DNA of 64,000 bases from NCBI RefSeq assembly GCF_964355755.1, contig NC_092678.1, forward strand, positions 202,422 to 266,421, in the 5' to 3' direction. This stretch comes from Antedon mediterranea (Eukaryota; Animalia; Echinodermata). The notes beneath the pieces are model-generated. The model was not told where the DNA came from. It was given only the letters and a program-made list of their open reading frames with translations, and did no database searches. Shown here in pieces: positions 1-64,000 of the stretch. The position numbers were made by a program, and so were the translations under genes. Positions within the stretch are counted from its first letter, which is position 1. Every line of letters begins with the position of its first letter.

Positions 1-3000
1 TGCTATCTGTAAAGAGTTTTCCCTTGATAGCCTGACTTAGGCATTTAAGTTTGACCCCTGTCAAGCCACTGGACTGGGGCACTGACTCAATAGTCTCCAT
101 CATCAAAGTACTGACATCGAGGGGGCTTAGCAGCTTTTGAAGCTCAATAAACACAATGTAACAGTTCTCTAGTAATGTACTCTGAAAGTATAATTGTTAA
201 AAAATTCACCAAATAAAATTAAATTTGCAATTTTTTCTTAATATCTTTAGGTTACCAAGAAAAATATTGATATTAACAGATGAGCACATTTCCAACCAAC
301 CTGCGCTTTTCTGACGTAGTCTTCATCACGCTTCATAAAATCCTTAATTGAGCTAAACAGAGATCGTACATCTGATACAAAACGGCCATCCCCTTTTCCT
401 CCAGTTGTTCTAACATAAAAAGCAAAATAATTTAAGACGTGGTTCTCATACAATTGTACAAAAACTTGATATACAATAATTGGTCAGATGTTTACGCACT
501 ATTGTGGGTTCAGGTTCTACCCTAACCCACAGTAATTCCCCACAAAATTGAGAATTGAAAATTGAGTGAGAAGATTGGTAATATTTAATTACCACAGTAA
601 TTCCTGAGAATTACGAATTTGCGTTTACAAAAGAGGGTAAAACATCAGACAAATAAACTTTGCATTAGCTTTTATTATCATGATATGATATACATACTGT
701 TCGTATAGAATCCTTGAACGAATGCAGAATTTGAAAAGAAAATGAAACGAGCTGAAAGCACTGGATGCGTAGTCATGATTCATTTGAATGTTCTCAGTGA
801 CGCGTTGAAGATAAGAAAGTAAATACCTGGAAAAAGTGAAAAAGGTGAGCATTACAGAAGGAAATATTTTACAATAGTACATAGGATAACAGGATGTTGT
901 GATCTTTTTTAAAGCTCTGTCTACACTATCAAACTTTATGTAACAAAAAAATATGATGTGCCCATATATGCAACATGATGATGTCATATTACTATCATAT
1001 TTAGGAATATCACTACCATATTTGGGCACATCACGCTTTTTTTTTGTCAAACTAGTTTGATAGTGTAGATAGAGCTTAAGAAAGTGACTTTGTGGTACTT
1101 ACTTGTGAGCCAAAGCACCAGAAAAATGTCTTTCAATGTAAGTATCAAGAACGGTGGTAAACGACTTGAACCTACTGTCACGCAGAACGCCAATGATGTA
1201 AATCTATGAAAAGAAACACAATAATAATAATATCCTGAATTTATATAGCGCCTAATGTTGTGAAACTTCTGAATATTATTCCCCCAGTCATTTTTTGGAT
1301 CAAAAACGTATGGAAACATACTCCCATAATGCTGCTAGTAATCACTGCAAAGTTGTGTCATGATCTTAAACTGGGTTCTCATTTATACACCTGGGTGAAG
1401 AGAGGCAAACGTACGTAAAGTATATTGCCTAACGATACAAGCAATGCCGCGAAAGTTGGATTCGAATATTGATCACAATAATATATTCATATACCAATTA
1501 TTGTAATCACAAATGTTTTCATTTTAAAAATGGTTGCAATATTTGAATACTTACGAGTCCTTTGAAGACCAAGTCAGCATACTTCTCAGGATTGTCATCC
1601 AATATAGAAAAGAGTGTGTCAAGAACATCTTGCAAAATCTGTTATTAAAAACGAAACATGTACGGTATTAATCTAAAACGAAACATGTACGGTATTAATC
1701 TAAAACGAAACATGTACGGTATTAATCTAAAACGAAACATGTACGGTATTAATCTAAAACGAAACATGTACGGTATTAATCTAAATGTGGAACTGAGCAA
1801 ATGACACATTTGTATACTTATTTTCATAGTTTATGTACTTACCATTTTTATCGTACCATCATTCAGGAAAACCCCTCACAATGTAATAATAAGTTTATAC
1901 CATCATTCGGGAAAACCCCTCACAATGTAATAATAAGTTTGTGACCTACTTGAAAAGCCAAATCACACATTCTTATACCATGAAGGAATGCGTATACTCA
2001 CCCTAACAATATCTTGACCTCCGACCTTTGACAGCCTTCGTAACGTGTCTACAACATTGTTTGTATTTTTTTTCCAGCGTAAAAGATCTAACAAATTTAC
2101 TGTAAATAATGTTTTCAAAAATTACTAAAATCAAAGATGGTAAGTGTAAGCACTGACTTATTCTATGTTCAACAAGTGGGTTTATAAGAACAGACTTAAG
2201 TTGCATTAAGAATGGATTAGAGATGGAAAACGATTACATTGGGTCATGAGTAAACCTGTTTCCTGACATAAACATTACACAAAATGCTCTATGTTTAATA
2301 ATATAAAATATGTATTCGTCAGTTTTTATGTTCTAGCAATTAATGTCCTCATAGGATTGTAATGTTTTATATATTTATCAATGCTATTTTTATTTAGCAT
2401 ACAAGAAGATGTGATTTAGTTTTCGTTCTCCAAGTGTTATTTTGTTATGTAAATGGGCCAAAGGCCTAAATTACGAATAAAATGTCCTAAACCATGGGGT
2501 CTAGTAACGAAAACAAAAATATATGTACATATCCAATCTAAAGGCTGATTCGATCTTATTTGTTCTCATCAATATTATAGATCTATATTTAAACAATTGA
2601 AATAATTACCATTTTGTGTGAGCTTAGTTGAACAGATGGTTGTCTCTACGTGAAAGAATTCTCTAGGGCTTCTGGGATAGTTACTGTTATTCTGAGCGTT
2701 TATGGATTTGTTTGCGGTATCAGTTGTACTGAATGGCAGAACTAGGTACGCTGAAGGATTCTCAAATCGATTGTGATCCGTACACTAAAAATAAAGAATA
2801 CAAAACATTAGATATTATTTTTAATATATCTAGTGTATGATGGTCACCTACTGTGGTCACTATATCTAGTGTATGATGGTCACCTACTGTGGTCACTAGA
2901 ATTATACATTTACTGCAGTAATATATCTAGTGTATGATGGTCACCTACTGTGGTCACTAGAATTATACATTTACTGCAGCAATGCAAATCATGTTAACAT

Positions 3001-6000
3001 TTATTATACATTAACCAGGCTTGTGATCTGAAGGTCGTGGGTTCGAATCCCACCCGAGAACTACACCCAATTAATTTTATTTTGCTTTTTCATTAAAATG
3101 ACTTTAAGGGAACATGAAACATATTGGGTAAATGTTTATAAAAACATACTCTAAATGAAAAATAACAAGATTTTATACAAAATTTACAATCATATGTCTA
3201 TAATGGAAAATGATTAGCTTTTGTTCACCAAGCTATGAAAGGACATCAATACCAATGAAAGGTAAGCAGGCTTTATAAAACCCTTTATTTCAAAAAGCAA
3301 ATTGGTTGATACAGTTTTATATGACCTAAGTGTTTATACAGATTACTAATGACAACTAAAATATCTCTCAGCTCTTTAAAAAAAAGCCCTTATGAAACGT
3401 CACACTATCAATAGATATTTATTACAGTATTTAAAAAATATTACAAGTACGTTTAGGTTTTGGAATTTAAACAAAAAAATCATGAGCAAAATGACAGCAA
3501 TTCCTCATTTAAAATAAATACTATTCAGTTTTAGTTGTGTGTTAGTTTACCTTTCACAATGAACAGAAGTAAAAGTTGTTACAACAGTAATTGTAAGATA
3601 AATACAAGACAAATTGTATTTCATCTAAGTAATGTAATGTTTATTGAACAAGAACTTAAATGTCATCATCAATTGACTTGTTTAGTTTATTAGGAAAAAC
3701 GTTTTGGAATTAAATATGCAACAACTCACATTTCTTAGCTTGTCTGGAAGCTAAAATAATTAAACATATCACCGCAACATTACACATGAATGATAAATAC
3801 AGACATATTTCTAAAATAGATCTAATGAAAACATTCCATTAAGACCGTTAAATTATGTTTGAATAAATTCAAGTTGAATTTTAAATTAAACCATTGTGAC
3901 GGAGGATGTGTATTACACATGGCACTAATATCATGTTACGTTATTAATGTTACTTTATTTAAAAGAAGAAATGTTTAACTAATGTTCAGGTAAGACAATC
4001 TTTTTGAATTTAAAAAATCTAAACCCAACTAAACCACTAACCAAAGTAACCCAACTAAAATGTCAAAAGTTGTGTAACAAGCAAGTTGATTACCGTGTAA
4101 ACATATAGCTCATGGGGTCCATCATGCAATGTTGTCCCGTCGCCTTTCATCAACTTTACAAACGACATTCCAAATAACTTTCTCATGTTATTAGCTCTAT
4201 TACCTACAGCAAAATAAAATGTACGTATTATAAAGTTCATAAGATAGACAAATAAAACATGCATTATGTTACTGGGTTAGCAAGTATTACAGAATGCCAA
4301 TAATTACTACGTAAATCTGTTGCGATTACGGAGATAACAACTATGAAAACACAAATAAACTATGGTATGCTTGGCTTAAACTTATAGGGAACCCTCCAGT
4401 AAAACATAATAGTCAATAAACATTATCAATACTGCTGAAATAAGTTATAGCAATTAGGGAACCCTGCATATACAGTACCCCTCAATACTTGCTATTCTTA
4501 GGCCCAATCTTACATGCCCTGATCCCTGCGTATCAACCCTTGCTATCCCTACCATTTGGTAATGCTAGCCACCTCATCAATATATTCATTGCATAAACCG
4601 AATGAATCTCTTGGCAAATACATGACAACACTGTTCATATTTAAAATCTTCTCAATTATAAACCGTAGGTCCAGTGTACAGTTATAACCCGTGAGTGTGT
4701 ACTTTAAAGAACCCAGTTCATCATTCGAGACAAGTAGGGAACTGGTTCACAAAACAGCCCTGCATCAGGAGGATTACCACCTATCTCATAGGACGGTGAT
4801 TAATTTACTATTGGTAATCCTTGGCATAAAGAAAAAAAATAAAATAAAATTAAGTGTTTACCTGAACAGTGCCTAAATTCAAAGCGGATATGTGTGTCAT
4901 TGAACTTGTCAATGGGTATCATCAGTTTGATGATCTCGTTCCAGCGCGGCTGGTTGGTATGGCGATACACCACCGATTTATACTCCTCTACTGGCTTCTC
5001 TCCGTCACCAAGACAAATGCATGGCTGCAAAACATTCAACATTTTAATTATTAATGTGAACATTACAAGAATATGAAGAATGATGACATAAGAAATATAT
5101 CGCTAATTTTGTTAAAATGGTATAAATATAATTAAAAGCATTTGTTTAGTTTGTGTTATTCATAAAAAAAAGATCAAATCAGAAAATGTAAATAAATCAA
5201 ATTAACTTTTAAAATGATTTATACAGTAAGAAAAGCATAGTAGTCAACACATAAAACCATTATTTATTTGTTTGTTAAAATTAAAATATGAAAATTTAAA
5301 ATACAAAAGAGAAGACAGTTAAACATAGCACAATAGTTGACACACATAGAACATACAGCATACACGCTCATTTTAACATAGCACAATAGTTGACATATAG
5401 AACATACAGCATACACGCTCATTTTAACATAGCACAATAGTTGACACATAGAACATACAGCATACACGCTCATTTTAACATAGCACAATAGTTGACACAT
5501 AGAACATACAGCATACACGCTCATTTTAACATAGAACAATAGTTGACACATAGAACATACAGCATACACGCTCATTTTAACATAGCACAATAGTTGACAC
5601 ATAGAACATACAGCATACACGCTCATTTTAACATAGAACAATAGTTGACACATAGAACATACAGCATACACGCTCATTTTAACATAGCACAATAGTTGAC
5701 ATATAGAACATACAGCATACACGCTCATTTTAACATAGCACAATAGTTGACACATAGAACATACAGCATACACGCTCATTTTAACATAGAACAATAGTTG
5801 ATATATAGAACATACAGCATACACGCTCATTTTAACATAGCACAATAGTTGACATATAGAACATACAGCATACACGCTCATTTTAACATAGCACAATAGT
5901 TGACATATAGAACATACAGCATACACGCTCATTTTAACATAGCACAATAGTTGACATATAGAACATACAGCATACACGCTCATTTTAACATAGCACAATA

Positions 6001-9000
6001 GTTTACATATAGAACATACAGCATACACGCTCATTTTAACATAGCACAATAGTTGACATATAGAACATACAGCATACACGCTCATTTTAACATAGCACAA
6101 TAGTTGACATATAGAACATACAGCATACACGCTCATTTTAACATAGCACAATAGTTTACATATAGAACATACAGCATACACGCTCATTTTAACATAGCAC
6201 AATAGTTGACATATAGAACATACAGCATACACGCTCATTTTAACATAGCACAATAGTTTACATATAGAACATACAGCATACACGCTCATTTTAACATAGC
6301 ACAATAGTTGACATATAGAACATACAGCATACACGCTCATTTTAACTAGATATAAAATAATAACTTAAAACACAGTAAAACGCCTCCTTCAGGGGACACC
6401 CATTTTAAGCAGACACCCCTTATTAAGCGGATACCCTTTATTAAGCGGACACCCTTATTAACCGGACACCACTATTAAGCAGACACCACTATTAAGCAGA
6501 CACCACTATTAAGCAGACACCACTATTAAGCAGACACCACTATTAAGCGGACACCCCTTATTAAGCGGACACTTCCAATAAGGGAACACTATGTAAATAA
6601 CGTGGGGAAATAAATGTTTTAAAACTATACAGTCGTCTCGATTAACAGGACCTTTTGTTGAATCCTAATGATGGTGTTCCCGTCGTAACAGAGGAGTTTT
6701 ACTTAATTTAAATTGATACATTTAGTAAGTATATTTAAAAGAATAATGTTAAAATTCTAAATAAATAAGAAAAGCAGAATATAATAACCTGATAATAAAT
6801 AAAAAAGTTAAAAATCATCAATTAAATTGTAAAAAGTAAAACAAAGATTTAGTATACAGAATTCAACAATATTTGAGGCAAGTAATAATACATTAAAACA
6901 ATGCCATGCAATATAATATACATATTAAACAACGGGCATCCCATGCAATAGTTAGTAAGGAGAATCCATTTCAAAAAAATTACCTGCATAGAAAAAAAAA
7001 CAAATTTAAACAGCTACAAAAACTATAACATAAAGATGCAAAAAAAAAAATCAAATTCTAAAAGCGTATTTCAAGCGAAACATTCAACAAAACGGTGTGA
7101 GTAGCTTCGGCGACAGACATTAAAGAGTAAAAATGCAACGAACCACAATCTTGTTGTCAGTCAGTACATGCACGATTATTTCAACTTTGTTGCGGTCTTT
7201 TTCGAAATCCGCGGTATTAAGATGAATATAAACATCGTTGCGAACATCTCCTGTAAAATGACAACATTTATGATGAAATTATGACCAATGAAATGACTGT
7301 AATCAGTCAGTTTTAGAACGTACCATTTTACGCATGTTACTTCGGTCAATAACGCACACAGTTACTTCGACATTTTTTCCCGCAGTCTTTCCACCACGGT
7401 CAAATATTGCTCGATCAAGCACAACATAAAGATCGTTTCGTACATCGCCTGAGGTTATAAAAAATTGCTGAACCAAAAACATACAATCAAAGAAAACATG
7501 TTTTGCGGCCATTTTGAAATATAAACAATTTAGAATCATCAACAATTGCTGGCCTTACAAACTCAAGCAACTATTTAGAATTGTATAACCACATTGAAAT
7601 AAAAGTAAAAAATATAAAATAAAGGCTATATTAATGTTCCTATGCAATATCAGTGTTTGTGATAGCAATGCTAACTAAAGCTCTGTCTACACGATTTATC
7701 AAACTTTATGTGACAAAAAAGTGTGATGTGCATAAATATGGTAGTGATATGACATCATTATGTCCATATATGGGCACGTCACATTTTTTTGTCAACTAAA
7801 GTTTGATAGTGTAGACAGAGCTTAATGGTGAGAGTCCTGATGAGTCTACTAGAGTGACTCTACAGATATCAATACTATTCAAATTAATTATGCACATAAC
7901 AGCACAATTGTGTTGAAATACAGTTAAATTCGTGTAGTGCATTAAAGTACTACTAAATAAAGGCGGTCAAACATTACACTATTGACCGAATCAAGTGGAC
8001 GATTGTATAAGGCTAGGGTCACTGCACAACTGTAGAGGGCCTAATCTGAATATCGACAAAAATGATGTAAAAACCTGGCATAATGACATCAGCAAATCCA
8101 AGTTTTCTGGTGATTGACACGTTCTGTTTAAACAGCAATGGCTTTTCAATCTTAAGTTGTTCTAGTTCGCCATGAAGCATTCTCATTTCAATGATAACGC
8201 CTAAGAAAAAAAAAAGTATTAACAAGAGTGAGAGAGAGTTTAATATAGTATAACCCTAATGCCTGGTTTCTATTTAAATATACAGTCAACTCTCCTCAAT
8301 ACCGGACACCTTTGGGCCGGCCAAATATGTCTGGTTTTATGGAAAGTCTGGTACAGTATTTGGAATGTGTTTTAAATGCTAAAAATAAATTTGGGACCTT
8401 TTGGTCCTCAAAAAAAGTCTGGTATTGGGAGAATTTCTGGTTTTCAGAGAGTCCAGTATTGGGAAATTTCTGGTTTTCAGAGAGTCTGGTATTGGGAGAG
8501 TTTCTGGTTTCAGAGAGTCCAGTATTGGGAAAGTTGATTGTGTATTGTTGTTACGTGTCACTAACAAAAGAAGGAAAGTAGAAATCAATCATTTTGTATG
8601 CTATCAGAACATTGGTAGTTAATGAGAAGAAGTGCACGTGCTGAGTGAGTGTGCTTACCTAAGTTGGTGAAGAAGTGCACGTGCTGAGTGAGTGTGTTTA
8701 AGTGCACGTGCTGAGTGAGTGTGCTTAAGTGCACGTGCTGAGTGAGTATGCTTACCTAAGTTGGTGGTACTGGTTGGTAAACTCTTGCTGCTTTTGCCAG
8801 GTGTAATCAGCGTTTCATGAAGCGTAGAGAAATCATTGTCAGTATTTGCATTTACAAGACTGTGAAAACAAATTATTAGAAATTTAAGTCCCATGTGAGG
8901 TAGTTGACTAACGCTGACCTCAGTTAAAGTTTTGCTCCTTGGTTAGCCGACTTATTCTTATCCAGCCATAGAAATTATTAATATAATAATATACTAGATT

Positions 9001-12000
9001 TATATAGCGCCTAATGTTGTGAAACCTCTAAGTGCTGAACATTATTACCCCAGTCATTGTTTTTGGATCAAACATGTATGGAAACATACTCCCATAATGC
9101 TGCTAGTAATCAGCGCAAAGTTGTGTCATGATCTAATCGGGTTCTCATTTATACAGAGGCAATCGTAAGTAAAGTATTTTGCCTAAGGATACAAGCAATG
9201 CGGCAAGAGTTGGATTCGAACCTCGATCAGTAGTCGAACGTCCAACACACCCACACGCCCTTATGTCATCAATTTGATGAGTAGTGTGTCTGGGAAAGTC
9301 CATGAAAAGTTTCAATACTTACGTTATTTTAATCGGTTTTTCTTTTTCATTTGAGCTGGAATTATCAGCTGTGAGTAAGTCACTTAAACTTAACACTGTG
9401 GAAAAAACACAAATAAGATGCTAAGATAATTTAGCCTTGTTATATACTCAGGTATACTTTATTAATTAAAATGTGGCCAGACACTGAAACCATTGCAAAC
9501 ACACAAATGCCTACAAACAATGGACAAACTAACACTTTAAACATACTACAGTCAACTCTCCCAATACTGGACTCTCCCAATACTGGATTCTCCGAAAACC
9601 AGAAACTCTTGCAATACCAAACAGTCCCAAATTTCTTTTTACCATTAAAAACACATTCCGAATATCAGACTTTACGAGACATATTTGGCCAGTCAAAAAG
9701 GTGACAGGTATTAGGAGAGCTGACTGTAAAAAACAAATTGTTATATAAACAAATTAATATATGATTCAAAATGGAAAGTCATACATATATAAGAAACCAC
9801 GAACCTCCTACTCCAAAAGGCCTTCTGTAATCTTTTGGTCCTCTTCCTAACGTCGTTGACGGGTGAGGGTTCATTCGTCCAATGCGTACAATGTGACATG
9901 CTAAATAAATATCCTTCAACAAATCTTGATTGCCTAAATCCTACAACAACAACATGGTATGAATGCCAATATACCTAGATAAACCAACAATAGCCCATGC
10001 TCTCCAGAGGCCCAGATACGAAAAATCCTTTTACACTCCTGGACTACAATGTAGTAGTCCGCAACCACGCCCACAAATAAGTAATGATAAATAAATAATG
10101 ACTTACGCAAAAAATTGTTGATTGTTTGCCGATCATTTCCACATTATTGCTGACACCTTGTTTATTAATTTTTGCCAAATACCGTTCACTGTAAAAAATA
10201 AACAGAACTATTTAACAGATAATAGAACTGAATTGTAATTGTTTGTAACTACTGTGGAGTAGCTTTGCGTCAGGGAGTTGAGTAATTGGTCATATGTTTT
10301 GCCCTACTCTGACGTAATTTGTACTTCATACTAAGTACATTGAGAATACTGTACTTGCGAAAAAATATGCAAGTAATTCTCGGGTGGTACTCTATCCTAT
10401 GACCTCCAGATCACTAGCCTGGTGTTCATACTTCTAGACCACCGAGCTTGCGCTGATAGCTAGGGGTTAATAGAACGTAAATGTATAGTTAAATTCATTC
10501 ACCTAGTGAAGAAAAATCGTAGTGGTTTGTTTACCAAAATCTATTAATATTATTATGTATGTCTCGTTGATTTGTTTTAAATTTTACTGTGATTGTGATT
10601 TGTGTACTGGGCCCTTTGGAGAACAGTTTGTTTACTTAAGAGGTTACCCAGTATAAAGAATAAATAAATAAAAAACAGATGCGACCAGTTAATCTAGCAA
10701 TGCATACAGAGAAAATAATATTTCTATTTTACCTAAAATATGTTTGATTTGAGGCATTGTACAAGGTGAAGTAGACGTCTGCTTCTTCACCTGCCAAGGC
10801 ACAACCAAAGTTCTTCATGTTGAAATATATGTGATGTGATAATATTGTTTGCGTTCCTTCAAGAGCTGTACCCTATAAATAGAAAAAAAATAATAGTTGC
10901 TTTATTATCATTTTATTAAAGAAATACAGTACTTTACTGTGCTAGCTGCTTTAAAAAACCACTACTATGATGTGGGTATAAATAGGAATGCAAGCCATGA
11001 TTCAATATTTTGATCTATTTGTCATCAACATTTAAATGGTTTTAAATTTAAAAGCTCAAAATACAAATAGGCTCTATGCACTGTTTAGCACAAGTGTAAA
11101 AAAATGAAAAAGTTGATGCAAAATAAACCAGAAAAAAGCCTAATAAACCAAATAAATTGGCCAAGACAACAGAAAAAAAAGTCTGCAAAGTTGAATCATG
11201 GCTTGCCTCTCGTTATTTGGAGTCATTTTTATAATAGGAATGCATTTTGAGTCATTTTCATAAAATGTACTACACACTGGAAACCACATTTGTTGAGCTT
11301 CTGAGCCCACATATCCCAGTCATGCTTTGCATAAATATTAAACATAATATTGCATTGTTATAATTTAAAAAGCATGACTGCCATCTTAAAATACTAAACT
11401 ACAATTTTTAAGTTCATTGAAAAGGCCTAAAACGAAATGACTATTTGAAAAAAAATTAAACTTTAAATTAAATTGCATTTTATAAACATTTTTTTTCAAT
11501 AGGCAATAGAAAAAACATAAATACTAAGAATAAAATCTGATAAAAAATATTTAAATATTAAGATTCATAAAAAAACATTAAAAAATGTAATTACAAAATG
11601 AATGATTCCTAAACATTTTTATTTTTTTGTTATTTAAAAAATAAGATTCATATTAAAAAATCAATTTAATGTAAACAATTTATATAAAATTGCACATCAA
11701 AACAAATGTGACATTTTAATTTTGCTTAAAACAAGTTTCACAGTATTTGTTTAAAACTTGGTTGTTATGCTCAAATGTGGACCAATGTGAGTATTCAGAC
11801 AACTGATTAAAAGATAAAAGAACGAAAATAAAATATTACGGTTCTTGAACTTCAGTTATTAATACATACTGGTACAGCATTTTGTTGGTGTTAATAATAT
11901 TTAAACTAAATGCATACAATGTAATAATAACATAAAATCACCTACTGTAATAAATAAAAATAATTCACTAAATTATTAAAATTCCTCTATCTTTCTGCTT

Positions 12001-15000
12001 ATATTTATAATACTGCTTTTTTATTCAAATGGCATGGTATATCCATTACTTACTTTTGTTGATTTATTGTTTGAAGACTACAGTGTAAAGTAAAGAAATA
12101 CAAAGCTGTTGATACTACTACTAAAAACATACAACGCAATGTTGTCATTCTATTATTATTAATTCTTTTGACCTTGTGAAGAAAGGGGATACACTCAATT
12201 GTTGTGATTGTTTTAAAGATTTGTTAAATAATTACTAAATAAGGGGCAAAAACTGTTTTAATGGTATAAAATATGAACACTAATATTATATTTCATCATC
12301 ATCATCATCTATGGTAAATGGATGTTATAAAATATGAACACTAATATTATATTTCATCATCATCATCATCTATGGTAAATGGATGTTATAAAATATGAAC
12401 ACTAATATTATATTTCATCATCATCATCATCTATGGTAAATGGATGTTATAAAATATGAACACTAATATTATATTTCATCATCATCATCATCTATGGTAA
12501 ATGGATGTTTTGATCAAATAATAAAGTAACCTAAACTTTGTATTTTGCAAAGGGGGTCATTGTTGTTGTTTTTGTGACAAAAAAGAAAAATTTTGAATTT
12601 ACAGCATCAAATATTATCAGATTCAGACCCATTTAGTGACTATCTTTACAATGCTACTATATAACAGTAATAGTATAAAGGTTGAATAGCTGGGCTTAAA
12701 TTGTTTGATTTGAGTGACAGATTACAGTTTACCATTGTCAGAATATGAGGAAACACAACAAGGAAATAAGGTATAAAGAATTCCTACTGTGTACATTAAA
12801 TACTGAGGAAATTCCACACTTGAATAGTACAACACTATGTGGTTTGGATCAATTGTTTCGTAATGCAGTAAATATGAATTACTGCAGAAAGCTATGAATG
12901 TACCGCAGTAGCATGTAAACAAGTAACTTACACTTGACATGTATTTGGTATCTTCCGAACTTCTTAGATGCTATCAAAATAGAACAGAAAAATAAAACAT
13001 TTTAGTTTCAATTCAAATACAATGTGCAACCAATAAAATACAATGTTCAACCTATAAAATACATTAATGTTCAACCTATAAAATACATTAATGTTCAACC
13101 TATAAAATACATTAATGTTCAACCTATAAAATACATTAATGTTCAACCTATAAAATACATTAATTTGCAACCTATAAAATACATTAATTTGCAACCTCTA
13201 AAACACATTAATTTGCAACCTATAAAATACATTAATTTGCAACCTCTAAAACTCATTAATTTGCAACCTCTAAAACTCATTAATTTGCAACCAATGAAAT
13301 ACATTAATGTACAATCTGTTTAATACATTAATCTATAAATGTCATTTAAAAATTGAAAAATAAACTTGACTGGAATACAAACAAAGAGTATACAGTAACT
13401 CACAATTTTATATAGTTGATAAATATTACAAGCGTCGCCGGCAACCATCTCACCACCAATGCGGGGAACTAAATCCAGTTCCAGCTGGTTGTTACCCTGG
13501 TCGATTCGTCCCGTGATCTCCTTCTTAAGCTCCCTCGTCTGCTCCTGCGTTAATAATCCGGAAATCAGTTCTAGCCTTAATTCCATCAGTTTCTCCATAA
13601 GGAGTTGAAGAATGGAGAAATCTCTCGTGTTTCCGACCTGTACAATGAGAAAGAGTCAATTAATCTGAATGAAATGGTTGAAAATTAGCGGATAAACAAG
13701 ATAAATCCAAAGGCAAATTAATGAAAAAATGACAATGCTTTAGGTATCAATGGCTGCATCTCAATGGAGATACAAAATAAAATAAGTACTGAAAAATGAC
13801 AATGCTTTAGGTGTCGGTGGCTGGATCTCAATGGAGATACAAAATAAAATAAGCACTGAAAAAATGACAATGCTGTGGGTATCAGTGGCTGGATCTCAAT
13901 GGAGATACAAAATAAAATAAGCACTGAAAAAATGACAATGCTGTGGGTATCAGTGGCTGGATCTCAATGGAGATACAAAATGACAATGCTGTGGGTATCA
14001 GTGGCTGGATCTCAATGGATACAAAATGACAATGGTGTGGGTATCAGTGGCTGGATCTCAATGGAGATACAAAATGAAAATGCTGTGGGTATCAGTGGCT
14101 GGATCTCAATGGATACAAAATGACAATGCTGTGGGTATCAGTGGCTGGATCTCAATGGAGATACAAAATGACAATGCTGTGGGTATCAGTGGCTGGATCT
14201 CAATGGAGATACAAAATGACAATGCTGTGGGTATCAGTGGCTGGATCTCAATGGAGATACAAAATGACAATGCTGTGGGTATCAGTGGCTGAATCTCAAT
14301 GGAGATACAAAATGACAATGCTGTGGGTATCAGTGGCTGGATCTCAATGGAGATACAAAATGACAATGCTGTGGGTATCAGTGGCTGGATCTCAATGGAG
14401 ATACAAAATAAAAAAATAAAAAAACAAAATCAAAACGATAAAGTAAAAGATGCAATGGTTTAAAACACACAAATGTTTTAAATGTCACGTACCACATATG
14501 CATTCTTTAATATCATGTCCCATTCTCGCAATACTGAAGTAACTTCTCGCCCAATCGGATCTTCAGCTGGTAATACTGTTTCATATCTCCTAAAAAATTC
14601 AAATCAAATATTAAACATTCATACACATTTGATTAAGCATGTTCTTAGCTTTCATTCTAGAGAGGTAAGCTTTGATTTCCAATTTCAGCCTTCTTTCAAC
14701 TTTGTGAAAACAAATATAGATTGACCCAGACTGACCTGGACTTCATGACAACAAGAAATTTAAACTGTGTTAACTTGATTTATCAGGAAGTTATCACACT
14801 TGTAACAGATGAACAGTTTGAGGAAATGTTGCATGATAAAATCTATCAAAAGTTTTAATTCTGAGTTTCAGTTTTTCAAACACAAACTTTATCTCTGAAT
14901 GTCATGCTTTTAGGCCTACAAAGGGAAACCTAACCATTTACACAAATTTTTAAATGCGTGTAAATTGCAATATAAACTGTACACAGTACAATAGGTTGGT

Positions 15001-18000
15001 TGCACGGATAGTTTGACAAAAGAAGTGTGATATGCCCAAATATAGTACTGATAAGCCCAAATATGGTAGTGATATGACATCATGTCCATATATGGGCAAA
15101 TCACATTTTTTTGTCACATAAAGTTTAACATTGTAGACATAGCTTATAGATAGGACAGACACATTAAATACTAGATTTTTGTTTTCAAAATATGAGTATG
15201 GTAGGCTAAGCTATACTTACCCATCATTTTCAACAATACACTTTTTTATGTGTATGGTATTTGATGGAAATATTCCCTGCAAGACATAGAATAATAATCA
15301 GATATTAATTAGGGTAATAGTTATTGACTACCATCTCCATAAATGTCTGTTTCGCACATTCTGAAATGATGTATACTGAATTCAGTTACAAATTTAAAAC
15401 TACTTAAAGCATTTTTTTAGTTGTTTAAATTCAATTATAAGGGAAAGTAAGTTCTATTTTAAAATGTGTGGTAGAATTTGAAGAAGGAAAACCATTAATT
15501 TGCTAGGAACTTTCCACTTGTACATATCCTGTTACTTGATACTGTATACAACACATATTGAAAGCACTTCCTCATACAGCATGACCATTTTCAATTGTTT
15601 ATAACCTATACACACAAATGCCACTATTTCTATTATAAAACATACGGAAGATCATAAGCACAACACAAAGTTGCCAAGAATGACACATTGAACTAGTATC
15701 TTATATGTTCAATGTGTAAACAGTAGGCCTAGCTAAGGCCTACTCTAGGCCTAGGCCTACTGTATGAACATCACTCCTACCAGAAATCAATATAATATTA
15801 GTCAATTCATACTACTGTATGGTCAATCATACCCAACTCCCTGATCATACTACTGTATGGTCAATCATACTATGGTCAATTCATACTACTGTATGGTCAA
15901 TCATACTATCTATGGTCAATCATACTATCTATGGTCAATTCATATAATACTGTATGGTCAATTCATACTACTGTATGGTCAATCATACTATGGTCAACAA
16001 TTATACTACCGTATGGTCAATCATACTATGGTCAACAATCATACTACTGTATGGTCAATCATACTATGGTCAACAATCATACTACTGGTCAATTGATACA
16101 TTATTATTAGTTGGATCATGGAGAAATTCTCCATGGTTGGATAGATATGGTTAATCTACTCCTGACTCAGAGGGTGAAACATTGCCAGGATATTTTGACA
16201 TTCTTACCAATTGATCTTTCCTTTTTATTGCGCATCCTCGTAGCCAACCTGAAAAAATTAAATCATTAAATTGACTAATGAGTATATAAAACAATAGATA
16301 CATTGTTGCATCTTTACTCTTGAATCAGAACAAACTAAGCCACTAAGTACGTACAGTACACAATAAGATTGTACTGCATTGGTGTACAATAGGTGACCAA
16401 CAGCTTGACATCTATTTTGGAGGATGCAACATTGCAACATCAGCATATAACATTTGTTATAGTTCTCTTACATAATCAAATACATTTCGACTGACGATCA
16501 CAAGGACAGCAGATTTCACCAAAATTAAACTAACCATAGTATTTTGTTTTTTACCTACATTTATTTCCCGTCACTTGTTTTCATAAAGTAAACAACTTAC
16601 TTTTATCTTCACTTTCTTCTATAATATGTACTGCTTGTCCAATTTCTAATTTTAGTCCATGTTCCACATTTTCCCCATCGAAGTTGCATATGGCTAAATA
16701 AAATGTAACTTGATAAATAAAATGTACTAAAGAAATGTGCTTGTTTGTCAATAATGTTGTTACAGTATTGTCAGTGAAACCACAACTATTTTCGTACTTC
16801 ATACATTTTCACTGTAAACATTGCTTCTATTTCCTTTAAAAAATAATATCAGTCTCGTTTTTGCCTTAGGAGAAAAACATTATTACTATTAAATTAATGT
16901 TAAATATATAACTATAAATTTTATTTTTAGAAAAATGATATCATAAATAATATGGTACGGTATGTTAAGGATGCAATTATTGTGCATTTAGATATTAAAC
17001 TTGTTGTTACACTACAGTATTCACTGTGGTACTCTTTTTTTCTTGGTATATTTAACAATTTGTGTACAACATGTGTCGGAAGCAGTGAAACATTATTCAG
17101 TCAATTACACCAATTAACACTCAGCAATTAATAATTGATCTTTTTTTAACCACTGAGGCGGGTTAGTGGTATGTGGGGCATGACAGTATGCATCATTGCA
17201 TGCAAATGTCTGGTAACTTATATTTTTACTTTATTTACATCTATTTGTAGACAATCTACTGTACAGTAAAAGAAAACATAAAAACCACAAAATTTAATAG
17301 ACATTCAATGACAATATGCCTGCAGATTTACAGGCCCTAAGATACTGTATGGAATTCACTTTCTAAGAACATTACTAATCTATTGAATGCTTTGATCAAA
17401 ACTTTTAAGCTAATAAAGTGTAGGTTAGGTAGTTATACTGTAAGATGACGTCTAGAGAGTTACATCATCTTGGTATGGTAATAGATGTTAGGTTGTTGAC
17501 ACAAAGATCACTTCCTATCTGACTCAAATGAGTACAGCTGAGAGTGACCAGGGCAACATATGTCTAGCATTAAGCAGCAGATAATTGCAATCATCAACGC
17601 TGCTAGCATAAAGCAAACAATTGTGAATATCAAACATATTATGTGTTAATCACAGATTTTGAATTTACAGTACCATGCATAAATTTTGAGATTTATTTGG
17701 GTGAGACTCGAACCCATGACCATGTCATCATACCTCAAGACCACCAAGCTTGTGCTGAGTAATGTCAATTAAACACATAATTAAGTACATACTGTATTTA
17801 AAGTACATTTACAATAGTCAAATTGAACCACTAGAATTAATTACAATTATAATTAGCTAGTTAATTAGTAATTCGTACCATTGGTTTGATAAAAAGAATT
17901 GTTTACACATTTATAATTAGCTATCTGAAGGCTTTTTGATTTATCCAGGAAAAGACTATAAGAAGAATGACAAAATAAACTAGAGGTAAAAATAACATGT

Positions 18001-21000
18001 AGAGTTTCTAATGTTGTCAGTCATGTGCACAATGATACATATTGTTTTTGTTTCGCTTTTAAGTCCCTACTTAAAACCACCATTAAGAACAACATATCCT
18101 TCTTATTGTTTCATTAATAACTTCCTTAAAGGTATTAAGTTTCTAAAGATTAAAATGGAAACAATAATGTTAAGTTACCAATGTCGACATTTTAATAAAG
18201 TTCATATTAAAATCCACAATTGAATGTGGTTTGGTAAACAGGTAAAGATTGCCAGAGTGTAATCCTGCCATGACTCAATAGAGTCTCCAATTTTATGGGG
18301 TTCCCATTTTTAGGGAAAGAAATGCAACAGATGACAATGACAGCTAAAATAAAAAATATTTATAAAATAAAAAATATTTATTTTAGCTTTAGTACAGTAT
18401 GATTATGAAACTATATTTAACAAGCGAATTGATAAAATCTAGCTAATTATTATGAATCACACAAATTGGGTAACAAACCATAAATTGATCTACTACATCG
18501 TGTTACACTCGTCATTCATCACAACTCAACACAACATGAAGTGAAACAAGTGTTGTACTATCAAATATAATAGTAACCCATTATTCTTAAACACTATATT
18601 TCGGTTCTACATCTAAAGACAATATTTATGATATATAGTGTAACTACAGGATGTCAAATAAAATGGCAGTTAAGTCAAATTAACAAATATTTAATCAATC
18701 TACTATAGTTTAGAAACAAGTACTGTATAGTAATTATTAATTTAGCAAGAGCATGGCAATTGGAATACTGGGTCATAAAATGAAACATAATACAAACACA
18801 GAATAAATCAATAAACCAATTAAATAAACCAGATGTTACTGCAACTTCCGAAATAAAAATTCTGTTAATAAAATCTGATATAGAATCCATAAATAACAAA
18901 CTTAGCAGCACTTATTCTTAGAAACAACTACCTAGTACCAGTACTGTAGAATAGATGTCAAGGCAAAATATATTATTAGTTTCACTTCACAAATAACATG
19001 TACAGTAGCTCAATTTTAAACAGTACAAACTATGTGTACGTACTTTTTAAACCAAATGCATTGTCAATTCATGGATTTTGTATAATAATTATTATCACTG
19101 AACATGTGTTTTTTATAACAGAGATCTCCATTAAAGGGTATCTTTCATCCAAATTATAAACCAAGGCTGTATCTGAGTAAAAACCAAACATGACATCATA
19201 ATCAACTTGTGGTGATTCATATATTGTACATCAGAATATAACAATCATTTGAACACATGTGTACTATCTATAAACAAATAACCACCAAACAGAAAACTAG
19301 GAGCATGTTTTGATTGTTTTAAAATTATTATTATATTTATAGTTTATATTGTTTGTTTGATTGCACAATAAATTCTACAAATTAGCTATAGTTTTAACAA
19401 ACAACTGCTTTCAATACAATTAGTAAATTTACAATTGAATACAATGTGTAAACACAGAAAATTGGCCAAAAAAAGTACAAACACAAACATGTTGATTTAG
19501 TAGAACTTCCTTATTGGATCATGGACCTACCTGTAAATTGATTGATTGATTCTTTTATTTAAATACATGTGAAATGCTTGGCTTTGCAAGGCACACTATC
19601 TTGTTCTGATTATCAATGGATTCCAAATCATTAAGTTAATATCTAAGCTTCAATGCTTTTTTAATTAAATTTGTATAATTATCCTGGTTTGATTTAAATT
19701 TACAAGCTACTTGAATTTGCATTACAAGTTGAGTCGAATGGCCTAGCTGTTAAGGCAGGGGAGCCGCAAACCATTGTATTATATAATTGAAACAGGTTCA
19801 CAAGTTACTGTACTCCTCAACCATTGTTTGTCTTCTCGCATAATGACTGGATGTCATCTGGACCATGTTTACTTAAAAGAATTCATTTTTTTTTTTCGAA
19901 GAGTGGAGGGTTACCACAGTGAACTGGCCCCTCTCAGCCTCTGTCGTGGATAGGCAAATGAGCGCTGTTTGGTGGCAGCTGTAGGACACAAAGGGACTCT
20001 TAGGGAAAGGGAATGTGTGTCATACAAACCTGTGGACAGGCCTATCCCCAACATTTACATTATAAACAATTACCTGTACAACAAAACTGGATGAAAATTC
20101 TAAAAATTGTTAATGTGGATGTTATTTTGATCTTTATAAATTTCACAACTTAATGTTATTGAATAGTAAAGTTGATGCATAACTGTATTAGCATTGATCT
20201 TTGTTTGTGAGATACAGTAGGCATATTGTACACATTGACAGTATAATCATGTACAATACATTAGAAAGTAAAAGTCTGCCAATCTCCAAGTTGTGTTTAC
20301 AAGCAATAATCATAGTATCCCAGTTTCAAATCCAAGTATCAAATTCACAGATCAATAATTTTATATTTTATTATTATATAACAGTAACACCTAAATATTA
20401 AATTCTTGTCATTTGATTGGACGATTGTGGATCACATGGCGAGCAATAGTACGCACTATAATTCAATAGTACAATTTATTATGGTTTTCTGTTTATTCAT
20501 TTTTTACTAATAAAGACCTTGATGCCACCAGGATAATTTCTGTATGACGAAACTTAGAATGATCTCCAAAGATCCGTTGATCCTGCTCGTAATGGCCGCC
20601 ACCTTGAACACCGGAAGATTCCAAAAACCTCAATCATTTTAAATGAAACAATTAATTTACTATAAGTATAATACAATAATTGTTGTGGAGCTACAATAAT
20701 AAAAAATCCCACATTCAAACATACTAACGTCTGTTTTCTCATTCCCTATTTTTAAATAAACTTCATAGACAGGTTGCTCAATTAATTTACTTGTTTCTAC
20801 TTGTTTCCCGTACACTTTCGTCTACGGGATCGAGGCGAAGCACTCAGTGCTTAAAAGCCCCTCTTAGCAAAAAATCATATTCAATATAGGGTGAAAACTT
20901 CAGCGGGTGGTTGGACCATGCGACGTTAAGTTTTGCTTTGAACAAGTTCACCGTAGCACATGAAACTACATCCGTAGGCAGAGCATTCCATAAGAGAATA

Positions 21001-24000
21001 ACACTCCTGGAGAACGTGTCCCTCCTAATATTAAGACGAGAGCTTTTAAACTTGAGTTTATATGGGTGTCCACGGGTACGAGAGTCTGGATCAAATTCAA
21101 AAAATGTGTTGATCGAAATACGATCAAAACCTTTTACAATCCTAAAAACTTGGATAATATCTGCTCTCTGCCTTCGATATCTCATGGTAGGAAGACCAAG
21201 AATTCTCAAACGCTGTCCATAAGGGATATTACAGTACCTAGGAATCAATCTTGTTGCTCTTTGCTGGACCTTCTCTATTTCATCCTGATCTCGTTTTCTA
21301 ATAGGATTATAAACAGTATTACAATATTCAAGCATTGGCCTGACAATAGACTTATACAGCTTCAAAAATCCATCTTTATTCAAGAATTAATAAAAGATCT
21401 ACAGTATAAATCATTCCTAGTTTCTTATTAGCTCTTTTACAAATATCCGCTACATGCAAATTAAAGATTAAACTAGGATCAAAGGTAACACCTAGATCTT
21501 TCTCCTGCTTTACCTCATGTAGTAAATTATCAGCCATTGAATACACGAAATTGGGATTATCACGACCATAATGAAATACCTTACACTTAGTGTCATTAAA
21601 TGGCAATTGCCAAACATTAGACCAATGGGAAGCACTGTCAATGTCTCTCTGAAATAAATCCGCATCATCAATGTTATTGACCACTCTATACAACTTAGTG
21701 TCGTCTGCAAATAAACGTATATTAGATTCGACAACATCAGGTAAATCGTTAATGAAGATTGAAAATAAGATTGGGCCCACAACGCTACCCTGTGGAATTC
21801 GACTTAATACTGGAGCCTGTGATGATAATTGACCATTGACACTAACTCGTTGTGTTCTATTTGACAAATAATTAGAGAACCAACCTAGTAGATTTCCGAT
21901 AATACCAAAACCTTTCAATTTGACTAGAAGCCTTTAATACACTAAGAGCTCAAGCTAAAATTTGAAGCAATAAGAATAGGAATGATATGAAAGTAAAAGA
22001 TCGTAAAAAACTTTACAAACCCCGCCAGCAATAATAAAGAAATTTCCAACTTCAGAAACACGTCCCACTACCATAATGTGCGCACAATAAACTAGGGGGC
22101 CTAGTATGTTCTCCCATTCCCTATTTTTAAATAAATTTCATGGACAGGTTCTTTATTTGGAAGTACCCTGTAGTACTACAGTAAGTCTGTATTAAACCCA
22201 AAAATCATGGATAAATGTCTCCATGCTTTAAAGTAGAGTACACTGATTAAATTCTTAATCCTATATTTTAATCCCTGTATTCAATAGTATCGGATAAAAG
22301 TAAACAGAGTTTGATCTGTAATTGACAAGGATAAAGGAAACCCTACCCTTGACTGGAGCATACATTATATTTAAGGAACATCTAAGACTGAATGAGTCAT
22401 AAATAAACTTGGCTCAGCTCCACCTTAAGTTCACACTTACCTAAATAGCAAAAATTATACTTAAGAACACTACTGAAAAATGAAGTTCTTTCTTTCTATT
22501 TGGATGTGTGTCTTTTTCGTCAATTCAATTGACAAACAATAAGCCAACAATAAGCCAACAATAAGCCAAAGACTGAAACCAATGTTTTACAATGAAAACA
22601 CAACCACATCAATTGACAAACAATAAGCCAAAGACTGAAACCAATGTTTTACAATGAAAACACAACCACAGAGAAACAAACACTTACAATACTAGTATTA
22701 GCAAATTAGTAATAACATTGTCCTTAAGTTATAAAATTGGGAAAAATATTTTCAGGGGGTGTAGTAATGGGGACATTAGAATCCTGAAATGTAACCAATC
22801 TTAACTAAGTTGCCCCTGCACTGTGTCACCAGGGAGGTGATGATCCCACAGCTCAAATAAACTCTGATATTTATTGCAAGGTGAAACATGAAACATACAA
22901 CATAAGATTAGGGAAAGTACCTAAACATTTTGGAATTTATACAAGGTCAATCGGCCAGACCCCTTAATGTGTGACATGATGCCAACATTAAGGAGTGTAG
23001 GGATGTAGGCCCTATCTAGGGATACAGGTCATAAGGTCATGGGGGTCATGTTGTACCACACACTAACAATTACTAGAACATTTAATACAGAATTTAATAC
23101 GGTATCAAGACAGTCTACAGTGAAACTATGTTGATCGTGATATGGCAGATTCTTATCAATAATTAGGTCAGATATTTGCTTATTATGCATTTTAATTTAT
23201 TTTTTTCCAAGGATGACAAACCAAAATAGTTTTTACAATAAAATGTGTGTAGATCTTGAAAGTAACTATACTCCTCAATTCGTCTCTTTAACAAACAATT
23301 TGTAAGATAATTACTGTAATTACTTTTAATGAACTGTACATGGCCTACAATGTATTGACTTACAGTACAATATATCGAATTGTATTGATGTTTTTACATG
23401 GTTTTTTTTATTATGAATGTAACGGGGAGCTGAGTCTCACATTTTACAATTATTATGTGACAATAAAATATATCTATGTCTATGTCTAATTATCATTCTG
23501 TCTTCTAAAAGTCTAAGGAAAAATCTATTTTAAAAAATAAATTTTATAATTTGTGAAACAAGCATTTATATTTTAAACAAAATATTTTTTTCAAAGCAAA
23601 AACAATTTGTAATATACTTTTATAATAAACTTTAAATAAAGAAGTAATGAATAATTTAGTTCTGAATCACATTTGGACATTTTACATATTAATCTTCGGG
23701 AAACTACAACAAAATTTAAATAAAACTGCAGACATTGATAAAATTGGGGAAATGTACCTAAAACTACAGAGTGTTCAATTCAATAGTGTTAGCCCTCCAA
23801 AGATAATACATTTACATATAATAGATTTTGATTAGATAACATTCATAGGAAAATACAAGTATGATTTTTGTACCTATCATGTTTGCTATCAGGAAGATAA
23901 TAACAATGCAACTATTTAGTGTATATACAGGTAAAACAATATACTTTATTTATTTTATATGTACAGTGTAACAACAGTAATATTTCCTGTTATTGTTTGC

Positions 24001-24376
24001 AATATGATAAATAACAATTTCAAGATGTACACAATTTTTTGGTTTTATTTTATTTTATAAATATTTAATTACATCTAGATAATATTATTAAGATGTTGGA
24101 TATAAATAAAAAATTACTATAGAATAGGCTGCTAGTGCCTGGGCGTTATTGTGAAGCCTTAGCTAGATATGCACAAAATACAGACGATAAGCAGCAGGAG
24201 GAAGTTAACACATCCCCCTCGAGAAGTGTCAGCCGCAAAACACCCAACCGAGGTAAATAAAGGCACGAGGATATGCATTTACATAATGCACCAAATGTCA
24301 CAATATTACGAGAAAATATAAACACATTATTAATCTTACCAATTCCATATTTCTTCTCGGTCGTTCTAACCCACAT
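1..24376 (-). CDS. DOCK3: Dedicator of cytokinesis DOCK3/DOCK4-like (DOCK-B/sponge) Rac GEF, N-terminal part (SH3, helical region, DHR-1 C2 domain, start of ARM repeats); continues beyond the left edge
   Basis: Exons assembled with GT-AG ends and consistent phases: 24340-24376, 16601-16693, 16208-16248, 15221-15276, 14493-14589, 13404-13637, 12932-12970, 10733-10872, 10107-10188, 9805-9940, 9323-9395, 8756-8859, 8075-8200, 7324-7448 (or 7144-7250), 4862-5024, 4094-4203, 2610-2784, 2002-2099, 1555-1638, 1103-1203, 698-826, 301-409, 1-181. Motifs MWVRTTEKKYGIA, GLKLEIG, GIFPSN, LDLVPR, YRRPFGVG, RKLGFADVIMPGDVRNDLY, PRWNEIIK, DGTTLHDGPHELYVY, STKLTQNVNLL, LQDVLDTLF match the DOCK3/4 family from recall. 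DOCK3 versus DOCK4 cannot be resolved; probably a co-ortholog. Confidence 0.93.
913..1076. mobile_element. PIF/Harbinger-like MITE, family A
   Basis: TIR AGCTCTGTCTACACTATCAAACT at both ends (1 mismatch), TAA on both flanks; other copies at 7679-7822, ~14990-15144, ~34890-35029, ~41820-41957. Confidence 0.75.
1221..1468 (-). mobile_element. tRNA-derived SINE (5'-truncated)
   Basis: Minus strand: B-box-like TTCGAATCC, central CACCCAGGTGTATAAATGAGAACCCAG, tail GGCGCTATATAAAT then (TAT)n; second copy at ~8980-9260. Confidence 0.65.
1646..1785. repeat. 27-bp minisatellite x5 abutting a DOCK splice acceptor
   Basis: Unit AAAACGAAACATGTACGGTATTAATCT. Confidence 0.95.
3730..3750 (-). CDS. Candidate 21-nt DOCK microexon (LPDKLRN)
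   Basis: attattttag|CTTCCAGACAAGCTAAGAAAT|gtgagt inside a phase-0 intron; frame preserving. Confidence 0.5.
5321..6346. repeat. 51-bp minisatellite, ~20 copies
   Basis: Unit AACATAGCACAATAGTTGACAYATAGAACATACAGCATACACGCTCATTTT; explains ORF 5264-6340. Confidence 0.97.
6372..6704. mobile_element. Tc1/mariner(pogo)-like MITE with internal 19-bp repeats
   Basis: Ends CAGTAAAACGCCTC / GAGGAGTTTTACT are imperfect inverted repeats; internal TATTAAGCRGACACC repeats. Confidence 0.5.
7144..7250 (-). CDS. DOCK DHR-1 mutually exclusive exon B (paralogous copy): GDVRNDVYIHLNTADFEKDRNKVEIIVHVLTDNKIV
   Basis: 107 nt, phase 1 to 0, acceptor cattttacag, donor GTTCGT, no stop codon, homologous to exon A and 73 nt from it. 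Confidence 0.8.
7324..7448 (-). CDS. DOCK DHR-1 mutually exclusive exon A (canonical): GDVRNDLYVVLDRAIFDRGGKTAGKNVEVTVCVIDRSNMRKM
   Basis: 125 nt, phase 1 to 0, acceptor ataacctcag, donor GTACGT. Confidence 0.9.
7679..7822. mobile_element. PIF/Harbinger-like MITE, family A
   Basis: AGCTCTGTCTACAC...GTGTAGACAGAGCT with TAA on both flanks. Confidence 0.75.
8283..8540. mobile_element. Tc1/mariner(pogo)-like MITE, family B
   Basis: TA-CAGTCAACTCTC...GAAAGTTGATTG termini, internal ~33-bp repeats; inverted sister copy at 9549-9726. Confidence 0.65.
8980..9260 (-). mobile_element. tRNA-derived SINE, same family as 1221-1468
   Basis: Shares long stretches (TGGAAACATACTCCCATAATGCTGCTAGTAATC) with the 1221-1468 copy; GTTCGAATCC B-box on the minus strand. 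Confidence 0.65.
9549..9726. mobile_element. Tc1/mariner(pogo)-like MITE, family B
   Basis: TA|CAGTCAACTCTCC...GGAGAGCTGACTG|TA. Confidence 0.7.
12054..12077 (-). CDS. Candidate 24-nt DOCK microexon (SSNNKSTK)
   Basis: ttctttactttacactgtag|TCTTCAAACAATAAATCAACAAAA|gtaagt inside a phase-0 intron; frame preserving. Confidence 0.55.
12265..12508. repeat. 61-bp tandem repeat x4
   Basis: Unit includes TATAAAATATGAACACTAATATTATATTT(CAT)nCTATGGTAAATGGATGT. Confidence 0.95.
13015..13335. repeat. 24-bp minisatellite, ~13 copies
   Basis: Unit CAACCTATAAAATACATTAATGTT and variants. Confidence 0.92.
13722..14410. repeat. 48-bp minisatellite (with longer early units)
   Basis: Unit AAAATGACAATGCTGTGGGTATCAGTGGCTGGATCTCAATGGAGATAC. 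Confidence 0.95.
15800..16095. repeat. Degenerate ~16-23-bp minisatellite
   Basis: Core TATGGTCAATCATAC. Confidence 0.9.
20844..21932 (-). mobile_element. 5'-truncated, frameshifted CR1/L2-type non-LTR retrotransposon (C-terminal RT and downstream domain) in DOCK intron 1
   Basis: IPQGSVVGPILFSIFINDL, LFADDTKL, EKDLGV, IEKVQQRATRL, RTRGHPYKL, WNALP motifs; two frames joined near 21380-21410. Confidence 0.9.
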
Positions 24377-25117
24377 TTTTCTCCTGACAAAGTTTAATAT
24401 TCCATAATTGTATAGTTTTGATTCATGTCGCGACGCAGACGATGATGATACGGAAGTAAAGAAACAACACGGTTTTTATCTTATTAAATAGCGCCCCCTA
24501 TAATATCAACATAAAACTTCCGCCTCTCTCCTTTTTATCTCCCTCCATGATAGTACTAAAAGCAATTTTCTATATTATTCCCTCGTTTAATTTACAATAT
24601 TTAACTACCTACAACATAATCATTTAAATTAAAAAATTAATTATTTTTTAAATTTCGAGAATTATAAAACCATGTCATATCCTCACCGCTCACGTTACGA
24701 TTTCTAAACTAGAGTTAAACTCTTGCTTGTTTTTTTTGTGTGATGTTTTTAAAAATAAAAGTTAAGAATCTAAATTATTATAGTAAAACGTATTTTTTTT
24801 ACTAAACTTTTAATTTATAGAAATTGAAAAAAACGTTCTTCTTTTAATTGATGCAGAACAGCACAAAGATATCGTTGGAGTACACTGCAAATATGTTCTT
24901 AATAATCTTATCTTGTAGTCAAAGATATGACTTTTTGAAAGATTTACAGAGGGCGCTATGTATTTTTTTAATCGACGATTAGGTCGAATTGTTAAAATTA
25001 CCTGGCAACTTTAATTCCTGTTGCGACGGTGAATGTAAACATTTTTTTTCGGTAAAAATGCAGTTATTGGTCAAAAGTTAACGCCAGCTGTCTCCTCATT
25101 GGTTTCAAGTTAGCGGG
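24377..25117. promoter_or_regulatory. Probable divergent promoter region of the DOCK and LRRC74-like genes
   Basis: Head-to-head genes; locally more CpG; candidate plus-strand 5'UTR donor GCGG|GTAAAT near 25117 and NAGNAG acceptor at 26551-26556; inferred only. Confidence 0.4.
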
Positions 25118-25300
25118 TAAATTATGTACATTGGGTTATTTTAATTATTACTTTGTTCGATTGTCATTTACAATTTGAAGTTACATTTAAATTTACACAT
25201 TAAATTAAAGCAAAAGGCTACATTTTTTAGGCCTCAGTCTCAGATTGTCTCATATATTTAGCAAGCCTTTTCCTATAGGATAATAAATGCCTATTGGTAG

Positions 25301-26212
25301 TGTCACACCAAAATCAGTCCGGGCCAAAATCGGTCCGGCGGACCAGTTTTGGCTGCCAAAATCAGTCCGGGGGACCATTTATGGCTGCCAAAACCTGTCC
25401 GGCCGGACCAATTTTGGCCGCCAAAACTGGTCCGGCCTGGATAAAATCGGTCCGGGCAGTAGGACTGTTTTTGGCCGCCAAATATGGTCCGGTCTTACAA
25501 ATATATGGTGAGCAAAATGAGTCATAATGTATATATCATTAAAAAAAGGCCATTATTAGTCATTATATTGAAAACTATGGGGTTTTATTTGTTATTTTAA
25601 TATTATAAATTAAGCCTGTTTTTTTTATTATCATTATTAGTAGTAACTCATCAATAATTAGTACTAATTGTTAGGCTTTTTGTATACAATATGTATCTCT
25701 GCCTGTTTTTAATCCATTTTGTTCTTTTTTAACATCTTCGTTTCCCCATGATGTTAAAAACAATTTAATTTATTAATTATTTATGGTTAATCAATCAATA
25801 TATCAATTCAATACAATTATTATAAAACAATTATCCAATATTGATTAGGCTGAGGAAGGAAAAAGGCCTCAATCATAAATACAATCTAGCTGGCAATATC
25901 AGCGTCTCATACCCGTTCATGTGAGTGTGTGGCAGGCCGAAATATGAGTGAACACCTAAGTCATGTTTTTAGATAAAATACATGTATTTATAGTATTTAT
26001 CCGACAAGATAACTTATTAATATATATCATGGAATATTTTTCTAGCCATAAACAACTTAAAACAGCATCATATGCCTAGTAATTCAATTAAAATCGACAG
26101 AAGAAAAGCCCGGACCGATTTTGGCAGTGGCGGACTGCTTTTGGCCACAATTTTAGAGCCAAAACTGGTCCGGCCGGACCGATTTTGGCCCCGGACCATA
26201 TTTATCGTGACA
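25301..26212. mobile_element. Non-autonomous DNA transposon, TGT...ACA termini, 4-bp TSD (Ginger-like)
   Basis: GTAG|TGTCAC...GTGACA|GTAG; imperfect TIR of ~55 bp built from CCAAAATCGGTCCGG motifs. Confidence 0.75.
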
Positions 26213-26571
26213 GTAGCATGCCAGGCATGAAATTAATACCTAACAATAATATTAAGCTCGCAGGTCTAGCCTATAAATTAATCATACAATCATTTTTTAA
26301 AGCCACTGCAGTTAAGTCTACATGGCCTACGGTAAGCCACATTCAGAATCAGAAATATATAATTTTTGTTTTGAGAATGAAAGAGATTTATACATATTGG
26401 TCGAAAACATTACATTAAGGTTTAATACGACTGTTCTACGACACTCACACTAGAATAATTTCCGTAATTTTTGTTTTGTTTTTTAAATTTAAATGTTAAT
26501 TTGCTTGATTGAAGAAAGCAATTTTTTTGATAATTTTTTTTTATGATATTCAGCAGGAAAAGATTATTGAA

Positions 26572-29500
26572 ATGAGCTCATCACAGAGACGGTGCTGTGG
26601 AGGATCACATAGCCAATCAGAATGCACAACAAATGAAAAAAGTAAAAGGAAAATGAGTCGAAAGAGAGAAGGAAATAAACTAGAAAATGACAACTCACTT
26701 GCATTAGATCTCAGCAAAGTTGAAAACAATAATATGTTACCACAACCAAAGAAGTCACCACGTCTAAACAGAACATCTGAAAGAATACCGGCGGTATCAA
26801 CATTTAGACAAAAATCAACAAAAATACCAAATTCGGGTCAAATACCAAAAAGTACAAAGTTGAGACATGTTATGGACAATTCCTTAAGGAAAAAAACAGT
26901 TGCGAGACCTCACAGCAGTGTCGCAAAGGTAAGTAACTTAACAAAGGACAGGTCAGGATGGATGCGACCTGGAACAGCTCCTCTGATTAAAGTGACAGAG
27001 CCATTACCATCAACCCCTCTGATAGAGGTGACGGAGCCATTGCCACCAACAACTCTGATAGAGGTGACAGCGCCATTGCCACCAACAACTCCTTTGATTG
27101 AGGTGACAGCGCCATTCACAGCTTGGTCAGAAACAGAGCTTCTAGAAGCAATCGAAAAAACAAGTCTTCTTGAAGATGAAGATTCACAATCAGTAATTAC
27201 AGGTAACAACTAAATATTTATACATGATTTTTCAATGCTCTCAAACAAAATAAACTAAACAAGTCTTCTTGAAAATGAAGATTCACAATCAGTAATTACA
27301 GGTAACAACTCAATATTTATACATGATTTTTCAATGCTCAAACAAAATAAACTAAACAAGTCTTCTTGAAGATGAAGATTCACAATCAGTAATTACAGGT
27401 AACAACTAAATATTTATACATGATTTTTCAATGCTCAAACAAAATAAACTAAACAAGTCTTCTTGAAGATGAAGATTCACAATCAGTAATTACAGGTAAC
27501 AACTCAATATTTATACATGATTTTTCAAACAAAATTAACTTTTTGCATTAGAATTCTATGTTAACAGATATAACGATTTTAGTGTTTATTTATAGATACA
27601 TCATTACTGCCTTGTTCAACATTGAATGATGATAGTGAAGACGACGAGCAACACAAACTTAAAGACCCGATTCAGAAGTTGATGGAAATTCCACCGGATG
27701 ACGGAGAATATGACACCGATCTTGACGAAGAATTCCCTGCCGGTACATATAGCTTCTCATTATGTGCATTAATAACCTTAAAAACATGTTTTAATGTCTT
27801 TTGTTATATAAAAATATTATAAACTTTTAAAATTCAGGTCAACAAAAGGAATACGACTCTACAGGACGTACCATCTATTTAGAGCAGTGTCAAGCTGAAG
27901 GTAATATTATCTTGTGATATAAAATTCAAAATCAAATGATAATCAATTCGGTTACATAAGTACACAAAGTTTTTAAAATACCAGTTCTAGTATTCATGTT
28001 TACTGCCTATCTTTCTACCACAGTTTACCTAACATTGGATTATGTAAGTTAGTTGTATCACTGTTTATATTAGTTACACTTCAATCAAGTGCACTATGTA
28101 TTAAATTATTTTAAATTATTAATTTACTGCTTTGCTTCTAACTTATAAATGTTTATAGCATAGAATATCTTTTAGTTCTTCATTTTTTCTTCACATAATC
28201 CAGCAATTCCTTCAGAATAATGTAATAATATAATATGTGGATAATAAACACTGCCAGGCTAGGATAGGTAGCAATTGAAGGTGCAGAGCATGGTAATGCT
28301 AGGTATTAATATGTCAATGTACATTTTGTTTACAGCATATTGTATACAGCACAAAGCACTGCTGTATATATTGCTATATATTTGTTTACAGCATATTGTA
28401 TACAGCACAAAGCACTGCTGTATATATTGCTATATATTTGTTTACAGCATATTGTATACAGCACAAAGCACTGCTGTATATATTGCTATATATTTGTTTA
28501 CAGCATATTGTATACAGCACAAAGCACTGCTGTATATATTGCTATATATTTGTTTACAGCATATTGTATACAGCACAAAGCACTGCTGTATATATTGCTA
28601 TATATTTGTTTACAGCATATTGTATACAACACAAAGCACTGCTGTATATATTGCTATATATTTGTTTACAGCATATTGTATACAACACAAAGCACTGCTG
28701 TATATATTGCTATATATTTGTTTACAGCATATTGTATACAGCACAAAGCACTGCTGTATATATTGCTATATATTTGTTTACAGCATATTGTATACAGCAC
28801 AAAGCACTGCTGTATATATTGCTATATATTTGTTTACAGCATATTGTATACAGCACAAAGCACTGCTGTATATATTGCTATATATTTGTTTACAGCATAT
28901 TGTATACAGCACAAAGCACTGCTGTATATATTGCTATATATTTGTTTACTGCATATTGTATACAGCACAAAGCACTGCTGTATATATTGCTATATATTTG
29001 TTTACAGCATATTGTATACAACACAAAGCATTGCTGTATATATTGCTATATATTTGTTTACAGCATATTGTATACAACACAAAGCACTGCTGTATATATT
29101 GCTATATATTTGTTTACAGCATATTGTATACAGCACAAAGCACTGCTGTATATATTGCTATATATTTGTTTACAGCATATTGTATACAACACAAAGCACT
29201 GCTGTATATATTGCTATATATTTGTTTACAGCATATTGTATACAACACAAAGCACTGCTGTATATATTGCTATATATTTGTTTACAGCATATTGTATACA
29301 GCACAAAGCACTGCTGTATATATTGCTATATATTTGTTTACAGCATATTGTATACAGCACAAAGCACTGCTGTATATATTGCTATATATTTGTTTACAGC
29401 ATATTGTATACAGCACAAAGCACTGCTGTATATATTGCTATATATTTGTTTACAGCATATTGTATACAACACAAAGCACTGCTGTATATATTGCTATATA

Positions 29501-32500
29501 TTTGTTTACAGCATATTGTATACAACACAAAGCACTGCTGTATATATTGCTATATATTTGTTTACAGCATATTGTATACAGCACAAAGCACTGCTGTATA
29601 TATTGCTATATATTTGTTTACAGCATATTGTATACAGCACAAAGCACTGCTTAGTCTGGGCTCCAGACGGAGTTTTTTCTTAATATTAGTAAAAATATAA
29701 ACATTTTTGCACATATGACGTTTCATACGTGTATTACTTGAGTTTGGATACTCCGTCTGGGGAAACACGCAAAAGTCACGTGGTTTGACACCAAGAATTC
29801 TTGGTGCATAGATTATCCGGTTGACTAGTTTCAGCTGCATGCGATTGGCTACTCACTCGTACACCGTTTTAATATTCATATTTCAGAATTTCAAAGACTC
29901 AACAACTAAGATGGTACGCATGCGCTATGTTACGTTTAGACAATGTACTAATTGGGTACATTTTCTGAAGGCTAGAAATGATTTTGATGGGATTTTCCCC
30001 AAGAACATGAAAACTCGTCTTGCTTCTCCGCAAATCAAACATTGAATGGATCATTTAATATTACGCGGAGATAATTTGATTTAAATCCCACCTAGGCCTA
30101 GACCCTGTCCTGTTCTGTGTAGTGGTGTCGTAGCCCTGTCTGTTGTGTGTGAATCCTGTTGTGTGCCGGTGGTGGTATGTAGGCCTACCTCTTATTGGCG
30201 TTTTATTTGGCAGATCATACGTGCGAGTTGAAGTAGGCCTAGGCTAAGGACTAAACAATTAATAAACAAAACAACTTGGCAACACGATTTCATATTTCAA
30301 CAGTCTCGATCGTACATTCAGCACTGTACGTACTCGATCTTTTTCATTTTGAAACAAAATGATCATTGGTTGATTTGAAATCCATATTTACATACCGCCC
30401 GCCCCATATAGCCAAATACGGTATGATAACCTACGTCATTCTTATCAGTTGTTTGCGGTCTGCAAATCGATTTCTATACGTGTTTCACAAGTCTGTATTT
30501 TCAGACAAAAATCGCGGTCGAAATAAAAACAAATAAATTATAAAAAAAAACAATACAGACTTGGGGCAAGTCTAAGCACTGCTGTATATATTGCTATATA
30601 TTTGTTTACAGCATATTGTATACAGCACAAAGCACTGCTGTATATATTGCTATATATTTGTTTACAGCATATTGTATATGTTATGCGCGATTTGAACGAT
30701 TTGCGCAATTTGAAATTGCGCAAAAAAATCCTTGCGCAATTTGAAATTGCGCAAAGAATTCTTGCGCAATTTAAAATTGCGCAAGGATTTTTTTGCGCAA
30801 TTTGAAATTGCGCAATCAACTTGCGCAATTTCAAATTGCGCAAGAAAATCTTTGCGCAATTTTAAATTGCGCTGCACAATTTGTAAATTGCGCAAGATAG
30901 TTCTTGCGCAATATGACACCTTTGCGCAATTTGAAAACGAACTGTAAATTTTCCCATACATGGCTAGGCTAGGCCTAGGCAGAGGAGTTTAAAATTTAGT
31001 ATTTTATTATATAAATAAGACCATTTCAATGAAGATAATGTTTAATACTCACTTTTTAAGTTTTTAATATTAGTTTAAGCTAGGCCATGTAACCTAGTCA
31101 GTATCAGTAGTCCAGACCCTAGCTAGGCTAGAGTAGTATAGCCGGCCGCCCGCGCCGCGCCCGCCTGGTGGAACACCACCGCTTCGTTTTCCTTCGTCGG
31201 TTCTTCGACGGTATGCTAACTTATAACAATATTTGCACTACTAAAATAAGGAAATGCGATATTTATGTTTAATTTTGAATCATTCTTAGAAATTACTATA
31301 AAATATGGGTGTGCATGATTTCACAATCTGTCGAAAAACCTTGCGCAATTTGCAGATTACTTGCGCAATTTAATACGTTGCTTGCGCAATTTGAAACACA
31401 TGTTTCAATTCAAATTGCGCAAGGATTTTTTTTGCGCAATTTCAAATTGCGCAAATCGTTCAAATCGCGCATAACATATACAACACAAAGCACTGCTGTA
31501 TATATTGCTATATATTTGTTTACAGCATATTGTATACAGCACAAAGCACTGCTGTATATATTGCTATATATTTGTTTACAGCATATTGTATACAGCACAA
31601 AGCACTGCTGTATATATTGCTATATATTTGTTTACAGCATATTGTATACAACACAAAGCACTGCTGTATATATTGCTATATATTTGTTTACAGCATATTG
31701 TATACAGCACAAAGCACTGCTGTATATATTGCTATATATTTGTTTACAGCATATTGTATACAGCACAAAGCACTGCTGTATATATTGCTATATATTTGTT
31801 TACAGCATATTGTATACAGCACAAAGCACTGCTGTATATATTGCTATATATTTGTTTACAGCATATTGTATACAACACAAAGCACTGCTGTATATATTGC
31901 TATATATTTGTTTACAGCATATTGTATACAGCACAAAGCACTGCTGTATATATTGCTATATATTTGTTTACTGCATATTGTATACAGCACAAAGCACTGC
32001 TGTATATATTGCTTATTATATAACACCTATATAAATTCCTGTCATTTGATTGGACGAATGTGGGTCACATGGCGTGCAATAGTACGCACTATTCAACGAT
32101 CGTTAAATAGTACTTTTTGAAACATTTTTGTGTACGAAAAAAAAACGTCTAGATGTTATATAAAACAAATAATGAATGTTTTGTATTCGTGTAATGGTAC
32201 AAATAATGGCACTTGGTGAATGATGAAAGGTTATATCAACTCGGCTTTGCCTCGTTGATATAACCTTTCATCATTCACCTCGTGCCATTATTTGTACCAT
32301 TGCACTCATAAACATTCATTATTTGTATAATATTTATTGCACTTCATTGTGTTAAATTAGCAAACATTTATATTTACGATAACAAATTGTAAAATGTTTG
32401 TACAATGCAGGAGTTGATCCGATATCATTTGTTCTGCGTAACTTCCATCAACCTAAATTGCAGTTATGTCATCGTTACATGTCCGCAAGAGATATTAAGC

Positions 32501-35500
32501 CTCTTGCGCAAGCTCTTGGGGTAAGTTATATAAATACACAAAATAATAAGTTATATAAATACACAAAATAATAAGTTATATAAATACACAAAGTAATAAG
32601 TTATATAAATACACAAAATAATAAGTTATATAAATACACAAAATAATAAGTTATATAAATACACAAAATAATAAGTTATATAAATACACAAAATAATAAG
32701 TTATATAAATACACAAAATAATAAGTTATATAAATACACAAAATAATAAGTTATATAAATACACAAAATAATAAGTTATATAAATACACAAAATAATAAG
32801 TTATATAAATACACAAAATAATAAGTTATATAAATACACAAAATAATAAGTTATATAAATAGTTATACATACATAAAAGATAATAATTTGCATTTGTTTT
32901 AGTTTCCATTTCTGAGTACAATTATTTTGGTTTTTTTTCACTCAGAGTAACTCATGTATAGAAGATTTAGACTTGAATGACAACCATCTAACTGATGAGG
33001 GCGCTTTAGCTATTGCTGTTATGATGCGAAACAACAACTACATTCACAAATTGGTTTGTATTATTTTGTTGAGACCTTTAAAGTACGAGGAGGCTGCTAA
33101 TGTATAAATCGCAACCAATAATATTTTTTGCCTATATAGGATTTATCGGACAATGTGATTGGTCGAAAAGGTGCAGCGGCAATGTCGTTCATGTTAGAGA
33201 GTAACTACACACTTAAGAAGCTGTGCTTAAGTGGCAATCACTTAACAGATATTGATGCCTCGATTCTGTCCAATGGTCTAAGAACCAATGGCACACTAAC
33301 GGAGCTGGACTTAAGTTACAATGAATTTGGAGAGACTGGTGGTGTGAGTCTAGGACTTGCTTTGGTTGGTATCAATTATGTGTGTCTCAAAGTAAATAAA
33401 GTAATTCTCATATTTAACATTTATTATCTTAAAATAATTTCTGGTATTATATTATATTTAGGCAGCTAACGATGGCTTAGTTTACCTCGACTTAAGGTGG
33501 AACAGTTTACGTGGAAAGGGAGCAGTAGCAATAGCCAATGCACTAAAGGTACAGTACACTAGTAGCTATAGCCAATGCACTTGAGGTACAGTACACTAGT
33601 TGCAATAGCCAACAGCTATTACAGTATCAACTTCTTGTGTAAAATTGATGAATGTCTTCATGAGGTGAAGAAAATAAAGTTAAAATATTGTTTTATTGCG
33701 TTAGGTGAACACAAGTCTTGAAGTATTAGATTTGTCTAAAAATGCAGTTGGTTTGCCGGGCTGTATAGCCTTTATGAGGTCATTAAAGGTCAACCATGGC
33801 CTCCGTATTCTCAACTTAAGGTACGTACCACAATACAAACATTCAGTCACAATATCATCACATGCCATGTACTGTATAACATTCAGTCACAATATCATCA
33901 CATGCCATGTACTGTATAACATTCAGTCACAATATCATCACATGCCATGTACTGTATAACATTCAGTCACAATATCATCACATGCCATGTACTGTATAAC
34001 ATTCAGTCACAATATCATCACATGCCATGTACTGTATAACATTCAGTCACAATATCATCACATGCCATGTACTGTATAACATTCAGTCACAATATCATCA
34101 CATGCCATGTACTGTATAACATTCAGGTCAATATTTCACTAGTTTCAATTTATATGTTTCATACTTTTAAAACATTGACTAATTATTTCATTTTTTTATT
34201 AGCCATAATCATGTGAACCCCCAAGCTACTCAAAAACTTGCACTTGGTTTGAAGAAAAACATTAGGCTTGAGGTGTTAATGGTAAGCCAGTTATTCTAAC
34301 ATATTTTTTATTTAATAACTTCAGCTGTCAAGTCAAAAAGTCATTCTATGCATGCGCATGACTTTATGAATGTATTAAAAACAAAATTAAATGTCTCAAT
34401 GTAACTGGTTTCTTATTTTATCTGAAAAATTAAGAAAAAAATTTATGTAATTTTTTTTTCTCAGTTGAACAGTAACCCAATTGGAGATGAAGGAATTGTT
34501 GCTTTGCTGAAAGCTCTCGTTGTGAACACATCTCTCAAACTGCTCAACCTCATGGTACACCCTTATTTTGGGTTACTCTTAATATTATTATAATAGTTAA
34601 TACACAAATACTATTTATGTAATATTAATAACCATATAAGGCAACTATACGTTGTTTACTTTTAATTTTCACATCAAATTTCTGGACAGGATTTTTCAGT
34701 TTCCAAGTCAGTTCACGAAAAGCTGAAAGAAATTCAAGAAGATCGAGATGTTTTTATTATTTGTCGAGACCCACAACGTAACAAACCTGATAGCAAGGTG
34801 TGTGTAGGCCTAAATACTGCTGATGATAGAGACTTGGCTTAAAAAAAAACATTGTTAATAATCTGTTGGTTTGAATACAGACATTTATGATAAAGCTAAA
34901 GTGTATCCAAATATGGTACTGATATACTCGAATATGGTAGTGATGCTGTATACCCAAATATGGTAGTTACAACATCATTGTGTCCATATATGGGCACATC
35001 ACATAAAGTTTGATAGTGTAGACAGAGCTTAATAATTAATGTTTTGTTAACAGGACAGCATAATTGCTGTGAGTGTGATTAATGAGTTCATTAACAAGAA
35101 CCAGACGCAAGTGATAGATAAATTTTACGCAGTGGATGAAGAGAGAACAGGTTTCATTTTAGCAACTCAGTTTGTAACAACTCTTCTTGAAGCAGGATGC
35201 GACGTCAGAAAAGTAAGTTTTACTTGATAGGTTGCTGAACAATGCAGCCACTTTTTAAATAGTGTGTTTGCTGTCGGCTGGTGGATGAATGAAAAACGTT
35301 ACTTTTTTTTCTTTTCCAGTCTGATTTGAAGAAAGTGTTGACCATTCTTCACCTTGAAGATTCTCATAAAATCTCTTACAGGTAAGCCGACTTATTTATA
35401 ATATTTTCTGAAAGATTAGTTTAAGCTATTTTACCAATATATAATTACATAGCTGTTATTTTTTCTTTGTAGGCATATTTTAAATGGCTGTTCAGCGCTT

Positions 35501-35533
35501 TGTCAAGATACACGTATTGGAAATACAACATGA
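26572..35533 (+). CDS. LRRC74A: Leucine-rich repeat-containing protein 74-like (RI-type LRRs, C-terminal EF-hand-like region, disordered N-terminus)
   Basis: Exons 26572-27202, 27596-27742, 27838-27900, 32411-32520, 32946-33053, 33140-33364, 33462-33548, 33705-33820, 34203-34281, 34465-34554, 34690-34797, 35054-35212, 35320-35381, 35473-35533 (TGA), all phase-consistent. YDTDLDE...YLEQCQAEGVDPISFVLRN and LDLSYNEFGETGG/LDLRWNSLRGKGAVAI resemble LRRC74A/B from recall; the A/B assignment is uncertain. Confidence 0.8.
27157..27530 (+). repeat. 97-99-bp tandem duplication x4 spanning an exon end and splice donor
   Basis: AACAAGTCTTCTTGAAGATGAAGATTCACAATCAGTAATTACAG|GTAACAAC repeated; donors at 27203, 27302, 27399, 27496. 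Confidence 0.95.
29652..30574. mobile_element. Non-autonomous DNA transposon, TAG...CTA termini, 9-bp TSD, terminal hairpins (AcademH- or MULE-like)
   Basis: AGCACTGCT|TAGTCTGGGCTCCAGAC...AGACTTGGGGCAAGTCTA|AGCACTGCT; the empty site is readable from the flanking satellite unit. Confidence 0.8.
30679..31476. mobile_element. MITE with long near-perfect TIRs, TGT...ACA termini, TATA TSD (Ginger-like)
   Basis: TATA|TGTTATGCGCGATTTGAACGATTTGCGCAATTTGAAATTGCGC... mirrored at the right end; many TTGCGCAA palindromes. Confidence 0.88.
32012..32332. mobile_element. Dispersed repeat with a ~165-nt foldback hairpin
   Basis: Arms ~32165-32240 and ~32254-32326 are reverse complements around TCGGCTTTGCCTC; the first ~80 bp match 20371-20460. 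Confidence 0.65.
32521..32860. repeat. 25-bp minisatellite, ~13 copies, starting at a splice-donor GT
   Basis: G-TAAGTTATATAAATACACAAAATAA repeated from the first intron base. Confidence 0.95.
33839..34126. repeat. 40-bp minisatellite x7
   Basis: Unit ACATTCAGTCACAATATCATCACATGCCATGTACTGTATA. Confidence 0.95.
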
Positions 35534-37171
35534 ATACAGAATGAATGTTACTAAATAATTTATTGATCATGTTGTGTGTGTACATGATCATGTTGTGTGC
35601 GTACATAATCAGGTTGTGTGCGTACATGATCATGTTGTGTGCTTACATGATCATGTTGATTTGATAATCGCTATGCTGCATCCTCAAGTCTTCCAGAAAG
35701 ACATACATTTTATTCCAGAAAAGACATTGTTTTTTATTGTATAATAATAATATAGTCTTTCAATGAGCTACAAGAGTGTAGCAAGAATATGAATTCCTTT
35801 GTGTAAGCAATCTTTCACCCTGTGTGTGCATACTATGTTTGTTGTGCTAATATTTTAACTTTGTATATTTAATATCTAGAACCAAAGATTACTGAATGCT
35901 GTGTGTAAACTATACAATCTCTAACCAAACTTGTCTGTTTGTGTGTGAATAAACTACCAATTCTTTCTACATTTACTGTGTTTTTAATATGTATACATTT
36001 AAATCTATTAAATATTATTGTGCCAGTTTGATTCAGAATTTTAAAAACATTATTTATAAATTTATATACACCACACACTGAATGCAAAAAAAAAAAAAAG
36101 AATTGCAACAGCTGTAGCCAGTGGGGCAGTAGCCTTCAACTATGAAGTTTGCTCCTAAATGGAAGAAGAAGAAATCAATGACACAGATAAAAAGATTACA
36201 ATAGAGTTCAATCTGAGATAGGATTTGTTTTAATAGTTACCAAATGTCTTTTTCTTAATACATAGTTTACAGATACCCCGATGAATATTAAATATTAAGG
36301 ACCACCTTTAGAAATCAACAGGAGAGTGGGATATTCTTGGATAAAAAGGTTTAAAAAAAAGATATGTAGTAAGATTTTCCATGACATCTGAAAGAAACTG
36401 ACTCAAAAAAATATAAAACATAAAAAACAATATTGAAGCACCTAAATAATGTACACTCCATGAAAAAGCAACAATATTTACAGCACACCATGTTGTCATG
36501 ACAACAGCAAATAACAACCAGTCTTAAATTAACAATCAAAATAAATTTATATTTTTTGTTAATCAGAATAAATGTGACCAACATTCCAATGCGCTTCGGT
36601 TATCAATCGTATTTGCATGATAATTTGATTTTAAAATGATATTTTATTTATGATACAATTCTATATTGTTACAACCTACACTAAGCATTTAGTATAAAAT
36701 GCACATACAAGTATATTCAACATTTAAAGCAGGCCAAATGTAATAGATTTTAATTTATAAATGTTATACAATCTGAACAATTACAACTCATGAGGTGGGT
36801 ATTGACTTCTTACCATACATTCTAGATCAAATATTATCTCAGTATGCAATGTCAGGGGTCAAGACTTCTTAACATACTCCAAAGATATTTTGTAAATCTT
36901 TTAATACACCCACATCTACATGAATGCATGCAAACAACTTTCAAAATTTGAAAATAATTGTTACTATACTACTATGCTATAGATATTCCCCAAATAGTTC
37001 ATTACAATCCATCATACACTGTTAAAGTTTCCACAGTAGAAAGAATACTGCAGTTACTGCAGAAACTTTATCTCCTTACTGTATTGTATATTGCTCCTTG
37101 AATGTGTGAAATTCAACTCACGTTTTCATCAATGCTTCATGCGGTACTTAACATGTGTGCACTTGCGCCCT

Positions 37172-45880
<8,709 letters not shown>

Positions 45881-47734
45881 GTCAACAAATTAAATTGTTA
45901 GTGTACCAACCAAGGAGGTATAGGGATTTGAAATTAACAACTCCCTGGTTTTTGCAGTTAAATGTTGTGTAATGCACATGTAAGTTATTACATAATTTTC
46001 GACAGAATTTTAAATAACATTAACAACCAAAATGACCAATAAATCAAATTACATACAATTACAACTTAATTGATTTATTTAAATTAATTGTATTGATTTT
46101 GCTATTTAAAAAAGCATGTTAAATATGAGTAAAAAAGTACACAAGGAAGTATTTAAAAATTGAGTGGGGGATGTTTGGTTATTTGTTTAAAAAGCAACAA
46201 TTATTATTCTTAGAAACATGACCTTGACATTCTGTACATCCTAATGATACATAAATTGTTAGGCCATTCTACAATTTGTTATTTACAAAAGAAGAGGCGT
46301 TTTTTTAAACCAAACATACAAAAATATAAGAGAGACTTAATTTAATCCACTTAATCATTGAAATGTCTTGGTATGTATTCTTTGTTTTACTTATTTATAG
46401 TTTTACTTTAGTATCAAAAAACTTTAAGAGTTTACGTTTAGGCCGGCGCCTGTGATTCAATATTTTGTAGATACAGTGCTAACTTAAGCTTCCTGTTATG
46501 CCATGCTTTGATGAGGTCAGTTGTTCCACATATTCATAGATATTATTACCACAACTTTTCAGAAAAGATTGAATTAATATTTAATAACTTAAGTGTGATG
46601 CATTGTGAAGTAAAATGAATGAATATGGACTCACAATACAATGTTTCTTTATTCTCATTGAGCATCTCTTTGTTAATTTCTTTAAAAGATTTTACTTCAA
46701 GTTTTTATTTTTTTTATTGATGTTTCCTTTTTTCATTTCTTTAAAAGATTTTCCTTTTTTATTTTATTTCAAAACAACAGCAAACAGAATTCGCCATAAC
46801 AGGAGTGTTAAATAGAGATTATATGTTCTCGGGCTAATTTTGTACATAACTTATATATGGATAAATTATTATTGTAAATATATCAGCATAAAAAAGATTG
46901 TTGCCATTAATATTTCTAAAACAGTTTTTTCTACACAATTGTAATCAGTCTGCAATACTACATTTAAGACTCAGTTCAATTTAGCTGCATTCATTTGTAC
47001 GCATTTTTTGTTTTCAAATAATTAGCCGCCAGAACATACGCTTCATTTGTTTCTTTTGTCAAGGTTGCTTAGTGATTATCACACACACATTGATTCAATA
47101 ACACAAATAATATTGTAATTAATAAACTGCATTGTTACACACAAACCTACAGGATAACATGGGATATGACGATATATTTTAAATATTTTACTTATAATTG
47201 TTATTGTACAATAAGTGAAACTGAAGGTAATATTACTTTTCCATTTCCTGACATCACATCCTCAATTAATATTCTACTAATACATTGAGGAAGTCAGGAG
47301 TGTTGTGTAGTATAATAATCCAGCTGTATTTAGGTCAATCTATAATTGTTGATACCATTCAGTTTTGTACTTTCTCTAGGCCTACTGGTTTTGTACTTTC
47401 TCTAGGCCTACTGGTTTTTAAAAAAATATATAGAATATAAATAAACATTATAATGTGTCAACTGCATACACACATGTTAGCTTTTATACCAATGTTGTTA
47501 TTTAATATTCTTGAATCAAAATAGTGATACTATAGGAAGTATACTGATGTCCAGTTGTGTGATAATGACAATCATTGTGTTGTGACACCACAAACCCACC
47601 AAAATAACCTTCTACACTGACCAATAACAATCTAAAATGACAATTTCCTTTCCAGATCAATGTCTCTTGTCAAGTGATAATTTATGATTTTGTTCTTTTT
47701 TAACAGTTCAGACAAATGTACAGACAGTAAGAAA

Positions 47735-50700
47735 ATGGTGAATGACATCAAGAGGGCTGTGTTGCTAGGCAAGCTGAACTCTTTGCCAAAAGTACCTTCT
47801 AAGATTGTCAGAATCTTTGTTAGTTCAACATTTGGGGGTGAGTCAGGGGTAGAGGTGGGTTGTCATCATTTGGGGGTGAGTCAGGGGTAGAGGTGGGTTG
47901 TCATTGCTTGAAGAAGTGAACATTCTCACTATCTGTTATCTGTGGTGTCTGTGCATTATAACTTGGGATGGTAATGCTCAGAAAGAGGATGTTGTTAGGA
48001 TCTGCGGACCTTGTGTTCTTTGTTTAAAGATTTCTAGGAACAAAAATGTTTAAACTGCATATTGCTATCATATGGACTCACTTGGAGGATCTGCTCCAAC
48101 ATCATGACAGTAATGATATGATTGCAACCAAACCTGATCAAGAGTTCAGAAGTTGCTATCACATGATAATAAAAACATTGTTATTATTAGATACTGTGGC
48201 AGAGAGGAATATTCTACTTCAGAAGGCGTATCCAACGTTGAAGAAATGGTGTCAAGAAAAAGGCCTAGACTTCCAGGTAGTTGACATGCGATGGGGTGTG
48301 AGGGATGAAGTTAACGACGATCACATGACGCTGAACATCTGTCTACGTGAGATTGAGAACTGTCAGAACCTATCAGTAGGACCAAATGTGCTGGTAAGTA
48401 TTCATTTACCGCAACGAATCAACAGTATTTTTTAAATTTTGATTTATTAACTGTCTGTGTTTTTTAGTTTTTGCTTGGCCAGCGTTATGGCTGGAGACCA
48501 AACCCAGCTGCTATTGATGCCATAGAATTTGAAACCATTCTAAAGTTTGCTAAAGATGATGAGAATGACCATAGTCTTCTGGAACGTTGGTACCAAAAAG
48601 ATGACAATTGTGACCCGCCAGTGTTTGTACTTCAAAAGGTCACACAGGACAGAAAAGACGACTGGATTAGAAACTCTAACAATATAAGCAAAGCACTGAG
48701 AAAAGCAGTTGAGGGCGCCATAGTAGCTAATGAAATCGGACAAGACAGAATGAAACATTATTCTATGTCAGGTAATACTTGCAATTAAAAAAACAACACT
48801 ATTTTTTATAATCAGTAGGCCTAGAGTTGATTTAGTATTTAAAAAAAACAATTTCTGTTTTGCTTAGTTACTGAACAGGAGGTCAAGTTTGCCCTAAACA
48901 CTGACAACCCAGATAATCACTGTGTTGCATTCGTAAGGACGCTGAACCACCTGGAAGACAATCTCAAAAACACTAACGTTCATAGTTACACAGATTTCCT
49001 CAATTCTTTGGAAATTGACAAAGAAGCACGAGATCTTCTGAAGGAATTCAAAGAAGAGTTTCTTCCTTCTAAGCTCAGTAAGAATAACATTCATAAGTAC
49101 TTCATAGAGTGGACAAGTGAGGGAGTAGATGCCACAAACATCGAACACTATCAATACCTGATCAAACTTTGTACGACGTTTGTAAAAGATGTTAAAGATT
49201 TGGTGAAGAAAGGTCTTGGAGAATCCAATCTCTTGGAGCTCTGCCAAGACGCACTCTTTATGGAAGTGCTTCACCACAGTAAATTCTGCCTACAGAAATG
49301 TAAGAACTTCTGCGGACGAAAAGGACTGTTACAAGAGATTGAAATTTATCTGTCAAATCCAGCGAAAACGAAGCCACTGGTGATACACGGGCCATCTGGT
49401 GTTGGGAAGACTTCAGTGATGGCAAAAGCTGCGATGGAACAGCAGAATAAAAGAGACTGCCAAACAGTCTTACGATTTCTTGGAACGTCATCACATACCT
49501 CCAATATTTTTCAAGTTATGCTTTCAATATTTAACCAGATATGTGAAGTGTATAACCTAACTATTCCATCTAGCGTCAACTTGAAGAGATTTGCAGATCT
49601 TGTAAAATATTTTCCGGTTTTACTTCAACACGTTTCAGATGTCGCTGAAGACAAACCATTAATCATACTATTAGATTCGCTTGATCAACTTCAGCCTGCA
49701 TTTGATGCTTACGAGGTAAAATGGCTGCCGAAAAAATGTCCGCCTAATGTCAAGATAATCCTGTCCACATTGCCAGATGCGTCAAATATTTTGGATGAGC
49801 TGAAAGAGTGGATTGTAGACGAGGAGTGTTTTATGGCAGTGAAACCATTGCCAGATGATACTGGAGAGGAGATCCTAAACTCCTGGATGGCTAGTATTAA
49901 CAGAACAGTTACTCAAGAACAGTCTATTGTTATAAGAAAAGGTTTGTGATTGTTTAAATTGATTGGTATTATTTAGTTTAGTGTTAAATTACAGGAAAGT
50001 CAATTCATTCTCAACTTTATATTATTTTACTAGTGTTTGCAATGGAAACCATAAAACAAAATGTAGTTGTACACCAAAGACTATTATTCTTGTTTATGGC
50101 TTATTATAATCTTCACACACAAAATCAATAATTTTATTATTATTAAGTGTATATATAGTGTAATATGTTGTGTGAAATAAACTGAACTGAAACTAGTGTG
50201 TAGTATATCAATAGCTAACCTGAATATAACTACTGTATTACTACAGCCTTTCAGCAATGTCCTCAGCCTATCTTCTTAAAGTTGGTTTTTGAAGAAGCAC
50301 GGCGTTGGAAGTCATACACTGCTGTGGAAGACAGCGACCTGGCGTACACGGTACGGGAAGCTATTTGGCAGCTGTTTGACCGTCTGGAAAGACAATTTGG
50401 AAAAACTGTGGTTTCACATGCAATGGGCTACATAAGTGCATCAAGGTAATAATAATAGTATGCTAATTTTTTGGTAGTGTAAATTCGCCCTAAATTAATT
50501 CTATGACGTTATGTTTTTAGCATAATATAAGGGTAAATTTTAAATCTATTTACTTTATTATTTATTAATAGAAATGGAGTGACTGAGGGTGAATTGGAAG
50601 ATATCTTATCAATTGACGATGAAGTCCTAGATGAAATATACCAGTATTGGTCACCACCAAACCCTGACGTAGTCAGACTACCCCCTCTACTGTGGGCGCG

Positions 50701-53700
50701 TCTTCATAATGAGATACGAGAGTATATGGTAAACCGTGAGGCGGATGGCAGGACCGTAATGGTCCTCTATCATAGGTTAGTGCTTTACATTGTCATATAC
50801 TCTAAGTTATTTTATAACTTTATACATTCAATTCAACATTTTGGTCAATAAATAGTAAATCACAGTAAAATAATTACTTTTTGTATGCGGCAGGCAATTC
50901 ATTGAAGCATCCAGAGACAAGTACTTGCTAGATGACAAGGAGAGACGTGCTCGGCATCAGCTGTTGGTAGATTTCTTCTTGGGTACCTGGAGTGGAAATC
51001 AAAAGAAGGTAAAATAATCATTTACTCTGAAACATACAGCCTTGAGTATTTGTTAACGCCACTGTCACACACCCCCAAGAGGGTCCCTTGATACATTGCA
51101 TACGTTGTTGAGGGTCACCTTCTAATAAGGTGAAAATAAAAATGGTGTTTCGCTAATAAAGTTGTCTTTCTTTTCCACAGACTCTAATTCTGAACCAACG
51201 TAAAGAAACCTTAGAAGCCTACAGGAACGTCTCGCATCAACCAATTATGTTTAAGAATGTGTTCAATTATCGAAAGCTAAATGAACTTCCGTATCATATG
51301 CTCCATGCTGAAAATGAGGAGCAAATGATAAAGGTACATACTTAATTTTAAAAACACTGAAAGAAATTTCTTACAAGTGTACATATTTAATTTTGAGTAT
51401 GCAACTAAAAATAACAATGGTAAAACTTAACTCAATATAACTAACTAAATAGTTGCATAATATCTCCTTTTTAGCACATTCTTGGAAACTTTGACTTCCT
51501 GTATTCATGGGTAGAGGCTTACACGCCACAACATGTCATAGAAGAAATGGATATGATCATTGCTTACCCAACAACAAGTGAACAACTTATAGTAGAGCTG
51601 CGGCTTGTTCAGGATCTGCTCAGGTGAGATTTGGAATAAAGTCTGTCGTTACAAGCGGTTCTAACATTAACAAACCTAACAGAAAATAATATAAAGAATC
51701 ATTTTTATTTTAATGTTAAATGTTTTGAAAATTCTTTTTTTATTAGATTAGTGAAGCCAACCTTAGAATATGCAATAATTCTAAAACAATCAAATTGCCT
51801 AGCAACCGACGTACTCGGGCGAATGTTGCATTTTGCCGACACACATACGTGCATTATAAAGTCACTGTTAAAGGGCGCTACTAGATGGTGTAAGAACTAT
51901 CATAAGCAGGTGGTGTATGCTACGCGTAGCTGTTACCCTTCTCCTGGAGGCCCACACCGAGCAACGCTTGTTGGACATACAGGTAAAAGCAACACATTTT
52001 TATAAGATAGATAAAAAAAGAAAGATTAGATGCAGAGATCTCTCTACAATTGTCAATTATCTCACGCATTTTGTTTTCCTTTTAGGAAATATACTAGATA
52101 TTGTGGCAAATGAGGAAGGCACTTTGGCGGTGAGTGCAAGTGAGGACGGTACTGCTAGGCTCTGGGATCTAATGGACGGTGAACCAATATTGACCTTCAC
52201 AGGTCATTCAGGTCAATATCTCCGTTAACATTATACACTCAAATTTGAATATTGTACTGTATACTTACAATTAAAATTAAGTTTGAGAATATGCAATGTT
52301 AAAATAAACTTTTGCTCTTATATAGGACCAGTTCACTGTGTCGCCATGTCTTCTGATTCTGCCTATCTTGTCTCAGGATCTGCTGATGACTCTCTCAGAG
52401 TCTGGGATGTTGATTCTGGTGAAGAGCTTCGGGTGATCAAAGAAGATCATTCATCATACTCCAATCATTCAGTACTTTGTATATCACATGACTGTAGCAA
52501 GATTATCTCCGCATCTAATGCGATCATTAATGTAAGGATGAATCTGAAATATTAAATTGAGAGTGTGAGAACAATTGTTATGAATTAAATTTTTGTTTTT
52601 CAATAAATCAAAACATTGTTGCAAGTTGTGTTATATTATCAGTTTTAATATTTATCTCTATAGGTTTATGAATTGAGTTCAGGTGTTGAAATACATAATT
52701 TGACAGGTCATAGTTCACCAGTCTCATCAATATTCATAAGCAAGGATGACATGATACTGGTTAGTGGATCTGATGATAAAAGTGTCAAAGTTTGGTCAGT
52801 TGCTACAGGCAACCTACTAGCAGACAAAAAGGAGTTTGATGGCGAAGTGTCAAAGGTCGTCATGACTAATGACGGACATATTCTTGCTGGGGACAAAGTT
52901 GGAGGATTGAGAGTAAGTATTTAATGCAGTTGATTGAGAAAAAAAGATTGAAATTAAACAACCGTAATTGTTACGAATCTTTTTTTCATAATTTCTACAG
53001 ATTTTCTCAACTTCAAAAATTGAAGAAAGTGAGATTGAGGTGAGCATAAAGCATGTGATGCAAACACCAGATAATGCTAGGGTGTACTCTCTGTGTGCTA
53101 GCAACGACTCCAGGTGGATGGTGGTTGCAGCAGACATGAACGTTCTCGTCTATAGTGTTGCGGACTGCAGCTTACAACATACGCTTACAGGTAACATATT
53201 ATATTGGTAAATAAAGTTCTTTGAAAAATGTTTTCATCTGGTTTTATGTTAACTATCTGTTTATACAGATAGTGCTGCAGTACATTTATTTAATATCATG
53301 TGACCCTCAATCCTTCAATCAAATGACAAGAATCTTGGAACGCGTTATATAAATTACAATGTTGATTGCGTTCTTCTACTTCCTTGCTGTTTTTGTATCT
53401 GATTTACAATTTGTTTCTGTTGGTAGGACATGAAGGAATAATTGATTGCGTTGCTGTGACATATTCTGATAAGTACATAGTCTCTGGAGCGCGAGACAGC
53501 ATTATGAATGTATGGGATTTGGCAACTGGCCAACTTGTTGAAAGTCTTGAGGGCCAACAGGTTGAAGTCTCCAACTTTGCTTTGACAGGCGACATTGTCA
53601 TTTCTACCTCAATCGTGTCGCAGTACATCAAATTATGGAGTACGGAGGAGAAGTACATCTCTCATTTCAATCTCTTTTTTCGGGATCAGTCTGGTGTTAT

Positions 53701-54807
53701 CGCCGTCACAAGAGACAAGAAGTTTGTCTTGCATTATTCCGCAAACCCACCTGAAATAGTAGTCTGGTGTTGTGAGGCTAGAAAACCTGTACAGAGTCAG
53801 TACAAGCATACATGCAATGTTAATACCATTATAACATGCTCCAATAACATCACAGCGTTGTCAGGTGACGTAGAGGGTGTATTTCTTATTTGGAACATAA
53901 ACACGACCGATGCTATTTCTCGACACGAGTTTGAAGATTGTATCCGCCATATTGCTATCCGAAAGGACGATAAATTTGCCGCAGTAGCACTTAAAAATAA
54001 AATATCATTATGGGATATGGAAACTCATTCGGTTGTAAAAACATGGACGCCACTACAGAACGAAAATGAAACAATCGAACGTGTTCTACTTACAAGTGAC
54101 AACCAAGTGATCTGTGGTTTAAACACTGGTGTTGTGTTAGTGTTAGGAGATGACGACACTAACATAAAGACATTGTCACAGTGTAAGTCTTCTGTCACAA
54201 GCTTGGTCCTTAGTCCGAGTGAAGATGTCCTTGCTGTTGGGTCTCTGGACACATGTGTGCCAGTTTGGGATTGGAGAGCTGGAACATTAATACAAATTAT
54301 AGACGATGTAAGTATTTTAGACTAATATACTAAGAAGAAACATTGTTAAGGAATATACTAACAATGGTGATACAAGAAGAAACATTGTTAAGGAATATAC
54401 TAACAATGGTGATACAAGAAGAAACATTGTTAAGGAATATACTAACAATGGTGATACCAGAAGAAACATTGTTAAGGAATATACTAACAATGGTGATACA
54501 AGAAGAAACGTATTGTTAAGCTTGGTTCTCACTAGAATGTAACGCAAAGACGTAAACGCAACTCAAGGCGTGTTAACCAATGACAAGCGACAGTTTGAAT
54601 AATCTATCGCTTGGTGATACAACATGCCAAGGTTTGACTTAATAGTGTACTTAATATGGTGATACAACATGCCAAGGTTTGACTTAATAGTGCACTTAAT
54701 ATAATCAGTTTAAAAAACATTTAAAAGCACTATATTTCGTTACGTTACTAATTGATGTGAAGCGCCGCTGATTATAATTAAATGTTGTATAAATGTGCGC
54801 TATACAA

Positions 54808-54848
<41 letters not shown>

Positions 54849-55513
54849 GGTCTTGAGTACCGTACTTACAGTATATGAATCAATTGTTGTTTTTAATTTA
54901 TGTTAATTCTAATTTGTTACATCTATATAGACATTTAAAATGGTTTCCATGGCGTTTACTGAAGATGGACACTACTTAGTAACTGGTTCATCAGACAAGG
55001 TGAGAATTTTTTAATAATTGTGCCTCAACAAATATAATTCCAAAACATCCATAAAGTACAAAGAAAAAATTTAAATATCTTACTTGTTTTCAATTTTAGT
55101 TGATACGAGTTTGGCAAATGAGCGATGGTTCCTTCTACATGTCTCACTACATCTACTCTGACCTGGTTACCATGGTAATTCAGGATAATGAGATCATTGG
55201 TGGTACAAGATATGGACAACCAATCGTCCTAGCGATCCATGAGAAACCGACAGAAGTTCTTGAAGTGACTCCTGGATTTTCCAGCGCAGACGGTTTTGTT
55301 GACTCTCAGCGATCAGATGATCTGGCACCAATCGATACTACGCCTTCTAACAAATCTGAGGAAGAAGCTAAAACAAATGCAATAATTGAAAAAGAGACTG
55401 AATTAGACAAAAATACCAGTAAAGAATCTTTGACGGAAACAGAAGCTCAGGAAGAGGTGTCAAAACCACCGAAGAAAAAGAAACGCAATTCACAAGTTTG
55501 CTGTGTGCTTTAA
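47735..55513 (+). CDS. NACHT- and WD-repeat-containing protein (NWD1/NWD2-like): DUF4062-like N-domain, NACHT/STAND ATPase, WD40 propellers, ~1624 aa
   Basis: 17 phase-consistent exons: 47735-47837, 48191-48393, 48468-48771, 48868-49941, 50247-50445, 50572-50775, 50894-51008, 51181-51333, 51475-51623, 51747-51982, 52086-52211, 52326-52531, 52664-52912, 53001-53190, 53427-54307, 54931-54999, 55100-55513. RIFVSSTFGD..ER, VDMRWG, Walker A GPSGVGKT, Walker B IILLDSLDQL, RLPPLLWARL, GH...WD repeats. The start ATG is inferred. Confidence 0.9.
54330..54510. repeat. 42-bp tandem repeat x4
   Basis: Unit AAGAAGAAACATTGTTAAGGAATATACTAACAATGGTGATAC. Confidence 0.93.
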
Positions 55514-56114
55514 ACAGCAATAAAACATGTACAGTATTGTCTTGTCTAAGTAGTCTTTCTTTACTAAACTTACTAAATAAGAATAAGAACAAACTGGTTT
55601 GATAGAAAAGTGAGATACAGCACAGTGCCAAATCCATTATTCTTAGTACCATTTGGTGCCATTAGTTGGCACAGTACGAACACATCACATCATTTGTAAT
55701 ATTTTAAATGCAATCATTTTTATTCAATTTGTAAATTAGTGTAAGTAGTAGTAGTTTAATGTATTTTAACAACCAGCTTACAGTATATAATTTTAATATA
55801 ATAAATAAAGAATTTAAGAGATTGATGAAATATAATTAAATTTTAGTGAATTCAAAAGAAGAAGTTATTTTTGTATTAAATTCTACAGTACTGTCAGAAT
55901 ATGGAAATTTGCAATTATTCTTGTCTCTGTTATTTTATGAATACCTTTTGACAAATGAACTCACAAAGATATTTTATGCAACGTCTGGGTTAAAAGTATC
56001 AATAATTTAAGCTAATCCAATTTCATGTTTCATAAATAAAATTTAAAAAGCATATTCATTAGAAATAAAAATATTATAACATACAGTATACAATTAAAAT
56101 ACAAAGGAAATAAA

Positions 56115-57570
56115 ACAAGGTTGAGAGACTTCTCAACAACCAAAACATTACGACATTCAAGGTTGAAAGACTTCTCAACAACCAAAACATTACGACATTC
56201 AAGGTTGAGAGACTTCTCAACAACCAAAACATTACGACATTCAAGGTTGAGAGACTTCTCAACAACCAAAACATTACGACATTCAAGGTTGAGAGACTTC
56301 TCAACAACCAAAACATTACGACATTCAAGGTTGAGAGACTTCTCAACAACCAAAACATTACGACATTCAAGGTTGAGAGACTTCTCAACAACCAAAACAT
56401 TACGACATTCAAGGTTGAGAGACTTCTCAACAACCAAAACATTACGACATTCAAGGTTGAAAGACTTCTCAACAACCAAAACATTACGACATTCAAGGTT
56501 GAGAGACTTCTCAACAACCAAAACATTACGACATTCAAGGTTGAGAGACTTCTCAACAACCAAAACATTACTACATTCAAGGTTGAGAGACTTCTCAACA
56601 ACCAAAACATTACGACATTCAAGGTTGAGAGACTTCTCAACAACCAAAACATTATCGACATTCAAGGTTGAGAGACTTCTCAACAACCAAAAAATTACGA
56701 CATTCAAGGTTGAGAGACTTCTCAACAACCAAAACATTACGACATTCAAGGTTGAGAGACTTCTCAACAACCAAAACATTACGACATTCAAGGTTGAGAG
56801 ACTTCTCAACCACCAAAACATTACGACATTCAAGGTTGAGAGACTTCTCAACAACCAAAACATTACGACATTCAAGGTTGAGAGACTTCTCAACAACCAA
56901 AACATTACGACATTCAAGGTTGAGAGACTTCTCAACAACCAAAACATTACGACATTCAAGGTTGAGAGACTTCTCAACAACCAAAACATTACGACATTCA
57001 AGATTGAGAGACTTCTCAACAACAAAAACATTACGACATTCAAGGTTGAGAGACTTCTCAACAACCAAAACATTACGACATTCAAGGTTGAGAGACTTCT
57101 CAACAACCAAAACATTACGACATTCAAGGTTGAGAGACTTCTCAACAACCAAAACATTACGACATTCAAGGTTGAGAGACTTCTCAACAACCAAAACATT
57201 ACGACATTCAAGGTTGAGAGACTTGAACCAAAACATTACGACATTCAAGGTTGAGAGACTTCTCAACAACCAAAACATTACGACATTCAAGGTTGAGAGA
57301 CTTCTCAACAACCAAAACATTACGACATTCAAGGTTGAGAGACTTGAACCAAAACATTACGACATTCAAGGTTGAGAGACTTCTCAACAACCAAAACATT
57401 ACGACATTCAAGGTTGAGAGACTTCTCAACAACCAAAACATTACGACATTCAAGGTTGAGAGACTTCTCAACAACCCAAAAATTACGACATTCAAGGTTG
57501 ATAGACTTCTCAACCAAAACATTACGACATTCAAGGTTGAGAGACTTCTCAACAACCAAAACATTACGAC
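56115..57570. repeat. 42-bp minisatellite, ~35 copies, each with a 7-bp-stem hairpin
   Basis: Unit CAAGGTTGAGAGACTTCTCAACAACCAAAACATTACGACATT; no spacers. Confidence 0.97.
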
Positions 57571-58265
57571 AATGATTCTCACCTTGATAATATTCAGAAA
57601 ACAATATGAAGTATTTATTGGTATTTAAAACACAAAAAGTTCTTTTAAAACTACTTTAGCAGAAAATGCAGGGCACATCTAAGCGCTGAACAATCAACAG
57701 AAAATAATAATAATACACTGAGCTACTGTATTGTTAAAATATTAATAATTAATATTGAGAGAACAATACCTACAGACAAGAACTTTAATCATTGTATTCA
57801 TGATTTATTATATTTTTTATTCAGTTTTTTTCACATTACACAATATTTAGACTTAACACAATATTAGAATAGATAATTCAAGACAACAAAGAGAGGTAAC
57901 AGTTTGCTGGACATTGTAAAAGGTGCGAAGGAAGAGTAGTGTCCAAGCTGATGGTCAACACAGGGCAAAGGTCAATTTGAAGACAAGCACGGACATTTGT
58001 GGATTTGCTGCAAAGGATACAGGCTTCATTGAAATACAGACATGGATGCAGGATTGAAGGTCTATCGCTGAAGTCCATCGCTGAAGTCCTTCCGAAGACA
58101 AGCACTGATATTTGTGGATTTGCTGCAAAGGATACAGGCTTCATTGTTGAAGAAATACAGACATTGATGCAGGATTGAATAAATAGAGGTCCATCGCTGA
58201 AGTCCATCGCTTAAATTCATCGGAAGACAAGTCACTGGATAGACAATTCAGATTTAAGCGTGGAA

Positions 58266-59816
58266 CTAAATCTTCTGAGGATTTTCTGGATGAATTAATA
58301 AATGTTTTTTTAAATAACTACTGTGCCTGAATGTAATTCCACAGTGTTTACACACATAGGGCATCTCTCCAGTGTGTAGCCGCCAATGTCTCTTTAACGC
58401 ACTACAATAAGTGAATTTTTTGCCACAATGTTCACACTCAAACGGCTTCTCGTCAGAATGTATTCTTGAATGTTTCTTTAAATCACCCATTTGATTAAAT
58501 TTCTTTCCGCAATGTTCACATTCATGTGGTTTTTCTCCGGTGTGTATCAACAAATGAGCTTTCAAGTTACTGCTTTGTCTAAATTTCTTGCCACAAATCT
58601 CGCATTCAAACGGTTTCTCGCCCGTGTGGATTCTCAAATGTGATTTTAAATTACTATTTAGATTAAAAGCTTTTTCACATAGGTCACATTTATATGGTTT
58701 TTCTTTGGCATGTTTTTTTAAATGTCTTTTCAAAGCACAGTGGTGAATAAATGTAAGCTCACAGTGTTTGCATTCAAATGCCATTTCTTGTTTATAAATT
58801 CTTAAATGTTTTTTTAAGTAACTGGCATCTTTAAACTTCTGGCCGCAATGTTCACATTCATACGGCGTCTCTCCTGAATGTATTGTTAAATGTCTTTTTA
58901 AGGAACTGCTGTTAACAAACTTTTTATCACAATGTTCGCATTCAAACGGCTTCTCTCCAGTGTGTTTCATAATGTGCGTTTTCAATATATTTTTATGGTT
59001 AAACCTCTGTCCGCACAGTTTACATTCATAAGGCATTTCTCCTGTGTGTATTCTCAAATGGGATTTCAAATGACTATTGAGGTTGAATGCTTTACCGCAG
59101 TGTTCACATTTGAATGGTTTCTCTCCAGTGTGTATTCGTAAATGTCTTTTCAGTCCGCTACTATGATAAAATGCTTTCCCGCATTCCTCACATTTAAATG
59201 GTGTCTCTCCTGTATGTGTTCTCAAATGTATTTTTAAATGCCCCATTTGGTTACATTTCTTTCCACAATGTTCGCATTCATACGGTCTTTCTCCGGTGTG
59301 TAATCTTAAATGTCGTTTCAAAGTCCCACTTTTATTAAACCGTTTGCCGCAATGTTCACATTCAAATGGTTTCTCTCCGGTATGTATTCGTAAATGTGAT
59401 TTATAATTACAACTTTTTAAAAATTGTTTTCCACAATGTTCACATTCGAATGATCTTTTTGAAGTATGTGTTTTTAAATGTCTTTTCAAAGCTTTCATTT
59501 CATTGAAACTTTTCTCACAATGTTCACATTCATAAACAACTGCATGTTGTTTTGTAAGGTGCACCATTAAATCTTTTTGTTCGTCAAATATACTCCCACA
59601 TCGTTCACACTGAACTTGATTTGTAGTTGAGTGAATTTCCATATGTATTTCTAAGTCATTTAACAGGAATTTTTCCCCACAGTATTCACACTTATATTTT
59701 GTTGTTGAATTTAATTCCGAAGGCGTTCCTATAAAGCTATCTTCTTGAGATTCATCCATTTCAATGCCTCCATCATCAGGTGAGTTTGTTACTTCTAAAT
59801 CAACACTCCTAATCAA
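58266..59816 (-). CDS. Poly-C2H2 zinc-finger protein, ~17 fingers
   Basis: Repeated CxxC..HxxxH with TGEKPFEC linkers; frame open up to an acceptor near 59872; first in-frame ATG at 59759; true N-terminus uncertain. Confidence 0.9.
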
Positions 59817-60829
59817 TTTCTGAGGCTCCCTAATGACCAGCTTTGGCTGAATGCACCACCCTCGTAAAATACTGTTGAAATAAATAAATTAAAGGTTTCT
59901 TCCTTCATTCAATCGTGTTATTGTCTTTCATTTTAAATGCATGTTTATGATTTTTCAAATGATAAAGTTGTCGATGCTTTCTGGAATTGAAATATAATCA
60001 GTTATCTTTAGCCTGCATATGATAAATCTTCTGTCTCTCACACACGGCCCGCAGTAGGGTCATGCTCTACACCCGGTATCGCCCTGTGGGGCCTGTTTTG
60101 TTGTATGATTAGACCACCCTCTTGATAAGTTATGTTTTGTGGCATTATTAATATTAACAATATTATTAACTGATTTTAACTTGTTTCTGGAAATAAAAAT
60201 ATAGGCCTATATAATATAAGTTAAATTTATCACTAGAGCATGTTAATAACATGTACTTGATATCATTTCATACCATACAAACTCACCGGGGCTACCGGGC
60301 GTACAGTTTAAGAAAAGGGCCTCCCACCACCCCGCAACCACAAGTCAGATGACTGAGCTAGGCCTAGGCCTAACTAAGGTCAGATAGGCCTATTCTAACA
60401 GAATAAAAGATCCTTCCTAAAAGTGCTTTGATCGATTTATCAAATCAATAATGCATATTTAAACTATACCTAAATGCACTATTCAATTATAAAATAAAGA
60501 AACTTACATATCATCTGTCAAAATCCTAGGCTCCCGATCTCTTTGTTTTGATTCTGAACAAACACACCCGTCAAGTTATTGTGATTATGGAACGCCAAAA
60601 GAGCAAAACAAAACAGTTAAAGTATAAAATGAAACTTGTGTTGTATAGTCAATTTATTTAAATAAACAAATTATTTACATAATATTTCAACATGTTATTA
60701 TATTATAGTATATACTGTACTCAATATATTAATATAATGTACTACAGTTAGAATACATAATTACATATTAACTTTAACACATGCACATGACTGGAACATA
60801 ATACATTGGATTTTTTACATGATTAAAAT

Positions 60830-62862
60830 CTATAACATTGTCTCATCTGTAATTTCTGACCTTTGAAATTCAGGATTCTGAACATTAAGTTTCAAATATA
60901 TTGTGTCTTCAAGATTATGTTTTTTTAAATGTCTCTTTAACGTTATATTGTCTATAAACTGCAGTTCACAATATTGACATTTAAATGTTGTTTCTTCTTC
61001 ATGTACTCTCAAATGCAAAGAATAATCGCACTTTTTTGTGAACTTTTCTTCACAATATTCACATTCATACAATTCATTGCCCGCATGTTTAATTGAATGT
61101 CTTTTTAATGCACTAACGTGATAAAACTTTTTTTCGCAATGTTCACATTCAAACGGTTTTTCTTCTGAATGTGTAAGAACATGTCGATTTAAATGCCCAC
61201 GGTGGTTGAACTTCTTTCCGCACAGTTCACAATTGAACGGCAGTTCTCCAGTGTGTATTCTCATATGTTGTTTTAAACTGCTGCTATAGTTGAATTTTTT
61301 CTCGCAATGTAGGCATTCAAATGGATTATCACTCGAGTGTGTTTTGAGATGGTTTCTGTAGTTACCACTGTCAGAAAATTTCTTTCCACAATGTTCACAT
61401 TCGTAAGGAGTTTCTCCCGTGTGTATTCTAATGTGCGTTCTCAAATGTCCCCGATGGTTGAACCTTTTCCCGCACACCTCACATTTAAATTGCGTCTCCC
61501 CCGTGTGAATCCTCATGTGAGCTTTTAAGTTCCCACTATAATAGAAGATTTTCCCACATAGCTCACAGGGGTATGCTTTACCAATGTGCAATTTGACATG
61601 TTTTTCCATATTACTGCGGTCACTAAACATTTTTCCGCAATGTTCACAACTAAACGGTTTTTCTCCTGTATGTATTCTCAAATGCGTTTCTAAATGATTT
61701 TTCCGTATAAATTTTTTGCCACAATATTCACATTCAAATGGAGCCTTTCCCGTGTGTATCATCACATGTGATTTCAAAGAGCTATTCTGTGCAAAAGTCT
61801 TTCCACAATGTTCACATTCAAATGTGTTTATTCTCGGTTTTAGTTGATCATTAATGTCTTCAATGTGTGTCTTGATATGTATTTCAAAATCCTTTTTATT
61901 AGTAAACACTTTGCTACATTTCAAGCACTTCAATTCCTTCTCTACTCTGTTTATTCCAAAATCTTGATGCAACATGTTTCCACCATCTTGTTTCGATAAT
62001 TCATGTTCGTGTTTCTTCAAATGCTTTTTGAAATTACTACTATCATTAAATCGTTTACCACAAAACTCACAACCGTAAGGTTTCTCTCCCGTGTGTAGCC
62101 TCAAATGCACCGTTAAATGACCCCTTTGTTTAAACTTTTTGTCACAATATTCGCAATTAAACGGCTCCTCTCCCGTGTGAAGCATCACATGCGCTTTTAA
62201 ATTCCCTTTTTGATTAAACGTCTTGTAACAATATTTGCATGTAAATGGGCTTTCACCGGTATGTACCAGTAAATGTCTTTTTAATGCGCTACCGTCATGA
62301 AATAACTTGCTGCAATGTTCACATTCGAATATCTTATCTATTTCATGTTTAGCGATGTGAATGACCAATTCATCTTGACCGTCAAATGTACGTCCGCATT
62401 GTTCACATTGAACATCTTTAATGTTTGAATGTGCTTCTTCTAAATGTTTGTTAAGGTCGCTTAAATCAAACTTTTCTTTACAATGTTCACATTTAAATTT
62501 CTTAAGTATTTCTGAATCTTCATTTCTTCTTGCTTCAAACACGTTACTTTCGCTTCTTTCATCTTCAGTTGGTAAATAAACCCATTTGTCTTCATCTGTA
62601 TTTTCTTCTTCACAATACTCAACTGTAAATAAAAATAGTTTCAATTGCCTTATTATTTCATTTGGTAGCATTTATTCTAAATTTGAATGGTAAAACGTTA
62701 AAAAAAACTAAAAGATAAATGGAAAAGTAAAATATTCTCAATCGAAAACGCCAACATTAAAATTTATTAATAAAAATCACCTTTACCTATTTCAACCTTT
62801 ACATCAGAGATGACTTCTGAGTTGAATTCCATTGCCATTTTATTTTCATTTATATCTGCCAT
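60830..62862 (-). CDS. Poly-C2H2 zinc-finger protein, ~18 fingers, acidic N-terminus
   Basis: Exons 62787-62862 (MADINENKMAMEFNSEVISDVKVEI) and 60830-62622, joined by a phase-1 intron; HTGEKPY linkers. Confidence 0.92.
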
Positions 62863-63675
62863 TTTAGATCTTTCATTCACAATATCTGAAAAAAAATTAA
62901 GCACAAACTATTAATAATGTTTTAATACTGGTATTTTTAAATTTTTTGCTTTTTTAATATATTAGAATAAATTTATTTAATATAGGCATTCTAATTTATT
63001 TAATACATTTTGGAAAATAATGAAATCGGTCAAATGGACTTACAGCCAAACTGTTCAGGGTCGAATCGACTTGGTTAGAATTAAAACCTTAAAAAACACC
63101 GATCTTCAAACGTCTATTGCACCAAAAGTATTGTACCTAGCCTCTAGCCTATCATGTTGTCAAGCCATCAAACCCCCACAAACCATAACATGCCTAAATT
63201 CAGTTTACTTTATAATTAAGACATAAAATCACATATCTGATAGTAGTTGATATTTCTTTATTATTACCGAATATAGCATATAATCAGAGAGAAATTAAAA
63301 TTATTGAATTTAGGCTTAGGCCTACCTCATCTCCCCCCGCCGCCGTGAGCAGCTCAAAATATCTCGTCGTCGAAGGAAAAAGCTTTCTCGTTACGCATCA
63401 TTGATTTCCTGCATATGGCACAACAAAGGAGCAAAAATACACAGTCCAATAACACGAAACATTGGCAAAAATAAAAAGCAATACAATTATGTATACATCT
63501 TCATTTAATGTTAATGCAAACATATATAAATAAACAGAGAGATTAATAATCAACCTTTGAAATCTGCTAATATCATTTATTCTCCTTTTTATCATTACTA
63601 TTTTACGGACAGCTAAGCCTAAGTACAATGTTGATATCTATAATATTCATCAAGTTTAGTAATGCATTCAAAAAG

Positions 63676-64000
63676 TTAAATTTTTTTATTAATTTCTTCA
63701 TGTGTTTTTAATAAATGTCGCTTTAAATGACCATTATGACTAAACATTTTACCACAATGTTCACATTCATGTACTGTTTCGCCTGATGCGTGTATTTTCA
63801 TATGACGTTGATAAGTACTATTATAGCTAAACTTTTTTCCGCAATGTTCACATTCAAATGGTTGATCTTCTAAATGGTTTTTCATGTGATTTCGATAATT
63901 ACCACAGCCGGCAAATTTCTTTCCACAATGTTCACATTCATACGGAGTTTCTCCGCTGTGAATTCTCGCATGGATTCGCAAGTGCCCACGGTGATTAAAT
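63676..64000 (-). CDS. Poly-C2H2 zinc-finger protein, 3' end only (truncated by the window edge)
   Basis: [28 protein letters not shown]... ending at a stop at 63676; similar to fingers 12-14 of the adjacent gene. Confidence 0.88.
   Translation of the reverse strand, partial: FNHRGHLRIHARIHSGETPYECEHCGKKFAGCGNYRNHMKNHLEDQPFECEHCGKKFSYNSTYQRHMKIHASGETVHECEHCGKMFSHNGHLKRHLLKTHEEINKKI

Follow-up and report, generated by a model that had tools for sequence, protein, structure and literature searches.

The locus and its annotated proteins

The window analyzed here, a 64-kb stretch of Antedon mediterranea DNA, carries part of a DOCK gene, and the first 852 residues of the gene product map exon by exon onto positions 24376 to 2. 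Two protein forms are annotated, and both have the Pfam domains SH3_2, DOCK_N, DOCK-C2 (DHR-1), TPR_DOCK (ARM), and DHR-2 lobes A to C, which is the domain order of the DOCK-A/B family (SH3, DOCK_N, DHR-1, ARM, DHR-2). As the nearest relative is a DOCK3-like protein from Anneissia japonica, a feather star (72% over residues 380 to 620; the next match reaches 54%), we infer a DOCK3/4 ortholog. Among the best 120 of 980 matches, those that are named bear a DOCK3/4 label, and the gene likely encodes a DOCK3/4-type Rac activator. No DOCK3 or DOCK4 entry was found among the matches of a solved-structure search.

At one position in DHR-1, three of the four annotated proteins carry an exon that we designate A, the fourth (P0004) carries a second exon, B, and none carries both. 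The DOCK-C2 domain scores 179.6 bits with A and 162.0 with B, and the catalytic DHR-2 domain is identical in the two forms. Used as the query in a word-based protein search, exon B has a sole match, the gene's own 1939-residue product, whose cluster holds four unnamed NCBI/UniRef members. Both isoforms are already in the automated public annotation, and the pair is not hidden. Isoform models of the NCBI type rest on RNA evidence. The first-pass annotation remarked that exon B is missing from the list of open reading frames; this is so, because its stop-to-stop frame is only 52 codons long, yet the exon is present in the public annotation.

Two further variable segments were seen in the gene: a 24-nt in-frame microexon at 12054-12077 (-), skipped in annotated protein P0007, and, outside the window, a 19-residue cassette in the C-terminal tail (about residues 1686 to 1704 of P0005), which one of the four annotated isoforms lacks. 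The first coding intron holds fragments of a reverse-transcriptase retroelement, 20844-21933 (-), in which the frame at 21376-21930 matches Pfam RVT_1 (E 7e-13). Very high-copy dispersed repeats lie in the DOCK introns at 7678-7823 and 8296-8466, the former near-palindromic and MITE-like with 45-nt inverted arms, and a tandem array of about 23 copies of a roughly 44-nt unit occupies 5340-6350 in the intron downstream of exon B. On the opposite strand, a neighboring gene contributes a 234-codon open frame, 26509-27213 (+), with no Pfam match.

A tandem pair of DHR-1 exons

Exons A and B lie next to each other between two constitutive exons (Table 1). The coordinates, lengths, phases, and splice sites first proposed for them are as stated when checked again on the sequence: both exons are bounded by AG and GT, run from phase 1 to phase 0, and are free of stops. 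Placed singly between the constitutive exons, either one leaves the frame open. Inclusion of both brings a premature stop inside B, at codon 107 of 209, while skipping of both brings a stop five codons into the downstream exon. At the DNA level the exons are clearly homologous (global score z = 7.6, reached by none of 1,000 shuffles), so that the initial description of two homologous exons, in frame alone and out of frame together, stands. The introns around them show no clear homology, with z = 1.8 for the upstream comparison (50 of 1,000 shuffles reach the score) and z = -0.8 for the downstream one.

Table 1. Positions of the exon pair, its neighbors, and the L1 loops in the window
Feature	Length	Position	Strand	Remarks
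Upstream constitutive exon		8075-8200	-	End of DOCK_N / C2 region; ends in phase 1; in 4/4 annotated proteins
Exon A	125 nt	7324-7448	-	DHR-1 strand 1, L1 loop, and strand 2; conserved type
L1 loop of exon A	10 codons	7372-7401	-	From alignment to PDB 3L4C and model
Intron between exons A and B	73 nt	7251-7323	-	
Exon B	107 nt	7144-7250	-	Diverged copy of exon A
L1 loop of exon B	6 codons	7186-7203	-	3 basic and 2 acidic residues; without Asn before strand 2
Downstream constitutive exon		4862-5024	-	Starts in phase 0; DHR-1 core

A profile of the exon run over six frames of the window finds exactly two copies, the next match having E = 0.49, and no third copy was found in the window or in nine metagenome loci. 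DNA contigs from one sample, which may be the assembly's own source, run unbroken across both exons (6519-7724) with zero differences, placing the pair in cis.

That the pair is real and mutually exclusive, as the first-pass annotation had claimed, agrees with the frame logic and the annotated proteins, which carry A or B but never both; we regard it as very probable. Two processes could enforce exclusivity. First, steric hindrance across the 73-nt intron would block splicing of A to B. At 73 nt, this intron is shorter than its mapped neighbors in the gene, which measure about 119 nt or longer, and branch-point-like motifs, which are guesses, lie 17, 21, 35, and 50 nt from the A donor. A steric limit of under 50 nt has been used for human mutually exclusive pairs, as given in the available portion of PMC5740500, and the motifs lie at or inside 50 nt by this criterion from human data. 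Second, nonsense-mediated decay would remove messages that contain both exons or neither. As for docking or selector RNA pairing, the region 6640-8080 contains 25 inverted pairs, none of which stood out; the arms of a dispersed repeat make up the two longest, and the others are short, AT-rich matches.

Exon B in assembled transcripts

The first-pass annotation had suggested looking for RNA that spans the joints of both exons. Five sequencing runs were found, none of them recorded as RNA. One, X1, was classed as RNA from its spliced contig: record 1 joins the downstream exon, at its 4862 end, directly to the 4203 end of the next exon (4094-4203), and extends 30 letters past position 5024. Record 4 of the same run is 136 nt long with a depth of 64.3, and covers exon B (7249-7144) plus 30 unlisted letters. 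Five placements of the unlisted letters were compared against five observed bin depths, and a sole placement matches all five (18.1 versus 18.1, 57.1 versus 58.0, 14.2 versus 14.1, 19.0 versus 19.8, and 67.9 versus 67.9); in it the upstream exon supplies the start of record 4, and exon B the end of record 1. A join of A to B as the start of record 4 does not fit the depths. The assembled message in X1 thus reads from the upstream exon through B to the downstream exon. Splicing of B to both neighbors, by 8075-7250 and 7144-5024 joins, fits these data, being deduced from contig ends and bin depths rather than read directly across the joints.

Exon A appears in X1 only within a contig that includes the upstream intron, at a depth of 14.5 versus 9.8 to 13.7 for intron pieces. 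The end of this contig coincides with the A donor, which hints weakly at splicing at that site; splicing of exon A otherwise comes from the annotation, in three of the four proteins. Contigs drop rare forms and show presence, not levels or absence, and X1 is one run.

Selection and age of the two copies

To compare A with B, we used 28 surely aligned codon pairs from this one species, leaving out the loop and the 3' end. The proportions of changed sites are pS 0.65 and pN 0.37, giving dS of about 1.5 and dN of about 0.5, and hence a dN/dS of about 0.35, a rough value given silent sites near saturation. Base identity is lowest at third codon positions (11/28, versus 16 and 20 of 28 at the others), and half of the 14 identical residues are encoded by different codons. 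In simulations of neutral decay, the frame and the splice dinucleotides were spared in 0.2% of runs (distance 1.2) to 3% (distance 0.5). The selection on B that was first suggested from its retained residues agrees with the dN/dS and with the rarity of such survival. As judged from these comparisons, both copies appear to be under purifying selection, with B having diverged fast and yet remained constrained.

Exon A is identical to the Anneissia exon at 34 of 42 residues and to B at only 14 of 36; B, in turn, is closer to starfish exons (17 to 18 of 36) than to A. In the phylogenetic tree, A and the Anneissia exon fall together (support values of 76/79 and 81/80, not starred), and the branch leading to B is roughly nine to eleven times as long as that of A (1.34 to 1.62 versus 0.15). 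Topology tests weakly reject a recent duplication, in which A and B would be sisters (p-AU 0.036 and 0.041; 42 columns and a long branch). The duplication is probably old, and would predate the split from Anneissia, in whose genome B should then be either unannotated or lost. With the long branch and 42 columns, the position of B shifts between runs.

We also considered B as an ancient exon type common to brittle stars, an idea that arose from a similar-looking loop in metagenome locus L009. The data do not support it: B scores 74 to 80 against starfish exons and 66 against L009, and a clade of B with brittle-star exons is not favored, if not rejected either (p-AU 0.079). The L1 loop DNA of B matches that of A at 8 of 9 bases out of frame, and this match suggests that two compensating deletions may have shaped the B loop (chance level 0.04, post hoc).

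Distribution among relatives

An orthologous exon at the same protein position, in a single annotated version each, is present in Anneissia, Asterias, Acanthaster, Lytechinus, Strongylocentrotus, and Amphiura; for Anneissia there is a single protein model. Ten clusters of relatives (starfish, sea urchins, brittle star, amphioxus, and fishes) list 109 members. We examined 102 of these, the other seven being fragments or other-species entries; two of the 102 lacked the exon region. No alternative exon version was found in these 102 members, which differ between species by a few residues only. A HMMER search with B over 1.84 billion representatives returned only itself, although isoforms of other species could hide under A-type representatives, and a word-based search with exon A among longer proteins gave two candidates, none significant.

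Nine metagenome loci each have at most one copy of the exon. Only L008 and L009 include both flanking exons with introns; L003 and L005 are partial, L001, L002, and L004 are intronless here, and L006 and L007 have other intron positions. L009 is a brittle-star-like contig with both flanking introns whole and one exon copy. Its upstream exon is identical to that of Amphiura, and its exon at the swapped position (772-891) is identical to the Amphiura one at 28 of 40 residues. Farther along this contig, at 3600-3950, an intron contains several decaying repeats of the end of the exon before it, a later DHR-1 exon.

Going by these sequence collections, the exon pair is apparently limited to crinoids. 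According to the first-pass annotation, such a pair is not known from vertebrate DOCK3/4, and none was found in the vertebrate data checked, which comprise fishes and two human catalogues.

The L1 loop in the two forms

The swapped exon encodes DHR-1 strand 1, the L1 loop, strand 2, and the following turn. AlphaFold2 models of the two DHR-1 forms, from 24-row alignments, reach pLDDT 75.2 for B and 75.7 for A with the same strand order. The top match of both, in the structure prediction that had been proposed for the two forms, is the DHR-1 domain of DOCK1, PDB 3L4C (E 1.4e-16 and 2.5e-17), and forms A and B are predicted to share one DHR-1 fold.

Compared with A, B lacks four residues in L1 and two in the turn between strands 2 and 3. 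The shortening of L1 from 10 to 6 residues, as first claimed, is borne out by both models and alignments. The claimed change in charge pattern is also seen, as the end of strand 1 together with L1 has a net charge of +2 in A and 0 in B. Aligned to PDB 3L4C, exon A places a basic residue at each of the three positions that hold an L1 lysine in DOCK1. The L1 of B retains three basic residues as well, which fall within 6 positions and not over 10; the DOCK1-spaced triad of A is not present.

To place these differences, we compared 223 proteins, mostly fish DOCK3, in 215 of which the motif was readable. Among the 215, only B has a six-residue L1, and only B has no Asn before strand 2. An Arg or Lys in strand 1 is present in 212; B, with Thr there, is one of the three without. 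In echinoderms L1 ranges from 8 to 11 residues, with divergent brittle-star-type loops of 9 to 11, while sea urchin DOCK3/4 has an 8-residue L1 with a net charge of 0, like B, as its only annotated form. The DOCK3/4 loop is nearly invariant in chordates, and sea urchins and brittle stars have each shortened or rewritten it independently (P0011-P0013, L009). This variation in urchins and brittle stars implies that echinoderm DOCK3/4 tolerates change in L1.

What L1 does is best described for DOCK1 and DOCK8. According to the portions of PMC7893821 available to us, L1 holds most of the basic residues that bind phosphoinositides in both proteins. The DOCK1 model has PIP3 bound by three basic L1 residues and one in L3, whereas in DOCK8 the strand-1 Arg and two L1 residues bind PI(4,5)P2. 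The same portions state that single substitutions in DOCK8 abolish lipid binding in assays, and that L1 residues explain its different lipid preference. The DOCK1 DHR-1 residue assignments used here are those relayed in PMC7893821, rather than those of the structure paper (Premkumar 2010).

What the exon choice may change

We lean toward the reading that form B binds phosphoinositides differently from form A, probably with lower or less PIP3-selective affinity; altered lipid binding by form B is plausible from the residues that B lacks. A tandem duplication of an exon of which only one copy fits the frame would yield two DHR-1 domains differing in L1. Copy A would have stayed conserved, with the DOCK1-like basic L1 triad and the strand-1 Arg typical of DOCK3/4, while B would have lost the strand-1 Arg, four loop residues, and the conserved Asn, leaving a reshaped lipid pocket. 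The choice of exon may then tune the membrane site at which an otherwise identical Rac GEF activates Rac.

A possible but rather unlikely alternative is that the two loops have roughly equal affinity for the same lipids, B having been kept because the copies serve different tissues or stages and its differences being tolerated drift in a loop that is labile in echinoderms. The three basic L1 residues kept in B agree with such equal binding, as do the urchin and brittle-star orthologs, for which shortened or rewritten loops are the only annotated form. Drift of this kind is, however, at odds with a branch some nine to eleven times that of A (1.34 to 1.62 versus 0.15), and a pocket that lost an otherwise invariant Asn, the strand-1 Arg, and four loop residues together would hardly be expected to stay the same, when in DOCK8 single L1 substitutions abolish lipid binding (available portions of PMC7893821).

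The consequences of the swap might instead lie mainly outside the lipid pocket, in a surface for protein partners or in how DHR-1 packs onto the C2 domain before it, which we consider improbable. The exon does replace strands 1 and 2 and the turn after them, which is two residues shorter in B, leaving 14 of 36 residues shared, and the DHR-1 of DOCK5 packs against the preceding C2 domain by a sheet edge, as described in the accessible text of PMC8294757. Yet the largest change is in L1, the known lipid pocket, and the C2 interface in that text is strand 4, which the shared downstream exon encodes.

Least probable by far is that one exon is a non-functional remnant, either B as a decaying pseudo-exon or A as an unused one, with the annotation reflecting splicing noise: B has no relative in the collections searched and A is absent from spliced X1 contigs (which is not evidence of absence), but B forms an assembled spliced path in X1 at several times the intron depth and, with silent change near saturation, still has intact splice sites and a dN/dS of about 0.35, and A is identical to the Anneissia exon at 34 of 42 residues and occurs in three of the four annotated proteins.

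Returning to different phosphoinositide binding by the two forms, a stronger version, which we hold as doubtful, is that exon B turns a PIP3-reading DOCK3/4 into a reader of another lipid, such as PI(4,5)P2 or PA, or of none, with a choice that is cell-type specific. If true, a splice-controlled lipid switch would be seen for the first time in a DOCK DHR-1 domain, and the pair would serve the family as a natural loop-swap experiment, with the L1 difference between DOCK1 and DOCK8 reproduced within one gene.

Relation to known exon pairs and significance

The pair has the standard arrangement of mutually exclusive exons that arose by tandem duplication; what appears to be new is its occurrence in a DOCK gene. 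In humans, 236 events of mutually exclusive exons derived from tandem duplication have been described (PMC8373072 / PMC9741552), and a survey of mutually exclusive exons lists 629 clusters (PMC5740500, in its available portion). Like pairs of the FGFR2, PKM, and SNAP25 type, A and B are adjacent homologous exons with the same phases and with lengths not divisible by three, and, as in human tandem pairs, the intervening intron is short and the isoforms are identical outside the swapped region. In contrast, predicted ligand-binding residues are usually conserved in human tandem pairs (80.6%), whereas here a ligand loop is shortened and rewritten. No DOCK gene was matched in the supplement of PMC8373072, in which the controls SNAP25, PKM, and FGFR2 were found, and none of DOCK1 to DOCK5 was found in 10 supplements of PMC5740500.

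Other DOCK genes have likewise been diversified by alternative exons: the accessible parts of the respective papers describe mutually exclusive first exons in DOCK9 (PMC7551865) and a truncated splice variant of DOCK5 (PMC7998272), and the title of Kanai 2008 names a DOCK4 splice variant as a PIP3-binding protein. As far as these parts describe them, the DOCK9 and DOCK5 events alter the N terminus or truncate the protein, and neither swaps a duplicated internal DHR-1 exon. In the full-text literature searched, largely open-access, we found no report of a duplicated DHR-1 exon in a DOCK gene. The DHR-1 structures of DOCK1 (PDB 3L4C) and DOCK8 (7CLX/7CLY) have the same C2-type fold as the models of both isoforms; in mammals, different L1 loops occur in different DOCK genes, while here two L1 loops occur in one gene.

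The reach of the finding is limited, as it apparently concerns one lineage and both proteins are already in the automated annotation. Among mutually exclusive exons, the pair would be unusual in having a ligand-binding loop rebuilt and not conserved. DHR-1 decides the membrane site of Rac activation, and the rules that link its sequence to lipid preference have been drawn from few structures (DOCK1 and DOCK8). Two natural domains that differ in nothing but strand 1, L1, and strand 2 would offer a clean reagent with which to test these lipid rules.
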